This document shows, in pieces, positions 1-64,000 of a stretch of DNA of 64,000 nt. The stretch lies in the sequence record PZ151149.1. The stretch is one strand, 5' to 3'. The translations under genes were made by a program, and so were the position numbers. Under the pieces are notes generated by a model. The model did no database searches. It saw only the letters and a program-made list of their open reading frames with translations, and was not told where the DNA came from. How positions within the stretch are numbered: position 1 is the stretch's first letter; each line of letters opens with the position of its first letter. The DNA is from a phage.

Positions 1-90
1 AGTAACAATTTCTCCTTTCTTTGCTGCATGTTCTACCATATACTTCAAAGTTTCTTCGGAAGCAAGTGCTGCCGCTACTGGATTAATCAT
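1..90 (-). CDS. hypothetical protein, N-terminal 30 codons only (gene continues beyond window start)
   Basis: ATG at 90..88 preceded by AAGGAGA; open frame runs to window edge; sits downstream of early promoter at 115..155. Confidence 0.4.
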   Translation of the reverse strand, partial: MINPVAAALASEETLKYMVEHAAKKGEIVT

Positions 91-114
91 TTTTGATTCT
101 CCTTTGTTGTCGAT

Positions 115-155
115 GTGTGCATTATGCTATACACTATTCCGGTTGTCAACACCTA
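115..155 (-). promoter_or_regulatory. early sigma70-type promoter (TTGACA-17-CATAAT)
   Basis: Reverse complement of 144..149 is TTGACA and of 121..126 is CATAAT, 17-nt spacer; member of repeated promoter family. Confidence 0.5.
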
Positions 156-160
156 AAAAC

Positions 161-192
161 AAAAAAGCCACCCTTTCGGATGGCTTTTGATT
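161..192 (-). terminator. intrinsic terminator (hairpin plus T-tract on minus strand)
   Basis: AGCCACCC-TTTCGG-ATGGCT inverted repeat, T6 on minus strand; near-identical hairpin recurs at 6510, 11449 and 54370. Confidence 0.55.
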
Positions 193-418
193 ATATTTTA
201 TTCACGTCCATTTGTATAGTAGTGTTTGAATCGACCTTTGCTAAACTAGTTAAACATAGTAACCAATTCACCATCCCTTTCCAATGATAACCCTTCCTCG
301 TCTTAGACGGGTCTTCCGATTCGGCAGTAATTGAACACGCGAAAGTATGAGGAAGCCAAATAGTTGTGTTAATGCTAGTATTCTTTTACTTATGGTATGC
401 ATCCCACGGTGACTAACA

Positions 419-817
419 TTAAGCCAGTCGAGTGAGTTTATAAATTGTTTTAAAGCATAGAGCTTTGATATCGTCTAAAATGCTCTGTAACGAGCTATCA
501 ACATCATTATAAATCTCACTAGCCATTTGCGTTAACTCTTGCAAATAGGCAATTTCGCTAATCTCCTTGCGGACGACCAACTTTGGCTGATAACGACCAG
601 TGATCCCAATATTGGTTTCAGTGAAATTATCAACCAATTCTTGCATTTCAAGATAGAACTCTTCTAGAGCCTTATGTTTTGCATAAGATCCAGGACCAGT
701 TACCCCAAAATGCGCAGAATGCATATAAGTAACACTCATCAGACATTCACCGATAAAGCGGTCAACTTTATTAGCCTTTCCCTCTTCGGAAGTCTTTAGA
801 AAATCACTGAATTTCAT
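419..817 (-). CDS. Dps/ferritin-like small protein
   Basis: Translation contains HSAHFGVTGPGSYAKHKALEEFY, matching the Dps motif HWNVKGPNFxxLHxKFEELY; start placed at internal Met of ORF 419..916. Confidence 0.55.
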   Translation of the reverse strand: MKFSDFLKTSEEGKANKVDRFIGECLMSVTYMHSAHFGVTGPGSYAKHKALEEFYLEMQELVDNFTETNIGITGRYQPKLVVRKEISEIAYLQELTQMASEIYNDVDSSLQSILDDIKALCFKTIYKLTRLA

Positions 818-1106
818 GTTCTCGATTCTCCATATTATGCAACAGAACAAATTGTTGTGCGGCATATCCCCCCATAATAAAACACTGCCTAGAATCCATA
901 CATTTACTACGAGCATACATCTTCATAATATGGGCATGAAATTTCTGGCTGGTTTCAATGGAAGGAGATATTTTGTTTACATATACTATCATTGCGCCGT
1001 CGAAATAATCAGTAAAGTCACCAGTTGGATCATATTGATCAGCACTGACACTTCCGACCGCAGTCAAGCATATTGCCGCTGTTAGAGTTTTACGAATAAA
1101 TGACAT
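804..1106 (-). CDS. rI: rI-like lysis-inhibition regulator (antiholin) with N-terminal signal anchor
   Basis: 100 aa, N-terminal hydrophobic signal (MSFIRKTLTAAICLTAVGSVSA), adjacent to tk as in T4; recalled similarity to T4 RI (not computed). Confidence 0.5.
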   Translation of the reverse strand: MSFIRKTLTAAICLTAVGSVSADQYDPTGDFTDYFDGAMIVYVNKISPSIETSQKFHAHIMKMYARSKCMDSRQCFIMGGYAAQQFVLLHNMENREHEIQ

Positions 1107-1174
1107 AAGTCATTCCCCCAGATTGAAAATATTCAGTTATATTTATAATCCGGGGCTTTATTTATGATTAACTC

Positions 1175-1771
1175 TTATTTGGTAGTACCATCAATAAAAT
1201 GTTTACGACACACAGAAACATATTTATCCTCTGCACCAACTTCTATTTGAGCACCATCGCGAATAACATTACCATCTTTATCTACGCGAAGGACCATAGT
1301 CGCTTTCTTGCCACAATGACAAATACCCTTCATTTCGACCAGTTTATCAGCAAATGCCATTAATGCCGCAGATCCTTCAAATAGATTGCCCTGAAAGTCA
1401 GTGCGAAGGCCATAGCACAGTACAGGGATATTAGCATCATCAACAAGCGCACACAAGCCTAAAACATGCTCTTTAGTCATAAATTGGGCTTCATCTACAA
1501 ATACAGCATCAGGACGCCAGCGATCCGTTCTACGCTTACCTAACGATTCACGATAAACCAAGTCGAAAAGATCATCCGATTTAGTGAAGGTGATCGCTGG
1601 AGCACTTAGGCCAATTCGGGAAACGACTTCACTTTCTGAATCTCGATTATCAATCGCTGGCTTAAGAATTAATACTCGCATATCACGTTCTGTATAGTTA
1701 TAAGCACTTTGTAACAGAGAAGTTGATTTGCCAGCGTTCATAGATGCATAGTAGAAATATAATTGCGCCAT
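1175..1771 (-). CDS. tk: thymidine kinase
   Basis: 198 aa; P-loop NAGKST and overall TK family pattern. Confidence 0.95.
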   Translation of the reverse strand: MAQLYFYYASMNAGKSTSLLQSAYNYTERDMRVLILKPAIDNRDSESEVVSRIGLSAPAITFTKSDDLFDLVYRESLGKRRTDRWRPDAVFVDEAQFMTKEHVLGLCALVDDANIPVLCYGLRTDFQGNLFEGSAALMAFADKLVEMKGICHCGKKATMVLRVDKDGNVIRDGAQIEVGAEDKYVSVCRKHFIDGTTK

Positions 1772-2064
1772 TAATTAATCTCCAAAAATCCAACAAGACC
1801 TAAACCGATATAAGTCCAGATACCAATAAAAAAGATGTTAATGCTCATGGCAAGGATAAACCCTTTCAGCGTTTTGGGATACCCGACCCAATATTCCCGA
1901 CCATCTTCTAACCGGATCAGTTTATTGCCTTGCGAGTCCATATCAACTACAACATGTTTATTTCGAGATTGCAATAGATATTGTTTTACAATCTCTACAC
2001 CCGCCATAATAACAATAACGAAAATAAAAGTCCACACAACAAGATTAATGATAGTCTCAAGCAT
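1771..2064 (-). CDS. small membrane protein (two predicted TM helices)
   Basis: 97 aa hydrophobic ORF, start overlaps tk stop. Confidence 0.55.
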   Translation of the reverse strand: MLETIINLVVWTFIFVIVIMAGVEIVKQYLLQSRNKHVVVDMDSQGNKLIRLEDGREYWVGYPKTLKGFILAMSINIFFIGIWTYIGLGLVGFLEIN

Positions 2065-2275
2065 TTTCTATCACCTCCACCCAATCAGGTGTTTCCTGAA
2101 AGACTCCTTCACCTTCATGATGGTCGCAACCTTTATTGCTACAATACATCCACCAATCCCACATTCCCCACGGTAAACGCTGCATATCGTCGTTACAGCA
2201 AGTGAAGATAATAGGCCAACCACATCTAACACATCGGCAGTTTTCTTTCATGTGAGCGGTATTAGGCTTCTTCAT
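2057..2275 (-). CDS. Cys/His-rich small protein (putative zinc-binding)
   Basis: CRCVRCGW...CC...C...C..HH pattern; start moved to internal Met to abut upstream gene. Confidence 0.45.
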   Translation of the reverse strand: MKKPNTAHMKENCRCVRCGWPIIFTCCNDDMQRLPWGMWDWWMYCSNKGCDHHEGEGVFQETPDWVEVIENA

Positions 2276-2466
2276 AGATGACTCCAATATAATCGACATT
2301 TACATTTAGGGCAATGCGGTTCTTTAATATAATACCCGTCTGTCTTTGGAACACTAACAGGAGCGGTTTTTATATTGTATTCAGTGAAACAACGAAAACA
2401 AGTTACGTTTTCTACAGACTGACGTTTCACCCAATCACCGGAATATAGATCATTTTTATTTGTCAT
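2272..2466 (-). CDS. zinc-ribbon small protein
   Basis: CxxC (CFRC) and CPKCKC pairs; start at internal Met MTNKND. Confidence 0.45.
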   Translation of the reverse strand: MTNKNDLYSGDWVKRQSVENVTCFRCFTEYNIKTAPVSVPKTDGYYIKEPHCPKCKCRLYWSHL

Positions 2467-2926
2467 ATTCAACCACCACAATATTGATATCTGGAGTAGC
2501 AATATTAATGATCTCTTCTACACATTCCCACTCAAGGCCACCGATACCGCAACCGATTTTAGGAATATAGAAAGGCTGTATAGCACCTTCAAAAACATCA
2601 TTGATAGTCTCAAATCCTTTCAGGATAGCACCATATTCAGCATTTGGACCCGGTCGGAATTGGGTATAGAGATTAACCCCGCACCAGTTATAACCATTAA
2701 CTTGATGCGTCCAGACACTAAACCCACCCAGCTTTTCTACCTTACCGCGAGAAGTTTGCTTGTCAATCTCTAACGCTTGTGGGAACTCTTTCGCGATCTT
2801 CGCAGCAATACCAGCGCCCATAGTATGAAAACAATTACAACCATGAATTAAATGACCGTTTCCTTGTTTAAACAGGGCGATGAGATCGCCCTTTACAGTA
2901 TCAATAATCATAATATAAACCTCCAA
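2456..2926 (-). CDS. macro-domain protein (ADP-ribose binding/processing family)
   Basis: Motifs HGCNCFHTMGAGIAAKI (cf. NAANxxLxGGGVxxAI) and IPKIGCGIGG (cf. FPAISTGIYG); GGAGG 7 nt upstream of ATG. Confidence 0.6.
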   Translation of the reverse strand: MEVYIMIIDTVKGDLIALFKQGNGHLIHGCNCFHTMGAGIAAKIAKEFPQALEIDKQTSRGKVEKLGGFSVWTHQVNGYNWCGVNLYTQFRPGPNAEYGAILKGFETINDVFEGAIQPFYIPKIGCGIGGLEWECVEEIINIATPDINIVVVEYDK

Positions 2927-3286
2927 TTAGTCACGGGAAGACAACCCAGCCATAAAACGGCTTAAAAGCGTGTCACGATAAGCAAAGCATAATTGCTTAT
3001 CAGGGGCAGTATCACACAGGTTGCGTTTTGTTTTAGCGAAACTGGCAATACTAAGATCCCATGCTCGATTTTTTCGTTTTTCATCTCGGCCTTGTTTATA
3101 GGCTTCGTCGAGTTCAAGTGCGATAAAATCGCTACACATGTTATCATCATCACAGAAGGTTTTAATGATCTTTTTGTTGATCTCAAATCCTTTGTATTCG
3201 AACTTTGGATAAGGTCGCTCATTACTAGCAAGCGCACCAGCAGAGAACATCATAGCAATCATAGCAATTATTGTCAACTTTTTCAT
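2927..3286 (-). CDS. secreted/periplasmic small protein (signal peptide)
   Basis: N-terminal MKKLTIIAMIAMMFSAGALA signal peptide, 4 Cys in mature part. Confidence 0.6.
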   Translation of the reverse strand: MKKLTIIAMIAMMFSAGALASNERPYPKFEYKGFEINKKIIKTFCDDDNMCSDFIALELDEAYKQGRDEKRKNRAWDLSIASFAKTKRNLCDTAPDKQLCFAYRDTLLSRFMAGLSSRD

Positions 3287-3293
3287 ACATTCC

Positions 3294-3884
3294 TCAATAG
3301 CGTTTAGTTTTAAGAATGCCTTTACTCTTTAGATGGTTAGCTTTTTTTAGTACGTCATCAGCATAACCTAAACCGGCTTTATAGTTCCACCCTGCATTGT
3401 AAGAAGCTAGCGCGAGTCGGATATTACCGTTTCGAACATCCAGCCAGTATGCTAACTCATCCATCGCGTAGAATGCAGAAACCTCGCGATTCATGATAAA
3501 GTTGATAGTCTGGCGATCACTCATTTTAACACCGCGCTTTGCATTTTTCGCTTTCACCGTTTTAAGGTAATTTTGAAATAATCCATAAGCATGATGATTT
3601 TTCTTTGGTGATAAGTTTGCACCCGCGCTTGATTCTTGCCATGCGATACCCGCCAAGATGTGACCTAAACCCTTTCCGTTATAGCGAATATTCGGATGGT
3701 CCTTTTTCAACTTACCGCTTTTCTCGAATTGCTCGCCGTATTGATAGGCGAAATGTAAATTATCTAGTTGGTGTGCTGTAAAGTTGTCTATCGGCGCTTT
3801 TTTGATCGGTGCGCTAGTCGATGCGTGTGTAGCACCAACGGCTAGTGACAGACTCAATACTATCGCTTTTAGAACTTTTAACAT
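3294..3884 (-). CDS. exported lytic transglycosylase (SLT-domain protein)
   Basis: Signal peptide plus SLT motifs AGIAWQESS, GLFQ, YNAGWNY. Confidence 0.75.
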   Translation of the reverse strand: MLKVLKAIVLSLSLAVGATHASTSAPIKKAPIDNFTAHQLDNLHFAYQYGEQFEKSGKLKKDHPNIRYNGKGLGHILAGIAWQESSAGANLSPKKNHHAYGLFQNYLKTVKAKNAKRGVKMSDRQTINFIMNREVSAFYAMDELAYWLDVRNGNIRLALASYNAGWNYKAGLGYADDVLKKANHLKSKGILKTKRY

Positions 3885-3969
3885 TAATTTCTCCTGTTTG
3901 GCTTAACTTTCTGATTCCATAATATAGCCCTATCACCAGAAAGTCAAGCATTAATTTAACAAATTTCCA

Positions 3970-4392
3970 TTATTGGTCTACCCTCAAAACAACAGCCGAC
4001 ATTTTACCCGCAAGTCGTTTTGGATTCTCTATAATCATTCGGCAGCATAGACCGTGATACGGTTTACCCTCTTCGATTAGATCTACTGTCATTCCGATCC
4101 ACATGTTACCGTCAGTAATTTCTAATCGATTAGGTCGGTCTTCCATTTTCAGGAAGTCGAAGATCTCCGGCAAACGAGTTTCTACCTTATTGAATAGTTC
4201 CATTGTCTTATGTTCATCGATATGACGATCGGTTAATCTGTCGATCATATGTGGACTAAAGCGAATGAAAATATACTCGCCGTAACCATCATTCAAGCAC
4301 TTTTCTTTGATCTGCGCATTGGTTTTGCGCATTTCGGTTTCGAAGAATCTGCGCAGCTTACTACGGCGAACATGTACGTTAATTGTTTCCAT
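3970..4392 (-). CDS. regB: RegB-like endoribonuclease
   Basis: Recalled similarity to T4 RegB (RRSKLRR..., RLEITDGNMWIGMTV); start at internal Met with AGGAGA RBS. Confidence 0.75.
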   Translation of the reverse strand: METINVHVRRSKLRRFFETEMRKTNAQIKEKCLNDGYGEYIFIRFSPHMIDRLTDRHIDEHKTMELFNKVETRLPEIFDFLKMEDRPNRLEITDGNMWIGMTVDLIEEGKPYHGLCCRMIIENPKRLAGKMSAVVLRVDQ

Positions 4393-4393
4393 T

Positions 4394-4732
4394 TTATTCT
4401 CCTTTCTTGAACAAATTGCGAAGCCAGTATACAAACGGGATTTCTTTAAACTTGAATTTCTCTATAGTTAATTCTTTAGTAGCAAGATGAATACCATAAG
4501 AATCATGTGTCACGATATGCCATTTTCTATAGTCCAAATGTGAACAACCATTTGAATCTAGGTTAATAATAGTTTCTCGCTCACTAGGATTGTTTTTCCA
4601 CGATTTTGTAATCGGATCGCACATAATTCGACCTAGCGTACCATGAATAATCTCGCATTTGTAAACCTTTCCGGCAGTGATATAAGCGCAACCGTCATAG
4701 TCGGTATAAACAAACACTTCTTTAACACTCAT
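4394..4732 (-). CDS. hypothetical protein, member of local 3-gene paralog family
   Basis: Shares NGCSHLDYRKW motif with next two genes; RBS AAAGGAG upstream of ATG 4732. Confidence 0.55.
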   Translation of the reverse strand: MSVKEVFVYTDYDGCAYITAGKVYKCEIIHGTLGRIMCDPITKSWKNNPSERETIINLDSNGCSHLDYRKWHIVTHDSYGIHLATKELTIEKFKFKEIPFVYWLRNLFKKGE

Positions 4733-4757
4733 TTTAATACTCCTTTGTAGTTTCGAT

Positions 4758-4798
4758 GGGGGTATATTACTACCCCCGTTTTGACGTGTCAACTACTT
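4758..4798 (-). promoter_or_regulatory. early sigma70-type promoter (TTGACA-17-TAATAT)
   Basis: -35 at 4787..4792 (rc TTGACA), -10 at 4764..4769 (rc TAATAT); -10 embedded in palindrome GGGGGTA..TACCCCC. Confidence 0.45.
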
Positions 4799-5038
4799 TT
4801 TCAAGAATTTTTTGAGTACATTCCAAAGACCTTTATTCTCGGCTTGTTTTGGTTCTTCGATCAGTGTCCATGTTCGACCGTCTAAGTGTGCACAATTTTT
4901 AAGGCAAATAAAAATCTGGTGTCCCTTATCATCACGGATATAACCACTATTCGCAAATCTTTCATGTGGTGTATATTCATACAGTGTATTCGGTGTAATA
5001 TACTTGCGGTTACTATAAGGTGTCGTTACATATTTCAT
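4793..5038 (-). CDS. hypothetical protein, paralog family
   Basis: ITPNTLYEYTP...GYIRDD...CAHLDGRTW pattern shared with 5035..5229. Confidence 0.55.
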   Translation of the reverse strand: MKYVTTPYSNRKYITPNTLYEYTPHERFANSGYIRDDKGHQIFICLKNCAHLDGRTWTLIEEPKQAENKGLWNVLKKFLKK

Positions 5039-5229
5039 GGTACTAACTCCCAACGATCACCGCGAAGATGAGAACATCCACCATCAAGAAGGATCGTAAT
5101 ACGAAACCCCGCATCATCTTCAATATACCCGATAGTCGGTGGATGTTCGTCGTCTCGTGTCGGGGTAAAATCATACATCTTTCCCGGTGTGATATCATTG
5201 CCTTTATTGCTATTGGTATAAACTTGCAT
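5035..5229 (-). CDS. hypothetical protein, paralog family
   Basis: ITPGKMYDFTP...GYIEDD...CSHLRGDRW pattern. Confidence 0.55.
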   Translation of the reverse strand: MQVYTNSNKGNDITPGKMYDFTPTRDDEHPPTIGYIEDDAGFRITILLDGGCSHLRGDRWELVP

Positions 5230-5250
5230 TTTCTTAATCTCCTACATTAA

Positions 5251-5949
5251 CTAACCACGGGTATAGTGTTCCAGAACAACGGTCAGATGAATATATTCTA
5301 ATAAATCTTTCCAAAAGTCAACATCTGGTTCTTCCGGCATACCGTTTTTCTTTGCCTCTTCACGCGCGAGTTTAACACGCTCGTAGAGATCTTTCAATTC
5401 TTCCCGCACATTATCAAAGGTTCTTTCTCCTAACTTACACGCTAAAATAGAAGAACGTCGCGCGAGAGGGAATTGTAGATCACCAGTCTGATAGATTTCA
5501 AGTAGCTGATAACCAACACGCAGAGCATGAGAAAGGTCTTTCCAGTTACTGAAATACTTTTCAGATTTGGCTACCTGCTTTTTGAGATAACCGGAGCACC
5601 CCCACATACCAACATGATAGAATTTATCGCGATGTGTTCGGATGTATTCCCATTCTCTGGAGGATTCAATCAACATGTTACTAGGCGCGTGCACCATGTC
5701 AATAGCGCCGATATCACCTTTACATGCCAGATTGATAAACCGTTTTAGACTGAACATATTAACGTCAATATCGTCTTTGGTGTTCTTGATACCTTGACCG
5801 CTAGTGCTTTGGTCATAGTGTTCTTTCATCGATCCTAAGATAATTTCTTTCGCAGTCGGAACAAAGATACCACGATAATCTTTATCGGAATTTTCAGTAT
5901 CAAGGCCGTATAAGTGAGATCCGAAGACCATTTTAACCATTGTATGCAT
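5251..5949 (-). CDS. Pol-beta-superfamily nucleotidyltransferase
   Basis: N-terminal FGSHLYGLDTENSDKDYRG (GS...DxD nucleotidyltransferase signature) followed by helical C-terminal region. Confidence 0.6.
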   Translation of the reverse strand: MHTMVKMVFGSHLYGLDTENSDKDYRGIFVPTAKEIILGSMKEHYDQSTSGQGIKNTKDDIDVNMFSLKRFINLACKGDIGAIDMVHAPSNMLIESSREWEYIRTHRDKFYHVGMWGCSGYLKKQVAKSEKYFSNWKDLSHALRVGYQLLEIYQTGDLQFPLARRSSILACKLGERTFDNVREELKDLYERVKLAREEAKKNGMPEEPDVDFWKDLLEYIHLTVVLEHYTRG

Positions 5950-5962
5950 AATTAAACCCTCA

Positions 5963-6493
5963 TTAGTATTTTACGTTACGTCGAACGCCTTTTCGAATCT
6001 GACAAATAGCAGACGGTGAAACATTATATTTTCTTGCAAGTTCTACACCCTTCATATGGGGAGAAGATAAAATCTCTTCCACTTGGTCGTCGGTAAGTTT
6101 TGCGTTTCCGTGGTTCTCTCCCCAATTGTTGTTTAATCCTTCTTCCTTCGCATGAACAAGATTTCGGGTATCTGTCGTCCATTCAAGATTATAAAGGTCA
6201 TAGTTTTGTTTGTTTCCATCCTTATGATTAACTACACGGTAGTTATTTGGATTCGGAATAAACGCAACCGCCATAGCTTTATGCATGTTCACGGTTTTTC
6301 TAAATCCATCCGGCTTATAACATACTGTAAATTTAGAATAACCAGTTTTACCATAAACACTAATATAATTTCCGGTCTCTGTATTTCTAACCCTACCATG
6401 AGAGCTAATCTCAAATTGAGTGTAGGGCAACAGCGCATCAATCACTTTCCATTCTTCGACAGGATGGTCATCACAATATCTTTTAATCATCAT
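5963..6493 (-). CDS. HNH homing endonuclease (NUMOD4-like N-term, HNH, C-terminal HTH)
   Basis: EISSHGRVRN, VNHKDGNKQNYDLYNLEW, and C-terminal helix-turn-helix LARKYNVSPSAICQIRKG. Confidence 0.8.
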   Translation of the reverse strand: MMIKRYCDDHPVEEWKVIDALLPYTQFEISSHGRVRNTETGNYISVYGKTGYSKFTVCYKPDGFRKTVNMHKAMAVAFIPNPNNYRVVNHKDGNKQNYDLYNLEWTTDTRNLVHAKEEGLNNNWGENHGNAKLTDDQVEEILSSPHMKGVELARKYNVSPSAICQIRKGVRRNVKY

Positions 6494-6509
6494 ATCACCT
6501 CATAAAAAT

Positions 6510-6540
6510 AAAGCCAACCCTTTCGGATTGGCTTAAAAAA
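6510..6540 (-). terminator. intrinsic terminator
   Basis: AGCCAACCC-TTTCGG-ATTGGCT hairpin with T-rich tail on minus strand, directly after 6541 stop. Confidence 0.5.
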
Positions 6541-6957
6541 TTACATTGCTTCCGTAAAGGTGCGCGAAATAACGTCACGTTGTTGGTCTGGAGTCAGACT
6601 ATTGAATCTTACGGCATATCCGCTAACGCGAATGGTTAGTTGCGGATACTTATCAGGATTAGCAACCGCATCAAGAAGAAGATCGCGACTCATCACATTG
6701 ATATTCGCGTGCTGACCACCTTCGACAACCGGAGCGCCATTATCTACAACAACCGGACGGAAGCTAGTTGTGTGCAGTGCCAGCGAATCGACGTCTTCGG
6801 CGGTGATCACATGTTCTTCTGCGAAAGTTTTACTAACAATTACTTTAGCGCCGATCAGTGCTTTCGGTTCGGATACCAGAATCATAGGCGCGAAGTGTCC
6901 ACCGATAATAGTACCTTTATGCTCACCTTTCATGATTTGAATTGCTTTAAATTCCAT
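6541..6957 (-). CDS. grcA: autonomous glycyl radical cofactor (GrcA/YfiD-like; T4 Y06I-type)
   Basis: C-terminus [11 protein letters not shown]...[33 protein letters not shown] is near-identical to the GrcA glycyl-radical motif. Confidence 0.85.
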
Positions 6958-7092
6958 AATTCACCTCTTATAGATCAGGACGTTCGTCATTAACTTTTCC
7001 AACCAAAACCCCATAGAGCCTATCAGGTTGGACTTTACGATTCTTTTTAATTGTAGCACGAAATCGACGAGCTACGCTATCTTTATTTTTCA

Positions 7093-7578
7093 TCAGTTGA
7101 TACCTAAGCCAATGAAAATAGGTTGGTCTTCTACATTACCCATCCCAACACTAAGTCGATTTACTTCTAAAAACTGCAATACGCTGTCAGTAAATCCTCG
7201 CATGGTAGTATCTAGGATAAAGATTGTTTTGTCAAGACTACGACCTCGCCAAGTGATCGGATTCAGGAAAGTTCGGATCGAAGTGCAATCTACATTTGAA
7301 ATGTTGATATTTTCACCGCGACCGCGTTCTCGGATCGTTTTGGCATGTTCCCGCGTTGTTGAAACGATAAAAACACTATATCCTTTTCGCGTATAATGGT
7401 CATATAACTTGATTGTAGCGTCTGTATGCCCTGTTTGACGGCCTAAATTGATTGAGACGATGGAATCTAGGTCATCAGCAAAATTACGTCGCTTACGGCG
7501 TTCTATGATGCCATCTACGGCAGATACACACGCAGCATAAATCAAATCTTTACTTTCTAATTTTACATCAATATTCAT
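7093..7578 (-). CDS. hypothetical protein
   Basis: 161 aa ORF, no confident motif (GRQTGHT is not a canonical P-loop). Confidence 0.55.
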   Translation of the reverse strand: MNIDVKLESKDLIYAACVSAVDGIIERRKRRNFADDLDSIVSINLGRQTGHTDATIKLYDHYTRKGYSVFIVSTTREHAKTIRERGRGENINISNVDCTSIRTFLNPITWRGRSLDKTIFILDTTMRGFTDSVLQFLEVNRLSVGMGNVEDQPIFIGLGIN

Positions 7579-7640
7579 GGTAAAGTCTCCAGTGAACGGG
7601 GAGAGATCCTTAGATTGTCTCCCCGTTGATGGTTAATATT

Positions 7641-8030
7641 TTATTTTGGATCTGGGTATTTGCTGTGTGGCAATTGTAGATGAGGACCATCTTTGAAACT
7701 AGACCAATCCCCACCCCATTCAACAGGAACACCCAATTCTCGACCAGCTTGTTTAAATGCATCAGCGATCATGCGGTAATATTTCATGTTCCATGTATCC
7801 TTATCTTTAGGATACGCTACAACGTCAACCGCGAAACCGTGAAGATGACGAGATTTCATAGTCTTAGATTTACCTTCCGCAACATATTTCTTTTGCGTTT
7901 CTAGACTACGCACACCTTCCGTAATACCAAAATCGACCGGAGTCAGTTCTAATGCACGATGAACGACTTTTACCAGGTCTGGATGTACACCAACAAGCCG
8001 ATCTTTGCTTCTTTGAGATAATTTAAACAT
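7641..8030 (-). CDS. endolysin, L-alanyl-D-glutamate peptidase (peptidase M15 family)
   Basis: SRHLHGFAVDV and WGGDW...GPHLQL zinc-peptidase motifs; 129 aa. Confidence 0.85.
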   Translation of the reverse strand: MFKLSQRSKDRLVGVHPDLVKVVHRALELTPVDFGITEGVRSLETQKKYVAEGKSKTMKSRHLHGFAVDVVAYPKDKDTWNMKYYRMIADAFKQAGRELGVPVEWGGDWSSFKDGPHLQLPHSKYPDPK

Positions 8031-8058
8031 TATTCACCCCCTTTGTGAGTGATAATAT

Positions 8059-8250
8059 TTAGATTCCTGTGATCCTGCATAGAGTTCTTGTATTAGCACC
8101 AATCAGGATCGCATTAACGGCAACCATTCCCCAATCAACCCACGGATTATTATAAATGCTAAATCCGTTTGCTAGGCCAAATACAAGCATTCCGGTACAC
8201 ATACTCAGAGCAATAATCAACATCACGGTAAAACCAAATGCAAATCTCAT
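8059..8250 (-). CDS. small membrane protein
   Basis: 63 aa, two hydrophobic helices. Confidence 0.45.
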   Translation of the reverse strand: MRFAFGFTVMLIIALSMCTGMLVFGLANGFSIYNNPWVDWGMVAVNAILIGANTRTLCRITGI

Positions 8251-8251
8251 A

Positions 8252-8467
8252 TTATTTTCCTTTTCTCTGTTTACGTTTATAAAAGTAATACATTACCTCA
8301 TCGCGTCCGGTGATCCAACATGCTAGGGCGGTAAACAGGTTTACAATTCCCAACACACCTACGGATGCGGCGCTGTCAACAGACATAGGAACAGTAAAGG
8401 CCATAACTAACATAGCAACGCCACAAATGACATTAAGCACCATTATAATAAGACCGAAGAAAACCAT
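8252..8467 (-). CDS. small membrane protein
   Basis: Hydrophobic ORF; start moved to internal Met to abut upstream gene. Confidence 0.45.
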   Translation of the reverse strand: MVFFGLIIMVLNVICGVAMLVMAFTVPMSVDSAASVGVLGIVNLFTALACWITGRDEVMYYFYKRKQRKGK

Positions 8468-8469
8468 TG

Positions 8470-8649
8470 TCAATCCTCCGACACAAGAAAACCAACAATC
8501 ACGCCAGTGATAAGACATGATGCACCGCTAATAAGACAACCCGCGCCAAGTGATTCCCACCATATAAGGGAAGCGACGATAACACAGAGTCCCCAGACTA
8601 CAGCAATCACAACATAGGCAATGGTCGCCCAAAACATATATTTGTTCAT
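8470..8649 (-). CDS. small membrane protein
   Basis: Hydrophobic ORF; ATGA start/stop overlap with upstream gene. Confidence 0.45.
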   Translation of the reverse strand: MNKYMFWATIAYVVIAVVWGLCVIVASLIWWESLGAGCLISGASCLITGVIVGFLVSED

Positions 8650-8834
8650 AATAAATCCCATTCACCAAACAAATAAGAAAAAAGCCATATCAACAGAAAC
8701 GAGGCGATTGATCCAGCAAGCAAAATGATATTAGAGAATCCGCCGTCTATCCAGCCAATCAAACAGAATACGCCAGTATAGAAGCACAACCCCAGCACAA
8801 AGCATACTATAATCAACCATAGATAAAACGCCAT
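8646..8834 (-). CDS. small membrane protein
   Basis: 62 aa hydrophobic ORF. Confidence 0.45.
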   Translation of the reverse strand: MAFYLWLIIVCFVLGLCFYTGVFCLIGWIDGGFSNIILLAGSIASFLLIWLFSYLFGEWDLL

Positions 8835-8895
8835 AGAAAGCCCTCCAGTTAGCTAATTTAGTGCGGGTAGTACATTCCCCTACCCGCTTTGTTAA

Positions 8896-9054
8896 TCAAC
8901 GTAGAGCTTGTTCTAAAGCGATTCCAAACCATCCGCAAACAACACCCATACAGACAGCGACAAGAAGACTCATTCTCTCTTTAGGGATCATTGCAATCAT
9001 AACAACAACCATACAGAAAGCCATTACCATTGCAGTTAACATTTGTTCAATCAT
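8896..9054 (-). CDS. small membrane protein (52 aa, below ORF-track cutoff)
   Basis: Manually translated MIEQMLTAMVMAFCMVVVMIAMIPKERMSLLVAVCMGVVCGWFGIALEQALR; fills gap between flanking genes. Confidence 0.35.
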   Translation of the reverse strand: MIEQMLTAMVMAFCMVVVMIAMIPKERMSLLVAVCMGVVCGWFGIALEQALR

Positions 9055-9056
9055 TA

Positions 9057-9377
9057 TCACACCTTCAAAGTCATAGACGCATAGACATTAATACCAGGCC
9101 AGTTAGGATCGCAATTATACTCAACATCCCATAGATAAAGCGGTTTAGATGTATCAGCCAGGTTTTTAAAATCTTCTACCCACATTTCAAGGCTATATGA
9201 AGGATAAACTAGGCTATCATACCCTCCGTAACGTTGGCCTACTGGTCGGTCAGTAAAGACTACCTCAAGATCCGGTAATTCTTTTTCTAGGATAACCGCC
9301 AGCGCATAAATCAGGCGGTCTTCCTTGTTACGCTGCCGTAGGACCGTTGTCAGTTGGTTCGTCTGGTTCACTAGCAA
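9057..9377 (-). CDS. hypothetical protein
   Basis: 106 aa ORF; 5' end overlaps 9328..9648 by 50 nt in another frame. Confidence 0.45.
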   Translation of the reverse strand: MLVNQTNQLTTVLRQRNKEDRLIYALAVILEKELPDLEVVFTDRPVGQRYGGYDSLVYPSYSLEMWVEDFKNLADTSKPLYLWDVEYNCDPNWPGINVYASMTLKV

Positions 9378-9648
9378 CTACCTCCACATTTTCACAGAAT
9401 GAAATTTTCACAGACACAATTTTACCATAAGTGAAGAATGAATATACATTATCGAGATATTCAACGTCACCTACAATCACATCAAACTGCGGATCAGCAA
9501 CTGCCGCAACATATTCTACCAGTTCATCAAGAGAATGCAACTTAATTTCATCAATTCGGCTGTATTTGGTTGCATCTTTGATCTTAAAACCACGTTCTTT
9601 CAGTTTATCGATCAGAATTTCGCGCGGAGTTTCAAACAGTTTACTCAT
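9328..9648 (-). CDS. hypothetical protein
   Basis: 106 aa ORF. Confidence 0.5.
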   Translation of the reverse strand: MSKLFETPREILIDKLKERGFKIKDATKYSRIDEIKLHSLDELVEYVAAVADPQFDVIVGDVEYLDNVYSFFTYGKIVSVKISFCENVEVVASEPDEPTDNGPTAA

Positions 9649-9666
9649 AATATAATCCTCACACAG

Positions 9667-9867
9667 TTAATCAGTATAGTCAATAATCTTGCACATTACA
9701 ATTGAAAGAACAAAGACCGCAACCCACATATAGATCCCAGCAATCAATGCTACTTCAATATCACAATATCCAAGAAGTACAACAGGAATAAAAACAAACA
9801 TACAGACCAGCGCAATGAAACTAGCATATACGCTCGAAAATATGATGGCACTATTATTAATTTTCAT
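9667..9867 (-). CDS. small membrane protein
   Basis: 66 aa, two hydrophobic helices. Confidence 0.5.
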   Translation of the reverse strand: MKINNSAIIFSSVYASFIALVCMFVFIPVVLLGYCDIEVALIAGIYMWVAVFVLSIVMCKIIDYTD

Positions 9868-9868
9868 A

Positions 9869-10051
9869 TTAACAATCCTCGCGGTTTAAGTCAACTATAA
9901 TTGCATACAGCATAATGAAAACACTAGCAGATCCTAGAATCAATGCACCGTCACATTTTGAAACGCGCTCATCAAAATGTAACATTATCCATCCGAGGAT
10001 GTTAAAGGCGCAGACCGCGCCTATGTTCGCTAACCAATTAATCTTTTTCAT
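9869..10051 (-). CDS. small membrane protein
   Basis: 60 aa hydrophobic ORF. Confidence 0.5.
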   Translation of the reverse strand: MKKINWLANIGAVCAFNILGWIMLHFDERVSKCDGALILGSASVFIMLYAIIVDLNREDC

Positions 10052-10059
10052 AATATACC

Positions 10060-10386
10060 TTAGAAAGAAACAGTTTTCAAGAAATCCAGATTTTCAGTAC
10101 CGAAAACAGAAAAGTAGTGTTTTCCTTTTTCGGTTTTAGAGAAAGCGATTGTCTTCTCTACATGGTGACGGAAGCCAGACAGACGATCACCCAGGTCAAG
10201 GCGGCAAGCGTAAGTAGTGCCGTTTTCGAAAGTAACCTCGATTTGAGTTTTGTCATATTCGCTTTCATAGGCTTTTGCTGCCGCGTCCTGTGCTTTACGC
10301 TCGAAGTCTTCGAAGTGGAATACTTCGTTTGCGTTAGCGAATACAGAAGATTCAGAGAAGATAACTTTAACAGATACTGGTTTCAT
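10060..10386 (-). CDS. hypothetical protein
   Basis: 108 aa ORF with AAGGAG RBS, directly downstream of early promoter 10422..10462. Confidence 0.6.
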   Translation of the reverse strand: MKPVSVKVIFSESSVFANANEVFHFEDFERKAQDAAAKAYESEYDKTQIEVTFENGTTYACRLDLGDRLSGFRHHVEKTIAFSKTEKGKHYFSVFGTENLDFLKTVSF

Positions 10387-10421
10387 TTTGATACTCCTTA
10401 GTAGTTCGTGTTTCGTTTCGA

Positions 10422-10462
10422 TGGGTGTATTATGATATACACCCTATCGTGTGTCAACAACT
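10422..10462 (-). promoter_or_regulatory. early sigma70-type promoter (TTGACA-17-CATAAT) with conserved leader
   Basis: -35 at 10452..10457, -10 at 10429..10434 (reverse complement); palindrome GGGTGTATA..TATACACCC over -10; leader ATCGAAACGAAACAC. Confidence 0.55.
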
Positions 10463-10465
10463 TTT

Positions 10466-10654
10466 TTAGTCTTTTTTCATAATTTCTAGGGCAGTTTCTA
10501 CCGCACCTTTCCAACCTTCCCACATAATGGACATAGTGATGAAGGTAAAGCACCCGCAGGAATCAGCCTTTTTAGAAATAAACCATTCTACAAACTCTTC
10601 GCTCATACCATGCTCTTTAGCGGATTCGCGTAATTGTTCAATTTTGTCTTCCAT
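10466..10654 (-). CDS. hypothetical protein
   Basis: 62 aa ORF. Confidence 0.5.
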   Translation of the reverse strand: MEDKIEQLRESAKEHGMSEEFVEWFISKKADSCGCFTFITMSIMWEGWKGAVETALEIMKKD

Positions 10655-10663
10655 AGTATCACC

Positions 10664-10852
10664 TCAACACTTAACGTTATTCAATCGATTTTGAAAGTAC
10701 ATATAACAAGCATAGTTCTGTTTTGGTTGTACCGTATCAGATAGACACGCTTTTACAGCCTCGCGGTCCGATGGATCTACACCCTCAGCTTTAAGTAATG
10801 CTAAAATCTGGTTATAGCGTACTCTTAGTTGTACTAATGGTTTCTCCCCCAT
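10664..10852 (-). CDS. hypothetical protein
   Basis: 62 aa ORF. Confidence 0.5.
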   Translation of the reverse strand: MGEKPLVQLRVRYNQILALLKAEGVDPSDREAVKACLSDTVQPKQNYACYMYFQNRLNNVKC

Positions 10853-10863
10853 AATATACCCTC

Positions 10864-11091
10864 TTACAGTTGATCAGCAATGTATGCGGTGCATTTGCGG
10901 AGTTTAGCCATAGCACCACCTTTCATGTCGCTTGCGCCTACAATGTTCATGATCTCTAAGCGATCAGCCGGATTCAGTCTAGTAGCCCAGATCTGGTTAG
11001 CCAGTTCCATTTTACCCATCTGCGGTTCCATCTCAAACAGTTCACGCTCAAAGTCGATAATTTCTTTTGCTGCGTCTTTAAAGTTAATCAT
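10864..11091 (-). CDS. hypothetical protein
   Basis: 75 aa ORF with GGGAGA RBS downstream of promoter 11114..11154. Confidence 0.55.
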   Translation of the reverse strand: MINFKDAAKEIIDFERELFEMEPQMGKMELANQIWATRLNPADRLEIMNIVGASDMKGGAMAKLRKCTAYIADQL

Positions 11092-11113
11092 TTTGATTCT
11101 CCCGTTTCGTTGA

Positions 11114-11154
11114 TGGTTGTATTGTAGGGGAGTTATCCTCCCCTGTCAACACTT
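11114..11154 (-). promoter_or_regulatory. early sigma70-type promoter (TTGACA-17-TACAAT)
   Basis: -35 at 11144..11149, -10 at 11121..11126; palindrome AGGGGAG..CTCCCCT adjacent. Confidence 0.45.
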
Positions 11155-11157
11155 TTA

Positions 11158-11343
11158 TCAGAAATATGCAATATAGTTTGCCAGTCCTACAGAGTCATCA
11201 TTCGGCATTGCTTTTACTGCCAGTTCAAACCCTGCTTCAACTTTCTGTTTAGCGGATTCTTCGTTATAACCCCAAATTACCAGAATAGCTACTACGTTTT
11301 CTTTGCTTACTGCTTTCAGTGCTTTAGTGATGCGACGTGCCAT
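11158..11343 (-). CDS. hypothetical protein
   Basis: 61 aa ORF downstream of promoter 11383..11423. Confidence 0.55.
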   Translation of the reverse strand: MARRITKALKAVSKENVVAILVIWGYNEESAKQKVEAGFELAVKAMPNDDSVGLANYIAYF

Positions 11344-11382
11344 AATTTGATTCTCCGTTTAAGAAAGTGTGTTTCGTTTCGA

Positions 11383-11423
11383 TGGGTGTATTATGCTATA
11401 GGCGGGGTCTGGTGTCAACAACT
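11383..11423 (-). promoter_or_regulatory. early sigma70-type promoter (TTGACA-17-CATAAT) with conserved leader
   Basis: -35 at 11413..11418, -10 at 11390..11395; leader ATCGAAACGAAACAC. Confidence 0.55.
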
Positions 11424-11448
11424 TTTTTCAAAAAAATTTAGGCAATAA

Positions 11449-11476
11449 AAAAGCCACTCCGAAGAGTGGCTTATAG
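11449..11476 (-). terminator. intrinsic terminator
   Basis: GCCACTC-TTCG-GAGTGGC hairpin followed by T6 on minus strand. Confidence 0.6.
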
Positions 11477-11621
11477 GGGAAGGTAGCGAATCTTCCTTGT
11501 CTCCAACCTGCTAGCGGCCTAGCAAGTGAATGCTTTAGCGTACCGGATCACCCCATACGCTGCAATAAATGCGGCTAGGTGACGTCCAAATCATTCTAAC
11601 CGCGCTGTCTTTAGTTCACTA

Positions 11622-11840
11622 TTATTTATATCGCTTTCTCTCGCGACGTTTTTGATCTTCTTCCTTGATAGAGTTAAATGCATCAAAAAGACACATGACA
11701 CTGATCAGGAACATAACCGTATTTTCTACGATATCCCACGGCTTCGCATCAGTACAGATCCCCCAAACGGTAAGAAATGCAAATAGTGCAGAAGAGATCA
11801 CAAGCATGATACTTGCTAAGATATAAAAAGTCATCTTCAT
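11622..11840 (-). CDS. small membrane protein
   Basis: 72 aa, hydrophobic N-half, basic C-terminus. Confidence 0.5.
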   Translation of the reverse strand: MKMTFYILASIMLVISSALFAFLTVWGICTDAKPWDIVENTVMFLISVMCLFDAFNSIKEEDQKRRERKRYK

Positions 11841-12019
11841 GGTTTTACCTCAATTCTTCGATATTCATCACACATCCACGCAGTAAGCAAGAATCCCAAC
11901 ACATAAGCAACAAAATACGTTAATGCTTCTTCTGGTTCCGTGCTATGTGTCATCAGTAAACCAGCGAGAACAGTCTTAATAATTACATTTAAAATAATTA
12001 GCCACGCAAATAGTTTCAT
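11837..12019 (-). CDS. small membrane protein
   Basis: 60 aa hydrophobic; ATGA overlap with neighbour. Confidence 0.5.
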   Translation of the reverse strand: MKLFAWLIILNVIIKTVLAGLLMTHSTEPEEALTYFVAYVLGFLLTAWMCDEYRRIEVKP

Positions 12020-12255
12020 CGTTTGCCCAATTTCGGCCGAGTCTTTTCAAACTTATACATTCCGTAACAATCTCGAATCATCCACGTAACAAGAGCACCA
12101 GTCAACACCGACAACACACAGAAGAAGTAAAACGGTCCGGTTGCATTATCAACATGAGCAAGCCATGTAAAGAAAACACATGCTAAGAATGTAAAGAACA
12201 TCATAAAGCACAAGAAAGCGAAATATTTTATACTACTCATAGAGCCACCATACAA
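12016..12255 (-). CDS. small membrane protein
   Basis: 79 aa hydrophobic; alternative start at 12240. Confidence 0.5.
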   Translation of the reverse strand: MYGGSMSSIKYFAFLCFMMFFTFLACVFFTWLAHVDNATGPFYFFCVLSVLTGALVTWMIRDCYGMYKFEKTRPKLGKR

Positions 12256-12343
12256 CAGATCATAAGAAAACCCAACGCAATAAGAATTGCATCAAATTTA
12301 GTGAACTCAGGTCCACCTATCAACATCATTCGTTCCTGTTCAG

Positions 12344-12541
12344 TCATAGATCACAGATCCATCTAACAACACCACATACAGCGATCAGGAGTGTAGGACC
12401 ACTTGAGAAGAAAACCAATGTACAAAAATCATCTAGTGTAATACCGGAATAACTACCGACTGCAATCACACCGATGATCAGACACAGAAAGAAAACAAAT
12501 GCAATCAGAAACAAAGTATTACTAAACAGTTTAGTGATCAT
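12344..12541 (-). CDS. small membrane protein
   Basis: Hydrophobic ORF, start at internal Met of ORF 12344..12586. Confidence 0.4.
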   Translation of the reverse strand: MITKLFSNTLFLIAFVFFLCLIIGVIAVGSYSGITLDDFCTLVFFSSGPTLLIAVCGVVRWICDL

Positions 12542-12734
12542 TAGACACCCCACGACGGTCAATTTCAAAAACTTTCTTATCACCAACGAAGCATGTCACA
12601 ACTGCCTCGTTGACTTCCGCAAATTGTTGTGTTACCCACTTAAGGTCAGATCGAAACAATGTTTTGTTAATAACAAATGTTTTACCGATCTTATCCTTAC
12701 CCATAAATTTTGCGTTAACCATATCCAATTCCAT
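12531..12734 (-). CDS. hypothetical protein
   Basis: 67 aa soluble ORF. Confidence 0.45.
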   Translation of the reverse strand: MELDMVNAKFMGKDKIGKTFVINKTLFRSDLKWVTQQFAEVNEAVVTCFVGDKKVFEIDRRGVSNDH

Positions 12735-12743
12735 ATTATAGCC

Positions 12744-12902
12744 TTATTTGCTAATCGCTAAACCTAATCCGAAGAGAGCACCCGACGCTACAGTATACCC
12801 GAAAGTTTCAAATGCAGTAAAGATATCTAAGCCACCAGCTAACAGAGTTGCAGTAAACAGAGTACCAGCTACGAACATAAAAGTTTTACCGATAAATTTC
12901 AT
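12744..12902 (-). CDS. small membrane protein (52 aa, below ORF-track cutoff)
   Basis: Manually translated MKFIGKTFMFVAGTLFTATLLAGGLDIFTAFETFGYTVASGALFGLGLAISK; AAAGGAGA RBS; downstream of promoter 12927..12967. Confidence 0.4.
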   Translation of the reverse strand: MKFIGKTFMFVAGTLFTATLLAGGLDIFTAFETFGYTVASGALFGLGLAISK

Positions 12903-12926
12903 CTTGATTCTCCTTTCGTTTGTTTG

Positions 12927-12967
12927 TGGGGGTATCTTACTACCCCCGTTTCATGTTGTCAACTGTT
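12927..12967 (-). promoter_or_regulatory. early sigma70-type promoter (TTGACA-17-TAAGAT)
   Basis: -35 at 12957..12962; -10 weaker; same GGGGGTA..TACCCCC palindrome as at 4761..4777. Confidence 0.4.
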
Positions 12968-12968
12968 T

Positions 12969-13346
12969 TTAAGAAAATTTTACTTCGTCTACAATGTCTT
13001 TCATGACATTGATTTCCATTCCGGTCAGAACACGTTGGAACATGTGCTGCACATACGCTTTCAGGTATTCATTTGATGGCTTACTATCGAAAGTCTTTTT
13101 AGTGTAGTAGTCATCACCGAAAGCTACTGTAATTACATTTTCGTCGTCGTTCCAAGCGATATAAGCAAATTTGCCGTTATCCCAGAAGCGAGCACTAATT
13201 GCTACTTTTGTTGAATCGAATCCTACTTCGCTGTGAGATTCAAGAACTACTTGCGTACCAGTTTCTTTATGAATGTAGTAGCGGGATACTAAGTCAAAGT
13301 TACGGGTGTAGTGACATTCGAATTTATCTTTAAACATCATCATCAT
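12969..13346 (-). CDS. hypothetical protein
   Basis: Start at MMMMFKDKF with AGGAGA RBS; upstream part of track ORF overlaps the promoter. Confidence 0.6.
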   Translation of the reverse strand: MMMMFKDKFECHYTRNFDLVSRYYIHKETGTQVVLESHSEVGFDSTKVAISARFWDNGKFAYIAWNDDENVITVAFGDDYYTKKTFDSKPSNEYLKAYVQHMFQRVLTGMEINVMKDIVDEVKFS

Positions 13347-13376
13347 TTTGATTCTCCTAAGTGTGTTTCGTTTCGA

Positions 13377-13417
13377 TATGTGCATTATGCTATAGTCGTT
13401 TATGGTTGTCAACAACT
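13377..13417 (-). promoter_or_regulatory. early sigma70-type promoter (TTGACA-17-CATAAT) with conserved leader
   Basis: -35 at 13407..13412, -10 at 13384..13389; leader ATCGAAACGAAACAC then AGGAGA and ATG. Confidence 0.55.
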
Positions 13418-13423
13418 AAAAAC

Positions 13424-13452
13424 AAAAAACCCCGAAAAATTTTCGGGGTATA
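13424..13452 (-). terminator. intrinsic terminator
   Basis: CCCCGAAAA-TTTTCGGGG hairpin followed by T6 on minus strand, right after 13456 stop. Confidence 0.6.
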
Positions 13453-13455
13453 AAA

Positions 13456-13926
13456 TTACAGTTTGGTCGTCCACTCCAGGTCTAGATCTTCGACATACTC
13501 ATGAGATCGGACAATCTCTAAATCGAACTCTAGGTCAGTGCCAAATTTACGCGCACCAACATCATAAGAAAGCGTGATATGCGGTACATATTCAGGATAA
13601 TCCCACGTCGCACCTAAAGCAGTGCCGATATCGTGTCTGAATTGCATGTAGTCGCTTTCAAATGCCAACACAAGTGCATTAGTACCGGATTGAGTTTCAA
13701 ACACTTTCAAATGGCATAGAGAGCCTAAGAACTTCTCCCCTTCTTCTGGGATAAACGGAACATAAACACGAGAATATAAGATAGTGCTATGCAGTTTATC
13801 ACGAGTAACGGCATTAGGCAGATCGTAGAACTCCTGCAATTTTTCAATGCGGTCTAGTGTATCCTCAGTGAATTTAACCGCCGCATATGTACCTTTAACG
13901 GATTCTCGAAACGGGGTCATAATCAA
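13456..13926 (-). CDS. 57B: 2H-phosphoesterase-like protein (T4 57B position)
   Basis: Two H-x-T/S motifs (HSTIL, HITLS) typical of LigT/2H phosphoesterases; gene order matches T4 57B-57A-1. Confidence 0.55.
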   Translation of the reverse strand: MIMTPFRESVKGTYAAVKFTEDTLDRIEKLQEFYDLPNAVTRDKLHSTILYSRVYVPFIPEEGEKFLGSLCHLKVFETQSGTNALVLAFESDYMQFRHDIGTALGATWDYPEYVPHITLSYDVGARKFGTDLEFDLEIVRSHEYVEDLDLEWTTKL

Positions 13927-14189
13927 GCCTCCGTGATCAGTTCTACTTCCTCTTTAGCGTCTTCTGCTGCTTCGTCTTTAGGGAGAAGTTCTTTTACTTC
14001 TTCGACAATAGCATCAAGGGAAACAGTGCCATTTTCATCTGGCTGAATACCCAGAATGCGTACCAGTTCCATCAAGACACGCTCACGATCTTTCAGTTGG
14101 CCTTCTAAGAATGCGGCTTTTTCTTGAGTGTCGAACAGACGTACTTTCAGGACATTAATCATTTGTTCATGCTGATTGGACATATTCAC
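13923..14189 (-). CDS. small acidic coiled-coil protein (T4 57A position; possible tail-fiber chaperone)
   Basis: 88 aa helical/acidic ORF; assignment is positional only. Confidence 0.4.
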   Translation of the reverse strand: MNMSNQHEQMINVLKVRLFDTQEKAAFLEGQLKDRERVLMELVRILGIQPDENGTVSLDAIVEEVKELLPKDEAAEDAKEEVELITEA

Positions 14190-14215
14190 ATCTCCTACTT
14201 GTTGATAACTTTTTA

Positions 14216-14872
14216 TTAAATGTTCGCGAGAATCGCGCTTTCAAATTCTTCTAATGTACCATTATTTATGATAATGGTTTCACCGTCAATAGGCAAAATT
14301 CCTTTTTCGGTGGAGTGAGTCGATACAATACCGGTATCACGCTGAATATGCAACACCTTAGCACGCATAGCACGCATGAGAGCAATTTCAATAGGCTGAC
14401 GCACATCAACTACTACAAAATACCCTTCTTCACTTTTGCGCTTCATAAACTCATTCACGAAGAGATTACACCAATAAAGCGGATTAATCAAGTTAACCAT
14501 TATCTCAGTACCGAGAGTGGTTAACATAAGACGAATAGACCAGACGTTATTATGTTTTTCGCCGATCTCATTAACGACCTTGTAAATCTCAGCCAGACTA
14601 TCACAAGTAAAGGAACTACCGCCATACTTCGAATCTAGCATAAGCAGACACTGAATAAACCACTTATGCGCGGTATAGGTATCAATACCTAGATCGGCTT
14701 CTCTGTCACGCCCCAACCCGTCAAAGTCAAGATAAGTCAGACCTAAGTCTGGTTGGCATTCGCATAAGATTTCTTTGATCGGTGCTGCCAGTTGATAACT
14801 GTGTCCATCAATGATTAACGCGGCAGTGTCTTTTCCTACGCGCTTTTTACCACAAAGTGCAATCAATTTCAT
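14216..14872 (-). CDS. 1: deoxynucleoside monophosphate kinase (T4 gene 1-like)
   Basis: P-loop GKKRVGKDT and recalled similarity to T4 gp1. Confidence 0.8.
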   Translation of the reverse strand: MKLIALCGKKRVGKDTAALIIDGHSYQLAAPIKEILCECQPDLGLTYLDFDGLGRDREADLGIDTYTAHKWFIQCLLMLDSKYGGSSFTCDSLAEIYKVVNEIGEKHNNVWSIRLMLTTLGTEIMVNLINPLYWCNLFVNEFMKRKSEEGYFVVVDVRQPIEIALMRAMRAKVLHIQRDTGIVSTHSTEKGILPIDGETIIINNGTLEEFESAILANI

Positions 14873-14887
14873 AATATAAGCCTCTTG

Positions 14888-15478
14888 TTACTTTCTAAAT
14901 GCAGGGTGCATAGCTTTAATACCTTCCACTCGCTGACGATCCGCCGCCTGAATTGCTGGGCGAGGAACGATCAGTTGACCATCACGTTCAATGCTCATTG
15001 TTTTAAATGGAAGAATTGCAGTACACACCAGAGATTCATGCATGTCATCGGTGTATGTTAACTCAAGTTCCCCCAATTGTGAACACCAACAACCATAAAA
15101 GTTAAAGGTGCATACAATGTTACGGCGTTCATTGTCCAGCATGTGAACTTGAACGGCTTCCGGCATTGAATCCTTCCACGCGGTGGAGTTACCGTTATTG
15201 TAGTCTACTATAGAAAGCATCCATGTGTAAAGGTTTAGATAGCTTTCCAAATGCTCATCGACAATAAACCGGACTACCAACGGGTCAAACTCTACATGAC
15301 TGGAAGGATAATCAGCGACCGCCAAACCATATTGACCAGCAACTTGTTTAGTCGGTGGAATGGTTATAGCCGGAAGTGTAACACCTTGACAGTTTAAAGT
15401 AAAGCCTTTTGTTAGTTGACCATCTGGAATGGCAATCTGCCAGTTGCTAGGGTTAGCATAGTTAAAGAGATTGGACAT
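14888..15478 (-). CDS. structural protein at T4 gene 3 position (tail completion/sheath stabiliser-like)
   Basis: 196 aa ORF; positional inference from T4 order 1-3-2-4. Confidence 0.45.
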   Translation of the reverse strand: MSNLFNYANPSNWQIAIPDGQLTKGFTLNCQGVTLPAITIPPTKQVAGQYGLAVADYPSSHVEFDPLVVRFIVDEHLESYLNLYTWMLSIVDYNNGNSTAWKDSMPEAVQVHMLDNERRNIVCTFNFYGCWCSQLGELELTYTDDMHESLVCTAILPFKTMSIERDGQLIVPRPAIQAADRQRVEGIKAMHPAFRK

Positions 15479-15508
15479 TACGATTCCTTAAATGAAAATA
15501 TTTATCAA

Positions 15509-16042
15509 CTAAAAATTTAAACTAGCATAATCTCCAAAATGTTCCTTTGCTGCTTCGTCATAAGCCTTTGCAGCATCAACTTCGTCAAGAAAGACGCCCA
15601 AATGGACCTTTCTACGATTGATTGATATCTGAGCACACCATTTGTTATTCTGTGTTCTAATCACTCCTTTATACTTACTCTTACAACCATCAAGTTTTCC
15701 GCGATTGAATGCATTTTCCTGAGAAGTGGATTCTCTCAAGTTATCCGGTGCATTATTTTCTCGGTTTCTATCTATATGGTCGATCATTTTAACTTGCGTA
15801 CCATGTTCAAGATACCAAACAACCCTATGAACTTTAATGACCAAAGAATAGCCATCACTGCGCCAAAACTTAAAACATAGATAACCTCGACTATTTTTAT
15901 AAACTTTAACCGGGTCTCCTGCCTTATACCATCGACCATTCTTTCCACTATCTTTCAAATGGTACAATATACCATTAACGTGTTTATACTTATCTCTAAT
16001 TTCTTTTTGTGTAAAATCATCCCACATCTTAAACCCAGACAT
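15509..16042 (-). CDS. HNH homing endonuclease with C-terminal AP2 DNA-binding domain
   Basis: IDHIDRNRENNAPDNL (HNH) and YKGV...KWCAQISINRRKVHLGVF...AAKAYDEAA (AP2). Confidence 0.8.
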   Translation of the reverse strand: MSGFKMWDDFTQKEIRDKYKHVNGILYHLKDSGKNGRWYKAGDPVKVYKNSRGYLCFKFWRSDGYSLVIKVHRVVWYLEHGTQVKMIDHIDRNRENNAPDNLRESTSQENAFNRGKLDGCKSKYKGVIRTQNNKWCAQISINRRKVHLGVFLDEVDAAKAYDEAAKEHFGDYASLNF

Positions 16043-16157
16043 ACATTTTCTCCTGATAATATTATTAATAACAACATCAATCTAACATATCTAGTATATA
16101 ATGTCAATTGTCGCTTTGCGACGTGCCGTAGGCACTGACTACTTTTTAACCGAAACA

Positions 16158-16192
16158 AATTTTCTATATTCTAAAGATCTTTCTTCGTTTTG
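16158..16192. repeat. intergenic repeat element, copy A (contains palindrome AAAGATCTTT)
   Basis: 35-nt near-identical match to 53111..53145; shares CGAAACAAATTTT with 52963..52975. Confidence 0.6.
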
Positions 16193-16262
16193 GTTATGTT
16201 TTAACCAATAACTATATTTTTATACAGTAATAAATAAAACTGGTACTATACGAGGACTTCTT

Positions 16263-16517
16263 ATGACAGAAGACATTTTGTTAAAACTCTATGATCGTTT
16301 GGATAACGAATTAGCAACATTGCGGGGTGAAGTTCTCTATTTGTCTAAATGCAATACAGATCTGATTAAGCAGATTGCCGAAAGGGATGACCAAATAAAA
16401 TCCCTTTCAGGCGCATTACGTGATCGCGACAAGGCATTAGAGATTTTACAGCGTGTAACCAATAAAGAAGAGTTGAAAGACTTTCTACATGGTTATGCTC
16501 ACGCCATCGATCTATAA
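16263..16517 (+). CDS. small coiled-coil protein
   Basis: 84 aa helical ORF followed by terminator. Confidence 0.55.
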   Translation: MTEDILLKLYDRLDNELATLRGEVLYLSKCNTDLIKQIAERDDQIKSLSGALRDRDKALEILQRVTNKEELKDFLHGYAHAIDL

Positions 16518-16522
16518 TAAAA

Positions 16523-16541
16523 AGCCCGTCAATGACGGGCT
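16523..16541. terminator. bidirectional intrinsic terminator between convergent genes
   Basis: GCCCGTC-AATGA-CGGGC hairpin flanked by A-run and T-run. Confidence 0.6.
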
Positions 16542-16546
16542 TAATT

Positions 16547-17575
16547 TTAATATGTATCAGCTAATTTAATTATGTTATCAAGTTCCGTGATTGGTAAAGT
16601 TTCTGTGTATCCATCTTTCAACATGGATTTATCAACAACGCCACAATGATAAGTTCTCTTTATTTCCTTTTCAAGTTCCCACGGAATCCAGCCATCAACA
16701 CTTTGTTTGACGTAAACAAGTTTGTGAACAAACTTAGATTTCTGCATATGTTGTTTCATTCTGGTTTCCGGTAATTCATTGGTTACACCAAACTTTATAA
16801 ATTTATCATCTAACGTCTGGATATAAAAATATCCCATCTCAGATGGACGATAGCCAGAAGAACTACATTTCGGACACCCTTTAGCATTTCTGTTGAACGT
16901 ACAATATCTTACAGAAAATTCGGCGTCATGTTTTGTACATTTAAGTTTTATCCATGAATTTGCAGTACCTATCCATTCACCATCGACACCTATATATTCA
17001 TACCCTAACTTTTTACATTTATCTTCTATTCTAGATAGTGCATCTTCCACGGGAACGACATATTCCGTCTTAAATTGTTCAGCCGCACATTTCTTACAAC
17101 CACATGTACCATGATTTTTAAAATCAAAGAACTTTGTATTCTTCCAAATATGGTCATGTTTCTTGCATCTAAGAATCATCTTAGTAATTTGTGATTTCCA
17201 GCCACCAACAAATCCCAAAAATTCATAATCAAGATCTTTACATTTTTCTTCAATGAATTTGGTTGCTTCATCTTCTGTCATAACTCCCCTACATTGAGGG
17301 CAACCAACAATAACCTTTTTAGCATAGAAACTATTACTGGAAACATCATAGACAGTTCCATGCTTATTGCATTGGATAACAGATCTAGTCAATTTTCCTT
17401 TCCATTCTCCAGTAAATCCTAAGAATGTATGGTCGACAAGTTTACATCTTTCAATAACTTTATCTGCAAACTCTCTAGGAGATTTTGTTACCTTGTTTAC
17501 TCTGTATTCTATTTCTTCCGGTTGACGAAGATCATAAACGTGGGGATTTCTCCCCACGGAATTAATATTAAGCAT
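16547..17575 (-). CDS. homing-endonuclease-like protein: three tandem zinc-ribbon modules plus C-terminal T5orf172/GIY-YIG-like domain
   Basis: Three repeats FLGFxGxWKxxxT...C.KH...CxxC; C-terminal GYFYIQT...KFGVT; start at 17575 with AGGAAGG RBS. Confidence 0.6.
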   Translation of the reverse strand: MLNINSVGRNPHVYDLRQPEEIEYRVNKVTKSPREFADKVIERCKLVDHTFLGFTGEWKGKLTRSVIQCNKHGTVYDVSSNSFYAKKVIVGCPQCRGVMTEDEATKFIEEKCKDLDYEFLGFVGGWKSQITKMILRCKKHDHIWKNTKFFDFKNHGTCGCKKCAAEQFKTEYVVPVEDALSRIEDKCKKLGYEYIGVDGEWIGTANSWIKLKCTKHDAEFSVRYCTFNRNAKGCPKCSSSGYRPSEMGYFYIQTLDDKFIKFGVTNELPETRMKQHMQKSKFVHKLVYVKQSVDGWIPWELEKEIKRTYHCGVVDKSMLKDGYTETLPITELDNIIKLADTY

Positions 17576-18390
17576 CTTTCCACACCTTCCTTGCATCATA
17601 GTTTTTACCTTTAGAAACAAATTTATATGTGTTAAGGTAGATAATATTGCTCCAGTCTTTCGGGCTAATCTCAACAAGTTTTGTTTTAATGTGTCCCGGT
17701 AGATATGCTTTGATCATGTGGTCACTACCACGCATACCTTTTACATCACTCCATTTAATCTTCAAGCGTGTTTTATTGCTCAAGGTAGGAGTAGATGCAT
17801 ATTGCTTTAAAAGTGCTTCCAGAAACTGCTGACGGGCTTTAGGCGTTACATAGTGTAAGTTAAGACCCAGCATTACAGTATTACCCGCCTTTGTCTTAGA
17901 ATCACCCAGACAAATGATCAGCGGGAAAACATCCCAATATGGCAAAGTATCTTTATACTTCGCATCATACATAAAGGTATAGATTCGCCCTACTTGCGGT
18001 TTTACAATCTGGTGTCCCTTTATTCCAGCTTTTATTGTTTTAGTAAACCACTCCTGTGATTTTTCTTTAGGACGACTCTTTGATACAGCACGCATAGACG
18101 CACGAAAATCATTAATCATCATCATTGCGCGTTGCTGCTTATTGAGACCCTTTGCACCTTTCCCTTTTAGTTTTTCAACTTCTATTGCTGTTTTAATTTC
18201 GCTGGCATAACGAGACATACTTTTAGTGAAAGTCGCATAGGCTATTCCCTTAGAATCTGCAAATGCTTTAGCTGTCATTCCTTTGGCTTTTGCTTTCGCA
18301 AATTCTACACCCAATTCGACCCACTGTTTAGACTTTCGCTTTTGGGGAGACGGCTTTTCGTCTTCTGTGATTATTTCAAATACGCTCATA
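17568..18390 (-). CDS. protein at T4 gene 2 position (DNA end protector-like)
   Basis: 274 aa from internal Met MSVFEII; length and position match T4 gp2; not verified. Confidence 0.45.
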
Positions 18391-18515
18391 ATATTGTCCT
18401 CTATGTTTATGTTTGTTACACACTTGACAATCCTCTTTGCTATTGCTAAAATGCAGACGAAAATAAACAGCGATACTTGTTGATAAATATCATTATAACA
18501 CAGGAGGAACATTAG

Positions 18516-19538
18516 ATGCAAGATATTAAGAACAAAATTTTGATGCAGTTTCCGAATGCAGATATCAAGTATTTAGAAAAGTATCTAGAAATTTGTGCAA
18601 ACCCAGATAAGGATGGGGAATTAGAGAGGCATCATATTCTACCAAAATCAATTTGGAAGGAATATGAAGACCTTAAAATTCATGATTTTAATGCTGTTCA
18701 CTTGAACACCGTTCGTCATATGATGGCACACTACTATTTCAGTAAAGCAACAAATTCCATTTGGAAGTCTGTTGTTATGATGTTTAATACCAGAATTGAT
18801 ATTATGAAGGAATTGCCAGAAGATATTGTGTTGAAACTTGCTGGTATATCAGAAGAGGCAAAGCGAAAACATGTATACACGGAAGAATCTAGACTGAAAA
18901 TGTCGGAATCACAAAAACGTTTCATGGCTTCTCTTGATGAAGAAGAATTAAAACGTCGCCATAAGAAAAGAACTGATTCCGTTAAAGAACATTTTAGAAA
19001 CTTGAGCGATGAAGAACGAGAAAGAAAGTATAAAGAACGTGGCAAGAAAATATCAAAGGCGTTAAGTAATAGATCAGAGGAAAAACTTAAATTACGAAGA
19101 GAAAGGCTTCTACAAACTATAAACTCAAAGTCAGACGAAGAAAAACAAAGAATCGCCAAACTACTTTCAGATTCACAAAAACCGAAAGAAACATGGGGAA
19201 AATTTGATGAGTTATATGCATTATGGATTGATCTGAATATGCCGGGTCAATATGTATTCAAGCGCGAGGCCATTAAACGTGGATACCCAGATAGGTCATA
19301 TGATTACATCGTTAAAGAAATGAAAAATAAGTACATAAAGGAGAATGGAAACGACATAATAAAATTAAATCCCAGAAAAAATTCTGGTGTCTGGGTATAT
19401 TATGACGAAATATATAAGCTGTGGAAAGAAAATGGTATGCCTAGCGATAGAAAAACAAGAAAAATAGCGGTCGAGAATGGTTATCCCGACCAATGCTATC
19501 AAACTATAGTAAAAGACTTTAAGAACTCACTTATTTAA
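18516..19538 (+). CDS. HNH homing endonuclease with two C-terminal ~45-aa tandem repeats
   Basis: ELERHHILPKS...NAVHLNTVRHMMAH (HNH); repeats WGKFDELYALW...GYPDRSYDYIVKEM and WVYYDEIYKLW...GYPDQCYQTIVKDF. Confidence 0.8.
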   Translation: MQDIKNKILMQFPNADIKYLEKYLEICANPDKDGELERHHILPKSIWKEYEDLKIHDFNAVHLNTVRHMMAHYYFSKATNSIWKSVVMMFNTRIDIMKELPEDIVLKLAGISEEAKRKHVYTEESRLKMSESQKRFMASLDEEELKRRHKKRTDSVKEHFRNLSDEERERKYKERGKKISKALSNRSEEKLKLRRERLLQTINSKSDEEKQRIAKLLSDSQKPKETWGKFDELYALWIDLNMPGQYVFKREAIKRGYPDRSYDYIVKEMKNKYIKENGNDIIKLNPRKNSGVWVYYDEIYKLWKENGMPSDRKTRKIAVENGYPDQCYQTIVKDFKNSLI

Positions 19539-20000
19539 ACCTTTAAAACCGAACACCTTTTTTAATGTGTGTTCGGTTATGATTTTAAATTCCATATTAT
19601 GTTTTTTACACAATGCTACTGCCGCTGCCCACTTTTCGGTATTTTTCGTCCACGTCCAAGCCTCCATCATATAACGCTGCTTTGTTTTAGTCGTTAATCG
19701 CTTTGGCTTTTCTGGTGGTCTAGTCTCTTTGGCTGGCTTAATTTCCCATAAATGCTCTTTTCCATCATCAAACTTAACATAAACATCAACAAAATATCTG
19801 TGACGCTTACCGTCTGTTGATGAATTGTAAGGAATTACAACGGTCTCAGATCCCCATTTAACCACATGAGGATTACGGTCACACCATTTAAAAACATGCA
19901 ATTCCCAGCTTGAACGGTATGTGATTTTCCGTATATCCCCTTTATACTTTTCCTTATTCTCAGGAACATACTTGCCCTTATAAGTGTTAGATCCTCCCAT
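19527..20000 (-). CDS. 4: head completion protein (T4 gene 4-like)
   Basis: 157 aa; recalled similarity (ITYRSSWE...FKWCD...KWxSE) and position before 53-5. Confidence 0.55.
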   Translation of the reverse strand: MGGSNTYKGKYVPENKEKYKGDIRKITYRSSWELHVFKWCDRNPHVVKWGSETVVIPYNSSTDGKRHRYFVDVYVKFDDGKEHLWEIKPAKETRPPEKPKRLTTKTKQRYMMEAWTWTKNTEKWAAAVALCKKHNMEFKIITEHTLKKVFGFKGLNK

Positions 20001-20055
20001 TTTAGCACCCTTTATTATAAATACATAATACTATTTATCAATTGAGGGTGCTAAA

Positions 20056-20610
20056 ATGCTCTTTTCTTTCTTCCCTGCCATTGAATACAACGGCAAGATG
20101 ATTACTGACATTGTGCGCAATTACCGCGCATATTTCAATGCAATAATTTCTGATTATAACATACAAACATATTACATTCAAGGTAGTCCACGACCGGAAC
20201 AGGTTGCATATGAAGTATACGGAAACCAGCAACTTTATTGGATCTTGCTGATGCTTAATGACGTATACGATCCGTTTCATGACTGGATCACCGATCAAGA
20301 GACAGCATACGAATCAGCCGAACAACGATATGCAAACGTAGGAGGAAATCAAGTATTATACCACGTTGATATTGACGGAAACAAGTATTGGAATCTTACC
20401 GAATATCCGAAAGGATCAAGCAATTGGTATGATAAAGGGGATATTCATCATCGTCATTTGCAGTTTCATGGTGCACTGTCGGCGGTAGACACACTGGAAG
20501 ATGCGATCCTCCGCAACGAGGAACGACGCAAGATCAAGATCATAGATCCTACACAAATTAAACAATTTATTAACGCATTCATTCGAGAAATGGAAAAGGC
20601 TGATGTGTAA
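20056..20610 (+). CDS. 53: baseplate wedge subunit (T4 gp53-like)
   Basis: 184 aa; YYIQGSPRPE, QLYWILLMLND motifs; precedes gene 5. Confidence 0.75.
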   Translation: MLFSFFPAIEYNGKMITDIVRNYRAYFNAIISDYNIQTYYIQGSPRPEQVAYEVYGNQQLYWILLMLNDVYDPFHDWITDQETAYESAEQRYANVGGNQVLYHVDIDGNKYWNLTEYPKGSSNWYDKGDIHHRHLQFHGALSAVDTLEDAILRNEERRKIKIIDPTQIKQFINAFIREMEKADV

Positions 20611-20621
20611 GGTGATTAATT

Positions 20622-22421
20622 ATGCTAATGTTTAATAACTCCGTTAAATGGTTTACCGGAATTGTAGAAAACAGGGAAGATCCATTAATGCTGGGGCGCG
20701 TTCAGGTTAGGATTCATGGTATACATCCTTCGCTATCCGCACACGGTGACATTCAAGGTCTCCCAACCGAAGATCTATTATGGATTACGCCAGTACAAGA
20801 CATTACAAGCGCGGCGATCTCCGGTATAGGTCAAAGTCCTACTGGTATTGTTGAAGGTTCAATGGTATTTGGATTGGCTTTAGATGAACGTTATTTAAAC
20901 TGCGTTATTCTGGGTACTATTGCCGGACAATATACAGAGAAACCACTCACTACAGAAGGTTTTTGTGACCCTTCGGGTGCATATCCTCGTTATATTGGTA
21001 ATGATGTTAATATTCTTGCCCGTGGCGGTATTAACCCAGAAACCGGACAAACAACAAAACCTGATAGTGTCTATATTCGAGATGAAAACACTGGAGTTGC
21101 AGTAAATCCAGACGACGAGCCATTAGATCAAATTCCGGTTGATGATAATCCTGATTTTACAATAGAAAAAATGCTTCGTGGCGATGAGGGATATCGTGAG
21201 AAATGGTATCTTGATTCAGAAGGATATCCGACAATAGGCATCGGGCATTTGATCATTTATAAGAAAACCAGTGATCTGGGTATTATCAATAATGAACTTT
21301 CTAAGCTGGTAGGGCGTGAAGTTACAAACGGAAGACTTACCGCCGAAGAAGTTAGTAAAGTATTTGCCGACGATATAGAAAAGACCCGTCGTGATATGCG
21401 CAAACATCCACGAATTGCACCTGTCTATAATAAATGTAATGCTTCTCGTCGTATGGCATTAGAAAATATGGCGTTTCAAATGGGCGTTGGTGGATTGGGT
21501 AAATTTAAGAATAGCCTTGCTGCAATGCTAGCAGAAGAATGGAAACAAGCCTATGATGGATTACGTCAATCGGTATGGGCTAACCAAACTCCAGGACGCG
21601 CCAACCGTGTTTCTAAAATTATTCTTACTGGTAACTTAGAATCATATGGCGTAATTGCTCCTAAGAAAGAGGAATCAATTTCTGATGATCCGAGAGCACG
21701 TTTGAGAAAAACCCGTATTGCTGCATATAAGACGCAGAGAGCAGAAGAAGACCCAGAAGCACCGTTTACCCCACAAGATACACGAATCATGTTTAAAGAG
21801 CCTAAGAGTTCGTATTCTGCAAGGTATCCATATAACCATGTGTACGAGTCAGAGAGCGGTCATATTATCGAGATTGATGATACTCCTTCTCATGAGCGAT
21901 ATCATCGTAAACATCCTTCTGGTACATTTGAAGAAACCAGACCGGACGGAACGAGGGTAGAAAAGATTGAAGGTGATGATTATCTGATCGTTAAACAAGG
22001 CCGGAAAGTAAACGTTAAGGGTAATTTGCAAGTTGTTGTTGAAGGTGACGCGCAAGTTTATTATATGGGTAATGTGATGCAAACCGTTGATGGTAACGTC
22101 ACGGAATTTATTCGTGGTAATGTTAATCAGACCGTTGAGGGTACAGCTAATATGCATGTTGTAGGTGATGTTACCGCTCAGCTTGACGCTAATTTAACGG
22201 CTAATGTCAAGGGTAATGCTGAATTAATGATCGAGGGTAACACTACCGAAACAATTAAAGGTAACTATGATTTAACCGTTGAGGGTAATTTTAATATGAC
22301 CGTCAATGGCACTAAATCAGATCAGGTTAATGGTGACTGGTCCCGTAATTGTGGTGCAAGCGTTAAAGATATTGCATCGGGTACAGTTAAAATTGATGGT
22401 AGCCGTATTGATCTTGGGTGA
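20622..22421 (+). CDS. 5: baseplate hub subunit and tail lysozyme (gp5)
   Basis: N-terminal WFTGIVE...GRVQVRIHGIHP, lysozyme domain YLDSEGYPTIGIGH, C-terminal VxGxxxxx beta-helix repeats. Confidence 0.92.
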   Translation: MLMFNNSVKWFTGIVENREDPLMLGRVQVRIHGIHPSLSAHGDIQGLPTEDLLWITPVQDITSAAISGIGQSPTGIVEGSMVFGLALDERYLNCVILGTIAGQYTEKPLTTEGFCDPSGAYPRYIGNDVNILARGGINPETGQTTKPDSVYIRDENTGVAVNPDDEPLDQIPVDDNPDFTIEKMLRGDEGYREKWYLDSEGYPTIGIGHLIIYKKTSDLGIINNELSKLVGREVTNGRLTAEEVSKVFADDIEKTRRDMRKHPRIAPVYNKCNASRRMALENMAFQMGVGGLGKFKNSLAAMLAEEWKQAYDGLRQSVWANQTPGRANRVSKIILTGNLESYGVIAPKKEESISDDPRARLRKTRIAAYKTQRAEEDPEAPFTPQDTRIMFKEPKSSYSARYPYNHVYESESGHIIEIDDTPSHERYHRKHPSGTFEETRPDGTRVEKIEGDDYLIVKQGRKVNVKGNLQVVVEGDAQVYYMGNVMQTVDGNVTEFIRGNVNQTVEGTANMHVVGDVTAQLDANLTANVKGNAELMIEGNTTETIKGNYDLTVEGNFNMTVNGTKSDQVNGDWSRNCGASVKDIASGTVKIDGSRIDLG

Positions 22422-22429
22422 GGTAATTG

Positions 22430-22996
22430 ATGGTTGAAATTCTTCCTATGAGTTCAAAATTGGAGGATATCAGCGAGCGAGAAATCTTTGAGGTGGTGTT
22501 CTCTTATAAAGCAACGCCACCGGATGCAAATACCACATACACGATTAAAGAGTTTAAGATCAGCGAGTATCGCCCTAATAAGGGCGTTACCGTTGAAGAA
22601 ACTAAAATATCTGGTGAGTATCGGGATAGTTTTTCGCTTGGCGCGGATTCTCTTAAATATATAACGAAAGATAGAATTAAAAAATCTGCCGGAAGTTTTG
22701 ACGATTTACCAGATCCAACTACAGCAGATCTATATTATTTTAACGCTCCTACACGTCTACAGGAGGTTTATACTTATAAAGTAACCCTAACCTATATCCA
22801 ATCTGTTTCAGAGTCTTCTGGCGGTTCTGGTGAAGGAAATAGTGGTGGTTCCAATAGCCGAGAGGGTGCTGGTGAAACTAATACTCCTCCGGTAGTAACC
22901 GAGCACACAATAGAGAAAGTTTATACTCAAACCGTTTTTGGAAATTGGGATGTGTGGGCGCAACAACTAAGAGATTATGTACATAGGGGTGTTTAA
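22430..22996 (+). CDS. 5.1: gp5.1-like protein
   Basis: Positional; ATG at 22430 preferred over TTG at 22427. Confidence 0.55.
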
Positions 22997-23289
22997 TGGC
23001 TGGATTATCCTACGATAAAGCTAAAACTACAGGGCATGGTAATTACGGTCCTACGGTAATTAATGCAACTCAATCTAAGGTATTTGTTGAGGGTATCCCT
23101 GTATTAGTCGAAGGAGACCCAATTACACCACACACAAAAACAACAAAGCCTTATGATACACACGGGGGAACTACGGTCGCCAGTACCCCGAAAGTATTTG
23201 TTACCGGAAAGAAAGCAATTCAAATGGCAGATCGTATTAGCTGTGGCGATACCGTCGCTATGGCATCACCGAAGGTATTCATAAAATGA
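22996..23289 (+). CDS. 5.4: PAAR-repeat spike tip protein (gp5.4)
   Basis: 97 aa, PAAR-like repeats ([20 protein letters not shown]). Confidence 0.8.
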
Positions 23290-25190
23290 CAAAGCAAAAG
23301 ATTACACAAATTCCTGATATTTTTAATGCTGCTACATTCGATGAAATTAAAAGCGCATTAACAGACTGGATGAGAAACCAGGAAGAATTTAAAGATTTTG
23401 ATTTTAATGGTGCTGGTATTAACGTATTGATGGACTTGCTCGCATATAACACTCTGTATATTCAGCAATTCGCTAACGCCGCGCTATATGAATCTTTTAT
23501 CAGAACGGCAATTAAGCGTAGTTCAGTTGTTCAAGCCGCGCAAGATTTAGGATATTTGCCAGCGAGTAAAACTAGTGCATCAACTACTATTATGTTGCAC
23601 GTATCACATCCACGAAATCCGGCAAGTATTCGAATCCCACGAGGAACTAAATTTATTGCAAGTGTGGATCGCCAGACGTCTTACCCGTTTGTGACTACAG
23701 AAGACGTCGTGAGTGTTTTAGGTTCAAATGGTTTATATACGCCTATGCTTAAAGTCGCACAAGGTCGTATTGTTCGTACAGAAATGTTATTTGATCCGAA
23801 GAAACAAATTCTGATCCGCGATCCTGATATTGACCGCGCTCAGGTTAAGTTGTGGGTAGACGGTGCTGAATGGAAAGACTGGACACGAGAAAGTATTGTT
23901 AATGCAACTGGTGCAAGCAATATTTTCTATATGCGTGAAACCGTAGACGGTCATACAGAAATCTTCTTTGGTGAAGGTGAATCAACTTTATCTGCTGCTG
24001 GCGGTGCACTGGAAGCAAATTATATTGGTGGACTTAAGCCGTCAACTGGTGCTAATATTGTTATCGAATATATCAGCACTAAAGGCGCGGAAGCAAACGG
24101 TTCAGTTAATTTCACATACGCGGATACCCTTGCATCTATCTCTATTGTTACAATTATTGAGAATCCGACAAATGACCGTGATTATGTCGGTGCAGATGGT
24201 GGCGGTGATCCTGAATCAATCGAACGTATCCGTGAACTTGCTCCGGTAATGCGTGAATCTCAGCGTCGTTGTGTTACTGCTTCCGACTATGAGGCTTTTG
24301 TGTCTAGCCGTTTTGGTAGTATTGTTCAGGCGGTACAATGTTTCACCGACCGAGAAAAACCGGGTTATGCTTTTGTTGCTGTTAAGCCGAAATCTGGCTT
24401 GCGCTTGACAACTGTTCAAAAAGAAGATATGCGTGATTATCTGGCAAAATATAACCTTGCCCCTATCACACCGAGCATCATTGACCCCAGCTATCTGTAT
24501 ATTAAACAGAATATTAAAGTTTCCTATTCGATCAATGACTTATCAGAATCAGAGCAGTGGTTGCGCGGTGCGGTTATTGATCAGATTGACGCATATTATA
24601 CCGACGAAGTGGAAATTTTTAACCAGACCTTTAGTAAGTCTAAAATGCTTGCGCGTATTGACAAAGCTGATGTATCGGTGATAGGTTCTAGTGCAGAGAT
24701 CGAGATGGTGCGAGAGATCGACAACTTCTATAAAGCGCCTATGGCTGGAATCAAGTTTTTAAACCAGTATAAGAGCGGAATCAAGTCTAGTTCATTCAAC
24801 TTCGAAAAGGACGACAAGCAATATCCGATCCATTATGTAAGTACAGAAATGAACAAAGAATCCGGTTTAGCTAAATTGCTGGTTGGACCTTTCCCTGTTG
24901 GTTCTGTAATCGCTTTACCGCACTATTCCGGCACTGATTTTGATAAAGAGGTTATCGACGGTGCGGACCTATACTTTGAGGTTGGAGAGGTTCAGCATTA
25001 TGAAGACCTTATTTCATGGGATCTGGGTAAACTGAATATCAATAGCGATCGCTTTACTGGTTCATATATTGAGTTGACAGCTAAACCGATTGCTGATAAC
25101 ATCTTTACTAAAGACGGTTCTTTGATCGTGTTTGAAAACGATCTCCGTCCTCAGTACACAACTATTAGTCTGGAGGCAATTGCTCAATGA
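23286..25190 (+). CDS. 6: baseplate wedge subunit gp6
   Basis: 634 aa, position and size as T4 gp6. Confidence 0.85.
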
Positions 25191-28100
25191 TTAAAGCGCC
25201 TAGTGTAACTAGCTTGACAATAGAAAAATTGTCTGCTAATCAGGCGTATATCACATGGGATGACGTAGGTGAAAACTTCTTTTATTTTGTGGAGTTAGCC
25301 GAAACCAGAACACGAGACGGGGAGATCATCCCCGTCGATGAGTTAAGCTGGGTAAACCTGGGATATACTGCCGAACAAAACTGGTTTGAGGATAAAAACC
25401 TTTTTCCAGAATATTATTACAAGTTTCGTGTAGCAGTAGCCGCAGAAGGATTTGAACAAAGTAAATGGGTTGAGACAGAAGAGTTTCAGACATTTAAAAC
25501 AAACGCATATAATTTTTCTATGATGCGAGAGTTCAACCTTGCAAACGAGTTTATAAAGGAAAAATTTACATACGATAATCGAGAGTATGTCAAGTTTAAT
25601 ACCGACCTTATTCAAGCATCATTGATGAAGGAAGATTTTGTCTTTAGTCCTGAATATGCAAACATGACAAATATCTCAAACTACATTGTAGTTGATGAGA
25701 ACTTTCATGAAATACAGGACCACATAGAAAAAGTTTGTACCGATATAAACCGCACCATGTTAGCGGAAATGAACGGTGTTTTGTACCTTTTCGAAAGGTT
25801 TCAGCCGATCGTGAAAGTATCAAACGATAAAGGTCAATCATGGAAAGCATACAAGGCTTTTAATGACCGTGTAGGCAATCCGGTTTCCAGTACATGCGTT
25901 TATCAGTCTAAGACTACTACTTACGTTTTAGGTTATGACCGAATCTTTTACGGACGACAAGCGAGCGATACCCGATGGAGTGCGGACGATGTTCGATTTA
26001 GTGATGATACGATCACTTTTGCAAAGGTTGGTGACGAAAACGACTTAGGGTTTGATGTTGAGGTCTTTGGTGTATTTTCCAGATTAACAGGTGATACCAC
26101 AAAATACGCCGAAGCTATGGCGTGTAGTGACGATTATTTGTGGGTTGGTGCTAAAGATGTTATTCGCCGGATTCGTCTTAAGAATACTCCTGTTGATACC
26201 GTACAGGGTTCGCCTACGTTTGGAGAAAAAATATTCGATCCTGATGTTATCCGAGTAACAGGAAATGATAAAGCTGTCATTCAGAAAATGGATGTGATCG
26301 ACGGTAAATTGCTTGTATTTGTTACTGGTGAAGTTAAACAGCGTTATCAAGATCCAACTAAACCAGAAAACGTTGTTCCGTCAGATGATGCGGGTGTATA
26401 CTTAATCGAGAGTGATGGTCTGTCTTTTCAGAGAGTATTTGGCAACACTCCGCAGGAAAGGGAATATATTCAGCATGGGTTCAGTAATATGTCAACCAAT
26501 GGTGATGAGGTGTTCATAAGCCATTATAATCATCACTTCGAAAGCATTTTACCTGATCCAGAAACTGCCGCGAAATATGAATTAAGCGAAGCTGTAAAAT
26601 ATTCTCAGGAGCCAACTTATCTAACTGATAAGAAAATACATCAAACTACTTTCAGGGCAAGTTATGATGATTTGCGTATCTGGGAGTTAGGACCGCAAGC
26701 GTATTATAATGAGGCCGATTATACATGGATGCGTCGAAACGGTGTCCGTGTGTGGATCACAAATGATAATCGCCCGTTGGTTGTTTATCCAGAGGTTATC
26801 TATACTCAAGAAGTTGATACGTCTGGCATTCTTGACCAAAATAGGGTTAACCGAGAAGTTTATGATAAAGGGACCGTGACCTGTTATCTGAACAATGTTA
26901 AATTTGAAGGATTCAAACAATATGCATCCGGCGTAATGTTCCATAAAAACACGGGAGAGATCATAGGATTCTATCAATTTAATTACCGTGTTCGTGATCA
27001 AGTTGGTGTATATTGGAAGCCAACAAATGTAGCATTTGTTGCAGAACTGCAAAATCAGGTTCGGGAGGTTCCCTGGGTTCCGGTTCACTACGATCAAGAG
27101 CAAGTTCCAGATTTACGGCCTTTATTGAATAAAATGACGCCGGACAGCTTTTTGCTTGAAAATGAAAATTTCAGAAAATTCTCTGAATATTATCTGCAAT
27201 TCTTAAGTGATGGTTCAGGAACATATTATAATAAACTAAAAAATCTGATTAAAAACAAATACCCACGCGAGCAAGATGCATATGAGTATCTTTGGTCAGA
27301 GATGAACAAACGAAACATCTATGCAGATAAAAACAAGCGAGATGCGGTAGTAAGATTCTTTGAATCCCGCAAATCAGATTTTTATTCCACTAAGGGCGTG
27401 GAGGCTTCTTATAAGTTCTTGTTTAAGTTACTTTATAATGAAGATGTGGAAATTGAGGTTGAATCACAAGCCGGACTAGAGTATGATATTGTTGTTAGTT
27501 CAACGAACATTGACGAGGATATCGTAGGTCGCACTATTTATACTCCAACCGGACGGGCTAACGTGACGTATCTTGAAAGGGAATATGAAGGTGGTCGCCT
27601 ACGCTGGCGAGTAACCATTCATAACCTGATCGGGCGGTTTGAAGAAGGTCAAGTGATCAAATCAGAGAAAACAGCGTTTGAGGGGATGATCCTTGTTGGT
27701 GTACGTGGTAAAGAGTTGTTGAGTAGTTCAATCGACTATATCAACCGCTCACGAAGCCAATACACCATGAAGATTAAAAGTGCATTGCCAGTTTCTCGCT
27801 ATGCAAATGATGTAATGCGATTCGTTCATCCTGTCGGCTTTGGGTTTATCGGTGTTACCCTGCTTACGATGTTCATTAACAGCGGGTTAAGCATGAAACA
27901 CACAGAGACGATAATTCAATCTCTAAAAAATTATAAGTTTGACAGCGGATTGCCTAGCGTGTATCCTGATCGGGTGGCAGACCTTGACGTTGACGGAAAC
28001 ATTAAGAAAGACCCGCTTACCGGAAAAGCATTATATTTGACTTCACCTTTAATTGGTGAAGAATTTCCGGTTCCCCCTGAATATGATCAGGAGAACAGCG

Positions 28101-28273
28101 AATTGTTCCACGGACTTAAAGCAAGCGAACGAAGATTTGCAATGAGTCCACTGTTTGACCAGTCGGCGGTAACATTCTCTATGTTCCGTGAACTTGTAGA
28201 TAAACGGTTGAAGGATAATATAGGGAATCCACGCGATCCGAAGAATCCGACACAGAGGAAAATTAATGGCTAA
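25187..28273 (+). CDS. 7: baseplate wedge subunit gp7
   Basis: 1028 aa, position and size as T4 gp7. Confidence 0.85.
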   Translation: MIKAPSVTSLTIEKLSANQAYITWDDVGENFFYFVELAETRTRDGEIIPVDELSWVNLGYTAEQNWFEDKNLFPEYYYKFRVAVAAEGFEQSKWVETEEFQTFKTNAYNFSMMREFNLANEFIKEKFTYDNREYVKFNTDLIQASLMKEDFVFSPEYANMTNISNYIVVDENFHEIQDHIEKVCTDINRTMLAEMNGVLYLFERFQPIVKVSNDKGQSWKAYKAFNDRVGNPVSSTCVYQSKTTTYVLGYDRIFYGRQASDTRWSADDVRFSDDTITFAKVGDENDLGFDVEVFGVFSRLTGDTTKYAEAMACSDDYLWVGAKDVIRRIRLKNTPVDTVQGSPTFGEKIFDPDVIRVTGNDKAVIQKMDVIDGKLLVFVTGEVKQRYQDPTKPENVVPSDDAGVYLIESDGLSFQRVFGNTPQEREYIQHGFSNMSTNGDEVFISHYNHHFESILPDPETAAKYELSEAVKYSQEPTYLTDKKIHQTTFRASYDDLRIWELGPQAYYNEADYTWMRRNGVRVWITNDNRPLVVYPEVIYTQEVDTSGILDQNRVNREVYDKGTVTCYLNNVKFEGFKQYASGVMFHKNTGEIIGFYQFNYRVRDQVGVYWKPTNVAFVAELQNQVREVPWVPVHYDQEQVPDLRPLLNKMTPDSFLLENENFRKFSEYYLQFLSDGSGTYYNKLKNLIKNKYPREQDAYEYLWSEMNKRNIYADKNKRDAVVRFFESRKSDFYSTKGVEASYKFLFKLLYNEDVEIEVESQAGLEYDIVVSSTNIDEDIVGRTIYTPTGRANVTYLEREYEGGRLRWRVTIHNLIGRFEEGQVIKSEKTAFEGMILVGVRGKELLSSSIDYINRSRSQYTMKIKSALPVSRYANDVMRFVHPVGFGFIGVTLLTMFINSGLSMKHTETIIQSLKNYKFDSGLPSVYPDRVADLDVDGNIKKDPLTGKALYLTSPLIGEEFPVPPEYDQENSELFHGLKASERRFAMSPLFDQSAVTFSMFRELVDKRLKDNIGNPRDPKNPTQRKING

Positions 28274-29261
28274 TGAAAATAGTGTGATCTATCGCTCAAT
28301 CATTACTAGTAAATTCAGAACGGAAAAACTTCTGAATTTCTATAATTCTGTAGGCGATGGAGCAAATCAAATTACAATTTATGGAACGTTTGGACGTTCG
28401 GAGCCGTGGTCAGAAAACGAAAAAGAGGTGGGCTTTGCCCCACCTTATCCGACCGATTCAACGGCTGGCGTTGTTGATATGTGGACCCATATGATGGGTG
28501 CGGTTAAGATTAACAAATCACTTCTTGATGCGGTCATCCCCCGTAAAGATTGGGGTGATACCGGACAGGATAACCCGCGCACGTTCTTTATCAATGACAT
28601 TGTTGTTGTAAACTCAGCACCATATAACCGTACAGATGTTGGTAGCGGCTGGATGGTGTATCGCGTAACCGATGTTCCTGATCGCGGTTACTGCTCGATT
28701 TCAAGCATTGATGCTAAAGTAGAGTGTTTGAAGTTGGGCGGAAAGTGGACCCCAACTCATGAATCAATTGCGCCACCTGTAGGAAAGGGCGATTCTATTG
28801 ATATGGGTGATGGGTATCGTTGGGAATATCTGTACACAATTCCACCTGATGCGGCGATCAACCGTTGCACCAATGAACATATTGTTGTACCGTTCCCCGA
28901 TGAACTGCGACAAGATCCGGCGCGTTGGGGCTATGACAATGTGATCACCTGGTATAATGACTATAATCTGCTTTATCGGCTGAAAGTAGTAACTTTGCGT
29001 TTTCAGGCTTATATGGACTCTGCGCAATTCCCAACTACCGCGTTAGTGGGTAATACTGGTTTCCGTCAGTTAAGCATTATCCTTAACCCATTGGAAAAGA
29101 AAGCACGCCCTAGCGATCCAGACGTTAAAGCGGTTAACGATAAGTACCGACCGCAAGACTTAGAGCCACACTCAGGAGAAATGATCTACATGGAAAACCG
29201 ACAACCTATCGTTCGTTCACTGGATCAAACAGAACTTGTTTCTGTATTATTTGAGTTCTAA
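28266..29261 (+). CDS. 8: baseplate wedge subunit gp8
   Basis: 331 aa, position and size as T4 gp8. Confidence 0.8.
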   Translation: MANENSVIYRSIITSKFRTEKLLNFYNSVGDGANQITIYGTFGRSEPWSENEKEVGFAPPYPTDSTAGVVDMWTHMMGAVKINKSLLDAVIPRKDWGDTGQDNPRTFFINDIVVVNSAPYNRTDVGSGWMVYRVTDVPDRGYCSISSIDAKVECLKLGGKWTPTHESIAPPVGKGDSIDMGDGYRWEYLYTIPPDAAINRCTNEHIVVPFPDELRQDPARWGYDNVITWYNDYNLLYRLKVVTLRFQAYMDSAQFPTTALVGNTGFRQLSIILNPLEKKARPSDPDVKAVNDKYRPQDLEPHSGEMIYMENRQPIVRSLDQTELVSVLFEF

Positions 29262-29276
29262 GTATATGATTTTAAA

Positions 29277-29300
29277 GCCAATTCGTGAGAATTGGCTTTT
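29277..29300 (+). terminator. intrinsic terminator after gene 8
   Basis: GCCAATTC-GTGA-GAATTGGC hairpin followed by TTTTTCTATTTT. Confidence 0.55.
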
Positions 29301-29313
29301 TCTATTTTGGGTG

Positions 29314-29342
29314 TTGACAATCTTGTCTGGTGAGGTATAATG
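29314..29342 (+). promoter_or_regulatory. consensus sigma70 promoter (TTGACA-17-TATAAT)
   Basis: TTGACA at 29314..29319, TATAAT at 29337..29342, exact 17-nt spacer. Confidence 0.65.
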
Positions 29343-29370
29343 CTCACATCTAAACAACGGAGGATAAATT

Positions 29371-29628
29371 ATGGCACGTCGTAAATTTACAGATAATTGT
29401 GAAGCAATTCAGGTATCCCCTTGCGGTTGGGATGTGATTGCGAACGGTGAAAAGATCGGAGAGATCATCGATCATACTCATTCATCATTAGCTGATTACA
29501 CCGATGAACTGTGGGAAGGTATCAACTTCATGAATGACACTAAGCGATTCAAGACTATTGACGAAGCTATCTATTTTGTATACAATCCAACTTTCGGTAT
29601 GTGGAGTGATAGAAAATGGCACGCGTAA
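29371..29628 (+). CDS. hypothetical protein (first gene of inserted cassette)
   Basis: 85 aa ORF with ACGGAGGA RBS. Confidence 0.6.
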   Translation: MARRKFTDNCEAIQVSPCGWDVIANGEKIGEIIDHTHSSLADYTDELWEGINFMNDTKRFKTIDEAIYFVYNPTFGMWSDRKWHA

Positions 29629-29948
29629 ATATTAAATTGCATTACACAATGAATAAAGCTAAGTTCCCAATGCAAAAGCATTACTATGGTCTACGTGCAC
29701 AAGATCCTAAACTCTATGGTACTCATTGGTTTTGTAAACATGATAACCAATGGCACACATACGAAGAAATGCACGAGATGATGAAACAGGGTATTGAATT
29801 TAGTTATTCTAATTATGACCATCGTATAACTTGCATTCGAAAATTGAAACGATGGATTCGTAAGAATCCGCAATTTAAAAACTATGTGTTCTTTATGTCT
29901 CATACTTATCTGGGGCATAGCGTTACCGTAACAGCAAAGGTTAAATAA
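29616..29948 (+). CDS. hypothetical protein (Cys/His-containing)
   Basis: 110 aa ORF, overlaps neighbours at both ends. Confidence 0.6.
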   Translation: MARVNIKLHYTMNKAKFPMQKHYYGLRAQDPKLYGTHWFCKHDNQWHTYEEMHEMMKQGIEFSYSNYDHRITCIRKLKRWIRKNPQFKNYVFFMSHTYLGHSVTVTAKVK

Positions 29949-30787
29949 TGGCACGACTTTCTAAACAAGAACAAAAATTACACGACCGAGCAATGGAGTT
30001 GATTAATTCAGATCGTCCATTGACATTTGAAGAAAAAGAATTTTGCTATAATAACTATCATGGCGATGGGCTAGGTGGTTCCGGTGCATTCTTTACCCCA
30101 GAATGGCTTGCCTGGGATTTTACCATTGACGCACACTGCACAGGAAAAGTATTGGACCTTTGTGCTGGGATCGGTCGTTTATCTTTTTGTATGTTGCATC
30201 GTTGTAAGCCAGAAAAGATCGTATGCGTCGAACTCAATCCAGAATTTGCGCGGATTGGCAAGCGACTATTACCGGAGGCAGAATGGATCACCAGCGATGT
30301 ATTCGAATTTGAGTCAAACGAGAAATTCGATGTTGTAATTAGCAATCCACCTTTCGGGAAAATCAATACTACCAACACAAAGGATGTATTTGAATATACT
30401 GGCGGTGAGTTTGAATTTAAGGTTATGACGTTAGGCCAGAAGTTTGCCGATGTAGGTTACTTTATTGTTCCTTCTAGTTCCGCTGGTTTTGCCTATTCCG
30501 GCAGACCTTATTATGATGAATCAGTGAAGTCTAATAAATATCTAAAATGGAGCAAACAAACTGGTTTGGTGACTTATGCCGGATGTGGGATCGATACATC
30601 AGTCTATCGCGATGAATGGCATAATACCAACGTTTTAACAGAAGTGGTTGAGGTTCGGTATTACGAGAAAGAAGCCGTAGAAGCGCCTAAATCGCGTCCT
30701 AACGAACAAATAGAAGAAAGTAAGGAGATTACCTTACCGAAACAGGAAAGCGAGTCTGGGACGCTCTCAGATTTGTTTGACATTTAA
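29948..30787 (+). CDS. SAM-dependent N6-adenine DNA methyltransferase
   Basis: Motif I VLDLCAGIGRLS and motif IV ISNPPFGK. Confidence 0.75.
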   Translation: MARLSKQEQKLHDRAMELINSDRPLTFEEKEFCYNNYHGDGLGGSGAFFTPEWLAWDFTIDAHCTGKVLDLCAGIGRLSFCMLHRCKPEKIVCVELNPEFARIGKRLLPEAEWITSDVFEFESNEKFDVVISNPPFGKINTTNTKDVFEYTGGEFEFKVMTLGQKFADVGYFIVPSSSAGFAYSGRPYYDESVKSNKYLKWSKQTGLVTYAGCGIDTSVYRDEWHNTNVLTEVVEVRYYEKEAVEAPKSRPNEQIEESKEITLPKQESESGTLSDLFDI

Positions 30788-30791
30788 TTAT

Positions 30792-30817
30792 AAGCCGTCC
30801 TTGTGGGCGGCTTTTTT
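30792..30817 (+). terminator. intrinsic terminator
   Basis: AGCCGTCC-TTGT-GGGCGGCT hairpin plus T6. Confidence 0.55.
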
Positions 30818-30827
30818 GTATGTATTT

Positions 30828-30835
30828 TATAAATA
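30828..30835 (+). promoter_or_regulatory. T4-type late promoter (TATAAATA)
   Basis: TATAAATA about 27 nt upstream of gene 9 ATG. Confidence 0.55.
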
Positions 30836-30862
30836 ATACATCATAACATGAGGAATTAAACA

Positions 30863-31717
30863 ATGGCACAAGTTCCAAAGAAAAGAATAGACACAGGTAC
30901 GGTCGGCAATCCATCGACTGGCGATATCTTATATGATGGCGGTAATAAAATTAACGATAACTTTGATTCAATATATGACGCATTTGCTGATCAACGGTTT
31001 AAAGACGTAGACCACGGCGTAGGAAGAATGGTTATTCATGCAACCGGATACTATCAGAAGCATCCACGTCAAAGCTACTCGGGTTCCGCTGTTGAGATTG
31101 GGAGTCTACACGATATCGATACAACTCAAGGCGCACTTATTGCTATTCTACCTAAAGCAAAGGTCGGAGAGGGTGTTGTATTCATAAATAGTAACGGTAG
31201 CCTTTCAACGACGACACCGCTCAATATTCGAACTCAAGCAGGTGATTCTATTAGCGGTTATTCCGGTGATGCTACAATAACACAACCATTTTCAAAAGTC
31301 ACTGTTTGGTGTACTGCCGTTGAAGGTAGTCGCGTAACATGGCGATTGGGTATCGAAAGTATGTTTACCGATACAACAACGCCAGTAGATAAAACTGTTA
31401 ACGTAACTGGAGTAGCAACAAACGTTGCTATTGCCGCAAAAACAGAATATGTTTCCATCAAATTATTAACTACCGCTAGCAATACATCCGGTTCAAAAAT
31501 GCGTTCAAGTGAAACGCTACTGATGATTGATTCTAAAGCCGGAAAAGTTTATGCGACGGAATATGCAGTTTTGCAGAAGACAGAAGATGAACTATACACG
31601 GTTCGTTATTTCATCGGTTCCGGCGATAAAGTATATGCAGAGTATAAGGCTACTGGCGAAAATATTCGTTTAGCAGTTAAAGCCGTAGACACTATTAAAA
31701 TCGGGGTTGCTACATGA
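30863..31717 (+). CDS. 9: baseplate wedge / long tail fiber socket gp9
   Basis: N-terminus KKRIDTGTVGNPSTGDILYDGGNKINDNFD matches recalled T4 gp9. Confidence 0.9.
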   Translation: MAQVPKKRIDTGTVGNPSTGDILYDGGNKINDNFDSIYDAFADQRFKDVDHGVGRMVIHATGYYQKHPRQSYSGSAVEIGSLHDIDTTQGALIAILPKAKVGEGVVFINSNGSLSTTTPLNIRTQAGDSISGYSGDATITQPFSKVTVWCTAVEGSRVTWRLGIESMFTDTTTPVDKTVNVTGVATNVAIAAKTEYVSIKLLTTASNTSGSKMRSSETLLMIDSKAGKVYATEYAVLQKTEDELYTVRYFIGSGDKVYAEYKATGENIRLAVKAVDTIKIGVAT

Positions 31718-33516
31718 AACAATTAATTAATATCGGTAACGTTGTTGATGACGGTACAGGTGATTATCTAAGAAAAGGCGGTCAAAAGATTAATGACAAC
31801 TTTTCTGAACTTTATACTAAGCTGGGGGATGGTGATATCCCTCACGCATCCGGTGCATGGAAAACGCACACAGATCCATTATTAAAGCCTAATTTTGGTG
31901 ATGCGTGGGCGATTAATACAACGAACAACGCTGTTTCTGTTGAATTGCCTAAAGGAAGCGCGAGTGATTACAATAAAACAATTAAACTTCGTGATGTTTG
32001 GCGCTCATGGGCTGCACATAACGTAACATTGAAGCCAGCACAAGGTGATACCATTAAGGGATCTCCAATCGACCGTGAGTTGTATAAAGATTTTATGGAT
32101 GTTGAACTGGTTTATTGTGCGCCTGGACGTTGGGAATATATCGAAAACAAGCGAGTTGACACGATCACCACGTCTGACCTAAGCACAGTTGCTAAGGAAG
32201 TTTATATTGCAACCGAAGGACAAACAGACTTCCCTAATGTATTTGGTTCTAACACATATAACATTCGAAATGTTGAAGTATATTATCGAGGAAACCTTTT
32301 ATATTATGGCAAGTCTTTTAGTGATGACTCTAACTACGGTTCAATTGGCGAGGATGGATCACTTGTTGAACTTGATGGCAAAAGTATAAAACTTCGTTTT
32401 CCTTGTTCGGCTGGGGATACCGTTCAAATCATCACATATATGGATGGAATTGCGTCTTTCCGTTCTAGTTATATCACACACACAATTAGAGTGTATGATA
32501 CCGGAATGACAGCACTAGAAACTATTCCGGGTGAAGTGTGGGTAGGTGATTTATCGACGAAAAAAGAATTTACCAATGCTGATTTGGGAGTTAGTAAACG
32601 TGATATAATTAACCCAAATTCATTTGAGTTATTAATAAATGGTACTCAAATGATTAAAGCTGGTGATGCTGATCTTCCTTCGTTTGTTTGTGAAGGTGCT
32701 GACGGAGAAACCGAAGAGAGTTGCGCACTTGCTGGCGGTCAGTGGGTACAGTCTGGAGAAGATTATTCACTGGTATTTGATGAGAATAGCATTGTAACAG
32801 GGATTAAATTAGCTAAAGCGTTGGACAATAGAGATACTATAACAATTCGTTGGTTTAATAACGATATCGGAACTCTATTAGAATGGGATGGTGTCGGCGG
32901 AATTAAAGAAAAAGCAGACAAGATTTATCTCAATAACGAAGACGAAGTTAATTTAACAAAACAAATTGAATATACCGACTTCCAGAATCCTAGCCAGAAA
33001 AACACTCGTCCGGCAGAAGAGTATTCAGGTCGAATTATGGATATATATGCACTGTTTGATATTTTCCATCCAATCGGCACGATATACGAAAACGCACATA
33101 ACCCAGCTAACCCAGCGACATATATGGGTATTGGTATCTGGGTTCGGTATGCGGAAGGAGAATTTCTTGCTGGTTGGTCTTCCGATGCCAGCGACCAGAA
33201 TTTTGCATTAAACAATAACGATCTTGATATTCATGGACAACCTACACACACCGCTGGTGGTACTGGTGGTGAAGTTGCCTATCAAATCAAGAAAGATATG
33301 ATTCCTGAATTACAATCCAGCGATCGTGTTTTGGTGAAAGACGATACAGGGTCAATTATCATTGGTGGCTGTCAAGTTGATCCTGATGCGGCAGGTCCAG
33401 CGTTTACGAAATATAGAGAGGATATCGTAAAAGTTAATTCTGGAAATGCTGATCCATCAATGATGGGTATTCTTCCTCCATATCGCACCGTTCATCGCTG
33501 GTTAAGGGTAGGTTAA
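31714..33516 (+). CDS. 10: baseplate wedge subunit and tail pin gp10
   Basis: N-terminus MKQLINIGNVVDDGTGDYLRKGG matches recalled T4 gp10. Confidence 0.9.
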   Translation: MKQLINIGNVVDDGTGDYLRKGGQKINDNFSELYTKLGDGDIPHASGAWKTHTDPLLKPNFGDAWAINTTNNAVSVELPKGSASDYNKTIKLRDVWRSWAAHNVTLKPAQGDTIKGSPIDRELYKDFMDVELVYCAPGRWEYIENKRVDTITTSDLSTVAKEVYIATEGQTDFPNVFGSNTYNIRNVEVYYRGNLLYYGKSFSDDSNYGSIGEDGSLVELDGKSIKLRFPCSAGDTVQIITYMDGIASFRSSYITHTIRVYDTGMTALETIPGEVWVGDLSTKKEFTNADLGVSKRDIINPNSFELLINGTQMIKAGDADLPSFVCEGADGETEESCALAGGQWVQSGEDYSLVFDENSIVTGIKLAKALDNRDTITIRWFNNDIGTLLEWDGVGGIKEKADKIYLNNEDEVNLTKQIEYTDFQNPSQKNTRPAEEYSGRIMDIYALFDIFHPIGTIYENAHNPANPATYMGIGIWVRYAEGEFLAGWSSDASDQNFALNNNDLDIHGQPTHTAGGTGGEVAYQIKKDMIPELQSSDRVLVKDDTGSIIIGGCQVDPDAAGPAFTKYREDIVKVNSGNADPSMMGILPPYRTVHRWLRVG

Positions 33517-33517
33517 T

Positions 33518-34162
33518 ATGATTTCTAAAACACGTTCTAAAGCAAGCGTATTTTCTAGCGACGCAGCATTCATTTCATACGATCCGGGGTCTAAAGACCC
33601 CGTTATTGGCGACATTCGCCCAATTGGTGGATTAAACGTAGACCAATCTCGCAAAGGTTCTTTTATTAACAACGTACAATCAGCCATTGATGATTTGTAT
33701 AGCATTTCTATGCTTAATGTCGGTGATGTATTGGTAACTACAAATTCAACTCCACCGGAAGCGGCGGGACAAATAGAAACTCTTTCTTTCACTGGAACGG
33801 TAACAAATAAACACGATCCAGCCGCGACAAAAGTTGTAATTGAAGTTTTGGGTTATCCATTTGTTGTTAATGTTGGAACATCGAATGTTGCATTATGCGA
33901 AATGGTCACAACAAAATTTACTGAATTGAAAGACAAAAGTATTCTGTTCTCTAAAGTTGAGAGGAAAGGTACTGGCAACGATCAAATAGAGATTCAGTAT
34001 ATTGATTCAAACGCACACGAAGCAACGGTCGTAGAAAAATATGGTATTAGCGTTCGTGGGGAAATAAATTCCCCTGCTCGTTATGGTTATGGTGCATGGT
34101 CCAGATTGGGAACGGAAGAAAAATTTGATTCAACACTATTTTATTTTAAGCGTATTGCGTAA
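33518..34162 (+). CDS. 11: baseplate wedge subunit and tail pin gp11
   Basis: 214 aa; C-terminal region resembles recalled T4 gp11. Confidence 0.88.
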   Translation: MISKTRSKASVFSSDAAFISYDPGSKDPVIGDIRPIGGLNVDQSRKGSFINNVQSAIDDLYSISMLNVGDVLVTTNSTPPEAAGQIETLSFTGTVTNKHDPAATKVVIEVLGYPFVVNVGTSNVALCEMVTTKFTELKDKSILFSKVERKGTGNDQIEIQYIDSNAHEATVVEKYGISVRGEINSPARYGYGAWSRLGTEEKFDSTLFYFKRIA

Positions 34163-34173
34163 GGTGTAAAATT

Positions 34174-35577
34174 ATGAATAACACTATTAATCACGTAAAA
34201 GACGATGCACAGTATGTTAAGTTTGACCCTACCGGAAATTGGCCTAGCAATATAAAAAACGTACAAGCGGCATTAGCCGCTATTCAGGGATTTGCTATTG
34301 CAGGTCTTCCAACGGCAACCGAAGAAACAGCGGGTATTGCTGAAATTGCTACTCAACAAGAAGTAGATGATGGGTTGGATGGAACTAAAATTGTTACCCC
34401 CAAAACATTGGCTGTTAAGCTGTCAAGACCGGACGCAACAAAACTTGCCAAAGGGATCACTCGCTATGCTAATAACGATGAAGCTATGGGCGATACTCCA
34501 AATATTGCAATTGGTCCTGATACATTAACCCATGTATTCGAGAATAAGAAAGCAACGGAAACCGTACAGGGTACAATTAAAATCTGTTCTATGGATGCTG
34601 CAAAAATTGGTAGTGATGACACTATGGCAGTAACGCCTAAAAAGATGCACGCTGCTATTGCTCAGATTGTTCCTGGGTTGATTCCAGAACAAAACACGGC
34701 GACCGAGTCCCGTGAGGGTTTAGTTAGACTGGCGACAAGCCAACAAACGCTTGCTGGTACTATCAGAGAAGGATTTGCCGTTAGTCCATATGCATTTTCC
34801 AACGCAAGAGCCAATGAAAATCAGGCGGGTACGGTTAAAATTGCCTCATCCCAACAAATGATTGACGGTAATGACAACACAGTAGTAGTATCAGCACAAA
34901 AATTTGCGAACACTAAAGCAACCACTGGACAATTCGGTGTTGTTAAGCTAACAGATAACCCAGGATCAGGCGAGGCAAACGCAGCACTGTCGGCAAATGC
35001 TCGTGTATTGCCTCTAAGTGGTGGTGTCGTTACTGGCGATGTGTATCGTCATAGTGGAGGCGACGGAAACCAGTTTATCATTAAAAATGAACTGGATGGT
35101 CTTTGTATGCCTATTGGTGGCATCATTCTTACAGCATTTAACAGTTTCGACCACGCACAATTCAAAATCTGCAACGGTCAATGGTTAAATAAACACCAAT
35201 ATCCAGTATTATTTTCACGAATCGGTTTCACTTACGGCGGAGATGGCGGAGACAACTTTGCTCTACCAGATATGCGAGGGCTTGTTGCTAGAGGATGCGA
35301 CCACGGTCGAGGACTAGACCCAGGTCGCGGATTTGGTACTTATCAAGACGACACCATGCAACATATGACAGGTAACTTCCCTGTAGCTAACCGTTGGCGC
35401 GGTTGGACTGGTGGTGTATTTGCCATCACAGGCGGTCAATGGAGCACGAACTATAAAAACGGTGGTGGTGATGATTGGGGTAGTATTGTTAACTTTGACA
35501 GCGCAAGACAGGTTAGAACGTCTGGCGAAACTCGCGTTAAAAGCCTTGCATTAAACTACATGATAAGGGTACAATAA
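34174..35577 (+). CDS. 12: short tail fiber gp12
   Basis: 467 aa, position between 11 and wac. Confidence 0.85.
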   Translation: MNNTINHVKDDAQYVKFDPTGNWPSNIKNVQAALAAIQGFAIAGLPTATEETAGIAEIATQQEVDDGLDGTKIVTPKTLAVKLSRPDATKLAKGITRYANNDEAMGDTPNIAIGPDTLTHVFENKKATETVQGTIKICSMDAAKIGSDDTMAVTPKKMHAAIAQIVPGLIPEQNTATESREGLVRLATSQQTLAGTIREGFAVSPYAFSNARANENQAGTVKIASSQQMIDGNDNTVVVSAQKFANTKATTGQFGVVKLTDNPGSGEANAALSANARVLPLSGGVVTGDVYRHSGGDGNQFIIKNELDGLCMPIGGIILTAFNSFDHAQFKICNGQWLNKHQYPVLFSRIGFTYGGDGGDNFALPDMRGLVARGCDHGRGLDPGRGFGTYQDDTMQHMTGNFPVANRWRGWTGGVFAITGGQWSTNYKNGGGDDWGSIVNFDSARQVRTSGETRVKSLALNYMIRVQ

Positions 35578-37346
35578 TGATCGAACAGTTAAACATTCGA
35601 AAGATCCCTAACGTCGATGGTGTCCCTGGAGAGGGACAGCATTCTATTAGCTGGATTAAAAATGGTGAATGTCTAAGCGCAGCAACCACAGAAACAGGAC
35701 ACGAGGGGACGCTTAACCGCGCCCCTTATGCTATTCAAGAAAATATTGTTCGTCTGGATGAAAATTCTAAGACAACGGTAACAAAAGTTAACGAAGTTGT
35801 TACCGCAGTTAATGATATTAAAACTACTTTAGGCGCGGTTTCTGATGGTAGTATTATTGATATTGTCAATCAAACTATTGCAAAGGTTGAGTCTGTAGAA
35901 GAAAATTTAGGAGAAACTTCAAGGACATTACAAACCACAGTAGATGAACTGGCGGAGACAGGAAAGAAAATTGGTGTTCGTCCGGCAGCAGATCCGAGTA
36001 CACGAACAATATATGATGATATTTCTTTCATCAAACAAGAATTGGGCGCTTTCCCTAACTTCAATATCAACGGTTATCCAGATCCAGGTAGTTCCGGTTC
36101 CGGTATCAAATATCGAGTTATCCAGAATACGGAAGCATTAAACAACCACGGTCAGCGAATCCTCCAACTAGAAAACGACTGGCAAGATTCTGACGTTGGA
36201 GAGCTAACAAAACAAGTTAACAAAATGCGAAGCGAGCTAGGCGATACATCACTAGCAACACAGGACAATGTTTATCTTCGTCTTCGCACAAATACTCGCA
36301 ATATCGCTAGTATATCAAACGAAGTTCAGGAAGTAAAGAAAGCGATTCTATTTGAATCAATTCCTGATATCGGGACTAAAGTAACTAAGCTACAATCTGA
36401 TTATACACAGCTTAATGATGAAGTCAACGGCGTTGACGCTGGTATCCGTCCTCGTTTAACTCTTCTGGAAAATACGATTGGCAGTCCTCAAGCCGCTGGA
36501 AGTATTGATTATCGATTGACTAATCAAGAACGGGAATTTGTAGATCTTAAATCTATTGTCGGTGTTAGTGGTGCTGATGGTCTACGTGGTGAGGTTGCAC
36601 GAATCTCTAACACAGTTGGTACTGATAGTGAGCGTCATACTATCGCAGGTCGTCTAAAAATTGTAGAAAACACACAGGGACGACTAGAAGCTAGCGTACA
36701 GGATATCGAGCAAATGATCGGCGATCGAGATTCCGGTCTAACCGCTGGGGTTATTAAGCTGTCAAGCGACATGTACGGCAATCCAGAAGGAAGCACGCAG
36801 CTTGAACAAGATGGGATCGTGAAAACTGTTAAGGAATTGAGCACATCAAATGCAAGCAAGGTAACAGACGTTCCTGATGATGGTTTCCATTATCTACGTA
36901 AGCACGGGGAATGGGTTCAGGTCGCATGGGCGGCTGGTGCATTTAAAAACACCGCTCAGATTGATATTACTCTCGACGGACAAGATCAATACAAAGGAAT
37001 CCCGCTAAACGATATGACCGAAGAAGTTCCTGCGCGTGGAATGGTTAAGAGCGAATCTCTTGTTACGGTTAACGACAAAGGCTTATTCCGTTGTGATTTC
37101 CGTTGTTCTGTAAATGCGGCACATAACGCTACTTTCGTAGTCGGTATTGCTAAAAATGGTCTGATTGTACATGAGGTACGAAATGGTCATTATGGACCTG
37201 ATGATTTAATTAGCTATTCTACCAGTGCTTTCCTAAATATTGAAAAGGGCGACCGGATCGATATTCGCATTAAGGGCGTATCCGAAGAAGCATTAGCGCA
37301 ACAGCTACAAATTAAAGAGTTCCTCTTTGGAATTTCTCCGGTATAA
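35577..37346 (+). CDS. wac: fibritin (whisker, wac) with additional C-terminal domain
   Basis: Coiled-coil body; foldon-like DVPDDGFHYLRKHGEWVQV followed by about 130 extra residues. Confidence 0.8.
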   Translation: MIEQLNIRKIPNVDGVPGEGQHSISWIKNGECLSAATTETGHEGTLNRAPYAIQENIVRLDENSKTTVTKVNEVVTAVNDIKTTLGAVSDGSIIDIVNQTIAKVESVEENLGETSRTLQTTVDELAETGKKIGVRPAADPSTRTIYDDISFIKQELGAFPNFNINGYPDPGSSGSGIKYRVIQNTEALNNHGQRILQLENDWQDSDVGELTKQVNKMRSELGDTSLATQDNVYLRLRTNTRNIASISNEVQEVKKAILFESIPDIGTKVTKLQSDYTQLNDEVNGVDAGIRPRLTLLENTIGSPQAAGSIDYRLTNQEREFVDLKSIVGVSGADGLRGEVARISNTVGTDSERHTIAGRLKIVENTQGRLEASVQDIEQMIGDRDSGLTAGVIKLSSDMYGNPEGSTQLEQDGIVKTVKELSTSNASKVTDVPDDGFHYLRKHGEWVQVAWAAGAFKNTAQIDITLDGQDQYKGIPLNDMTEEVPARGMVKSESLVTVNDKGLFRCDFRCSVNAAHNATFVVGIAKNGLIVHEVRNGHYGPDDLISYSTSAFLNIEKGDRIDIRIKGVSEEALAQQLQIKEFLFGISPV

Positions 37347-37353
37347 GAAATTA

Positions 37354-37374
37354 AAGGGGCGTTAAGCCCCTTTT
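37354..37374 (+). terminator. intrinsic terminator after wac
   Basis: GGGGC-GTTAA-GCCCC hairpin plus TTTT. Confidence 0.5.
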
Positions 37375-37392
37375 CCGTTTATAGGTGATATT

Positions 37393-38325
37393 ATGTCAGG
37401 ATATGTAACCAATAACCCAAGAGAATTAAAAGACGCTATTCTGCGTCGTTTAGGCGCACCAGTAATTAACGTAGAAGTCACAGAAGACCAGATTTACGAT
37501 TGTATTCAGAGAGCACTAGAACTCTATGGGGAATATCATTTCGATGGTGTGAATAAAGGATATAAAGTATTTCGTGTTAGTGCAGAGCAAGCTCAACACG
37601 GGGTATTCGATTTAAGCGATTCTGGTGTATTCGCAGTAACTAAAATAATTCGAACAAACGTAGGTAGCGCGGCTACGATGGATGGCACTGCCGTTTATCC
37701 GTGGTTTACTGACTTTCTGTTGGGTTTAGCGGGTGTAAATGGCGGTTTAGGATCTGGCTGTAGTAAATTTTATGGTCCAAATGCAATGGGCGGTGATCTG
37801 GGATATTTCGAACAGCTTATGAGCTATCGCGCAACTATGCAAAATATGCTCAATCCGCTTCCAGATTATTGGTATAATAGCGCAAACGGACAACTTAAGA
37901 TTACAGGAAACTTCCGAGAAGGTGATCTCATTGTTGTTGAATTATATGTTAAAAGCTATATAGACGTTCCTGATATGATCGGTGCGGTTGCTGGTTATGC
38001 TCATGCGGGAGGATGTTCTACCGCTGGCGGGATTAGCGCCGTTTATGATAACCCAACTGCTGGTTTAAGCGGGATTGTTGCTGGCATGGGACCGATCCGT
38101 GATAACAAGCAGGGCGCATATAATAACCGTTGGGTTAAAGACTGCGCGACCGCGTTTACTCGTGAGCTATGGGGGCAGATCTTAGCTAAACATCAAGGGT
38201 TGCAATTACCAGGTGGTGTAACAGTTGATGGTGTCAGAATCATCGAAGAAGCACGCGCCGACATTGAGAAATTGCGACAAGAACTACTTGACTTAGATCC
38301 ACCATTTGGTATACTAATGATTTGA
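37393..38325 (+). CDS. 13: neck protein gp13
   Basis: 310 aa, T4 order and size. Confidence 0.85.
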
Positions 38326-38362
38326 TTTATTGGGGGGAGTATTCCCCCATTTGGAGTAACAT

Positions 38363-39103
38363 ATGTTTAACAACACTCTTTTTGCTCGCCTTGAATCGCA
38401 AAAGGATTATGAGAATACACGACAAACCGAGATTCTTAATCCTTACGTGAACTTTCACAAATATACAAATACTCAGACGTTAGCCGACGTTATGGTCGCC
38501 GAAGCTATTCAGATGCGAGGTGTAGAATTATATTACATCCCTCGTGAATTTGTCAAACCAGACATGATCTTTGGTGAGGATGTTCAGAGCAAATTTACTA
38601 AAGCATGGAAATTTGCGGCCTATATTAATTCATTTGATGGTTATGAAGGTGTTGGTAATTTCTTCTCTAGTTTCGGTTATCAAGCCAATGATGAACTAAC
38701 TTTTACGGTTAACCCCAACCTATTCAAGCATCAAGTAGATGGAAACGAGCCGAAAGCGGGTGATTTGATTTATATTCCTATGAGTAATGATTTATTTGAA
38801 ATCAATTACTTAGAGCCATATCAGCCGTTTTTTCAGGCTGGCAAAAATGCCATGCGTAAAATCATTGCAGAGAAATTCGTGTATAGCGGTGAGGAATTGC
38901 GACCAGAATTACAACGCAACGAGGGAATCAACGTTGATGAGTTCGCGGATCTGGATCTTGCACCGATCACTAATCTGGACGGGTTAACAGATATCAACTT
39001 AGATCAGTACAAAGAAGATAAGCAATTCAGAAGCGAAGGACAAGATTTTATTGACCCGTTTGATCCTATTAATGGCAAGGGTTCACCTTTCGCCGATTTT
39101 TGA
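38363..39103 (+). CDS. 14: neck protein gp14
   Basis: 246 aa, T4 order and size. Confidence 0.85.
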
Positions 39104-39129
39104 TAAATACTCATAAACAAGGGGGTCAA

Positions 39130-39963
39130 ATGTTCGGTTGGCACTATAATTCGTCAATTAGAAGGTATATTGTATTGCTGGGTAATTTATTCTCCGGCGT
39201 ACAAATTAAAAGGGTGCGTAGTGACGGTGAGCGTTATATTAAAGTTCCAATTACCTACGCAAAGAAAGAAAAATTCATGATGAGTCTGGACAAATATAAC
39301 AATATCTCCAGTGAGGAAGACGTAGCAAAGGTAGAAACTATTTTACCGCGCATGTGTCTTTCTTTGATTGATATGACATACGCCCAGAACTTTAAAACAA
39401 ATATTGCAAATAAGACAGTACCAAAATATACGGCTGATGGAATCAGGAGTGTGACACAATATAATCCTGTACCATATAAGTTTACTTTCGAGTTAGGGAT
39501 TTATACGCGTAACGAAGATGATATGTTTCAGATAATTGAACAGATTCTTCCTTACTTCCAGCCTCATTTTAACTGTAAGATTAAAGAACTACACGGTAAT
39601 GATGTATGGATTGATCGAGATATTCAGGTCACAATTAGTTCTATTACTCCAGATGAACAGGTAGGCGAAGATAAGTTTTCTCGTCGTCGTCTTGAGTGGA
39701 CCATTATGTTTGAGTTCATCGGGTTTATCTATCCTCCAGCTACCGACGTTAAGGGGGAAATTAGAACGATTTATCTTGATTTTCATGCCAATTCTCGTGA
39801 ATTGAATCCTAGCGGTAATTTTGAATCTGTGGATCACGAGGTCGTTAAACGTGACGTCGAGCAAGAAGAATGGGACGGAACTATCAAAGAATCATATTCT
39901 AGTGATATTCCAATACCAGTTGCACCGACTCCACCAGGTCCACGTATTGTAAGAGAATTTTAA
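39130..39963 (+). CDS. 15: tail sheath stabiliser/completion protein gp15
   Basis: Start at MFGWHYNSS (AAGGGGG RBS), as recalled for T4 gp15 N-terminus. Confidence 0.85.
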   Translation: MFGWHYNSSIRRYIVLLGNLFSGVQIKRVRSDGERYIKVPITYAKKEKFMMSLDKYNNISSEEDVAKVETILPRMCLSLIDMTYAQNFKTNIANKTVPKYTADGIRSVTQYNPVPYKFTFELGIYTRNEDDMFQIIEQILPYFQPHFNCKIKELHGNDVWIDRDIQVTISSITPDEQVGEDKFSRRRLEWTIMFEFIGFIYPPATDVKGEIRTIYLDFHANSRELNPSGNFESVDHEVVKRDVEQEEWDGTIKESYSSDIPIPVAPTPPGPRIVREF

Positions 39964-39976
39964 GAGGTAATTTATT

Positions 39977-42297
<2,321 letters not shown>

Positions 42298-42328
42298 CGA
42301 TAATGCATAAAAAGATGAGGAAATTCTA

Positions 42329-44332
42329 ATGACTCTATTATCACCGGGTTTCGAAACGAAAGAAACTACTCTCTCCACTACCATTGTGCAATCTGCGACT
42401 GGTCGCGCGGCGCTGGTAGGTAAATTTCAATGGGGTCCAGCTTTCCAGATTGTTCAAGTAACTAATGAAGTTGAATTAGTTAATAAATTTGGTCAGCCGG
42501 ATAATAACACCGCAGACTATTTCATGAGCGGGGCTAACTTCCTCCAGTATGGCAATGACCTGCGTGTTGTTCGTGTACTCAATAAAGAAAAAGCAAAAAA
42601 CGCAACTGCCCTAGCTGGTAACGTCGAGTTTGAAATCACAAACGAAGGTTCAAACTATGAAGTAGGCGATACCATCAAGATTAAACATAACCGTCAAGAT
42701 ATTGAAACGGCAGGTAAAGTAACTAAAGTTGATGGTGATGGTAAAGTTAAGGGAGTATTTATCCCAACTGGTAAAATTATCGCTCACGCTAAAGCAATTG
42801 GTGTTTATCCAGAACTTGATGGCGGTTGGACGGCAGAGTTCACTTCTTCGTCAGGTAACGGTAGTGCGGCGCTGTCAGTAACTAAAATTGTTACTGATTC
42901 CGGTCTTCTGTTAACGGATCTGGAAACTTCCCGAGCCAATATCACAAATCAAACTTTCTTGACTAAACTCCAGAAGTATGATATGCCAGCGGTAAGCGCG
43001 ATCTATGCTGGTGAGATTGGCAACTCGCTGGAAGTTGAAATTCTGGCACGTAGCTCGTTCAGTGGCGCGGTAGCACCTGAATTAACTATGTATCCGTTCG
43101 GCGGAACTCGTGCCGCAGCACGCAACCTAATTCCATATGCACCGCAGAATGATAATCAATATGCGTTTATTGTTCGTCGAGATGGTGTTGTGGTAGAATC
43201 CTATGTACTGTCTACTCTGAAAGGGGATAAAGACGTATACGGCAATTCTATCTACATGGACGACTTCTTTGCTCGTGGTTCTAGCCAGTACATCTATGCA
43301 ACCGCTCAGGGCTGGGTCGATGGTTTCAGTGGCGTTATCTCTCTTGCTGGTGGCGTTTCTGCTAACGAAGCAACGACTGGTGGAGTTGGTGCTGATCCGT
43401 TCATCGGTGCGATGATGCAAGGTTGGGATCTGTTTGCTGAACGTGAATCTATTCACGTAAACCTGTTGATCGCTGGTGCATGTGCTGGCGAAGGCGATGC
43501 GTTCTCTACCGTACAGAAACATGCTGTTTCCATCGGTGATGAGCGTCAGGATTGCTTAGTAATGGTTTCTCCGCCGCGTAGCACTGTTGTTAATATTCCG
43601 GTGACTACTGCAATTGATAACCTGATTGCATGGCGCGAAGGTTCAGGAAACTATAATGAAAACAACATGAACATTAATACCACTTACGCGGTTATTGATG
43701 GTAACTACAAATATCAGTATGACAAATACAACGACGTAAACCGTTGGGTTCCGTTGGCTGCTGATATTGCTGGTTTGTGCGCTCGTACTGATGCTGTATC
43801 CCAGCCGTGGATGAGTCCGGCAGGTTATAACCGTGGTCAGATCATGAACGTGGTTAAACTGGCAATTGAGCCTCGCAAGGCGCACCGCGATCGTCTGTAT
43901 CAGGCCGCAATTAACCCGGTGATCGGTGCTGGTGGTGAAGGGTTTATCCTGATGGGTGATAAAACAGCTACGACTGTTCCTAGCCCGTTTGACCGCATTA
44001 ACGTTCGTCGTCTATTTAACATGCTGAAAAAGAATATCGGCGATTCAAGCAAATACAAACTGTTTGAAAACAACGATAACTTTACTCGCGCTTCCTTCCG
44101 TATGGAGGTTTCGCAATATCTCAGCACGATTCGCTCTCTGGGTGGCATTTATGACTTCCGAGTACAATGCGACACCACGAACAACACGCCGGATGTAATT
44201 GATCGTAATGAATTTGTTGCTAGTATGTTCATCAAACCAGCAAAATCGATCAACTATATCATGCTCAATTTCACTGCTGTTGCAACTGGTGCTGATTTTG
44301 ACGAAATTATCGGTCCAGCTAACCAGGCATAA
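42329..44332 (+). CDS. 18: tail sheath protein gp18
   Basis: 667 aa, T4 order and size. Confidence 0.95.
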   Translation: MTLLSPGFETKETTLSTTIVQSATGRAALVGKFQWGPAFQIVQVTNEVELVNKFGQPDNNTADYFMSGANFLQYGNDLRVVRVLNKEKAKNATALAGNVEFEITNEGSNYEVGDTIKIKHNRQDIETAGKVTKVDGDGKVKGVFIPTGKIIAHAKAIGVYPELDGGWTAEFTSSSGNGSAALSVTKIVTDSGLLLTDLETSRANITNQTFLTKLQKYDMPAVSAIYAGEIGNSLEVEILARSSFSGAVAPELTMYPFGGTRAAARNLIPYAPQNDNQYAFIVRRDGVVVESYVLSTLKGDKDVYGNSIYMDDFFARGSSQYIYATAQGWVDGFSGVISLAGGVSANEATTGGVGADPFIGAMMQGWDLFAERESIHVNLLIAGACAGEGDAFSTVQKHAVSIGDERQDCLVMVSPPRSTVVNIPVTTAIDNLIAWREGSGNYNENNMNINTTYAVIDGNYKYQYDKYNDVNRWVPLAADIAGLCARTDAVSQPWMSPAGYNRGQIMNVVKLAIEPRKAHRDRLYQAAINPVIGAGGEGFILMGDKTATTVPSPFDRINVRRLFNMLKKNIGDSSKYKLFENNDNFTRASFRMEVSQYLSTIRSLGGIYDFRVQCDTTNNTPDVIDRNEFVASMFIKPAKSINYIMLNFTAVATGADFDEIIGPANQA

Positions 44333-44365
44333 TCAGTAAATTAGCATAGATTAAAAGTTAAATCA

Positions 44366-44386
44366 AGCGGGGATTTTCTCCCCGCT
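44366..44386 (+). terminator. hairpin after gp18 (weak T-tract)
   Basis: AGCGGGGA-TTTTC-TCCCCGCT inverted repeat. Confidence 0.45.
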
Positions 44387-44405
44387 CTATTAAGGAATAT
44401 CAATT

Positions 44406-44900
44406 ATGGCACTCGATTTGAATGATATTACACGCGGTTTCGAGTCTGGCGATTTTGCTCGTCCTAACCTGTTTGAAGTTGAGATCCCGTATCTGGGGCA
44501 AAACTTTAAGCTGATGTGTAAGGCTGCGACTGTCCCGGCTGCAACCGTAGAAAAAATTGCTGTAGGCTATCAAAACCGTAAAATTAACATCGCTGGCGAC
44601 CGTGTATACGACGACTGGACCATCACTGTATTCAACGATGACGCACACAAGATCCGTGATGCTATCGTTGCATGGAGCGATCAGACACACGGCACTGGTT
44701 CGGCGATCACTGGTGCAACTCCTGCACAATATAAGAAACAAGCTATTGTTCGTCAACTTAACCGTAACACCGAATCAACTAGCGAAAAAACATTGTACGG
44801 TATTTTCCCGACCAACGTTGGTGAAGTAACCCTCGATTGGGAACAAAACAACGAAGTTGAAACGTTTGAAGTTACTTTTGCTATCGATTGGGTAGAATAA
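44406..44900 (+). CDS. 19: tail tube protein gp19
   Basis: 164 aa, T4 order and size. Confidence 0.92.
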   Translation: MALDLNDITRGFESGDFARPNLFEVEIPYLGQNFKLMCKAATVPAATVEKIAVGYQNRKINIAGDRVYDDWTITVFNDDAHKIRDAIVAWSDQTHGTGSAITGATPAQYKKQAIVRQLNRNTESTSEKTLYGIFPTNVGEVTLDWEQNNEVETFEVTFAIDWVE

Positions 44901-44912
44901 ATATATTATCAT

Positions 44913-44931
44913 GCGGGGAGAAGTTCCCCGC
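44913..44931 (+). terminator. hairpin after gp19
   Basis: GCGGGGA-GAAGT-TCCCCGC inverted repeat followed by TTAATTTCT. Confidence 0.45.
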
Positions 44932-44958
44932 TTAATTTCTCCCAATTCGAGGTGAATA

Positions 44959-46524
44959 ATGTTTAGTAGATTAAAAATGCTTGCGCGTTGGGCTGATTTT
45001 GACAACGACAAATACGAAGAACAAATTAAAGATAAAGCAGAGTCTATCGCCGCACCTAAAAACAATGATGGTGCTACGGAAGTAGAAATTAATGATAATT
45101 TACCTGCTAGCTCGTGGAACTCTCTTACCCAGCAATTTTACAGCACCGACCAGAAAATCAGCACAACTAAGCAATTAGTTAACACATATCGCGGTTTGAT
45201 GAATAACCATGAAGTCGAAAACGCTGTACAAAATATAGTTAACGATGCGATTGTATTTGAAGAAGGTCATGAAGTTGTTTCATTAAATCTTGAGGCGACT
45301 GGCTTTAGTGAATCTGTAAAAGAGCGCATTCATGAAGAATTTAAAGATCTTTTAAACACTATCCAGTTTGATAAGCGTGGTCAGGATATGTTCCGTCGCT
45401 GGTATGTCGATTCTCGTATTTTCTTCCATAAAATCATCGGCAAAAATCCAAAAGATGGTATCATAGAATTACGCCAGCTTGACCCACGTAATCTTGAATA
45501 CGTTCGAGAGATCATTACAGAAGACACACCGGAAGGTAAAATTTATAAAGCAACGAAAGAATATTTCATTTACACTGTAGGCAATAGCTCTTATTGCGCA
45601 GGTGGTCAAGTATTCTCTCCTAATAGTCGCGTTAAAATCCCGCGTAGTGCTATTACATACGCTCACAGCGGCTTGATGGATTGTGATGATAAATATATCA
45701 TTGGTTATTTGCATCGGGCTGTTAAGCCAGCAAACCAGCTTAAATTGTTGGAAGACGCAATGGTCGTTTATCGTATCACGCGTGCACCGGAACGCCGAGT
45801 GTTCTTTATTGATACCGGAAACATGAACAACCGCAAGGCTGCACAGCACATGAACTCAGTGGCACAGTCTTTTAAAAACCGCGTTGTTTATGATGCATCG
45901 ACTGGTAAACTTAAAAACCAGCAAGCAAATCTATCAATGACAGAGGACTACTGGTTACAGCGTCGAGATGGTAAAGCAATCACCGACGTTACTACTTTAC
46001 CGGGTGCATCCGGTATGAGTGATATCGATGATATTCGCTACTTTAACCGTAAATTGTATGAAGCGTTGCGTGTGCCATTGTCACGCAGCAATCTCTCCGA
46101 TGCTAATATGGTGATCGGTGGTGACGGTTCAGAAATTACTCGCGATGAGTTGGAATTTTCGAAATTCATTAGAACTCTGCAATCACAGTTTTCGGAAGTA
46201 TTGCGCGATCCGCTTAAATACAATCTGATTCTCAAAAATGTAATTACGGAAGACGATTGGGATCGTGAAATAAATAATATCAAGGTGGTTTTCCATCGGG
46301 ACTCTTACTATACAGAAGTTAAAGACGCGGAAATTTTAGAGCGTCGAATCGGTCTAATCGAACGTATTACACCTTACATTGGTAAATATTTCTCTAACCA
46401 GACAGTGATGCGTGACATTCTGAAATATACCGATGACCAGATGGACACCGAGAAGAAACAGATCGAAGAAGAAGCGAACGATCCGCGCTTTAAACAAACT
46501 CCCGATGAAATAGAGGATTTTTAA
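44959..46524 (+). CDS. 20: portal vertex protein gp20
   Basis: 521 aa, T4 order and size. Confidence 0.95.
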   Translation: MFSRLKMLARWADFDNDKYEEQIKDKAESIAAPKNNDGATEVEINDNLPASSWNSLTQQFYSTDQKISTTKQLVNTYRGLMNNHEVENAVQNIVNDAIVFEEGHEVVSLNLEATGFSESVKERIHEEFKDLLNTIQFDKRGQDMFRRWYVDSRIFFHKIIGKNPKDGIIELRQLDPRNLEYVREIITEDTPEGKIYKATKEYFIYTVGNSSYCAGGQVFSPNSRVKIPRSAITYAHSGLMDCDDKYIIGYLHRAVKPANQLKLLEDAMVVYRITRAPERRVFFIDTGNMNNRKAAQHMNSVAQSFKNRVVYDASTGKLKNQQANLSMTEDYWLQRRDGKAITDVTTLPGASGMSDIDDIRYFNRKLYEALRVPLSRSNLSDANMVIGGDGSEITRDELEFSKFIRTLQSQFSEVLRDPLKYNLILKNVITEDDWDREINNIKVVFHRDSYYTEVKDAEILERRIGLIERITPYIGKYFSNQTVMRDILKYTDDQMDTEKKQIEEEANDPRFKQTPDEIEDF

Positions 46525-46767
46525 ATGAAACAATTTATCGAAGCAATTAAAACTCGCGATCTAACGCTGATCGAAAAAGAATTTGATAAGATCATGGAGG
46601 CTAAAAAAGCCCAGATCATCGAATCCCAGCGTGTCGAAATCGCATCCAGTATCATGATCGAAGGTGAAGAAGAAAAAGACCGCGATGATGAAGAAGATAT
46701 GGAAGATGAGGACGACGAAGACGAAGATCGCAAAGACGATAAAAAAGACAAAGAAGACGACGAATGA
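46525..46767 (+). CDS. 67: prohead core protein gp67
   Basis: 80 aa with highly acidic C-terminus (EDMEDEDDEDEDRKDD). Confidence 0.8.
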   Translation: MKQFIEAIKTRDLTLIEKEFDKIMEAKKAQIIESQRVEIASSIMIEGEEEKDRDDEEDMEDEDDEDEDRKDDKKDKEDDE

Positions 46768-46779
46768 TAGGAAGCCAAC

Positions 46780-47187
46780 ATGATTAAAGATTTTACTCCT
46801 AAAGCTGACTTAGAAACTTTTCTGCCGGAAGCACAGGAAAAATTAGACATGTTGGCTATGTTTGAGTCAGAAGAACTATTGAAAATCGTTGAAGGTATCT
46901 CCGAGGATGAGCCGGAACTGGCGGTAGCAATGCTGTCTATCATCGACGGAATTACTGTAAATGAAGCAATGGTTAAACATGTAAACGCACGCGGGGAAGT
47001 TGCACGTAAGAAAGATCGCAAAACCCGTGAGCGTAATGCTTACATGACTACTGGCCTAAGCAAAGCTAAACGCCGTCAAATTGCCCGTCGTGCTGCAAAA
47101 ACCAAACGTGCAAATCCATCTATCGAACGTCATGCGGAACGTAAGCGCAAAAAAGCAATGCGTAAACGTAAGGCGTTAGGATTATAA
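46780..47187 (+). CDS. 68: prohead core protein gp68
   Basis: 135 aa, basic C-terminus, T4 order. Confidence 0.75.
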   Translation: MIKDFTPKADLETFLPEAQEKLDMLAMFESEELLKIVEGISEDEPELAVAMLSIIDGITVNEAMVKHVNARGEVARKKDRKTRERNAYMTTGLSKAKRRQIARRAAKTKRANPSIERHAERKRKKAMRKRKALGL

Positions 47188-47198
47188 CAGGAAACAAC

Positions 47199-47894
47199 AT
47201 GGAAAAGAACGAATTACTGATCGAACAATGGGGCGTTCCTTGTGCTCGCGGTAGTTCGTCATTGCTTGAATCATTTGATGATAAGGCTACAGGAAATCTC
47301 TATATTCAAGGGATTTTCCTGCAAGCCGAAACGGTAAACCGCAATAAACGCTGGTATCCTCGCAGTGTTCTAGAAAATGCGGTTACTAAATACATACATG
47401 AACAAGTTGAGACACATCAAGCTCTAGGCGAACTTAATCACCCAGCAAGAGCAATGCCAGATCCATCTAATGCTTGCATCATAATTGAAAAATTATGGTG
47501 GGAAGGTAATAACGTGATGGGTAAAGCCCGTGTTATTGAAGGGGATAAAGGCGCAGGTGATAAACTTGCTGCACTGATTCGCGCTGGCTGGATTCCTGGC
47601 GTTTCCTCCCGTGGGTTGGGTCGGTTGAAAGACTCTGGTCGCGGATACAATATTGTACAGGAAGGTTTTGTGTTGACGGTTGGTGTTGATGTTGTTTGGG
47701 GTCCGAGCGCACCAGATGCGTGGGTAACTCCGGTGGTTGAGTCAACGGATAGCGATTCTAGCGCGTCAGACGCACCAGAAAGCGATAAAACCGAAAAAGT
47801 GACTAACCCTACAGCCTCACAACAAAACATCGTAGAATCGAATAATAGCGCGTTTATGGCGCTCGCAGAAGCGTTATCTAAACGCTATAAATAA
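47199..47894 (+). CDS. 21: prohead core scaffold protein and protease gp21
   Basis: QALGELNHP, IRAGWIPGVSSRGLG, VWGPSAPDAWVTP match recalled T4 gp21. Confidence 0.92.
   Translation: MEKNELLIEQWGVPCARGSSSLLESFDDKATGNLYIQGIFLQAETVNRNKRWYPRSVLENAVTKYIHEQVETHQALGELNHPARAMPDPSNACIIIEKLWWEGNNVMGKARVIEGDKGAGDKLAALIRAGWIPGVSSRGLGRLKDSGRGYNIVQEGFVLTVGVDVVWGPSAPDAWVTPVVESTDSDSSASDAPESDKTEKVTNPTASQQNIVESNNSAFMALAEALSKRYK
47886..47893 (+). promoter_or_regulatory. T4-type late promoter (TATAAATA)
   Basis: TATAAATA 32 nt upstream of gp22 ATG. Confidence 0.55.
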
Positions 47895-47925
47895 TAACGT
47901 CGTTATCAACAAGAAGGTTATAACC

Positions 47926-48720
47926 ATGCTTAAAGAAATGCTGCTCGAAGAAGCAAAACAGATCACCGTAGACGTTGCTCTCGATGACCTGTTTGAATCC
48001 GTCGAACTGTCGCCGGAAGTAAAAGAAAATTTTGGTGCTATCTACGCTCAGGCGGTAAAAGCTAATGCTGTTGCACTGGCAGAAAGCCACATTGAAAAAA
48101 TCGCCGCTAAAGCCGATGAACTGGTAGAATCAAAGGTCGAAGAAGCACGCACCGAGATTGAAACCAAACTGTACGAAGATGCAGATAAATTCCTGAATCA
48201 CTTAGGCGCTAAATGGCTGGCAGAAAATAAAGAAGCCGTCACCCGTAATATTAAAGCGGATCTGTGCGAATCCCTGATTGGTTCTCTGAAAGATGTTTTC
48301 GTTACTCACAATGTTGTAGTACCGGAAGAATCTGTAGACGTTGTTGCTGAACTTGACGAAGCACTCAAAGAAGAAAAAGAAAAAACCTCTGAACTCTTTG
48401 ATGCCAAACTGCAACTTGAAAGCGAAATTCGTGGCATGAAGCGCGAACAAGCGATCAATGAAAGCACTCGTGATCTTTCCGATACTCAGAAAGAAAAAGT
48501 AACCGCGCTGATTGAAGGTCTGGAATATAGCGAAACTTTCGATAAGAAATTAACTGCAATTGTCGAAATGGTTGCTAAGAAAGAAGACAAACCAGCGAAG
48601 ATTGAAGAATCACTAAATACTGATGCTGACAAGCTGAATGTTATTGCAGAAGCTGTCGAAAAATCAGATAAAAAGGCAACTGTAGATTCCGGCGTATCCC
48701 GCTACCTGAATTTCATCTAA
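47926..48720 (+). CDS. 22: prohead core scaffold protein gp22
   Basis: 264 aa acidic helical protein, T4 order. Confidence 0.85.
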   Translation: MLKEMLLEEAKQITVDVALDDLFESVELSPEVKENFGAIYAQAVKANAVALAESHIEKIAAKADELVESKVEEARTEIETKLYEDADKFLNHLGAKWLAENKEAVTRNIKADLCESLIGSLKDVFVTHNVVVPEESVDVVAELDEALKEEKEKTSELFDAKLQLESEIRGMKREQAINESTRDLSDTQKEKVTALIEGLEYSETFDKKLTAIVEMVAKKEDKPAKIEESLNTDADKLNVIAEAVEKSDKKATVDSGVSRYLNFI

Positions 48721-48738
48721 TGTAATTCAAATCTACTT

Positions 48739-48746
48739 TATAAATA
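48739..48746 (+). promoter_or_regulatory. T4-type late promoter (TATAAATA)
   Basis: TATAAATA 33 nt upstream of gp23 ATG. Confidence 0.6.
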
Positions 48747-48779
48747 CTTTAGGTTAACAACAAACAAGGTTTAAAGAAC

Positions 48780-50366
48780 ATGAAAACTACCAAAGAACTG
48801 ATGGAAAAATGGTCCCCGCTGCTGGAGAACGAAAAACTGCCGGAAATCGCAACTGCGTCTAAGCAGAAACTGGTTGCTAAAATTCTGGAATCTCAGGAAG
48901 CGGACTTTGCTGTAGACCCGATCTATAAGGATGAAAAAGTTGTTGAAGCATTCGGTGGCTTTATCGCAGAAGCCGAAGTTGCTGGCGACCACGGTTATGA
49001 TGCATCTCAGATCGCGGCTGGTCAGACTACTGGTGCAATCACCAACGTAGGTCCGGCTGTTATCGGTATGGTTCGCCGTGCTATCCCTAACCTGATCGCA
49101 TTTGATATTTGTGGCGTTCAGCCGATGAGCACCCCGACTAGCCAGATCTTTGCAATCCGTTCTGTATACGGTCCTAACCCGCTGGCATCTCAGGCTAAAG
49201 AAGCATTCCATCCGATGTATGCTCCTGATGTGTTCCATAGCTCTCTGGCTGCTAAAGGTGCAACCACTGGTTCCCCGACTGGTACTCCGTTTGCTAAACT
49301 GGCAATCGGTACTCAGATTGCAGCGGGTGATATTGTTCACCACACCTTCGCAGAAACTGGTATTGCATATCTGCAAAACGTTACCGCAGACGCAGTAACC
49401 CCTACCAAAGCAGGTCAAGAAACCGCAGACGAAACTGTTATGAAGCTGATGGAAGAAGGTAAGCTGGCTGAAATCGCTTATGGTATGGCTACTTCCATCG
49501 CGGAAATTCAGGAAGGCTTTAACGGTTCTCAGAATAACCCGTGGGCTGAAATGTCAATGCGTATTGACAAACAGGTTGTTGAAGCGAAATCTCGCCAACT
49601 GAAAGCCCGTTACTCTATCGAAGTTGCACAGGATCTGCGTGCTGTACATGGTATGGACGCTGACGCTGAACTGAATGCGATCCTGGCTAACGAAGTTCTG
49701 CTGGAAATCAACCGTGAAATCGTTGATGTAATCAACTTTACCGCTCAGGTTGGTAAAACTGGTATGACTCAGACCGTTGGTTCTAAAGCTGGTGTATTTG
49801 ACCTGCAAGACCCGATCGATACTCGCGGTGCTCGTTGGGCTGGTGAATCCTTCAAATCTCTGATCTACCAGATCGACAAAGAAGCTGCTGAAATCGCTCG
49901 TCAGACTGGTCGCGGTGCTGGTAACTTTGTTATCGCTTCCCGTAACGTTGTAAACATTCTGGCTTCTGCTGATCAGGGTATCAGTCTTGCTATGCAGGGT
50001 GCTGCAAAAGGTCTGAATACCGACACCACTAAAGCTGTTTTCGCTGGTGTTCTGGCTGGTAAGTACAAAGTATTCATCGACCAGTATGCTCGTCAGGACT
50101 ACTTCACCGTAGGTTACAAAGGCGACAACGAAATGGATGCTGGTATCTACTATGCTCCGTATGTTGCTCTGACTCCGCTGCGTGCAACTGATCCGCAGTC
50201 TTTCCACCCGGTTCTGGGCTTCAAGACTCGCTACGGCATCGGTATTAACCCGTTTGCAGACAGCAAATCCCAGGCACCGTCCGCTCGCATCACCTCCGGT
50301 ATGTTGAGCAAAGACAGCGTAGGTAAAAACGCATACTTCCGTCGTGTATGGGTTAAAGGTTGCTAA
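48780..50366 (+). CDS. 23: major capsid protein gp23
   Basis: 528 aa, T4 order; strongly codon-optimised. Confidence 0.97.
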   Translation: MKTTKELMEKWSPLLENEKLPEIATASKQKLVAKILESQEADFAVDPIYKDEKVVEAFGGFIAEAEVAGDHGYDASQIAAGQTTGAITNVGPAVIGMVRRAIPNLIAFDICGVQPMSTPTSQIFAIRSVYGPNPLASQAKEAFHPMYAPDVFHSSLAAKGATTGSPTGTPFAKLAIGTQIAAGDIVHHTFAETGIAYLQNVTADAVTPTKAGQETADETVMKLMEEGKLAEIAYGMATSIAEIQEGFNGSQNNPWAEMSMRIDKQVVEAKSRQLKARYSIEVAQDLRAVHGMDADAELNAILANEVLLEINREIVDVINFTAQVGKTGMTQTVGSKAGVFDLQDPIDTRGARWAGESFKSLIYQIDKEAAEIARQTGRGAGNFVIASRNVVNILASADQGISLAMQGAAKGLNTDTTKAVFAGVLAGKYKVFIDQYARQDYFTVGYKGDNEMDAGIYYAPYVALTPLRATDPQSFHPVLGFKTRYGIGINPFADSKSQAPSARITSGMLSKDSVGKNAYFRRVWVKGC

Positions 50367-50450
50367 TATAAGCCATTCCTGAAAACTCCTGTCGGGTGCA
50401 ATGCCCGACTTATCATAAACCTTATGACAGTGTAAAGTGTTAATTCCAAA

Positions 50451-50479
50451 GGGAAGACTCGAAAGGGTCTTCCCTTTTT
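50451..50479 (+). terminator. intrinsic terminator after gp23
   Basis: GGGAAGAC-TCGAAAGG-GTCTTCCC hairpin plus TTTTTG; weaker hairpin at 50392..50410 precedes it. Confidence 0.6.
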
Positions 50480-50495
50480 GCGTATCATACCCCGT

Positions 50496-50503
50496 TATAA
50501 ATA
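50496..50503 (+). promoter_or_regulatory. possible late promoter (TATAAATA)
   Basis: TATAAATA motif in 23-24 intergenic region, about 265 nt upstream of small ORF. Confidence 0.4.
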
Positions 50504-50768
50504 AGGTTGCAAGCCTATATTCTATTGGGAGCGAAAATAGATACACACAACAAACAATTCCACCAATTTTCGTAGTAACTGCATGGCAAAGGGACCAATG
50601 AATGAAATGAGCGTTCATGTTGATATTGGGTCGGATAGATTTGGTAGATATACAAATCTGGTGTATGCCGACCTTGTTATGACACTCCAGCGTGACGCTA
50701 GCGGTAATTTTTGGTTTTGGTACGCTGTTCCCTGAATTAACCACAAATTCTCCATAAGGAGGAAATGC

Positions 50769-50921
50769 ATGAGTAAGAAAGAAAACAGCTATGTTATGAC
50801 TCGTAAGGAATACAACGAATTGATGTTAGCATTAGCTTATGCAATTATTCGTTCTGATCATGCAATTAATCTGGTAAACAAAGTTAACCGTAGCGTTGAT
50901 AATGTTTCTAGGAAGAAGTAA
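50769..50921 (+). CDS. small hypothetical protein (50 aa) in the T4 segC slot
   Basis: Strong RBS TAAGGAGG then ATG; MSKKENSYVMTRKEYNELMLALAYAIIRSDHAINLVNKVNRSVDNVSRKK. Confidence 0.45.
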   Translation: MSKKENSYVMTRKEYNELMLALAYAIIRSDHAINLVNKVNRSVDNVSRKK

Positions 50922-50930
50922 GTTTATTTT

Positions 50931-50955
50931 GGAATCCTTCGGATTCCTTTTTCTT
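50931..50955 (+). terminator. intrinsic terminator
   Basis: GGAATCC-TTC-GGATTCC hairpin plus TTTTTCTTTTT. Confidence 0.5.
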
Positions 50956-50959
50956 TTTG

Positions 50960-50967
50960 TATAAATA
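50960..50967 (+). promoter_or_regulatory. T4-type late promoter (TATAAATA)
   Basis: TATAAATA 37 nt upstream of gp24 ATG at 51005. Confidence 0.55.
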
Positions 50968-51004
50968 TGATATATCCATTAAGGCAAATACAGGATTCAT
51001 AAAC

Positions 51005-52246
51005 ATGACTCATATTTTTACTGAACTGTTGCGGGAATCTACTTCCTCAGTAGCTAACCAGACAGCGCGACCGCAACTATTATCATTAACTCGCGCGGTA
51101 AACAACCTGATTTTCTCTGATCTGGTAGCAATCCAGCCAACGGATCAACCAGTATCTGCATTGTACGGCCTACGTTATCTTAACCGTGATGGTCAGATGA
51201 CTTTCCGAACTGCTACAACCTATGGTGGCGCGGCTGGTGATCGCACAGAGATTGAAGAGTTTTCAAAAGAAAAATCTTATAACGAAGGCGCACTATTCAA
51301 ATCAGACGATGTTGTATACGAAGTTGTGACCGCTGGTACAGTCGGTGAAGATGCCGAAACTCCAGAAGCTGCAATCTTTAAAGGCATAATGACAAACAAA
51401 ATTCGTTTCTATAGCGATTGTGCATCGGTAGAATACTTTGAAGATAAAAACACCGAAATTTCGTCTACCTCTATGCAGTTTGATAAATGGCAGGTTAATG
51501 TAGGTTCTCGTAAACTGAAAACCTCATTCACGACCGAATTGATGCAGGATCTTGAGGCAAGCCAAATCAACTCTGAAAACTCTGTAATTGATCTTCTGGC
51601 TACTGTTGCTTCCGAAGAGATCAACAAAGATATTATTCAGAAGTTGATCACTGTATCATCTCGCTATAAAATTAAAGGGATCACCCCTGATGGCGTACTT
51701 TCTCTCGTTAGCGTTCAGGATGCACCAACACAAGCGCGTGAACTTTACCGCTATGCTTGCGAAATGAGCAATCAAATGTTGCGGACTTCCTCCTTTGCTG
51801 GTACATACGTTTTGGCGTCTTCTCGCGTGGTTGGCCTCCTGCAATCTACCGGATGGATGGAAGAAACCGACAATGCTCTAAGCGAAGGTCGTCTACGTTG
51901 CGGTCTGGAAGTGTACGCAGACACGACAACACCTTTCGATTATATGCTCGTTGGTTGTAAGCACATGATCGGTGATATGGAGAGTGTAGGTTCTCTGTTC
52001 TACTCCCCATATACAGAAGCCGACGGCGCTGGCGCGTATAAGAGTGTAATTGACCCTAATAGCTTCCAGCATCATGTAGCTATTATGAATCGTTATTCAC
52101 TCTCTGTCAACCCATATACATCAAAAGTTGATCAGGAAGAACACCAGGTCATCAAGGGTGACGATTGGGGTAAAATGGCTGGACGTTCAGAAATGTCCTA
52201 CATTTTAGGAATCGAACTGCCACCGCTTGAGATTGACAACGCTTAA
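51005..52246 (+). CDS. 24: capsid vertex protein gp24
   Basis: ELLRESTSS...RPQLLSLTRAVNNLIFSDLVAIQPTDQPV matches recalled T4 gp24; ATG 51005 preferred over TTG 50957. Confidence 0.9.
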   Translation: MTHIFTELLRESTSSVANQTARPQLLSLTRAVNNLIFSDLVAIQPTDQPVSALYGLRYLNRDGQMTFRTATTYGGAAGDRTEIEEFSKEKSYNEGALFKSDDVVYEVVTAGTVGEDAETPEAAIFKGIMTNKIRFYSDCASVEYFEDKNTEISSTSMQFDKWQVNVGSRKLKTSFTTELMQDLEASQINSENSVIDLLATVASEEINKDIIQKLITVSSRYKIKGITPDGVLSLVSVQDAPTQARELYRYACEMSNQMLRTSSFAGTYVLASSRVVGLLQSTGWMEETDNALSEGRLRCGLEVYADTTTPFDYMLVGCKHMIGDMESVGSLFYSPYTEADGAGAYKSVIDPNSFQHHVAIMNRYSLSVNPYTSKVDQEEHQVIKGDDWGKMAGRSEMSYILGIELPPLEIDNA

Positions 52247-52567
52247 CTAAATATCTAACCAAGACAAGTCAGATCCGCCCAAGATTTTTTCGACGGCGGA
52301 TCTATTTTCTTGATGATATAAGTTAAAACATGGTATCCCATGTCTACGGGCAACATAAACAGCAATTCTAGTTCCTCCCGAAACGATTCCATTAACTTCT
52401 TTCGCCCAAAATAACACACAATCTACAGGATCATCAAGTGTCTCACCTAAGACTTGAGCAACATTTCTAGAAAACAGATTTTGCATGTATAACGGTATAG
52501 AACGAGGATTATCATAAACGTGTTCTAATTCATCCATCGCCAGATTTTTTGTTCTAAGGTTTGCCAT
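52247..52567 (-). CDS. DprA/SLOG-like Rossmann-fold protein, C-terminal segment
   Basis: SRN...SGGTRIAVYVARRHGIPCF resembles the C-terminal DprA/Smf motifs. Confidence 0.55.
   Translation of the reverse strand: MANLRTKNLAMDELEHVYDNPRSIPLYMQNLFSRNVAQVLGETLDDPVDCVLFWAKEVNGIVSGGTRIAVYVARRHGIPCFNLYHQENRSAVEKILGGSDLSWLDI
52270..52304. terminator. hairpin between convergent genes (possible bidirectional terminator)
   Basis: AGATCCGCC...GGCGGATCT 9-bp stem with 15-nt loop, T-rich after. Confidence 0.4.
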
Positions 52568-52833
52568 GCAATAACATCATGACCGTTATGCTTGTGGTCA
52601 TAAAACTTCCAATTTGGAATGAAAATTTTTCTATAATCTGGATCGTAATACTTCATGAAAGCATTGTCCATACCGTAAGCCCCTCCAGAATGCGCTACAA
52701 CGCGATTTTCTGACAATACCCTCCCAATGGTACTAGCCATTATCAAAATGTCGCTAGGCGCTTTTCTAGAGCCTATTAAAGCACATCTACGAAGTGGTTT
52801 TACTCCAAATAGATCTTGTAACTGGTCAAACAT
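52525..52833 (-). CDS. DprA/SLOG-like Rossmann-fold protein, N-terminal segment
   Basis: ALIGSRKAP and VVAHSGGAYGMD resemble DprA GSR and SGxAxGxD motifs; GGAGG RBS. Confidence 0.55.
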   Translation of the reverse strand: MFDQLQDLFGVKPLRRCALIGSRKAPSDILIMASTIGRVLSENRVVAHSGGAYGMDNAFMKYYDPDYRKIFIPNWKFYDHKHNGHDVIAWQTLEQKIWRWMN

Positions 52834-52959
52834 AATATTTCCTCCATAGAAAGCAATATCATACTACAAGTTAATAACAAATACAAGTATCCGCGTAGCG
52901 GAAGCGAGCACAGCGAGCAATAAAACACTTCCAGTAATTGATTAATAAATGTTCGAAAC

Positions 52960-53011
52960 AAATTTTTATTATTCTATAAGATAAGTCTTCGTTTTGATCA
53001 TAATTTAATCA
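52960..53011. repeat. intergenic repeat element, copy C
   Basis: CGAAACAAATTTT plus TCTTCGTTTTGATCATAATTTAATCA shared with copies at 16151 and 53135. Confidence 0.5.
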
Positions 53012-53110
53012 TACATGTAAAAACTACACAAAAGGATATCGCTTCGCGAACTCCTACGGAGTATAACATTTGTGTTACAATATGTAGTGAGTAATAATTA
53101 ACCAAAGATA

Positions 53111-53160
53111 CATTTTCTATGTTCTAAAGATCTTTCTTCGTTTTGATCATAATTTAATCA
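53111..53160. repeat. intergenic repeat element, copy B (contains palindrome AAAGATCTTT)
   Basis: 35 nt near-identical to 16158..16192, then 26 nt identical to 52986..53011. Confidence 0.6.
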
Positions 53161-53246
53161 AACAGTATTAATATTGTGCACATGTAAACTAAAATTATGT
53201 TAATAACATATACAAAAAAGCCGCCCAGAAGGACGGCTAATGTTAA

Positions 53247-53684
53247 TTATTTGTTGATAACGATCTGATTTCGGCGAATGGTAACATTACTCTTAGAGAT
53301 GATCAGATCATCCGGCACGACGTTAGTTTTGTATGGTTGGAAGCGAACAAGCATCTGATTGCGTTTAGACCCTTCCTTAATCTTGATCTCCATCTGGATA
53401 TTGTTGCCTACGTGAGCAACCGCAATTTCACCTTTATTCTCATAGACCCACTTGATGGTAACGTCTCCAGCAAAAGCCTTAATAACTTGCAATGCTTCGT
53501 CGTATGCGGTAGAGCTGTGAACTTTCAGAAGTCCAGCCGTAGCAAGACGGGAGCAGGTGATCGCCGGAGATTGCCAAACATCAACATTAATTTGCTCAAT
53601 CAGAGTAACACCGCCCTGATCAACTGCTTTGAATGCTTCGAACATTGCCTTTTTCATTGCTACGTGGTTTTTACGGAATTTCAT
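53247..53684 (-). CDS. hypothetical protein
   Basis: 145 aa ORF, no recognised motif. Confidence 0.55.
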   Translation of the reverse strand: MKFRKNHVAMKKAMFEAFKAVDQGGVTLIEQINVDVWQSPAITCSRLATAGLLKVHSSTAYDEALQVIKAFAGDVTIKWVYENKGEIAVAHVGNNIQMEIKIKEGSKRNQMLVRFQPYKTNVVPDDLIISKSNVTIRRNQIVINK

Positions 53685-53730
53685 AATTAGTCACCTCTAT
53701 TGATTAGTTATTCAGAATATTAATTACAAA

Positions 53731-54006
53731 TCAGGACATTGCCCGTTTGAATGCGTCCATTATAACAGTGTTATTTGGCTTGTCAACACGTTTTTGAACT
53801 TTATTTTTAAATTTTTTGTTGATGTGGTGTTTACGATAAACAACCTTTTCACGGCTGGCGTAAGCCTCGCGTGCATCTTTTACCATCAACCATGCCTTAG
53901 CCGCATCTTGTCCGCTGATCCCGCCAATCTTTTTAGCAATATCAACAAAATTAAGACCGTGGTCTTCGCGTAGCATGTAAACCATTAACGCTGTTTTCTT
54001 GTCCAT
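53731..54006 (-). CDS. putative helix-turn-helix DNA-binding protein
   Basis: Start at internal Met MDKK; HTH-like segment NFVDIAKKIGGISGQDAAKAW; ATGA overlap with upstream membrane gene. Confidence 0.45.
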   Translation of the reverse strand: MDKKTALMVYMLREDHGLNFVDIAKKIGGISGQDAAKAWLMVKDAREAYASREKVVYRKHHINKKFKNKVQKRVDKPNNTVIMDAFKRAMS

Positions 54007-54203
54007 CACTTCGCCCCATTGACGATTAACAGGATAGTGATCAGTACCGGAAACTGGATCATGACAGTACCAAAAAACCGGATAAACGCATTTTCTGATT
54101 TCCATACATGACATGCGACTAGCTGATAGACCATTGTTGCAACCAAAGCCAGAAAATACATCTCGATTGGTGTTTCTTTGATCAATCGTACAATCTCATT
54201 CAT
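54006..54203 (-). CDS. small membrane protein
   Basis: 65 aa, two hydrophobic helices, GAGGTG RBS. Confidence 0.5.
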   Translation of the reverse strand: MNEIVRLIKETPIEMYFLALVATMVYQLVACHVWKSENAFIRFFGTVMIQFPVLITILLIVNGAK

Positions 54204-54322
54204 ACTTCACCTCATACATTCATAAACACAACAACGAATAATACAGTAACAGTTATCAACGCCATTTTCAACCCCACATTCATAATATTTTCTTCGCCTC
54301 ACTATGACAGTAGCATGTCGAT

Positions 54323-54363
54323 GCGTGCCATTATAGGCATCTAAATAGCTCTGTCAAGCACTA
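54323..54363 (-). promoter_or_regulatory. sigma70-type promoter (TTGACA-17-TATAAT)
   Basis: -35 at 54353..54358 and -10 at 54330..54335 on minus strand. Confidence 0.5.
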
Positions 54364-54369
54364 AAAACA

Positions 54370-54392
54370 AAAAAGCCACCCCGAAGGATGGC
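54370..54392 (-). terminator. intrinsic terminator after hoc
   Basis: AGCCACCCCGAAGGATGGCT hairpin with T6 on minus strand. Confidence 0.5.
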
Positions 54393-54404
54393 TGATAGAT
54401 TTCA

Positions 54405-55619
54405 TTAAGCAGGATGCGTTTCACGAATGCATAGAACTCGCTCTAACGTATCTCGGTCCAGTTTATGTAAATCTTTGGAATGATACATGAAACCATTGCG
54501 AGATTCCATGCAAGTGCAATCACTATATTTTTCTTCCGCTGCCGCGATTGTCTCCAGATCTTTGGCGTACTTGCTGGTAGAATAAACTTCTCGGTCACGC
54601 CACTCTAACCCAGCCTCATTGAATTTAACAATCTCGTCAAATACCCACCATCCAATGTAGATAAATGAAGTTTTGCGCCACGGGATCGGGTGTACGTAAC
54701 GAAACATTTTAACAACTTCAATGGAACATTTTCTGCTTGTACTTGCTGCAACTTCTACTGTTTCATTTTCGATCTGTTGATATAGTTTAGCAACACACCA
54801 GAATTTGGCTGTGTCATCGTAAGTAGCACTCTCTTTGAACAGATGACCGTCTGGAGTGATAGAAAATCCTTCCAGTTCTTCGCCGTCCTCACTACCGATT
54901 AGAGTCGGTGACAGTTGCCCTTCGCGCTGCAAATACCAGTTATGTTTGATCGTCAATTCAGGCATACCGCTAGAATCGCCTACAATGTCCTCTGACACAA
55001 CATAATTAAGTAAGATCTCATTACCTAGTGCCACGGTCTTTGATTCCACCACATCCTGATCTACGTTCATTGTTGCCAGCATGATTTTAGTCGATGCGCT
55101 ATTGGCTGAATTTTCCGACTCACCCCACACTTTTACAGTATACACGCCGTTTTTATCTGCTGTAAATTTTTGGATTGTAGTATTCTGTTTTGTGTCTATA
55201 ACTTCTTCGCCCTTACTCCAACTATAATGTAGTTCATAGTTGTCTGCTGGAGTCTTCCCACCCGAAAATTTTACTGTTGCATGTAATTCTACGTCTTTTT
55301 GTGATGATACGTAGAAATGCGGCGGTTCGGTGATATTTACGATTAATTCCGCTTCTTCCATGAGGAAAACTTCAGATTCTACTGATTCCGTCGTATCGGT
55401 ATCTTGTACCGTTACTTTATAGCTACCCGCATTTTCACTTGTTGCGCCTTCTACAGTTAGCGTAGCTGTGCTATTTTCATGCGGTTTGTCGTCTTTTGTC
55501 CATGTATATGTCAAATTGCTGGGTAATGGTTCGTCACCCTCTACAGTCGCCGTTAAGGTGAAACCATCGCCAGCAAGAAAACATCTTTTGTCAGATTTAA
55601 TTGATACTGTGAAAGCCAT
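54405..55619 (-). CDS. hoc: Hoc-like outer capsid decoration protein with Ig-like domains
   Basis: 404 aa; repeated Ig-like segments (YTWTK...SYKVTVQD, YSWSK...VYTVKVWG) and position after gene 24. Confidence 0.75.
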   Translation of the reverse strand: MAFTVSIKSDKRCFLAGDGFTLTATVEGDEPLPSNLTYTWTKDDKPHENSTATLTVEGATSENAGSYKVTVQDTDTTESVESEVFLMEEAELIVNITEPPHFYVSSQKDVELHATVKFSGGKTPADNYELHYSWSKGEEVIDTKQNTTIQKFTADKNGVYTVKVWGESENSANSASTKIMLATMNVDQDVVESKTVALGNEILLNYVVSEDIVGDSSGMPELTIKHNWYLQREGQLSPTLIGSEDGEELEGFSITPDGHLFKESATYDDTAKFWCVAKLYQQIENETVEVAASTSRKCSIEVVKMFRYVHPIPWRKTSFIYIGWWVFDEIVKFNEAGLEWRDREVYSTSKYAKDLETIAAAEEKYSDCTCMESRNGFMYHSKDLHKLDRDTLERVLCIRETHPA

Positions 55620-55714
55620 ATAAAGCCACTCCCATAGAAAATCCGAATTTAATTAATTGAAATAGTTGATTGCCATCAACCAGATAACCATTGCGAGATT
55701 CTAATACATGAGTA

Positions 55715-55879
55715 TTAGAATAGTGATGCAACGAGGCCGAAATAGTATCGATCTCGTCTGGGTATTTGTTCTGCTATAAAGTCTGCTGTACTCACAACAA
55801 TCTTTAACAGAAGTGGATGACCAACGGAGCCATAAACCGGACCTTCTGTTTGATGCAATACATTGATTTTGTTAGACAT
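55715..55879 (-). CDS. small hypothetical protein
   Basis: AGAGGA RBS then ATG (MSNKINV); 54 aa. Confidence 0.35.
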   Translation of the reverse strand: MSNKINVLHQTEGPVYGSVGHPLLLKIVVSTADFIAEQIPRRDRYYFGLVASLF

Positions 55880-55958
55880 GTAGTATCCTCTTTTTAATTG
55901 CATAACGGAACTACAATTAAAATTATAACAAATATTTCACAACTTTTATCACCCAAAA

Positions 55959-56684
55959 TTACTTGAGTGTGTGGAATTGGCTATGTTTAGTCTCTCGCAC
56001 CTTGACAGACCCATCGCGTTTGATATAATAGATCAGTGACTTGAGGGTGTCGTGTACATACGCGTGCGGGAAACGCTCTGGATACTTCTTCCAATCTGGA
56101 GTATTAACGATCCAGTCGAAGATCCACCACGGGCAGGAGTAGTAACCACGACCGCCACCGATCAAGCAAATGGTCGGACGGAAGCCAGTAAGATCGCAAA
56201 ATGAATCAGTGTCATGTGCGGGGGGACGATGTTCTGCTTCGTCAGAGAAAATGTTTGCTACCGGAGATTCCACTTTAACTTCCGGTGCTTCTTCAACATC
56301 TGACTTAACTTCTTCAACCACTGGTTCAACTGTTGGAGATTCTTCTTTTGTTTCTTCAATGACGATCTCAGGTTCTTTCATTGCTTCAACCAGAGACGGG
56401 TCAACTTCGTCGAATACCACTTTATCATCTGCGGTGTCTGTTGCCAGAATAAGATCGTTAATACTGGTTCCTTCTGCCGGAGTTTCTTCTTCCATTTCGG
56501 AAGCCAGTTTAGTTAATTCGGTTTCTACGAACTCGATCATGTTCTCTAGTGATAAAGTCTTTTTGACCTTAATATCAAATTGTTTTGCGTAGTCCGCTAA
56601 TTCTGTTTTAGCTGTTTTCTGTGCTTCTTTGTCGTCGGACGCCGCAATAGCGCGGAGTTCTTCGAAATATTCTTTATCAAACAT
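55959..56684 (-). CDS. protein at T4 inh position (acidic middle, conserved-looking C-terminal domain)
   Basis: 241 aa between hoc and uvsW; positional assignment only. Confidence 0.4.
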   Translation of the reverse strand: MFDKEYFEELRAIAASDDKEAQKTAKTELADYAKQFDIKVKKTLSLENMIEFVETELTKLASEMEEETPAEGTSINDLILATDTADDKVVFDEVDPSLVEAMKEPEIVIEETKEESPTVEPVVEEVKSDVEEAPEVKVESPVANIFSDEAEHRPPAHDTDSFCDLTGFRPTICLIGGGRGYYSCPWWIFDWIVNTPDWKKYPERFPHAYVHDTLKSLIYYIKRDGSVKVRETKHSQFHTLK

Positions 56685-56710
56685 GTTATTCTCCTGATTG
56701 GGGGTGTTTG

Positions 56711-56718
56711 TATAAATA
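56711..56718 (+). promoter_or_regulatory. T4-type late promoter (TATAAATA)
   Basis: TATAAATA 36 nt upstream of uvsW ATG at 56755. Confidence 0.5.
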
Positions 56719-56754
56719 TTTGTATACTGTATTTATTGAGTGAGGCTATTCGCT

Positions 56755-58257
56755 ATGCAAGATATTAAAATTCACTTTCTGAACTATTCCCATGTTCAAA
56801 TTGAATGTAGCGATTCAATTTTATTAGAAATGCGAGATTATTTTAGTTTTGAAGTCGAGGGAGCAAGATTTCAAAAACGAGTAAAATACGGCGGCTGGGA
56901 TGGGCGTATTCGTCTTTTAGACTACAACGGAAAGTTGCCAATCGGCCTAACTAAAACCGTTGGCATCTTCGCTAAAAATATGGGTTATTCTGTATGGGTA
57001 GATCCTCGCTTATTCGAAAAAGAACAGGTTACAGAAGAAGAGATCACAAAATGGTGTAACGACTTGGAATTATATTCCGGTGCTAACAGGATCACCCCGC
57101 ACTGGTATCAATCAAAGGCTGTCTTTGAAGGTATTCATCATAAACGCCGTATGTTAGTTTTGCCTACGTCCGCTGGTAAATCTGCAATTGCTTGTATGTT
57201 GTCTCGCTGGTACTTAGAGAACTACGAAGGGAAAGTGCTGATCATCGTTCCTACCACGTCGCTAGTGCTGCAAATGCGTGATGATTTTGTTGATTATCGC
57301 CAGTTTCCGTATGAAGCAATTCATACTATCATGAGCGGTACTAGTAAACACGTAGGTGATCGCCTGATCGTTGTTAGTACGTGGCAATCAGCATGTAAAC
57401 AGCCGAGTGAATGGTTCCAGCAATTTGGGATGGTTATTGTTGATGAATGTCACAAGGCCACTGCTAAAAACCTGCTAAACATCGTTACTGATATGGATCA
57501 TTGCCAGTTTAAGATCGGTATGACTGGTTCCCCTCGTGACGGGAAAGCTAACATGATGCAGTATGTCGGTCTTTTCGGTGATATTTCTAAGATCGTGAGT
57601 ATTGACCGCCTGATGGAAGAAGGTCAAGTGACGAAACTGAAAATCAACTGTCTTTTCCTTCGTTATACCGATGAGGAATGTAGCTCGGTTAAGGGTAAAG
57701 AATATGCGGAAGAGATCAAGTATATTACGTCTAACCCACGACGTAATAAGTTTGCTTGTAATTTGGCGCTAAAACTCGCTAAGAAGGGCGAAAACGTATT
57801 CCTGATGTTCCGCAATACTAAGCACGGAAAACTTATGTATGACGCGTTACAGAAGGTACACGACAAGGTTTATTATATTGACGGTGGAGTTAAGACAGAA
57901 GAACGTGATGAATTTAAGAAATTAGCGGAAGGGGAAACAGGGATCATTTGCGTTGCATCCTATGGTGTGTTCTCTACTGGTGTTTCAATTAAGAATTTGC
58001 ACCATGTTATTTTCGGTCATCCAGTGAAGGAATCAACTATCGTTCGTCAGAGTATCGGTCGTGCATTGCGTAAACATGGTTCTAAGGATATTGCAACGGT
58101 CTGGGATCTTATCGATCATTTGGCGGTTAAGACAAAGAGCAAGAATGCTAAGAAACAGTTTAGCCACCTTAATTATGCTCTTAAACATGCCCTTGAAAGA
58201 ATAAAAATTTACAACACAGATCGATTCGAATATGTCACGAAAACAATCGAGATTTAA
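56755..58257 (+). CDS. uvsW: UvsW RNA-DNA and DNA-DNA helicase
   Basis: SF2 helicase motifs (LPTSAGKS, VDECH, TGSP), about 500 aa; ATG 56755 preferred over GTG 56740. Confidence 0.92.
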   Translation: MQDIKIHFLNYSHVQIECSDSILLEMRDYFSFEVEGARFQKRVKYGGWDGRIRLLDYNGKLPIGLTKTVGIFAKNMGYSVWVDPRLFEKEQVTEEEITKWCNDLELYSGANRITPHWYQSKAVFEGIHHKRRMLVLPTSAGKSAIACMLSRWYLENYEGKVLIIVPTTSLVLQMRDDFVDYRQFPYEAIHTIMSGTSKHVGDRLIVVSTWQSACKQPSEWFQQFGMVIVDECHKATAKNLLNIVTDMDHCQFKIGMTGSPRDGKANMMQYVGLFGDISKIVSIDRLMEEGQVTKLKINCLFLRYTDEECSSVKGKEYAEEIKYITSNPRRNKFACNLALKLAKKGENVFLMFRNTKHGKLMYDALQKVHDKVYYIDGGVKTEERDEFKKLAEGETGIICVASYGVFSTGVSIKNLHHVIFGHPVKESTIVRQSIGRALRKHGSKDIATVWDLIDHLAVKTKSKNAKKQFSHLNYALKHALERIKIYNTDRFEYVTKTIEI

Positions 58258-58262
58258 TAAAT

Positions 58263-58280
58263 AGGGGCTTTAATGCCCCT
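58263..58280 (+). terminator. hairpin after uvsW
   Basis: GGGGC-TTTAAT-GCCCC plus TTTATT. Confidence 0.45.
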
Positions 58281-58300
58281 TTATTCTACGGAGATTAAAA

Positions 58301-58537
58301 ATGATTAGCTTTAAACGTTTTTTGGTTGAGGCCGCTATTGACGGTTTTATGAGTAAGATTTATTCTTGTAATACTATCGAGGGATTAAATGAACTTGAGG
58401 CATATTATGAGAAGCGCAAGAAAGAAACAGAATTGAAACCTGCTGATGATATTTCGATCCGTGATGCCATCGCTGGACGCCGTAAGCAACTGGAAGCGGA
58501 CAACGAGCCAGAAGAGGAGCCGGAAGAGGATTTTTAA
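58301..58537 (+). CDS. uvsW.1: UvsW.1-like small protein
   Basis: 78 aa with acidic tail, directly after uvsW. Confidence 0.7.
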   Translation: MISFKRFLVEAAIDGFMSKIYSCNTIEGLNELEAYYEKRKKETELKPADDISIRDAIAGRRKQLEADNEPEEEPEEDF

Positions 58538-58548
58538 GATATAAAAAA

Positions 58549-58567
58549 GCCCCATCAATGATGGGGC
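58549..58567 (-). terminator. intrinsic terminator (T-tract on minus strand)
   Basis: GCCCCATCA-TTGATGGGGC hairpin with T6 on minus strand. Confidence 0.5.
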
Positions 58568-58600
58568 AAAATAAACCAATTAAAATCGGTTATCAACAAA

Positions 58601-58777
58601 TTACATTAACAGCATTGTTTGCTCTACGAGTTGTTCTTGTTCTTCGCCGTTCGCATCTTCACTAATCGAACGTTCTGTTACTAGCTGTAAGCAGTAGCCA
58701 GTGTGAACAACGCCGTTTTCTGTCTGGACGGCTAACGCATCCTCGACAGGTTGTTTACAACAAATACAGATTTTCAT
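58601..58777 (-). CDS. UvsY.-2-like Cys-rich small protein (58 aa, below ORF-track cutoff)
   Basis: Manually translated MKICICCKQPVEDALAVQTENGVVHTGYCLQ...; AGGAGG RBS. Confidence 0.5.
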   Translation of the reverse strand: MKICICCKQPVEDALAVQTENGVVHTGYCLQLVTERSISEDANGEEQEQLVEQTMLLM

Positions 58778-58798
58778 AAAAATTCCTCCTGCATGTAT

Positions 58799-59206
58799 TT
58801 AGCGACCAGATTCCAGCATACGCAATTCTATAGCATTCTTGATCGCAAAGCCACGAGATTTAACGATATCAAGTGCGCGACCAGCAAAGTCCATTACCAT
58901 CTGGTAATATGCAATTTTCGTATCAAGCGGTAAGATCTCGTCGTCTGCTGCCATGACAACTTTCAATTCTGATTTCTCATATTCAGCGCGACACCAGTCA
59001 TCACTACGGTTAGTGTAAAAGTCAAGACGATTTTTCATAGCCTTTTTCTTTTTAGCCTCAAGAGCAATCGTCTCTCTTTTCGCCTCGCTGTAAATCCTTA
59101 ACCACTTTGAGTATACTACCGGATTATTCAGCGCCTCCCATTGCAACTTAGTTGCATCGATCTTCATGTCAGCTTCTAATTGTTCTTTCAAATCGTTTAG
59201 GTCCAT
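58799..59206 (-). CDS. uvsY: UvsY recombination mediator
   Basis: 135 aa; KLQWEALNN, KSELKVV, IVKSRGFAIKNAIELR match recalled T4 UvsY. Confidence 0.92.
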   Translation of the reverse strand: MDLNDLKEQLEADMKIDATKLQWEALNNPVVYSKWLRIYSEAKRETIALEAKKKKAMKNRLDFYTNRSDDWCRAEYEKSELKVVMAADDEILPLDTKIAYYQMVMDFAGRALDIVKSRGFAIKNAIELRMLESGR

Positions 59207-59253
59207 AATATCCCCTTATTCACACTAAGACCTATATCATATCACACACAAAA

Positions 59254-59652
59254 TCACTTTGCAAGTCTTATGCGTAGTTGTTCAAGATCATCTGGGTTAT
59301 CTATTACTGAAAAGTAGATTGATACTATGATTGAGTTATCGTCGTACTGCGGAGTTACTTCTACTGTCAGGTTTCGGACCCGTGGTTCATAGTTTCGGAT
59401 CGCCTCATTAATGTTTTTTGATAAGGTATCCACTGTCAGTGGGTTCATGTTCTCAAACAGTGATTTATTGAGATCGCATCCAAACAGTGGATCAAATGGA
59501 CGAGATCCCTTGCGAGTAGTCACGATCAGTAGAATAGAATCCTTAACCGCTTTAATACCTATGTTCTTTTTAACGTCGTTATTCCACGATCTGGATATAT
59601 TGAGATCCAAATCAGTATACATCTGATTAATAGTTGCCATGTTATACCTCAA
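59254..59652 (-). CDS. 25: baseplate wedge subunit gp25
   Basis: 132 aa, same size as T4 gp25, T4 order. Confidence 0.9.
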   Translation of the reverse strand: MRYNMATINQMYTDLDLNISRSWNNDVKKNIGIKAVKDSILLIVTTRKGSRPFDPLFGCDLNKSLFENMNPLTVDTLSKNINEAIRNYEPRVRNLTVEVTPQYDDNSIIVSIYFSVIDNPDDLEQLRIRLAK

Positions 59653-60278
59653 AGAATTTTAAGGAAACTGGATAGACCTGATAATGAATATACACCAGAT
59701 TCCCCGCATTCGCACTTGATCGGTACTGCCAGCGTGATTTGATTTCTTGTTAGCTCGTCGATCACTTCTTCCACTTTATCCGTGGTAAGCATATCCAGCA
59801 CGCGGTCAAAGTCCTGTGCGTTCAGGTCGTCTATATTGAATTGCTGATCGCCGATCACGATATATTCGATACATGCAATTACCATCTGCATAATATCAAC
59901 ATCTTCTGTAAACTTAGGTTGACGAAATTTGATTTTTACTTGTCCTAAGTCCAGAATATACGGTTCAACTTCTGGTATCTGTGTGCGTGAAACATCAAGA
60001 GAGTATACTTTCTCTTTATTGCATACACCACACACCCAAGTAGCATCAATTTTCATCTTATTGAGGCTGTGACACCATAAGAGAAGAAAAATATATTCTG
60101 CTTCGCATTTCTCTAGCTCTAATGCATTGATCCCCGTACATTCATGTATGATCTTTATAACAACCTCTGACAGCTTGCCAGTCTCTTTTGCTGCTACCAG
60201 TTTTTGAAATTCGCCGAAGGTGAAAGCACGGGCGTGTATCAACTTTTCGCCTAATTGGATCTTGAAAAAGTATTGCAT
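59649..60278 (-). CDS. 26: baseplate hub subunit gp26
   Basis: 209 aa, T4 order and size. Confidence 0.85.
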   Translation of the reverse strand: MQYFFKIQLGEKLIHARAFTFGEFQKLVAAKETGKLSEVVIKIIHECTGINALELEKCEAEYIFLLLWCHSLNKMKIDATWVCGVCNKEKVYSLDVSRTQIPEVEPYILDLGQVKIKFRQPKFTEDVDIMQMVIACIEYIVIGDQQFNIDDLNAQDFDRVLDMLTTDKVEEVIDELTRNQITLAVPIKCECGESGVYSLSGLSSFLKIL

Positions 60279-60320
60279 AATAAAACACCCTTTATAAACA
60301 CATAGAATTATTTAGTATTT

Positions 60321-60328
60321 TATAAATA
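60321..60328 (+). promoter_or_regulatory. T4-type late promoter (TATAAATA)
   Basis: TATAAATA 21 nt upstream of gp51 ATG, in divergent 26/51 intergenic region. Confidence 0.55.
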
Positions 60329-60348
60329 CCCGAAAGGGGGATTATACC

Positions 60349-61119
60349 ATGAATATTATCCGAATAAAACTACCGGAAGGTGTGCAGAGATTTAAACCAT
60401 TCACGGTAAAAGATTATAGAGATTTCCTTCTGGTGTCAACTGAAATTAAGATGAATCCAGAAGAAGAACAAACGATTCTGGATGAGCTATTAGAAGAAAT
60501 ATATCCAGACGTAGATCCGGCATTTCGTGAATATATTTTCCTGAATGTCTTTACTAGTTCAATTGGTAAAACTAAGATACCGCTTTGTTTTACTTGCCCG
60601 ACTTGCAACAAAGAAAGAAAAATGTTGCTTAACTTACAGGTTGAAGCACTAAAACCAATCGTTCTAGAGGCCGCAGGGCTTAAAATAACTTTCCGGTATG
60701 TTAAACCATCAACCGACTATGCAAAAACGTTTCTGGATGCGATAGAGCGTGTATCTGATGGTGTTAATGATTATCTATGGACTGAATTACCGGAAGAAGT
60801 TAGAGAACAGGTTATAGATTCAATCTCATTTGCTGAATTTGAAGAAGTTGTTAAGCAGATGCACACAATCAAGATCGAACAAAAGATATCTTGTTGTGAA
60901 AGTCATGACCTGAAATACATAGGTCTTCTTCCATTATTCAAATTGTTGTTGAATCCAGATGAGTTATTCATCTTTTATCGAATAAACCATCTATTGGCAA
61001 AATCAAATTATTCTATCAGTGATCTTATGGACATGTTACCCGTCGAGAGAAACATTGCACTGACACTGGTCGAGAAAGACGTAAAAGAGGCAAACAATGC
61101 AAAGAACGGGGTTTCCTAA
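60349..61119 (+). CDS. 51: baseplate hub assembly catalyst gp51
   Basis: 256 aa, T4 order and size. Confidence 0.8.
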   Translation: MNIIRIKLPEGVQRFKPFTVKDYRDFLLVSTEIKMNPEEEQTILDELLEEIYPDVDPAFREYIFLNVFTSSIGKTKIPLCFTCPTCNKERKMLLNLQVEALKPIVLEAAGLKITFRYVKPSTDYAKTFLDAIERVSDGVNDYLWTELPEEVREQVIDSISFAEFEEVVKQMHTIKIEQKISCCESHDLKYIGLLPLFKLLLNPDELFIFYRINHLLAKSNYSISDLMDMLPVERNIALTLVEKDVKEANNAKNGVS

Positions 61120-62206
61120 TGTCTCAATAAAACTTTATCAGGATTATGAGGCATTTCTAAATCATCGCTTTATAGAATTGGGTGCTACCTTTGTTACAAT
61201 GACTCTGCGTGATTCGATTCGTGGGGTGAACGAAGGATTGTTGCAATTCTATGATAATAAGGCGATGCATACAAAATTAAATGGACGAGAGATCATTCAG
61301 ATTTCGCTATCCACTGCTAATACAGATGAAGTGTTTAACCGAATCTATGGGATCTCTCATAGTAATGTAACGATTGACCAAAAATCTGACAACATTTTAA
61401 CATTCCAGTTAAAGAGCTATCACGAAACACTAAACCTTAAATTTTCTCGCTCATTAACAAATAACGCTGTTAATAACGTAACTAGCATGATCGATGCCAT
61501 CTATAAGGAAGTTCCTTTATGGAAACCTACTATAAAGGGTGATAACGTTGTTATTCCTCGTTGTCCGTGGGTTAGTACCATAAATGACTATATGGATTTT
61601 GTTAGGGCATACGGGCAAAGCGTAGAAACCGAGTCTTTCGTGTATTGCTGGGAAGATTTTGATGGTATAACGATCGCTGGACACGATACAATATTAAAAA
61701 ATGAGCCAATACCAGCTATAATCTGTGAGCCTAGACTCATGGGGCAATTTATTGATATGTCGCCTAATCTGATGGTTTTTAATTTCGAGTGGCAGACTAA
61801 GAGCAATGCTAAAGTTAAAAATTCATTTAGCAATGTGACATACACAACTATTGATTTTGTTACTAAGCAGTATAATAAAATTGTTGTTGGTAATGGGGAT
61901 AATATTGCACACTTTGCTCATGGTGGCGCTTATGGTAATTTAACTTATAAGAATGCGTTTTTGGAAGGTTCTAAACTTGCCACAATAGAACAATATGATT
62001 CATATGCTACCGCAGTGTGTCACGGTAATTTTTCGTTGCGACCCGGTATTGTTATTCGATTCTTTGATGAGAAGCAACAAGCACGCAATGATTTTATTGT
62101 TGACGAAGTGGTGCATGAAATTAGCCGAGAGCAATCATTAACTCACCTGTATATGATCGGTAACAGCGAAGAATTACAGGAAGTCAAATTTGAAGGTAAG
62201 ATATAA
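61097..62206 (+). CDS. 27: baseplate hub subunit gp27
   Basis: N-terminus MQRTGFPNVSIKLYQDY...LQFYDNK matches recalled T4 gp27. Confidence 0.9.
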   Translation: MQRTGFPNVSIKLYQDYEAFLNHRFIELGATFVTMTLRDSIRGVNEGLLQFYDNKAMHTKLNGREIIQISLSTANTDEVFNRIYGISHSNVTIDQKSDNILTFQLKSYHETLNLKFSRSLTNNAVNNVTSMIDAIYKEVPLWKPTIKGDNVVIPRCPWVSTINDYMDFVRAYGQSVETESFVYCWEDFDGITIAGHDTILKNEPIPAIICEPRLMGQFIDMSPNLMVFNFEWQTKSNAKVKNSFSNVTYTTIDFVTKQYNKIVVGNGDNIAHFAHGGAYGNLTYKNAFLEGSKLATIEQYDSYATAVCHGNFSLRPGIVIRFFDEKQQARNDFIVDEVVHEISREQSLTHLYMIGNSEELQEVKFEGKI

Positions 62207-62724
62207 TGACAGAAACTAAACCTATGTTAAAATTTGTTGTTCCTGTAAAAAAATTAGAGATAAACGGGAAACATATCAAGATCCCAAAAATGGGGATTAA
62301 GCAACATCGATTATTAAAAGATGTTCGTAGCTGTGATGAAACATTAAAGATTCTTCTTGATTCAATCTGTCCTGGGTTAAACGCTGCCGAGTCTGAATTG
62401 GTTATGCTTAACCTTTGTGCGTTTAATGGTAAGTGTCTGGAAGAAAAAGATGGTCTTAAGCTGTCTGATGTGTATATTTGTACAGAGACTGAATTTACTT
62501 TAAATGGTAAAGTCTTTAAATTTAAAAATCCAATGTATACTTCTGACCCCATTATCGATGACGCTGATTTCTTGAGTCATCATTATCACGGTCCTAGCGT
62601 AGACTTCCATGATTTCCCAGCTTTTATTATGGATTGGGCTACAGGATTAAGAAAAACTATTGCACTGGATACACCGGAAGGTACTATCTATGGTGGAATT
62701 AACATATTGGATCGCCTATCATGA
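62206..62724 (+). CDS. 28: baseplate hub distal subunit gp28
   Basis: 172 aa, T4 order and size. Confidence 0.8.
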   Translation: MTETKPMLKFVVPVKKLEINGKHIKIPKMGIKQHRLLKDVRSCDETLKILLDSICPGLNAAESELVMLNLCAFNGKCLEEKDGLKLSDVYICTETEFTLNGKVFKFKNPMYTSDPIIDDADFLSHHYHGPSVDFHDFPAFIMDWATGLRKTIALDTPEGTIYGGINILDRLS

Positions 62725-64000
62725 ATGACGCATTAACATCATTTCGCGGGATGCGCAAGGAAGCGGAAGAAAACCCGATTGATAAACTTAACAAATTAGA
62801 TAAACTTGATTCTATTGATAATTTGCAAGCCGCTACCGAATTGGTAGCGGAGACAGTAGAACAAAAATCTAATGAAGTTGTTGGAGCGGTAGAGGATAAC
62901 ACCGCAGCCAATGAATTGACGGCAGAAAATACACAATCTACCGCTGGCAATACCCAAAAAACTTATGAAGAATTGCAAAAACTCAATAATTTCTCTTCTC
63001 AGATGAATGAGAAATTACGTGGTTTTGGTGTTATGATGGAACGTAGATTTGGTGTTGTCAGTAAAATGGCTAGCGGTATTGGTGCGATTGAAGAAGCACT
63101 GAAAAAACCGGAACAACCGCAAACAATGCCATCACCTCAGCCAGTTTTGCCTACTGTACCGGAACAGCCTAATAATGACAACTATCAAGGTCTTCCAAAG
63201 AAAAAACCAGATGTTGATGACCGAAAGAAAAAGAACGCCACAGATAAGCGTAATGCGGATTCTATGGAAAATCTTCTTAAAGTTGTTCGTGGAGGATTTA
63301 AAGAAACCATAAGTATCTCTAATAAGGTCTTAGGGATGTTATTTAAGATCACTTTGACCGCTATGGCAGAAGCCGCAAAATGGGGTGCTATTTTGATGGG
63401 TATTGTTTTTGTCATTGATACCCTGATGGTTCATTTCAGATATTGGAGTGATTTATTCGAAACAAAATTCAATGAATTTATGGATAAGGCTGGAGGATGG
63501 GCTGGTCCTATTAGCGATATTTTAACTACTGTTCGTCAGGTTCGAGATTATTGGTCTAAAGGCGAATATGGAGAGTTAATTAAATCTCTTGTTATGGGTA
63601 TTGGTGATGCATTCTATAAAACCTTTATCCAACTTGATCGAATTATCACTACGGGTATTGCTAAAATTCTTCGTATGATCCCTGGTATGGGTGATTATGC
63701 CGATAAGTTAGAATATGGTGCTTTAAAATCTGCTGTCGCTCAAGGCTATACGCCAAATGAAAGAGAACTCGAATTAATGGATAAGGTCGAGTCTGAACAC
63801 GAAGAAGACAAATATGGAGAGCGTACTGGTTGGACCGGAAAAGCCCGTGATATTGGCGAAGCTATTGGGGATTCTATTAAGGATAAAGTTAACGAAGGTC
63901 TTGTTAGTCTGGGTTGGCGAGATCAAAAGGATGTTGACGCAGAGAAACGACAAGAAGAATTAAAACGCGGGGAATACAAGTCTGTTTCTGCTGAACAACG
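62721..64000 (+). CDS. 29: baseplate hub subunit / tail length determinator gp29 (partial, continues past window end)
   Basis: ATG at 62721 overlapping gp28 stop; open frame to window end; T4 order. Confidence 0.8.
   Translation, partial: MNDALTSFRGMRKEAEENPIDKLNKLDKLDSIDNLQAATELVAETVEQKSNEVVGAVEDNTAANELTAENTQSTAGNTQKTYEELQKLNNFSSQMNEKLRGFGVMMERRFGVVSKMASGIGAIEEALKKPEQPQTMPSPQPVLPTVPEQPNNDNYQGLPKKKPDVDDRKKKNATDKRNADSMENLLKVVRGGFKETISISNKVLGMLFKITLTAMAEAAKWGAILMGIVFVIDTLMVHFRYWSDLFETKFNEFMDKAGGWAGPISDILTTVRQVRDYWSKGEYGELIKSLVMGIGDAFYKTFIQLDRIITTGIAKILRMIPGMGDYADKLEYGALKSAVAQGYTPNERELELMDKVESEHEEDKYGERTGWTGKARDIGEAIGDSIKDKVNEGLVSLGWRDQKDVDAEKRQEELKRGEYKSVSAEQ

What the first reader, a model, noticed from the sequence alone, without database searches (positions are those of the whole stretch)
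18516..19538. HNH endonuclease with duplicated C-terminal DNA-binding-like repeats, inserted between gene 2 and gene 4 homologues on the opposite strand
An HNH motif (RHHILPKS...NAVHLNTVRHMMAH) is followed by a basic linker and two 45-aa repeats (WxxxDEIYxLW...GYPDxxYxxIVKxxK). The gene runs against its neighbours and its 3' end overlaps the gene 4 homologue convergently by 12 nt, as expected for a freestanding homing endonuclease.
Basis: partly seen in the sequence, partly recalled or inferred. Interest (0 to 1): 0.45.

Follow-up and report, generated by a model that had tools for sequence, protein, structure and literature searches.

The report
MobD-like HNH homing endonuclease cassette
This is a selfish, free-standing HNH homing-endonuclease gene wedged between two essential structural genes of an RB49-like (Krischvirus) coliphage; it travels with a foreign piece of the neighbouring head-completion gene, and it is an ordinary, already annotated kind of phage mobile element.

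Summary
ORF 18516..19538 (+, 340 aa) lies between gene 2 (17568..18389, -) and gene 4 (19527..20000, -) and overlaps gene 4 by 12 nt. It has an HNH motif, a basic helical middle and two C-terminal repeats (41% identical, E 2e-13).

The window is a Krischvirus. Only 3 of 60 related phage records carry the insert. In the rest, genes 4 and 2 are 11 nt apart.

The insert is 1126 bp (18401..19526) and brings its own sigma70-like promoter and ribosome-binding site. The adjoining 375 nt of gene 4 (19527..19901) is a foreign allele, about 75% identical to the HEG-free alleles, and is always linked to the ORF.

The cassette is nearly identical (0.3% divergence) across phages whose flanks differ by about 2%. 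Carrier phages are interspersed among non-carriers.

The HNH residues H39, H40, N59, H68 and H72 are invariant across 41 relatives. The architecture matches T4 MobD, which has one copy of the C-terminal module. The module has no Pfam model. It occurs in one to three copies in HNH proteins and in proteins that look GIY-YIG-like.

Verdict: a recently mobile MobD-like homing endonuclease gene, already annotated in phage Ec_Makalu_002. It is a new member of a known kind and of low to moderate interest. Cleavage has not been tested.

The parts
18401..19526 (.). Inserted DNA (1126 bp) that is absent from HEG-free krischviruses. In those phages the gene 4 stop codon and the gene 2 ATG are 11 nt apart. 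The left junction is ambiguous by the 4-nt microhomology CTAT.
   Evidence: Junction alignments with RB49, Phi1, Makalu_001 and FL37. BLAST segment boundaries at 18404/19540. Annotations.
18424..18452 (+). Sigma70-type promoter-like site, TTGACA-17-TAAAAT with TG before the -10. It lies 64 nt upstream of the ORF and inside the insert.
   Evidence: Consensus scan, 11/12 matches. One of only 7 such strong matches in the 64-kb window. Conserved in 13 of 14 copies. Function is inferred, not shown.
18502..18507 (+). Shine-Dalgarno sequence AGGAGG, 8 nt before the ATG.
   Evidence: Read directly from the sequence. Annotated as a ribosome-binding site in Makalu_002.
18516..19538 (+). Homing endonuclease ORF, 340 aa. 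Order of parts: HNH, one NUMOD3-like unit, charged helices, two three-helix modules.
18621..18752 (+). Beta-beta-alpha-metal (HNH) core, residues 36-79. H39 and H40 sit on strand 1, N59 before strand 2, and H68 and H72 on the helix.
   Evidence: These residues are invariant in 41 relatives. AF2 model: E36-40, E60-64, H65-79 with pLDDT about 97. The aligned GG-type relative P0067 reaches the Pfam HNH cut-off.
18873..18917 (+). Single recognisable NUMOD3-like unit (VYTEESRLKMSESQK, residues 120-134).
   Evidence: Custom HMM built from 64 NUMOD3-like units of relatives: 13.6 bits. Relatives have Pfam NUMOD3 at this position.
18918..19181 (+). Lys/Arg/Glu-rich helical region, residues 135-222, pI 10.1. 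It occupies the position that relatives fill with NUMOD3 repeats.
19194..19319 (+). C-terminal module copy 1 (residues 227-268), a three-helix unit.
   Evidence: Module HMM 5.3e-17. BLASTP repeat-against-repeat 2e-13. AF2 pLDDT about 94.
19392..19520 (+). C-terminal module copy 2 (residues 293-335), a three-helix unit.
   Evidence: Module HMM 8.6e-23. AF2 pLDDT 94-98.
19527..19901 (-). Foreign-allele part of gene 4 (codons 34-157 plus the stop). It is about 75% identical in DNA to HEG-free alleles and always linked to the ORF. It is read here as a co-conversion tract and a possible cleavage-resistant allele.
   Evidence: 92-96 mismatches in 375 nt, against 0-3 in 19902..20000. 21 amino-acid and 50 synonymous codon differences. 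No closer allele in the phage collection or in the 5.8-billion-protein set. Linkage 10/10.
19527..20000 (-). Gene 4 (head completion protein), chimeric.
   Evidence: phrog_218 1.2e-60.
17568..18389 (-). Gene 2 (DNA end protector). It is now separated from gene 4 by the insert. Its own ribosome-binding site (GAGGA) is retained at 18395-18399.
   Evidence: phrog_429 2.7e-71. Junction alignment.

Best explanation
The ORF is a free-standing homing endonuclease gene (HEG) of the T4 MobD type. It has an N-terminal HNH (beta-beta-alpha-metal) nuclease, then a NUMOD3-like helical region, then two copies of a 43-aa three-helix module.

Proposed mechanism (inferred):
1. It is expressed from its own sigma70-like promoter.
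2. In a mixed infection it binds a long asymmetric site in HEG-free krischvirus DNA, at or near the gene 4/gene 2 junction. The site most likely lies in the 3' part of gene 4.
3. It nicks or cuts there.
4. Recombinational repair from the HEG-carrying genome copies in the 1126-bp insert together with the donor's diverged 3' 375 nt of gene 4 (co-conversion).
5. The carrier is protected because its junction is disrupted and its gene 4 allele differs at about one base in four.

Shown here: presence/absence polymorphism, exact junctions, the linked foreign gene 4 tract, near-identity of the cassette across diverged backgrounds, intact and conserved catalytic residues, and a domain architecture shared with T4 MobD.

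Inferred only: enzymatic activity, the position of the target site, whether it nicks or makes a double-strand cut, timing of expression, and that the modules bind DNA.
For: - Presence/absence: 3 of 60 Krischvirus records carry the insert. The others have genes 4 and 2 11 nt apart.
- Cassette versus flanks: the cassette 18405-19901 diverges 0.3% on average among 14 carriers, against 2.2% for gene 2.
- Carriers are interspersed among non-carriers. Makalu_002(+) differs from Makalu_001(-) at 4/690 nt in gene 2 and 0/555 nt in gp53. It differs from other carriers at 11-18 of 690 (gene 2) and 8-14 of 555 (gp53).
- A foreign gene 4 tract ends sharply at 19901. It is linked to the ORF in 10/10 contigs.
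- H39, H40, N59, H68 and H72 are invariant in 41 relatives. AF2 places them on a beta-beta-alpha unit, pLDDT about 97.
- PHROG 655 'homing endonuclease' 6e-15.
- Eleven copies chosen through gp4 identity are all intact, with 11 synonymous and 8 mostly conservative nonsynonymous variable codons.
- T4 MobD shares the order HNH, NUMOD3-like, module (module HMM 51.4 bits).
- Co-conversion and cleavage sites distant from the insertion site are established for T4 free-standing HEGs (PMC2988022).
Against: - No Pfam HNH model hits the protein even at E<=1.
- No cleavage data exist for this protein. T4 MobD itself is listed as 'activity not determined, target unknown'.
- The donor lineage of the foreign gene 4 allele was not found. 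The co-conversion history is therefore inferred from one recombination boundary shared by all copies. That pattern also fits a single ancestral acquisition followed by ordinary recombination of the flanks.
- The left junction shows no co-converted tract.
Confidence: 0.8

Rival explanations
1. The cassette entered the krischvirus lineage once, by homing or by illegitimate or short-homology recombination. The endonuclease is no longer active in mobility. Its patchy distribution then reflects ordinary homologous recombination among co-infecting krischviruses plus drift.
For: - All carriers share exactly the same junctions and the same right-hand boundary at 19901. One origin is therefore enough.
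- The phages recombine heavily anyway: flank similarities are mosaic.
- The promoter or ribosome-binding site is mutated in two copies.
- Only 5% of isolates carry it.
Against: - All 25 copies examined are intact 340-codon ORFs, with no change at the catalytic residues and an excess of synonymous change.
- Cassette diversity is about 7-fold lower than flank diversity. This is expected for recent spread, not for an old passive polymorphism.
Confidence: 0.12
2. The insertion was made by recombination at the promoter-early stem-loop (PeSL) cassettes that shuffle ORFs between RB49-like phages. The gene is then a passenger ORF rather than the agent of its own movement.
For: - The insert carries a strong sigma70-like early-type promoter at its left end.
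- PeSL-mediated shuffling explains many RB49/phi1 differences (PMC2839356).
Against: - No G/C-rich stem-loop accompanies the promoter.
- The HEG-free junction is an 11-nt spacer with no PeSL to recombine with.
- The site lies between core late genes, not in a hyperplastic region.
- The linked diverged gene 4 tract is the signature of double-strand-break repair with co-conversion, not of PeSL exchange.
Confidence: 0.04
3. The protein is a domesticated DNA-binding regulator or a competition or defence factor. Its HNH-like domain would be non-catalytic or used for something other than homing. One example would be early cleavage of competing phage DNA or host DNA, or antisense control of genes 4 and 2.
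For: - No Pfam HNH hit.
- An early-type promoter and antisense orientation are unlike T4 HEGs, which use middle or late promoters.
- Its transcript would be antisense to gene 4.
Against: - The His/Asn/His set is strictly conserved.
- The gene is dispensable: 57 of 60 relatives lack it.
- It is linked to a co-converted flank. That is what homing predicts and regulation does not.
Confidence: 0.04

Closest known systems
T4 MobD (NP_049710), a free-standing HNH homing endonuclease of T-even phages
   Same: Same order of parts: N-terminal HNH with the HHI(L/I)P...N...H...AH pattern, then NUMOD3-like S-x-E-x-K-x-K-I-S units, then the C-terminal W-x2-YD-LY-LW...GYP..Y..(I/M)V.F module (module HMM 51.4 bits; BLASTP 4e-08 to copy 1). 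Both are free-standing genes in the intergenic space of a T4-type phage.
   Different: - MobD has the short 'GG..D.DN' loop between the two strands. The window protein has a longer loop (SIWKEYEDLKIHDFN) and escapes the Pfam HNH models.
- MobD has one module, this protein has two.
- MobD has several NUMOD3-like units, this protein has one plus a long charged helix.
- Outside the module the two are too diverged for BLASTP.
- MobD is co-oriented with its neighbours and has no early promoter.
- MobD's activity and target are undetermined.
T4 MobE, MobA and I-HmuI (HNH homing endonucleases that nick one strand)
   Same: An HNH nuclease fused to an extended DNA-binding region. MobA and MobE are free-standing. 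They show preferential inheritance and co-conversion of the neighbouring essential gene (PMC2988022). From general knowledge, not tested here: I-HmuI combines HNH, NUMOD3-type helices and a C-terminal helix-turn-helix.
   Different: - No detectable sequence or fold match of this protein to I-HmuI or any PDB entry.
- The insertion site (4/2 junction) and the target differ.
- Whether this enzyme nicks or cuts both strands is unknown.
T4 SegF, SegG and SegE 'intronless homing' with marker exclusion
   Same: A free-standing HEG next to an essential gene. The neighbouring gene segment of the donor replaces that of the recipient. The carrier's allele is diverged, which is presumed to protect it. Proteins that look GIY-YIG-like by motif (phrog_314 'homing endonuclease') use the same C-terminal module in 1-3 copies.
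   Different: Different nuclease fold (GIY-YIG against HNH). Those cases are shown experimentally, this one is not.
T4 segD (antisense free-standing HEG between late genes 23 and 24)
   Same: The only T4 HEG oriented against its late structural neighbours.
   Different: segD is GIY-YIG and has no promoter of its own. This ORF has a near-consensus sigma70-type promoter and a strong ribosome-binding site.

Membership tests
HNH / His-Me finger nucleases | Beta-beta-alpha-metal fold | tested here: met
   The AF2 model (mean pLDDT 89.6; residues 1-110 at about 97) gives E36-40, E60-64 and H65-79. This is a prediction, not a solved structure.
HNH / His-Me finger nucleases | Catalytic His on strand 1, structural Asn, and metal-binding His/Asn on the helix | tested here: met
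   H39, H40, N59, H68 and H72 are invariant in a 41-sequence alignment. They are unchanged in 25 natural copies.
HNH / His-Me finger nucleases | Match to a curated HNH profile (Pfam PF01844 or relatives) | tested here: not met
   No Pfam hit at E<=1 for the window protein. The link is indirect only. P0067 is a member of the same alignment with the GG-type loop, and it scores 21.7 bits against PF01844 (cut-off 21.4).
HNH / His-Me finger nucleases | Metal-dependent DNA cleavage | not testable with these tools
   Needs a biochemical assay.
Free-standing homing endonuclease genes (intronless homing) | Presence/absence polymorphism at a fixed site among close relatives | tested here: met
   3 of 60 records carry it at identical junctions. 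The others have an 11-nt spacer.
Free-standing homing endonuclease genes (intronless homing) | Not inside an intron or intein; an independent ORF with its own translation signals | tested here: met
   Intergenic position, own AGGAGG and ATG, own promoter-like site.
Free-standing homing endonuclease genes (intronless homing) | Co-conversion of flanking markers, and an element more conserved than its flanks | tested here: met
   A foreign 375-nt gene 4 tract is linked to the ORF. Cassette divergence is 0.3% against 2.2% for the flank. Carriers are interspersed among non-carriers.
Free-standing homing endonuclease genes (intronless homing) | Site-specific cleavage of the HEG-free allele and super-Mendelian inheritance | not testable with these tools
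   Needs a cleavage assay and phage crosses.
T4 MobD-like architecture | Order of parts: HNH, NUMOD3-type units, C-terminal W-YDELY-LW...GYPD module | tested here: met
   Module HMM on T4 MobD: 51.4 bits at residues 204-246. NUMOD3-like unit at residues 120-134. Relatives have Pfam NUMOD3.
T4 MobD-like architecture | Full-length sequence homology to MobD | tested here: inconclusive
   BLASTP aligns only the modules (4e-08 and 5e-04). tblastn gives about 25% identity over residues 18-277 to 'MobD-like' genes (1e-6). The HNH loop type differs.
NUMOD3 (PF07460) | Match to the Pfam NUMOD3 profile | tested here: not met
   No hit in the window protein. There is only one unit by a custom HMM. Homologues P0003, P0004, P0013 and P0067 do pass.

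The most novel reading that the evidence does not exclude
The 43-aa three-helix module (W-x2-YDELY-x-LW...F-x-x-I-A...GYPD-x-x-Y-x-x-MVK-x-F) may be an undescribed, portable DNA-recognition unit of Straboviridae homing endonucleases. It has no Pfam model. It is strung in one to three copies behind at least three different nuclease heads: two HNH loop types and a head that looks GIY-YIG-like by motif. Copy number and order would set target length and specificity. In that reading, duplication (as here) is a route by which MobD-type enzymes acquire new targets such as the gene 4/2 junction. Early, antisense expression from its own sigma70-type promoter would let this enzyme attack co-infecting genomes before replication.
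Probability: 0.35. Interest if true: 0.4.

Novelty: new member of a known kind. Interest (0 to 1): 0.25.

Why it matters
The value is mostly as a clean natural example. A free-standing HEG has carried a diverged allele of an essential virion gene (79% of gp4, 21 amino-acid changes) into several krischvirus backgrounds. This illustrates how nuclease genes mark boundaries of genetic exchange in phages being developed for therapy.

The practical by-product is a defined, so far unmodelled DNA-binding module shared by Mob-type and Seg-like enzymes. T4 MobD has it, and MobD's target is still unknown. That could help predict or engineer HEG specificity. None of this overturns current understanding.

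Tried and rejected
- Pfam and NCBIfam scans of the protein gave no meaningful hit.
- phmmer and profile searches against PDB sequences gave only a chance coiled-coil hit and weak centrin/EF-hand-like matches to the module region (E 0.0017). I treat these as helix-loop-helix pattern resemblance.
- Foldseek of the full model against PDB gave nothing below E = 5.9.
- The search for the donor of the foreign gene 4 allele failed. Nothing is closer than about 80% DNA identity in the phage collection. The nearest other gp4 protein clusters are the RB49 type (86%) and an HEG-free metagenomic lineage (80%, P0155) whose 4/2 junction is also 11 nt.
- The context of the nearest HEG homologue, P0002, was uninformative because the contig is only 1.4 kb.
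- No exact TATAAATA late promoter was found on the - strand in 15000-23000. A TGTTATAAT extended -10 on the - strand at about 18490-18498 could feed gene 2. This is untested and was not counted as evidence.
- The first mafft alignment misplaced the gap. It was replaced by anchored comparisons.
- The 12:4 synonymous to nonsynonymous count is biased, because ten loci were retrieved by exact protein identity. It was replaced by the gp4-anchored sample.

Full report
**What is in the sequence.** The ORF list confirms a 340-codon ATG ORF at 18516..19538 on the + strand. An AGGAGG sits 8 nt before the ATG.

The flanking genes are on the - strand. Gene 2 is the DNA end protector (phrog_429, 2.7e-71), and its real ATG gives 17568..18389. 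Gene 4 is the head completion protein (phrog_218, 1.2e-60) at 19527..20000. Beyond them, gp53 and gp5 are on the + strand.

The ORF's last 12 nt overlap the 3' end of gene 4 convergently. The protein contains ERHHILPKS...FNAVHLNTVRHMMAH. It has two C-terminal repeats that align without gaps, 20/49 identical, E 2e-13.

**Where the window comes from, and the empty site.** Megablast places the region in Krischvirus (RB49-like T4-type coliphages). The best match is phage Cognac at 98.7%.

Of 60 matching records, only Cognac, Ec_Makalu_002 and vB_EcoM_PHB13 cover the ORF. The other 57 match in two pieces that skip it. In RB49, Phi1, Makalu_001 and FL37, the stop of gene 4 and the ATG of gene 2 are 11 nt apart.

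Anchored comparison puts the insert at 18401..19526, which is 1126 bp. There is a 4-nt CTAT ambiguity at the left edge. Gene 2's own ribosome-binding site is retained.

The Makalu_002 record already annotates the identical protein as 'putative homing endonuclease, HNH family'. Its paper notes that the gene is absent from Makalu_001 and Phi1 (PMC11611945).

**The mobile unit is larger than the ORF.** Gene 4 of the carriers differs from HEG-free alleles at 92-96 of the 375 nt between 19527 and 19901. From 19902 to 20000 it differs at only 0-3 of 99 nt.

At the protein level this means 21 substitutions and 50 synonymous codon changes, all from codon 34 onward. Several variant residues (ELH, PHVV, WAAAV, LCKK, EHTLKK) are shared with a more distant gp4 lineage. 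The tract therefore looks like a natural allele from an unsampled relative, not a hypermutated copy.

No closer allele exists in the phage collection or among 5.8 billion clustered proteins. Every contig shown that encodes this chimeric gp4 also carries the 340-aa ORF, 10 of 10.

Gene 2, on the left, shows no carrier-specific markers.

**Signs of recent horizontal spread.** Among 14 carriers (4 isolates and 10 metagenomic contigs), the cassette 18405-19901 diverges by 0.3% on average. Gene 2 diverges by 2.2%.

Flank similarities do not group the carriers together. Makalu_002(+) is nearly identical to Makalu_001(-): 4/690 nt in gene 2 and 0/555 nt in gp53. It differs from the other carriers at 11-18 and 8-14 positions in the same two segments. 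Cognac(+) sits with RB49, Phi1 and FL37, which are all non-carriers.

In a sample retrieved through gp4 identity rather than ORF identity, all 11 copies are intact. They have 11 synonymous and 8 mostly conservative nonsynonymous variable codons. None of these falls at the catalytic positions.

**What the protein is.** Pfam and NCBIfam give nothing. PHROG 655 'homing endonuclease' matches over residues 7-337 at 6e-15, and phrog_12434 'HNH endonuclease' at 4e-6.

The family is rare. An exhaustive HMMER scan found 261 representatives at E<=1e-3 among 1.84 billion. In a 41-sequence alignment, the invariant columns are Y23, H39, H40, L42, P43, N59, H68 and H72.

AlphaFold (mean pLDDT 89.6) places these residues on a strand-strand-helix unit: E36-40, E60-64, H65-79. 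A member of the same alignment that has the conventional GG loop (P0067) reaches the Pfam HNH cut-off and has strong NUMOD3.

I conclude that the N-terminal domain is an HNH variant whose inter-strand loop is lengthened. That lengthening probably explains why the curated profiles miss it.

Relatives from Vibrio genomes carry canonical NUMOD3 repeats in the middle. The window protein keeps one recognisable unit at residues 120-134. This is followed by 88 residues of charged helices with pI 10.1.

**The C-terminal repeats.** A custom HMM finds the 43-aa module at residues 227-268 and 293-335. Among the 150 best relatives it occurs in one, two or three tandem copies. It appears behind this HNH type, behind the GG-loop HNH type, and behind a different nuclease head. 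It also appears alone in a 121-aa protein.

The third head matches phrog_314 'homing endonuclease'. It looks GIY-YIG-like by motif only.

tblastn finds the module in 228 phage records whose listed organism names are T4-type phages of enterobacteria and Aeromonas. It lies under features named segE, mobE or homing endonuclease. T4 MobD has one copy at residues 204-246 (51.4 bits), after a GG-type HNH and NUMOD3-like units. No Pfam model covers the module.

The module is therefore plausibly a DNA-binding, helix-turn-helix-like unit, but that is an inference. The duplication is real but not unique, since P0007, P0036 and P0056 also have two copies.

**Expression signals.** Inside the insert, 64 nt upstream of the ATG, is TTGACA-17-TAAAAT with a TG extension. 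It is one of only seven such near-consensus sites in the 64 kb. Four of the others look like the phage's early promoters.

In T4, free-standing HEGs use middle or late promoters. All but segD are co-oriented with their neighbours (PMC2988022). The antisense orientation and early-type promoter here are therefore a variation, not 'as expected'.

No G/C stem-loop of the PeSL type accompanies the promoter. How gene 2 is transcribed across the insert is unresolved.

**Mechanism proposed.** By analogy with the documented behaviour of T4 Seg and Mob enzymes, the protein would recognise a long site in HEG-free DNA at or near the 4/2 junction. It would nick or cut there. Repair from the carrier genome would copy in the insert and the adjoining gene 4 segment.

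The strict linkage and sharp boundary of the foreign gene 4 tract suggest that the target lies within that tract, and that the diverged allele confers resistance. These steps are inferred. No tool here can test cleavage.

**Rivals considered.**
- A single ancient acquisition that is now passively recombined. This fits the single shared boundary. It fits less well with the low cassette diversity and the intact, constrained ORFs.
- PeSL-mediated insertion. There is no PeSL at the empty site.
- Domestication as a regulator. The gene is dispensable in 95% of relatives, and the catalytic set is conserved.

**Comparison and verdict.** The element works like, and is architecturally a relative of, T4 MobD. 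It is a free-standing HNH homing endonuclease with intronless-homing signatures.

It differs from MobD in four ways: the HNH loop type, two DNA-binding modules instead of one, a reduced NUMOD3 region, and antisense placement with its own early-type promoter between two late structural genes.

It is already annotated in public records. I file it as a new member of a known kind, with low to moderate interest. The chimeric gp4 allele and the unmodelled, shuffled module are the only points that go beyond routine annotation.

Noticed in passing
window 15509-16105: A 595-bp insertion that is absent from all seven comparator krischviruses. It carries ORF 15509..16042 (-, 177 aa) with Pfam HNH_3 (6.8e-14) and AP2 (8e-4). 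This is a second, unrelated free-standing HNH homing endonuclease about 2.4 kb from the finding.
   Followed up: partly
window 16547-17677 (-), and gene 2 3' end 17571-17637: A 376-aa ORF with three CapR-type zinc-finger stretches (Pfam 1.8e-14) that matches phrog_681 'endonuclease' (4.6e-80). By eye it has a T5orf172/GIY-YIG-like C-terminus. It overlaps the 3' end of gene 2. It is present in Phi1 (ORF130.1), Cognac and FL37, and absent in RB49, Makalu_001, Makalu_002 and PHB13. About 20 substitutions in the last 70 nt of gene 2 track its presence or absence, which suggests a second co-conversion tract. Gene 2 is thus bracketed by two nuclease genes, a 'HEG island' in the sense of PMC10448857.
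   Followed up: partly
L001 (Makalu_002) 3937-3960 and L009, equivalent to window 18425 and 18497-18511: The Makalu_002 copy has four substitutions within about 15 nt around the ribosome-binding site (AGGAGG to AGGAGT). One metagenomic copy (L009) has the -35 changed from TTGACA to TCGACA. These may be mutations that lower HEG expression.
   Followed up: no
window 18489-18498, - strand: TGTTATAAT, an extended -10-like element inside the insert that points toward gene 2. It might compensate for the separation of gene 2 from the gene 4 transcript. No exact TATAAATA late promoter was found on the - strand in 15000-23000.
   Followed up: no
window 19527-20000 (-): The gp4 head completion protein matches the Pfam TnsA-like endonuclease N-terminal domain (PF08722, 5.2e-21). 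A virion completion protein with a restriction-endonuclease-like fold sits directly beside the HEG.
   Followed up: no
P0003-P0006 (Vibrio parahaemolyticus and V. vulnificus genome contigs): The closest named homologues (33% identity; same HNH type, canonical NUMOD3, one module) are encoded in large Vibrio genome contigs of up to 815 kb, with two paralogues on one 152-kb contig. This suggests prophage or chromosomal copies of this otherwise lytic-phage family.
   Followed up: no
L022 (T4 56429-57208): T4 MobD carries one copy of the same C-terminal module and NUMOD3-like units. Its activity and target are listed as undetermined in the 2010 review. The module definition made here could help locate MobD's target.
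   Followed up: partly

Follow-up and report, generated by a model that had tools for sequence, protein, structure and literature searches.

A candidate PeSL-type early cassette between late genes 8 and 9 of Krischvirus carries a putative clamp-tethered N6-adenine methyltransferase

The 64,000-nt stretch of phage DNA considered here (sequence record PZ151149.1), hereafter the window, comes from a Krischvirus, an RB49/Phi1-like coliphage, and carries a three-gene cassette between the genes for the baseplate proteins gp8 and gp9. Our preferred reading, held as a whole with somewhat better than even confidence, is that the cassette is a PeSL-type (promoter-early stem-loop) early transcription unit, which has become fixed at the junction of late genes 8 and 9 in Krischvirus and related phages, and that its third gene encodes an early-made, clamp-tethered N6-adenine DNA methyltransferase (MTase) that marks phage DNA as it replicates. 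As such, the cassette has been described before and is ordinary for the genus. What appears to be undescribed is a polymerase-like, clamp-type tail on a phage DNA methyltransferase, together with the recurrence of QLxLF tails across a family of about 1,000 members.

The organization of the junction is summarized in Table 1. Genes 8 and 9 are adjacent, with gaps of 9–63 nt, in T4, Aeromonas Tulanevirus, Klebsiella phage Roth41 and Acinetobacter Acj9. This synteny comparison, covering four other T4-type genera, agrees with the initial annotation of the locus, which had described a unit inserted between two otherwise neighbouring genes. The terminators it had placed on both sides of the unit were recovered, as was a perfect sigma-70 consensus promoter (TTGACA/TATAAT) rather than a late promoter; the promoter spacer, however, is 16 nt and not 17 nt, and the promoter ends at 29341 and not at 29342. 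In phage G2494, ARNOLD annotates a terminator at the place matching the one after gp8, and the closing terminator is annotated as well; the relatives L020 and L023 keep both, the first in the form AAGCC...GGCTTTTT. Downstream of the closing terminator lies a late promoter (for the T4-type late promoter consensus, see PMC1524935). The stop and start codons of ORF-A, ORF-B and the MTase gene overlap, so that translation of the three is probably coupled. The GC content of the cassette (0.36–0.42, vs 0.37–0.48 in the flanks) carries no foreign signature, and no Rfam match was obtained on either strand in the 27–33 kb region.

Table 1. Features of the gp8–gp9 junction, in window coordinates
Feature	Position	Strand	Details
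gp8 baseplate wedge subunit, left flank, late gene	28266..29261	+	331-aa ORF; annotated gp8; 99.7% identity to Phi1 gp8
Intrinsic terminator after gp8; stem-loop part of the candidate PeSL-type element	29274..29299	+	11-bp stem, 4-nt loop, T-run
Sigma-70 consensus promoter, predicted early	29314..29341	+	TTGACA 29314-29319, TATAAT 29336-29341; 12/12 match; 16-nt spacer
ORF-A, 85 aa	29371..29628	+	Phi1 ORF140, phrog_16603
ORF-B, 110 aa	29616..29948	+	Phi1 ORF142, phrog_12630
Orphan N6-adenine (gamma-class-like) methyltransferase, 279 aa	29948..30787	+	Phi1 ORF143, phrog_3820
GAFFTP, residues 46-51, motif X-like, N-terminal to motif I	30083..30100	+	
Motif I VLDLCAGIGRLS, AdoMet binding, residues 68-79	30149..30184	+	
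Motif IV NPPF, catalytic, residues 133-136	30344..30355	+	
Disordered acidic/polar linker, residues 241-272	30668..30763	+	
C-terminal LSDLFDI, putative gp45 sliding-clamp-binding motif	30764..30784	+	
Cassette-closing intrinsic terminator	30792..30813	+	9-bp stem, 6 GC pairs, then T-run
Late promoter TATAAATA restarting late transcription for gp9	30828..30835	+	same position in L020, L023
gp9 baseplate wedge tail-fibre connector, right flank, late gene	30863..31717	+	284-aa ORF; annotated gp9

Chance alone would yield about 0.02 sites per 64 kb that match the TTGACA/TATAAT consensus at 12/12 positions (calculated), and the window holds five perfect sites and 16 sites with at least 11/12 matches, which places the cassette promoter in a family of strong early promoters spread over the genome. 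A scan of the window with a looser promoter consensus gave no enrichment (14 sites observed vs 13.5 expected). At the matching position, a TTGACA promoter is found in L020 (16-nt spacer, TATAAT) and in L023 (TTGACA...GATACT). Units combining a stem-loop with an early promoter have been described as PeSLs in phages Phi1 and RB49 (Arbiol et al. 2010, PMC2839356), where consensus sigma-70 promoters of this type act as strong early promoters (PMC2839356; PMC1524935). The cassette element resembles these units in its consensus sigma-70 promoter, in a stem-loop and T-run that end 14 nt upstream of the -35, the ‘upstream of the -35’ stem-loop being one of five PeSL subclasses (PMC2839356), and in its intergenic location, between the gp8 stop codon and the orphan ORF-A, PeSLs being placed directly ahead of ORFs with no assigned function and their stem-loops serving as terminators or attenuators. 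It belongs to the same genus and likewise lies inside a virion-gene region, as do a few of the PeSL copies, which sit inside virion modules beside genes of unknown function (PMC2839356). It differs in its right boundary, formed by a terminator and a late promoter and not by a second PeSL, and in being fixed, not variable between Phi1 and RB49. The promoter and terminator activity assays in PMC2839356 concern three PeSLs, none of them the cassette copy, and that paper makes no mention of this copy or of ORF140/142/143. We infer that the cassette is expressed early from its promoter.

The cassette is carried by all 58 of the 58 full-length Krischvirus records, as Phi1 ORF140/142/143, and RB49ORF143 had already been entered as a methyltransferase in 2006; it is therefore neither a recent nor an undescribed acquisition. 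The succession of terminator, promoter, MTase, terminator and late promoter is kept in divergent metagenomic relatives, in which the MTase stands alone or, in L023, is accompanied by an unrelated 154-aa ORF in place of ORF-A and ORF-B. Because these relatives retain the promoter, the MTase and the terminator while the small ORFs are absent or different, the MTase emerges as the constant cargo, and ORF-A and ORF-B are best explained as interchangeable passengers. The two small ORFs are in turn present without the MTase in rV5-like phages. The three-gene unit of the initial annotation thus holds within Krischvirus but is not obligate. In database searches, ORF-A was restricted to Krischvirus and three rV5-like phage records, and ORF-B was found in Krischvirus as two alleles (~98% and ~70% identity to the window copy), with homologs of ~59% identity in rV5-like phages. 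As anticipated from the sequence, no function could be assigned to either: neither has a match in Pfam, NCBIfam or PADLOC, and the database searches returned near-identical orphans only. The AF2 model of ORF-B has a pLDDT of 64, with no Foldseek fold match at E<1, and BLASTP detected no similarity of ORF-A or ORF-B to the neighbours of MTase homologs elsewhere (DUF8046/RB43 ORF031, the L023 154-aa ORF and a Salmonella prophage 105-aa ORF).

The product of the third gene displays the motifs and fold of a class-I N6-adenine methyltransferase, in line with the motifs I and NPPF first recognized in it. Uniformly late transcription of the cassette in relatives and lack of a methyltransferase fold, the two findings that the initial annotation had named as speaking against its reading, were not encountered. 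The AF2 model has a pLDDT of 85. Among Pfam families, MTS (38.7 bits) and Eco57I (27.2 bits, cut-off 25.3) score above their cut-offs, and N6_Mtase reaches 17.2 bits, below its cut-off of 20.4. PADLOC matches the mad2 model at 2e-17, and the alignments to its type II DNA MTase models begin at residue 45/46, at the FFTP motif. The surrounding GAFFTP, which we take to be motif X of gamma-class enzymes, is invariant in 32/32 aligned homologs, as are residues C72, A73, G74, I75 and G76 of motif I and N133, P134, P135, F136 and G137 of motif IV. Gamma-class features are thereby present, with motifs I and IV on a class-I Rossmann fold and the order X-I-IV, and the invariance of the catalytic motifs across the family indicates that enzymatic activity is under selection. 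The 240-residue core contains no separate target-recognition domain in the AF2 model, and an S-subunit gene is absent nearby; residues 140–238, together with the N-terminal helices, might serve as the target-recognition region.

The fold alone leaves the substrate unsettled, since METTL5, PH1948 and Erm/KsgA, all of them RNA m6A enzymes, are among the nearest structural neighbours. The enzyme could then methylate RNA or protein, either as an rRNA/tRNA m6A enzyme like METTL5 or as a release-factor glutamine methyltransferase like PrmC, and thereby reprogram host translation early in infection. We regard this as highly improbable: lmo1582 (2f8l), a putative MTase, and the type I HsdM DNA MTases give the longest structural alignments (207–216 residues), Pfam Eco57I lies above threshold, the PADLOC DNA MTase models align from FFTP, and every NCBIfam match falls far below its cut-off. 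The PrmC/HemK identity, which is the name given in several GenBank records, was rejected at 37 bits vs an equivalog cut-off of 199. Clamp-type tails and replication-gene neighbours, described below, also have a sensible explanation only if the substrate is DNA. A search for Krischvirus methylomes returned none. The cassette enzyme is read as a probable N6-adenine DNA methyltransferase acting on DNA.

The extreme C-terminus of the MTase, GTLSDLFDI, closely resembles that of the Phi1 gp43 polymerase, ASLTDLFDI, with six identities in the last seven residues (LSDLFDI vs LTDLFDI). Among 474 ORFs, the MTase tail is the best non-self match to the polymerase tail, scoring 31 against a mean of -7.2 (sd 6.9). 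A second point of comparison is provided by the Krischvirus ligase, whose loop GTLSWIFEE aligns with the T4 ligase loop GLDFLFD, a proven gp45-binding element (PMC6212786). Another ligase segment, ‘GLDDLF’ at residue 184, was considered as the clamp loop and discarded, as alignment with the T4-type ligase places it at a non-homologous position. The gp45 gene itself is absent from the window. Upstream of the MTase tail, residues 251–273 have pLDDT <50 in the AF2 model, and the linker evolves fast: among 16 Krischvirus variants, the variable sites number 13/32 in the linker (41%), 29/240 in the core and 0/7 in the tail. On these sequence comparisons, the tail is a putative gp45-binding peptide that may physically engage the clamp. 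The initial annotation had missed it, and it is the informative feature of the cassette.

The same tail could have arisen and persisted otherwise. The last eight codons of the polymerase and MTase genes, including the stop, are identical at 19/24 nt; the tail could thus be a recombinational copy and not a convergent one, and a copied segment would suit an ordinary, untethered orphan DNA methyltransferase, an early anti-restriction gene whose C-terminus is a by-product of recombination or has another use, for instance in stability or as a degron. Many family members function without a tail, and the MTase tails of the RB43 clade differ from their cognate polymerase tails, both in keeping with this account. 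Yet the tail has stayed invariant while 41% of linker sites vary, it matches the clamp loop of the ligase, and canonical QLxLF C-termini recur in distant representatives against a background of zero, so that we consider an untethered enzyme unlikely.

This recurrence is apparent across the wider family, in which the pattern Q[LFMIV]x[LMIF]F occurs within the last 12 residues of 21/149 representatives vs 0/37,245 internal background windows; a broader motif is present in 58/149 representatives vs 1.3% of the background. QL(S/D)LF is the bacterial beta-clamp motif (PMC9690074; PMC4549789), and the window MTase does not conform to the QL[SD]LF pentapeptide, as its TLSDLF has no Q and one extra residue. 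One homolog ending in QLDLF is encoded just downstream of lambda-type O/P replication genes, and in gp45-encoding phages the MTase tails are polymerase-like; the type of tail thus fits the type of replisome. The MTase homolog of six RB43-like genomes (RB43, KP27, Phynn and three metagenomic contigs) is encoded between the genes for the gp41 helicase and the gp61 primase. Its tail in this clade, LFTF[TR]IE, is only loosely like the cognate polymerase tail, SLNDLFGDW, and a strict co-variation of the MTase and polymerase tails was rejected, the six genome pairs sharing a loose xF[DT]F / DLF core only. The contigs of the closest divergent relatives, P0003 and P0004, end before gene 43, and their polymerase tails were left out of the comparison. 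The tail is absent from the homologs of Aeromonas CC2 and Sinorhizobium phiM19 and from the ~238-aa enterobacterial prophage copies, which also lack the region corresponding to the linker (residues 241–272). As many homologs are tail-less, tethering is not essential to the enzyme.

The polymerase-like tail on a predicted early MTase suggests, at the level of sequence, that methylation may be coupled to replication. In the mechanism that we favour, the clamp-tethered one, the cassette would be transcribed by the host RNA polymerase immediately after infection. Its MTase would consist of a compact catalytic core (residues 1–240), a disordered linker and a C-terminal GTLSDLFDI copying the gp45-binding tail of gp43, and this tail would dock on the gp45 clamps that phage DNA carries at its replication forks and in their wake. 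Adenines in newly made DNA would then be methylated as the DNA emerges, which, in a phage with unmodified cytosine, would confer prompt protection from restriction or other methylation-sensitive attack. A protective, anti-restriction role of the MTase is thus presumed. Weighing against the mechanism are the Dam methylase that the phage has besides and the want of an obvious separate target-recognition domain in the core.

Clamp binding may instead be regulatory. By competing with gp43, gp33 or gp55 for gp45, the MTase could time late transcription, or it could occupy the host beta clamp and help to shut off host replication, with methylation being secondary. Besides acting as processivity factor, gp45 activates late transcription, and the tails of its partners are interchangeable (PMC2988020); moreover, a cassette with predicted early expression sits in a late-gene region. 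Against this stand the catalytic motifs, invariant across the family, and a TLSDLF tail that misfits the strict beta-clamp pentapeptide; nothing points to inhibition, and we give a primarily regulatory role very little credence.

A more ambitious extension of the tethered-enzyme reading, which we consider rather improbable, is that, in a T4-type phage without hydroxymethylcytosine (hmC), clamp-coupled methylation serves as a self-mark dependent on replication. The enzyme would ride on gp45, put on DNA by the phage clamp loader as the phage replicates; phage-replicated DNA would be marked preferentially over host DNA, and the mark would replace hmC both as a restriction shield and as the means by which phage nucleases such as DenA spare phage DNA. 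Under this extension, the recurring beta-clamp motifs in prophage homologs would turn adenine methylation by clamp-tethered enzymes into a general and so far unrecognised equivalent, in prokaryotes, of the DNMT1-PCNA pair. If tethering itself is correct, the conflicting database names of these proteins (DNA MTase, RNA methylase, PrmC) would be settled in favour of a DNA enzyme, a methyltransferase would join the enzymes that travel on sliding clamps, and phages with unmodified cytosine would possess a simple mechanism to methylate their DNA fast enough to escape restriction. The analysis also flags an overlooked MTase in the Klebsiella phages KP15 and KP27, both of which have unexplained DNA modification.

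Several known systems invite comparison. Like the gp45 partners that bind the clamp through C-terminal tails (gp43, gp33 and gp55) or a loop (the ligase), the MTase presents a short hydrophobic and acidic peptide, here at its extreme C-terminus and joined by a divergent flexible linker, which nearly matches the tail of the cognate polymerase and is similar to the ligase loop; no methyltransferase is reported among gp45 partners in the literature found on them. Compared with the gamma-class enzymes M.TaqI, type I HsdM, the Eco57I family and CamA, the cassette MTase is much smaller, comes with neither a distinct target-recognition domain nor a specificity subunit, and shares 13–20% identity. T4 Dam, a GATC adenine methyltransferase, is likewise an orphan enzyme encoded by a phage. 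The cassette MTase comes in addition to Dam and is unrelated to it, dam being a separate gene in Krischvirus (Phi1 39544-40356, 270 aa) whose product ends without a clamp-type tail. A literature search for a prokaryotic or phage methyltransferase tied to a sliding clamp found none, and a review notes no bacterial counterpart in the functional class of DNMT1 (PMC9690074). The eukaryotic DNMT1-PCNA pair, which performs replication-coupled maintenance methylation, offers a parallel: a clamp-binding motif brings DNMT1 to freshly replicated DNA (reviewed in PMC9690074), as is predicted for the cassette MTase. DNMT1, a large enzyme, methylates cytosine at C5 and has its PIP box in an internal position, whereas the cassette MTase is an adenine-N6 enzyme of 279 aa that ends in a phage-type motif; the resemblance is one of analogy, not of homology.

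In this Krischvirus genome (RB49/Phi1/JSE-like 'pseudo-T-even' coliphages), a cassette encoding a putative N6-adenine methyltransferase (MTase) separates gp8 from gp9, and the coordinates of its elements (table) confirm the layout proposed in the initial annotation, an early promoter driving two small proteins (ORF-A and ORF-B) and the MTase between late genes 8 and 9. The promoter spacer, given there as 17 nt, measures 16 nt. A Shine-Dalgarno sequence lies between the promoter and ORF-A, and the three genes, named ORF140, ORF142 and ORF143 in phage Phi1, have overlapping stop and start codons. All three open with ATGGCACG (Met-Ala-Arg) and gp9 with the related ATGGCACA (Met-Ala-Gln), which may reflect a shared translation-initiation context. 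Both terminators, annotated in the record of phage G2494, share the form (A)AGCC-N-GGCTTTTT with their equivalents in two divergent metagenomic relatives (L020, L023), and recombination between such short identical arms could add or remove the cassette.

Coordinates of the gp8/gp9 cassette, its neighbours and other features discussed in the text
Feature	Record	Position	Strand	Detail
gp7	window	25187-28273		
gp8	window	28266-29261		
Terminator 1	window	29274-29299		
Promoter -35	window	29314-29319		TTGACA
Promoter -10	window	29336-29341		TATAAT
ORF-A	window	29371-29628		85 aa
ORF-B	window	29616-29948		110 aa
MTase	window	29948-30787	+	279 aa
Terminator 2	window	30792-30813		
Late promoter	window	30828-30835		TATAAATA
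gp9	window	30863-31717		followed by gp10, gp11
Further sigma-70 sites	window	36400-36427, 38527-38556, 53759-53786, 54330-54357	-	perfect or 11/12
Further sigma-70 site	window	56002-56029	+	perfect or 11/12
Phi1 ORF164 counterpart	window	52247-52833	-	
Gene preceding MTase	L012	19673-20065		
Gene preceding MTase	L032	9682-10038		
Gene preceding MTase	L033	6986-7330		
Gene preceding MTase	L034	6834-7205		

By our own calculation, a 12/12 promoter is expected by chance about 0.02 times per 64 kb; the window holds five perfect sigma-70 sites and 16 at 11/12 or better, so the cassette promoter is one of a set of strong early promoters spread over the genome. Five further sites (table) lie inside or beside the late-gene region, and the cassette is therefore probably not the sole early unit among late genes. 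In RB49, novel ORFs lie behind predicted early promoters, the early consensus fits mapped transcript 5' ends, and RB49ORF143w was entered as 'Methyltransferase small domain' (Nolan et al. 2006, PMC1524935). Promoter-early stem-loops (PeSLs), a sigma-70 consensus promoter with an adjoining terminator stem-loop, were defined in Phi1 and RB49 at about 50 per genome, proved to be very strong promoters and efficient terminators in reporter assays, and in a few cases lie inside virion modules beside function-unknown genes (Arbiol et al. 2010, PMC2839356). The gp8/gp9 copy, which that paper does not mention, fits the PeSL definition. Given these two studies, the cassette as such is known biology, and the initial interpretation is supported for a unit already annotated and published.

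The segment 28266-31717 has counterparts in 59 phage records, 90-99% identical at the nucleotide level, with full coverage in 58. In T4, Aeromonas Tulanevirus, Klebsiella phage Roth41 and Acinetobacter Acj9, no more than 9-63 nt lie between gp8 and gp9, which makes the cassette a lineage-specific insertion. Metagenomic relatives (gp8 identity 80-88%) keep the order terminator, TTGACA promoter, MTase, terminator, TATAAATA and gp9; L020-L022 are without any small ORF, and L023 carries one unrelated 154-aa ORF in that place. Homologs of ORF-A and ORF-B (59-69% identity; L018 4001-4330) occur, without a methyltransferase, in the small-early-gene region of rV5-like Vequintavirus coliphages: ORF-A in FV3, ORF-B in FFH2, and, side by side in unchanged order, both in HMD-6. 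This similarity suggests that unrelated groups of myoviruses have exchanged genes. Within Krischvirus, ORF-B comes in two allelic forms that share about 98% and about 70% of their amino acids with the window copy. The divergent form, carried by RB49, Whisky and MIZ4, lies between flanks that are 95-97% identical, which suggests that the allele was replaced locally within the cassette. ORF-B may bind metal, to judge by its invariant residues C40, H42, H47, H69, C73 and H96. Of the cassette's genes, only the methyltransferase is constant; the small ORFs are exchangeable passengers.

The MTase exceeds the Pfam cut-offs for MTS (38.7 bits) and Eco57I (27.2 bits), falls in PHROG 3820, named 'DNA methyltransferase', and matches the PADLOC model mad2 at 2e-17, with type II DNA MTase models aligning from residue 45/46. 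GAFFTP, LDLCAGIG and NPPFG are invariant in an alignment of 32 homologs, and the AF2 model (pLDDT 85, pTM 0.81) is confident over residues 1-240 and disordered over 251-273. The modelled fold alone does not decide between DNA and RNA as substrate, and an RNA or protein methyltransferase remains a rival reading; every NCBIfam match falls far under its cut-off, PrmC scoring 37 bits against the 199 required. The name 'release factor glutamine methyltransferase' in several records is unsupported. The phage also encodes a separate Dam.

In Citrobacter, Salmonella, Klebsiella and other enterobacteria, the homologs of ~238 aa that lie at the edges of prophages or islands stop at the catalytic core; in the homolog alignment, T4-type phage copies continue through a low-complexity linker into a conserved peptide at the C-terminus, the tail. 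The window MTase ends in ...ESGTLSDLFDI and the Phi1 gp43 DNA polymerase in ...KVASLTDLFDI. When 474 ORFs (about 164 kb of Krischvirus-type phage) were scored by their last seven residues against the polymerase tail, the MTase was the top non-self match (31; mean -7.2, sd 6.9), followed by ligase (18) and gp33 (12), both partners of the sliding clamp gp45 in T4 (PMC2988020, PMC6212786). The T4 gp43 C-terminus EKASLDFLFG is the gp45-binding epitope, and the T4 ligase loop EPEGLDFLFD is bound to gp45 in a crystal structure (PMC6212786); the gp43, gp55 and gp33 tails are interchangeable, that of gp55 sitting on a divergent, flexible linker (PMC2988020). The Krischvirus ligase segment aligning with the T4 loop is DGTLSWIFEEEE. 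Where T4 has L-D-F-L-F, Krischvirus has ASLTDLFDI (polymerase), GTLSWIFEE (ligase) and GTLSDLFDI (MTase); the MTase tail is of the Krischvirus type. Comparison of 16 distinct MTase sequences from Krischvirus shows variation at 29/240 core, 13/32 linker and 0/7 tail sites, the pattern that marks a short linear motif carried on a spacer. On the best-supported reading, the protein is an orphan N6-adenine DNA methyltransferase that is expressed early, is tethered to gp45 by its polymerase-like tail and would methylate phage DNA during replication; a clamp-binding regulator remains as a rival. Elsewhere in the window, two overlapping ORFs (102 and 106 aa) together correspond to the 195-aa ORF164 of Phi1; the N-terminus of this split gene, MFDQLQDLFGVKP, is like the QLxLF-type clamp motif found at the N-terminus in Hda.

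Searching 1.8 billion cluster representatives with a profile returned 1,082 MTase relatives. Q[LFMIV]x[LMIF]F lies in the last 12 residues of 21 of the 149 best, many ending exactly in QLSLF, QLTLF, QLALF or QLDLF, and is absent from all 37,245 internal windows of 12 residues taken from these proteins; for a broader motif the figure is 58/149, against a background of 1.3%. The motif through which bacterial proteins bind the beta clamp is QL(S/D)LF, usually located at C-termini (PMC9690074, PMC4549789). Genomic context agrees with a clamp tail: a homolog ending in QLDLFGEAA directly follows lambda-type O and P replication genes, and one ending in QLSLFDAA sits beside an integrase. In RB43, KP27, Phynn and three metagenomic RB43-like contigs, the MTase gene lies between gp41 helicase and gp61 primase. 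The tail of this clade, LFTF[TR]IE, is only loosely like the polymerase tail SLNDLFGDW or SLSDLFDF, and some phage homologs (e.g. CC2, phiM19) have none; an untethered MTase with an incidental tail remains an alternative. In these RB43-like phages a 114-130-aa gene (table) precedes the MTase and abuts or overlaps its start; it matches Pfam DUF8046 in the three contigs, is unrelated to ORF-A/ORF-B and is possibly the true partner in this clade.

At E<=1e-5 the MTase gene is found in 289 phage records, against 1,478 T4-type records for gp8, and the 59 above 60% identity are all Escherichia, Enterobacteria, Shigella or Krischvirus, so most T4-type records are without it. Clamp-directed methylation fits this distribution, the replication-gene neighbourhood in other lineages and the early promoter, since the enzyme would be needed when replication starts. 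We infer early expression, a DNA substrate, gp45 binding and a protective role.

The authors of the KP15/KP27 genome paper, looking for what lay behind an 'unknown DNA modification', described Dam and Dcm alone and stated that they found no further methyltransferases (PMC5219037); KP27_035 (L014, 20001-20777), of 258 aa, belongs to the MTase family and has the tail DLFTFTIE. According to a 2026 paper (PMC13390438), cytosines are canonical in Krischvirus TB34, and the 99.96%-identical SAP has glucosylated cytosine modifications with no identifiable pathway; no evidence was found linking this difference to the gp8/gp9 cassette.

A literature search found no prokaryotic or phage example of a clamp-linked methyltransferase, and a clamp review gives no bacterial counterpart in the DNMT1-PCNA class (PMC9690074). 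The putative clamp-binding tail, an idea that is cheaply testable, is the added value here, a variant on two known themes, phage orphan methyltransferases and clamp partners, and the closest functional analogue of such a clamp-tethered enzyme is the eukaryotic DNMT1-PCNA link.

Follow-up and report, generated by a model that had tools for sequence, protein, structure and literature searches.

Fibritin belongs to the device that times tail-fibre deployment in T4-type phages; in T4 the neck whisker is known to handle that phage's own long tail fibres. The C-terminus of fibritin is also the textbook minimal trimerisation unit. A fibritin that runs on well beyond its foldon raises the question of what the additional domain is and what a whisker might do with it. 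One such gene lies in the 64,000-nucleotide stretch of DNA analysed here (the window), which comes from a Krischvirus, an RB49/JSE-like coliphage. Its product can be divided as follows.

35577..37346, plus strand: wac (fibritin, neck whisker), from the open reading frame call, PHROG 1056 and identity with phage JSE
35577..35726, plus strand: N-terminal neck-attachment domain, residues 1-50, from alignment to 1ox3 and 2ibl, N-terminal pieces of T4 fibritin
35727..36857, plus strand: T4-colinear segmented coiled-coil shaft, residues 51-427, from the 2bsg alignment and Pfam Fibritin_C
36858..36923, plus strand: foldon-like beta-hairpin, residues 428-449, KVTDVPDDGFHYLRKHGEWVQV, from T4 alignment, PDB profile, shuffles and models
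36933..37343, plus strand: predicted C1q/TNF/BclA-like jelly-roll head, residues 453-589 (137 residues)

The reading frame encodes 589 amino acids before its stop, shares 99.2% nucleotide identity with wac of phage JSE and matches PHROG 1056, 'fibritin neck whisker', from residue 1 to residue 581 (E 1e-180). It is flanked by gene 12, for the short tail fibre, and gene 13, for the neck, its start codon overlapping the gp12 stop (TAATG), with homologues of gp10, gp11 and gp12 upstream and of gp13 and gp14 downstream, a gene order identical to that of RB49. Positions 6-436 of T4 fibritin (2bsg, 487 amino acids) align to residues 7-431 with an E-value of 2e-52, and the T4 fragments 1ox3 and 2ibl align to residues 7-84 (E about 2e-14), so that N-terminal domain and segmented coiled coil are colinear with the T4 protein (1aa0, 1rfo, 2bsg). 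The neck-attachment domain has a dN/dS of 0.03-0.09. Pfam Fibritin_C covers residues 368-450, corresponding to profile positions 2-91 of 93, at 86 bits against a cut-off of 21.

T4 fibritin ends at its foldon; the first-pass annotation had proposed that here a foldon-like segment is followed by a further domain rich in strands, quoting two strings that we located at residues 431-449 and 504-528, and both the fibritin assignment and the arrangement held up. The T4 foldon aligns to residues 425-449, and 10 of the 19 residues of VTDVPDDGFHYLRKHGEWV (429-447) are identical to the T4 segment IPEAPRDGQAYVRKDGEWV. The Smith-Waterman score of 59 compares with 23.9 +/- 3.6 in 2000 shuffles, none of which reached it (Gumbel p 2.6e-6). 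The key T4 residues are kept (Pro, Asp-Gly, Tyr, Arg-Lys, Gly-Glu-Trp-Val), forming the pattern P-x-D-G-x-x-Y-x-R-K-x-G-E-W-V. When a profile of the C-terminal region was searched against the PDB, it returned foldon-bearing chains only, always at identical positions and with individually marginal E-values (0.004-0.9) over this short segment; the head had no sequence match in that search. The hairpin appears in both the single-sequence and the alignment-based predictions, with strands at 439-442 and 445-448 and a foldon pLDDT of only about 60 in the latter. Across eight Krischvirus fibritins the motif is invariant, and it is the best-conserved segment of wac, with 90.6% amino-acid identity between deep alleles whose dS exceeds 1 (saturated). 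Judged from these alignments, the foldon hairpin in RB49-type fibritin has been kept, not replaced. We did not find its retention described in the literature searched, where Letarov 2005 is represented through a review.

Beyond the aligned valine, 142 residues remain in the window protein (after Val447) against 10 in T4 (after Val477), which gives the net extension of about 130 residues that the annotation had estimated. Where T4 has its LLSTFL tail, the window protein has a QVAWAAG linker leading into the 137-residue head, which is joined to the hairpin by the three residues AWA. It could be argued that the foldon match arose by chance, or that the extension comes from fusion or misassembly of a downstream reading frame, given how short the foldon segment is and how marginal the single PDB matches are. 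But the match falls, in colinear order, where a T4 alignment of 430 residues ends; it far exceeds the shuffles and lies within the Fibritin_C profile, which runs through the foldon. Moreover, the 589-residue frame is intact and of equal length in 58 phage genomes and under purifying selection, and the architecture is maintained at 29-31% identity in two further lineages, with Serratia phage 92A1 at 31%. An artefact of either kind, to which we give almost no credence, is effectively refuted.

What kind of domain is the head? An AF2 model of the monomer, built from a 13-sequence alignment, predicts a compact C1q/TNF-like jelly-roll beta-sandwich of about 130 residues, which is the fold that had been suggested at first reading; it supersedes a single-sequence AF2 model of residues 411-589, unusable at a mean pLDDT of 47.5. 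Its structural neighbours include C1q, TNF-ligand, BclA, collagen NC1 and phage-fibre proteins, and TNF-like lectins likewise match. The nearest phage folds are receptor-binding or carbohydrate-binding heads: the short-tail-fibre CBD of A-1(L) (8ke9), the A4 tail fibre (9k09), PRD1 P5, the receptor-binding domain of TM4 gp23 and the receptor-binding protein of lactococcal phage 1358 with bound GlcNAc. In those phages the heads are carried by tail or vertex fibres and serve host binding, whereas the window head is carried by a neck whisker.

Sequence on its own adds independent support for this fold, at a fainter level. BclA_C matches six of ten heads (best E 2.7e-7) and C1q three of ten, all below the Pfam gathering thresholds (BclA_C: window head 17.4 bits, best relative 27.9, cut-off 38; C1q: 16 versus 23.7), and the head is thus filed as a fold-level relative and not as a Pfam member. 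There is also a weak NCBIfam match to the C-terminal domain of Gly-Xaa-Xaa repeat proteins. Identity to the BclA C-terminal domain, to Bacillus exosporium ExsFA/BxpB and to C1q/TNF heads is 9-19%, and the stalks differ, being collagen in BclA/C1q-type proteins and an alpha-helical coiled coil with a foldon here. Because the fold is recognisable and common to spore-surface proteins and phage receptor-binding heads, the head has a plausible origin. Literature searches combining fibritin with C1q, or RB49 with fibritin, returned no description of a C1q-like fold for fibritin.

By its sequence, the window protein belongs to a variant catalogued since 2005 as 'RB49-type' fibritin, in which the C-terminal domain is expanded (Letarov 2005, via Letarov & Krisch 2013, PMC3797505). 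It shares protein family, architecture and gene 12/13 location with RB49 gpwac, and the two 589-residue proteins align without gaps over their full length at 78% identity (76% over the last 139 residues). The alleles differ: the window carries the JSE type, identical to JSE over those 139 residues, and synonymous divergence from the RB49 allele is deep (dS 0.9-2.4). An internal foldon sets the protein apart from strict T4-type, foldon-terminated fibritins. A precedent for a foldon away from the extreme C-terminus is JS98, which has two foldon motifs and a spacer (PMC3797505); there, the first foldon is followed by a coiled-coil spacer and the second foldon, whereas in the window it is followed by the predicted jelly-roll. 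All examined fibritins are trimers, and only those of T4 and JS98 fold by the foldon motif alone; in other types a foldon by itself does not suffice for trimerisation (PMC3797505). The RB49-type C-terminus has been labelled 'alien' or 'unrelated to T4' (PMC3797505 among others). Our analysis refines this view of an alien replacement, with the foldon hairpin kept and a C1q/TNF-like head, as modelled, stacked on top of it; what goes beyond the catalogued type is limited to the assigned fold and the retention of the foldon, and no new kind of system is revealed.

A phmmer search of the head against 1.84 billion representatives found only two fibritins, an RB49-type representative and the more distant P0004, in addition to P0005, a 696-residue protein with six repeats that we rejected as a head homologue, judging the match to be compositional or repeat-driven. 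Searching with the last 159 residues yielded only two 110-residue fragment frames, and relatives were gathered with the full-length query; an alignment of ten heads shows no conserved stretch, a seven-sequence head alignment found only three IMG/VR loci, and a tblastn search of phage genomes with the P0021 C-terminus gave no match. Within the genus, deep head alleles are exchanged by recombination, and in wac of ECD7 and Makalu_002 an RB49-like sequence switches to a window/JSE-like one inside the following zone.

36977..37076, plus strand: approximate crossover zone in the head, from sliding-window nucleotide identity

How such a head might work is suggested by its fold neighbours. The C1q, TNF-ligand, BclA, collagen NC1 and phage-fibre proteins are known trimers, several of which cap fibrous stalks at the C-terminus, and in BclA, C1q and the collagen VIII/X NC1 domains C-terminal heads nucleate the trimer. 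We think it probable that the window gene encodes an RB49-type gpwac whose head doubles as a trimeric C-terminal folding nucleus and a distal whisker knob. Its modules run from neck-binding domain through segmented coiled-coil shaft, T4-homologous foldon hairpin and three-residue linker to the 137-residue predicted jelly-roll, which most likely assembles with threefold symmetry on the shaft axis. This head would itself act as the nucleus for trimerisation and registration, from which the shaft zips up, and would form a knob at the end of each whisker or collar fibre. Because the model is of a monomer, we infer that three heads come together and stack coaxially on the foldon, the threefold assembly being suggested by the trimeric shaft and by the trimeric state of C1q, TNF ligands and BclA. 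According to PMC3797505, RB49 fibritin forms trimers, and its folding and trimerisation need sequences of the expanded C-terminal domain.

Should the knob have a partner, we favour one within the phage over the host: the long tail fibre, at either its enlarged gp36 or its gp35 knee. An enlarged gp36 (496 amino acids) accompanies this architecture both in Krischvirus and in the distant phage 92A1, the extra part in RB49 or JSE spanning roughly 340 residues; the co-occurrence fits the published covariance of wac and gp36 C-termini. Within Krischvirus, a test for head/gp36 covariation was negative: in ECD7 the head is of the JSE type but gp36 of the RB49 type (99.8% identical), which shows that the two sets of alleles do not covary. 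These mixed alleles weaken the idea of a long-tail-fibre partner, as does the position of the contact in T4, which a preprint places not at the C-terminal tip but between shaft helix alpha11 (361-386) and the gp35 kneecap. The equivalent helix in the window is as follows.

36642..36719, plus strand: counterpart of helix alpha11 in the T4 whisker, residues 356-381, from residue mapping in the T4 alignment

The preprint's four contact residues, N377, Q380, N381 and Q383, correspond to A372, Q375, D376 and E378, all invariant in eight Krischvirus fibritins, and RB49 gp35 has an ILEI-like signature, as in the T4 kneecap; by homology, the helix may dock into gp35 in the window phage too. We had considered this helix as an island of conservation and dropped the idea, as its inter-allele amino-acid identity (76-79%) does not exceed the shaft's.

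Two other readings compete with our preferred one. The head could be a cap for folding and stability only, with no ligand of its own, leaving all control of the long tail fibres to the alpha11 equivalent and gp35. The T4 contact site, the four invariant residues, the shared gp35 signature and the absent head/gp36 covariation within the genus all fit such a cap, as does the requirement of the expanded domain for folding (PMC3797505). Yet T4 manages with a 27-residue foldon, which makes a conserved head of 137 residues a costly replacement; conserved polar and aromatic motifs in surface loops (HNAT 516-519, NGHYG 536-540) suggest a partner, and head and enlarged gp36 travel together across distant lineages. 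We regard a cap without a ligand as quite unlikely.

Alternatively, whisker and collar fibres may carry the C1q/TNF-like knob as an accessory lectin or adhesin. Reversible binding to glycans on the host surface, or to another ligand from the environment, would then supplement the tail-fibre system with recognition at the neck or with a sensor. By analogy, the first-pass annotation's idea of a distal module whose binding changes host recognition or the function of the whisker is plausible: the nearest phage folds and the matching lectins are of this kind, the deep head alleles are swapped by recombination, the two loop motifs are conserved, and for AehI, a different fibritin type, Letarov & Krisch proposed a role in host recognition (PMC3797505). 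However, in RB49-like phages host range and O-antigen recognition map to gp38. The head has a dN/dS of 0.08-0.18, which points to purifying selection, and contains no hypervariable loops; its variability peaks in its N-terminal third and not at any well-marked tip. In cyanophage A-1(L), moreover, the neck fibre has a carbohydrate-binding module at its distal end that failed to bind the host. The need for the expanded domain in folding and trimerisation, the assignment of host range to gp38 and the purifying selection together argue against a role in host recognition, and we consider the adhesin reading, and with it host glycan binding by the knob, unlikely.

The retained foldon and the modelled head give cryo-EM and mutagenesis of RB49-like phages, themselves therapy candidates, a definite structural hypothesis to work from. 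At its most far-reaching, up to twelve neck-borne C1q/TNF-like trimers in Krischvirus-like phages could bind host or environmental glycans or dock on the enlarged gp36, a prospect we consider unlikely. If docking on gp36 did occur, the switch for fibre retraction would be built differently from the alpha11-gp35 contact of T4; and if the knob binds a ligand, the retained, decaying foldon would record that a C-terminal module was appended, not swapped in.

One further element borders the gene, just past the wac stop codon and ahead of gene 13.

37353..37373, strand unassigned: G+C-rich stem-loop, AAAGGGGC-GTTAA-GCCCCTTT, from the scanner

The scanner called it terminator-like on the minus strand, and its T-run on the plus strand is borderline.

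The fibritin gene of this phage encodes 589 residues and sits among neighbours homologous to T4 baseplate and neck genes, which are arranged in the T4 order:

31714-33516, gp10 homologue, upstream of wac
33518-34162, gp11 homologue, upstream of wac
34174-35577, gp12 homologue, upstream of wac
35577-37346, plus strand, wac (fibritin)
37353-37373, G+C-rich stem-loop with a perfect 8-bp stem, between the wac stop and gene 13
37393-38325, gp13 homologue, downstream of wac
38363-39103, gp14 homologue, downstream of wac

The start codon of wac and the stop codon of gp12 overlap (TAATG), and the stem-loop was called terminator-like on the minus strand, with a borderline T-run on the plus strand. PHROG 1056, 'fibritin neck whisker', matches residues 1-581 of the protein (E 1e-180); this profile is 582 positions long and so describes the extended form of fibritin. 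The first-pass annotation had proposed that a foldon-like stretch here is followed by an extra domain, and alignment with T4 fibritin (PDB 2bsg, 487 aa) confirms this arrangement. Residues 7-431 are colinear with the T4 protein (E 2e-52); the counterpart of the T4 foldon falls at residues 425-449, an internal position rather than the C-terminal end; and the Pfam Fibritin_C match ends at residue 450, covering profile positions 2-91 of 93. Beyond Val447 there are 142 residues, compared with 10 beyond the equivalent Val477 of T4. Where T4 fibritin has the tail LLSTFL after its hairpin, the protein studied here instead has QVAWAAG, running directly into the next domain.

Several comparisons indicate that the foldon-like segment is homologous to the T4 foldon and exclude a chance match. 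Residues 429-447 (VTDVPDDGFHYLRKHGEWV) share 10 of 19 positions with the T4 foldon (IPEAPRDGQAYVRKDGEWV), including Pro, Asp-Gly, Tyr, Arg-Lys and Gly-Glu-Trp-Val. Local alignment of the 27-residue foldon to the protein scores 59 (Gumbel p 2.6e-6), against a mean of 23.9 +/- 3.6 and a maximum of 44 in 2000 shuffles. A profile built from the last 169 residues matched foldon-bearing chains only in the PDB, always at profile positions 9-29, and both structure predictions place a beta-hairpin at this segment. It is unchanged in all eight Krischvirus fibritins aligned and is the best-conserved part of the protein: alleles that are saturated at synonymous sites still share 90.6% of its amino acids.

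The extension itself is, by sequence, nearly an orphan. Across 50,697 phage genomes, tblastn found it in 58 Krischvirus records only (74-100% identity), and IMG/VR yielded just three loci that carry it. A phmmer search of 1.84 billion representative proteins returned RB49-type fibritins and a single more distant fibritin, P0004 (591 aa; 29% identity over the head, residues 453-589). Among ten heads compared with Pfam, six weakly matched BclA_C (best E 2.7e-7) and three C1q, in each case below the gathering threshold, as was the match of the head studied here (E 0.0043); by these thresholds the head belongs to no Pfam family. NCBIfam gave a weak match to the C-terminal domain of Gly-Xaa-Xaa repeat proteins. 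Separately, PF28231.1 appears only in the precomputed Pfam annotation of the four closest fibritin clusters (P0006-P0009) and was not among the matches from our local Pfam run on fibritin clusters.

AlphaFold2 reached a pLDDT of 47.5 from the single sequence and a mean of 83.5 with a 13-sequence alignment (about 90 across residues 451-589), with four of the five models from the alignment in agreement; the model is an all-beta sandwich. Foldseek matched this model in the PDB to BxpB and ExsFA (E about 1e-6), 4-1BBL, the phi812 spike knob and C1QL, and in the BFVD viral models to many phage fibre and collagen-repeat proteins with the same head at their end. The extension is thus predicted to be a C1q/TNF/BclA-like jelly-roll head, related at the level of fold, in line with the initial guess of a C1q/TNF-like fold. 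C1q/TNF-like heads are widespread on phage fibres, and this one adds a further member to the class. BFVD also contains a free-standing 159-aa protein with the same predicted fold, A0A1J0MHA5 of the T4-like Klebsiella phage KPV15 (TM 0.73-0.77 and 22% identity to the head).

C1q, TNF-ligand, BclA, collagen NC1 and phage-fibre proteins, all of which appear among the neighbours of the model, are trimers, and several are C-terminal heads of trimeric stalks. By analogy, the reading with most support is of a head that would act as the C-terminal nucleus for fibritin trimerisation and registration and would form the distal knob of the whisker, because its neighbours are trimeric, only three residues separate hairpin and head in the model, and folding depends on the expanded domain according to reviewed biochemistry. 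Such a knob may contact the long tail fibre of the phage itself. RB49 gp36 is long (496 aa), and Krischvirus and Serratia phage 92A1 alike pair a long gp36 with the head, a co-occurrence compatible with the published covariance of wac and gp36. However, according to a 2026 preprint on T4, the whisker touches the fibre through shaft helix alpha11 (361-386), which sits in a groove of the gp35 kneecap, and not through the foldon, and the counterparts of four alpha11 contact residues (A372, Q375, D376 and E378) are invariant in Krischvirus. Moreover, in phages ECD7 and Makalu_002 the head is of the JSE type and gp36 of the RB49 type (99.8% and 98.0% identity to RB49 gp36, respectively), so that within the genus there is no covariation between head alleles and gp36 alleles. 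In RB49, gene 35 (L008:4814-5953) encodes a protein with a weak ILEI-domain match, as in the T4 kneecap, and gene 36 (L008:6157-7647) one that resembles T4 gp36 only at residues 57-154, about 340 of its residues having no Pfam or PDB sequence match. A putative role in binding host or glycan would follow from analogy to the structural neighbours, but host range maps to gp38 and our dN/dS analysis detected no diversifying selection on the head.

The extra domain is an already catalogued fibritin variant, the 'RB49 type' being one of eight C-terminal variants listed by Letarov & Krisch 2013 (PMC3797505). The biochemistry given there indicates that foldon motifs alone suffice for folding only in the T4 and JS98 fibritins, and that RB49-type fibritin requires its expanded C-terminal domain; Efimov et al. 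2022 (PMC9569957) repeat the statement that RB49-like Wac and its T4 counterpart have unrelated C-terminal moieties. The literature searched contained no description of a C1q-like fold for fibritin. The existence of the domain was known; that the foldon is kept, and which fold the head adopts, refine that picture.

Related fibritins bear on how this architecture arose. That of Serratia phage 92A1 (Straboviridae, outside Krischvirus) is colinear with ours (591 aa, 31% identity) and has the same architecture with a degenerate foldon (NPDDQFYYVRQGDRWVQI); the metagenomic fibritins P0004 and P0021 share this architecture, with foldon motifs that are eroded further. This pattern fits a scenario in which the head was appended to a foldon-terminated ancestor and the foldon then became less critical. 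Two further database proteins, P0001 and P0002, are gene calls confined to the C-terminal 110 residues of the head, starting at an internal Met. P0001 is probably truncated, its contig being 927 bp long; P0002 (110 aa) comes from a 50,312-bp contig, so wac there may contain an interruption or a frameshift.

The phage is a Krischvirus, and in this genus wac stands out as an island of deep alleles. The gene is 99.2% identical to that of phage JSE, and the protein is 78% identical to that of RB49. Between the window and RB49, wac has a dS of 0.9-2.4 and 51-84% nucleotide identity per 100 nt, and for gene 13, directly downstream, the same phages show 97-100% identity. The cause may be balancing selection or the maintenance of old alleles by recombination. 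Every part of the gene is under purifying selection:

dN/dS of wac by region
N-terminal domain: 0.03-0.09
Shaft: 0.085-0.10
Foldon: about 0.065
Head: 0.08-0.18

Residues 385-427 vary more than any other stretch of the protein. Within the head, variation is greatest in the first third (459-500), and loop motifs HNAT (516-519), NG (527-528) and NGHYG (536-540) and the strand at 559-567 are conserved.

The distal two-thirds of the head have been swapped recently by homologous exchange between Krischvirus lineages. In ECD7 and Makalu_002, wac nucleotides 1-1400 are 98-100% identical to RB49, and the last ~300 are 99-100% identical to the JSE-type sequence of the window (stretch compared, 36977-37346, or wac nucleotides about 1400-1770); about the last 170 nucleotides of JK32 wac match the window at 96-98%. 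In ECD7, KFS-EC and Makalu_002, genes 13 and 14 are separated by a gene for a seg-type homing endonuclease, which is absent from the window (38326-38362), RB49, JK32, SSG23 and UPWr_E1; this gene may be connected with the recombination tract nearby in wac. The window as a whole has no tRNA genes, and at 8030-12970 some 25 small ORFs (45-108 aa) follow one another on the minus strand, as is typical of a T4-like early region.

Follow-up and report, generated by a model that had tools for sequence, protein, structure and literature searches.

Results

Two overlapping reading frames and one missing base

Two minus-strand ORFs overlap by 43 nt in different frames at positions 52,247 to 52,833 of a 64,000-nt stretch of phage DNA (PZ151149.1; hereafter the window), which raises the question of whether this locus encodes two proteins, one protein made by slippage, or one gene that has been broken. 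The first-pass annotation had described both ORFs (52833..52525 and 52567..52247), which are present as it reported, and had placed an A6 tract in their overlap where a one-base change would fuse the frames. Inspection of the coding strand (GAA CAA AAA ATC) confirms that lengthening A6 to A7 yields a single ORF of 195 aa, with the refinement that fusion needs the gain of one base, as a -1 slip of the ribosome would provide. The features of the locus are as follows.

52525..52833, minus strand: upstream ORF, 102 aa, comprising native residues 1-96 and 6 out-of-frame residues
52247..52567, minus strand: downstream ORF, 106 aa, comprising native residues 97-195 from codon AAT at 52546..52544
52545..52550, minus strand: A6 run (T6 on the plus strand), site of the one-base deletion, from alignments and an indel census
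52841..52845, minus strand: Shine-Dalgarno sequence GGAGG, 7 nt upstream of the ATG at 52833..52831, read from the sequence
53219..53238, minus strand: intrinsic-terminator-like hairpin of 8 bp, 6 of them GC, followed by a T run, 3' of the upstream 145-aa gene
51005..52246, plus strand: gene 24 (capsid vertex protein), convergent with the DprA-like gene

The gene is intact in related phages

The window derives from a Krischvirus, that is, from the RB49/JSE/Phi1 group of T4-like coliphages; it is ~97.5% identical to genomes of this group over 24 kb and matches no record exactly. An intact 588-nt gene encoding 195 aa is carried by 58 of 59 GenBank Krischvirus records, whereas the corresponding stretch of the window spans 587 nt, a length shared among the 59 records by phage Whisky alone. 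Alignment with the relatives places the missing base in the A run, where they read either CAA AAA AAT (A7, encoding Q95-K96-N97) or the synonymous CAA AAG AAT (AAAAGAA). With one A added, the 195-aa ORF is 100% identical to a protein (P0176) present on 67 public contigs.

The named counterparts of this gene are RB49p164 and EpJSE_00169 (NP_891735.1, YP_002922241.1), which RefSeq calls 'DprA-like DNA recombination-mediator protein'. These genes and their orthologues are 96-99.5% identical to the window at the DNA level, occupy the same slot convergent with gene 24, and encode the same 195 aa once the A is restored. They differ from it in carrying an unsplit A7 gene where the window carries a split A6 gene, and Whisky alone in GenBank shares the split. 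At 40-70% identity, more distant homologues likewise each consist of one uninterrupted ORF of about 190 aa, and one of them occupies the same slot in a more distant T4-like phage; two separate ORFs with conserved independent starts were not found among the relatives. Since relatives and distant homologues alike are intact, intactness is the ancestral state, from which the window departs by a -1 deletion. The locus has the makings of a homopolymer frameshift pseudogene, namely a one-base length change and two halves that are both colinear with the intact protein.

The first-pass annotation had also likened the slot to the one that holds rnlB in T4, and gene order agrees. T4 reads 24, rnlB (minus strand), 24.2, 24.3, hoc, while the window and JSE read 24, the DprA-like gene (minus strand), a 145-aa gene, a DUF2774/24.3-like gene, hoc, which places both genes between gene 24 and 24.2/24.3/hoc. 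T4 RnlB (RNA ligase 2) thus matches the DprA-like gene in position and orientation; orthology to RnlB or to an RNA ligase was rejected, as the proteins lack similarity (BLASTP E=4.8). The label 'putative RNA ligase' in phage Skers (MW748999.1, 25261..25848) was apparently given by position. In JEP8 (MT764208.1, 12364..12789) a 141-aa product is annotated; this record was considered as a second inactivating allele and dismissed, since the full 195-aa ORF is intact and the annotation reflects an internal start call. Several orthologue records add a spurious 53-aa ORF over the gene start. The neighbouring 145-aa, DUF2774 and 65-aa genes provide no functional clue.

Upstream of the DprA-like gene lies a 413-nt non-coding gap (52834..53246), with a second GC hairpin at 52902..52890. 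Given the terminator-like hairpin at 53219..53238, the gene probably has its own promoter within 52834..53218; a sigma-70 scan returned no convincing promoter for it. An Rfam scan of the flanks gave nothing real, and the sub-threshold matches to Ysr49 and SorY (about 21 bits) that overlap the terminator probably reflect merely the hairpin. At the other end the stop codons abut (TAA at 52244..52246 for gene 24, TAG at 52247..52249 for the DprA-like gene) with no terminator between them, and a plus-strand terminator-like hairpin lies within the end of gene 24 (52181..52198).

The intact protein is a SLOG-superfamily domain

Profile searches assign both halves to one family. Over its whole length the fused sequence aligns with PHROG 768 ('DprA-like'; E=2e-60), the upstream ORF matching positions 4-88 (E=1e-22) and the downstream ORF positions 89-181 (E=2e-32). 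Because the halves match adjoining stretches of one profile, their arrangement reflects a split gene and not chance. The motifs picked out in the first-pass annotation are all present, with GSR at residues 21-23, SGGAYGMD at 49-56, SRN at 122-124, SGGTRIA at 152-158 and GIP at 166-168, and they fall on columns that are invariant in 29 family members. The invariant residues comprise G21, S22, R23, S49, G50, A52, G54 and D56 in the first half and R123, N124, Q127, G153, G154, T155 and A158 in the second.

An AlphaFold model built on a 29-sequence alignment is confident (pLDDT 94.3, pTM 0.90); it represents an orthologue that shares 93% identity with the fused sequence. In the model the protein folds as a single three-layer alpha/beta Rossmannoid domain, and SLOG members are its closest neighbours in structure. 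Ligand-binding loops of SLOG domains, which are polar or rich in glycine, come after strand 1, strand 2 (GxD/E) and strand 4; the corresponding invariant motifs here follow the strands at residues 16-21, 46-49 and 139-143. We conclude that the intact protein is a bona fide SLOG-superfamily domain, nearest the Rossmannoid core of DprA, and not a DprA orthologue.

Membership of the DprA/Smf family proper was rejected on both scores and architecture. Against Pfam DNA_processg_A the fused protein reaches 22.3 bits, below the gathering score of 29.6, over residues 15-60 only (46 residues); the upstream ORF alone reaches 23.4 bits, likewise below 29.6, and the downstream ORF alone has no Pfam match. 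The NCBIfam dprA equivalog scores 14.4 bits against a cut-off of 191. Searched against the PDB, the family profile finds Helicobacter pylori DprA (E=1.5e-4) through its N-terminal 50 residues only, whereas a profile of the C-terminal half finds nothing meaningful and has no detectable sequence similarity to DprA. In contrast to bacterial DprA/Smf (PF02481, TIGR00732; 3MAJ, 4LJK, 3UQZ), the phage protein is a single domain of 195 aa that lacks both the N-terminal SAM and the C-terminal DML1/winged-helix domains and has no further Pfam domain. Of the first-pass label 'DprA/SLOG-like', the superfamily part stands on fold and loops, while the DprA/Smf part falls below the family thresholds.

The arginines with which DprA contacts its ligand were compared as well. 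H. pylori DprA binds ssDNA through R52, R143 and R170 (PMC12961424). In the phage family R23 (GSR) and R123 (RN) are invariant and R156 (GGTR) is common, with a spacing similar to that of the H. pylori arginines; the first arginine alone is backed by sequence alignment, as the C-terminal half does not align.

Other SLOG members were compared as well, including the ThsA SLOG domain (7UXS), LOG (9US2, 5WQ3), YpsA (2NX2) and the Moco carrier protein (2IZ5). Assignment to the LOG family was rejected, since its catalytic PGGxGTxxE motif is absent and the corresponding SGGTRIAV lacks the Glu; the PDB profile match to LOG is marginal (E=0.08), and Pfam returns no match to the LOG (Lysine_decarbox), YpsA or YAcAr families. 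Similarity in PADLOC to ShosA (8ZVA) and PsyrA, antitoxins of anti-phage toxin-antitoxin systems, is very weak and confined to the N-terminus, and the phage protein has neither their SAM domain nor an adjacent toxin gene. That the phage protein acts as an antitoxin mimic is pure speculation.

The deletion would abolish a functional product

The whole locus is probably explained as a Krischvirus RB49p164/JSE_00169 orthologue with a one-base deletion in the A7 run at codons 95-97. The deletion would have arisen through homopolymer strand slippage during replication, by the Streisinger mechanism. Frameshift hot spots of this type are known at A runs of the T4 rII and lysozyme genes, where one-base changes likewise recur independently in short homopolymers of T4-type phage genes; those hot spots come from mutant screens, whereas the A6 allele comes from natural isolates and assemblies.

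Translation from the strong Shine-Dalgarno sequence and ATG at 52833 runs through 96 native residues, shifts frame, and ends at the premature TAG (52527..52525) that is read in the sequence. The domain is thereby cut between an N-terminal half, strands b1-b3 with the GSR and SGGAxGxD motifs, and a C-terminal half, strands b4-b5 with the invariant RN..Q and GGT..A residues. In the model, a break after strand 3 removes the helix at 96-103, the RN..Q helix, strands 4-5 and the GGT loop. The downstream ORF holds the RN..Q helix, b4, GGT..A and b5, and inspection of its sequence reveals no Shine-Dalgarno sequence before its own ATG at 52567. As half a Rossmannoid domain would not be expected to fold and the downstream ORF lacks a ribosome-binding site, A6 would in effect be a null allele of an accessory gene that the phage can do without, and the 102-aa product should be non-functional.

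The A6 allele recurs on different haplotypes

The A6 run could be either a real allele or an error of homopolymer length. The exact 102-aa truncated product is encoded on 7 other contigs from 7 samples (Whisky and six Logan SRA assemblies), all seven of which carry A6 and four of which exceed 50 kb with intact flanking genes. Compared with each other, the A6 alleles are separated by 2-10 SNPs in the gene itself and by 15-115 differences per 3.3 kb. That is to say, A6 contigs differ among themselves as much as they do from intact JSE, and one (L014) matches JSE in all but the deletion. On either side of the indel, 27 nt upstream and 117 nt downstream, the four-gamete test is violated, and the identical A6 allele is present on at least 8 haplotypes. 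Occurrence of the same allele on different haplotypes suggests that a mutation-prone run has shifted frame more than once, and argues against a one-off sequencing error. Repeated loss of a base from a prone A7 run is the simplest reading of this recurrence; a single A6 origin is also possible, with the allele then passed between lineages by the recombination that is common among T4-like phages.

All indels between the window and JSE were listed to examine the wider pattern. Roughly two dozen are uncompensated one-base indels, almost all of them intergenic or at the extreme ends of small genes; alone among them, the indel at 52545 (JSE 101720) cuts a conserved protein short within its domain. 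Because these one-base indels lie mostly outside coding sequence, they follow the pattern of real evolution instead of that of random homopolymer miscalls.

Three of the listed differences fall towards the ends of genes. At ~12552 (JSE 62501) the window has C4 and JSE C5 in the last codons of a dmd homologue (discriminator of mRNA degradation), where C4 would alter the C-terminal residues. A small plus-strand ORF between genes 23 and 24 (50583..50735), homologous to EpJSE_00166 (52 aa), has T5 at 50708 where JSE has T4, giving a 50-aa product with a different C-terminus. At ~4807 (JSE 54125), close to the 3' end of a small hypothetical gene homologous to EpJSE_00098, the T run goes from T8 to T7, a further length polymorphism of a homopolymer.

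One further difference affects a larger gene. The gp27-like baseplate hub gene of the window (61097..62206, plus strand) is a single ORF of about 372 aa with A5 at 61817, whereas JSE has A6 there and two overlapping annotated 'baseplate hub' genes (JSE 110201..110935 and 110910..111311). JSE probably carries a frameshift or a homopolymer error in this gene, and its split indicates that homopolymer length, real or miscalled, easily splits genes in this group.

The chief rival to a real allele is a sequencing or assembly artefact, in which the true run is A7 and was undercalled by one base here and possibly in the other assemblies. Homopolymer length errors are the commonest indel error, the hub gene offers the reverse case with JSE at A6 and the window at A5, and A6 occurs in only 1 of the 59 GenBank records. 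Against this, six SRA runs and Whisky independently assembled the same allele on long contigs with intact neighbours, and the other one-base indels of the window spare coding sequence, which the errors of a poor consensus would strike as often as its genomic share predicts. An A7 run is also short for a consensus-level error on accurate short-read platforms. We therefore regard an artefact as unlikely and a genuine hot-spot frameshift at the A run as the likely state of affairs.

Intact variants remain the commoner form, with at least 358 contigs among the cluster members listed versus 7 with the truncated product. Gapped DNA pattern searches of IMG/VR and JGI metagenomes recovered three contigs, all intact, a number too small to give a frequency. 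A search of the literature on Krischvirus frameshifts found nothing relevant.

Slippage, switching and a two-piece protein

The first-pass annotation had listed a mutated gene and slippage-dependent expression among its options; the former is favoured by the recurrent A6 allele and the latter finds no support. Programmed frameshifting was rejected. The out-of-frame layout is not conserved, with the related records in frame (58 of 59) and the distant homologues single ORFs, and the zero-frame codons CAA AAA AUC contain no X XXY YYZ heptamer. RNA structure was not detected downstream of the run, where 88 nt fold like shuffled sequences (z=+0.51), and some lineages have broken up the run by a synonymous G (AAAAGAA). 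Slippage by RNA polymerase finds a run of 6 nt, below the homopolymer criterion of at least 9; six A's are short for it. A rare -1 slip of tRNA-Lys on A-AAA-AAU would nonetheless restore the exact wild-type protein, as would one A added by RNA polymerase. The sequence on which either might act is

CAAAAAAUC

and leaky full-length expression from it is conceivable as an incidental, not a programmed, outcome.

It is also worth weighing whether the A run serves as a contingency on/off switch, such that some hosts repeatedly select for phages without the SLOG protein, as they might where the protein triggers a defence system, and slippage both reverts the loss and permits low-level expression. At least 8 haplotypes, drawn from across the genus, carry the same frameshift, no other type of inactivating lesion was seen among the sequences examined, the -1 slip on A-AAA-AAU would give back exactly the wild-type sequence, and homologues are linked to conflict-type domains (PMC9503650). 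The off state is rare, however (1 of 59 GenBank records; 7 contigs versus at least 358 intact), AAAAGAA has replaced the run in some lineages without consequence, and neither a canonical zero-frame heptamer nor a stimulatory structure is present. Recurrence is moreover accounted for without selection by a high mutation rate of the run together with plaque-purification bottlenecks. On balance we consider a switch improbable. The fuller version, in which A7 is a contingency locus whose protein counters one ADP-ribose- or ssDNA-based defence, is sensed by another, and is switched off and back on, is likewise improbable; if true, it would account for the identical frameshift on many haplotypes.

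More remote still is a functional two-piece protein, in which a reinitiated C-terminal fragment joins the N-terminal one: an in-frame ATG (Met of MDELEH) does lie in the overlap 9 nt upstream of the premature TAG, gene callers predict a downstream product of 96 or 106 aa, and the model puts the break in a loop and not within a strand or helix, but neither candidate start is preceded by a Shine-Dalgarno sequence, no relative conserves a split layout with independent starts, and split Rossmannoid domains rarely complement without selection.

Likely function of the intact protein

The family of the intact protein was surveyed by an exhaustive profile search, which returned 4341 representative clusters, 2744 of them at E<=1e-10. 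Members are mostly stand-alone proteins of about 180 aa, and structural homologues are spread across many phages. Ten longer homologues were examined for fusions. Five are fused to NADAR, two of these being giant proteins that also contain YAcAr and LDcluster4 SLOG domains; one is fused to DUF4326, one to RecJ, and the remaining three have no other Pfam domain.

Iyer et al. 2022 described viral SLOG domains with their fusions to Macro and NADAR, as well as DUF4326, and predicted that such domains sense or cleave ADP-ribose-derived immune signals (PMC9503650). The NADAR and DUF4326 fusions found here fit that prediction, and the first-pass suggestion of a signal sponge or processing enzyme is essentially this published hypothesis (PMC9503650). 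Macro and SLOG domains are also reported to co-occur in phage genomes (PMC9503650). In the window a Tk.4 homologue lies at ~2457..2912 on the minus strand, by correspondence to JSE tk.4 (51773..52228), and JSE Tk.4 is annotated with an A1pp (macro-domain) phosphatase motif.

The intact protein most likely binds a phosphate-bearing nucleotide ligand via its GSR, GxD and GGT loops. With moderate-to-low confidence, our leading guess is a sensor or processing enzyme for an ADP-ribose-derived molecule that figures in phage-host conflict. The alternative is a DprA-like role on single-stranded DNA, suggested by DprA as the nearest fold, the conserved R23, R123 and R156, the RecJ fusion, and a parallel with ShosA, a DprA-like antitoxin that works via ssDNA and RecA (PMC12961424). 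The NADAR and RecJ fusions are contextual signals that point different ways. We would give the nucleotide/ADP-ribose reading roughly half of the weight and the ssDNA reading roughly a third, leaving the rest to something else.

Discussion

The first-pass interpretation of this locus is supported: the two ORFs are an ordinary frameshifted allele of an already annotated phage gene and do not represent a new expression mechanism. The sole mildly unexpected result is the occurrence of the same allele on many haplotypes in independent datasets. For annotation, the pair should be recorded as one frameshifted RB49p164 orthologue; the label RNA ligase, or an entry as a pair of hypothetical proteins, is to be avoided. 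Phages can evidently do without this gene, whose A7 run is prone to repeated frameshifting among natural Krischvirus isolates, such that natural knock-outs are available for probing a widespread phage SLOG/DprA-like family. Given the size of this family and the fusion of some members to NADAR or DUF4326, it may reasonably be proposed as one of the counter-measures that phages are predicted to direct at ADP-ribose-derived immune signals.
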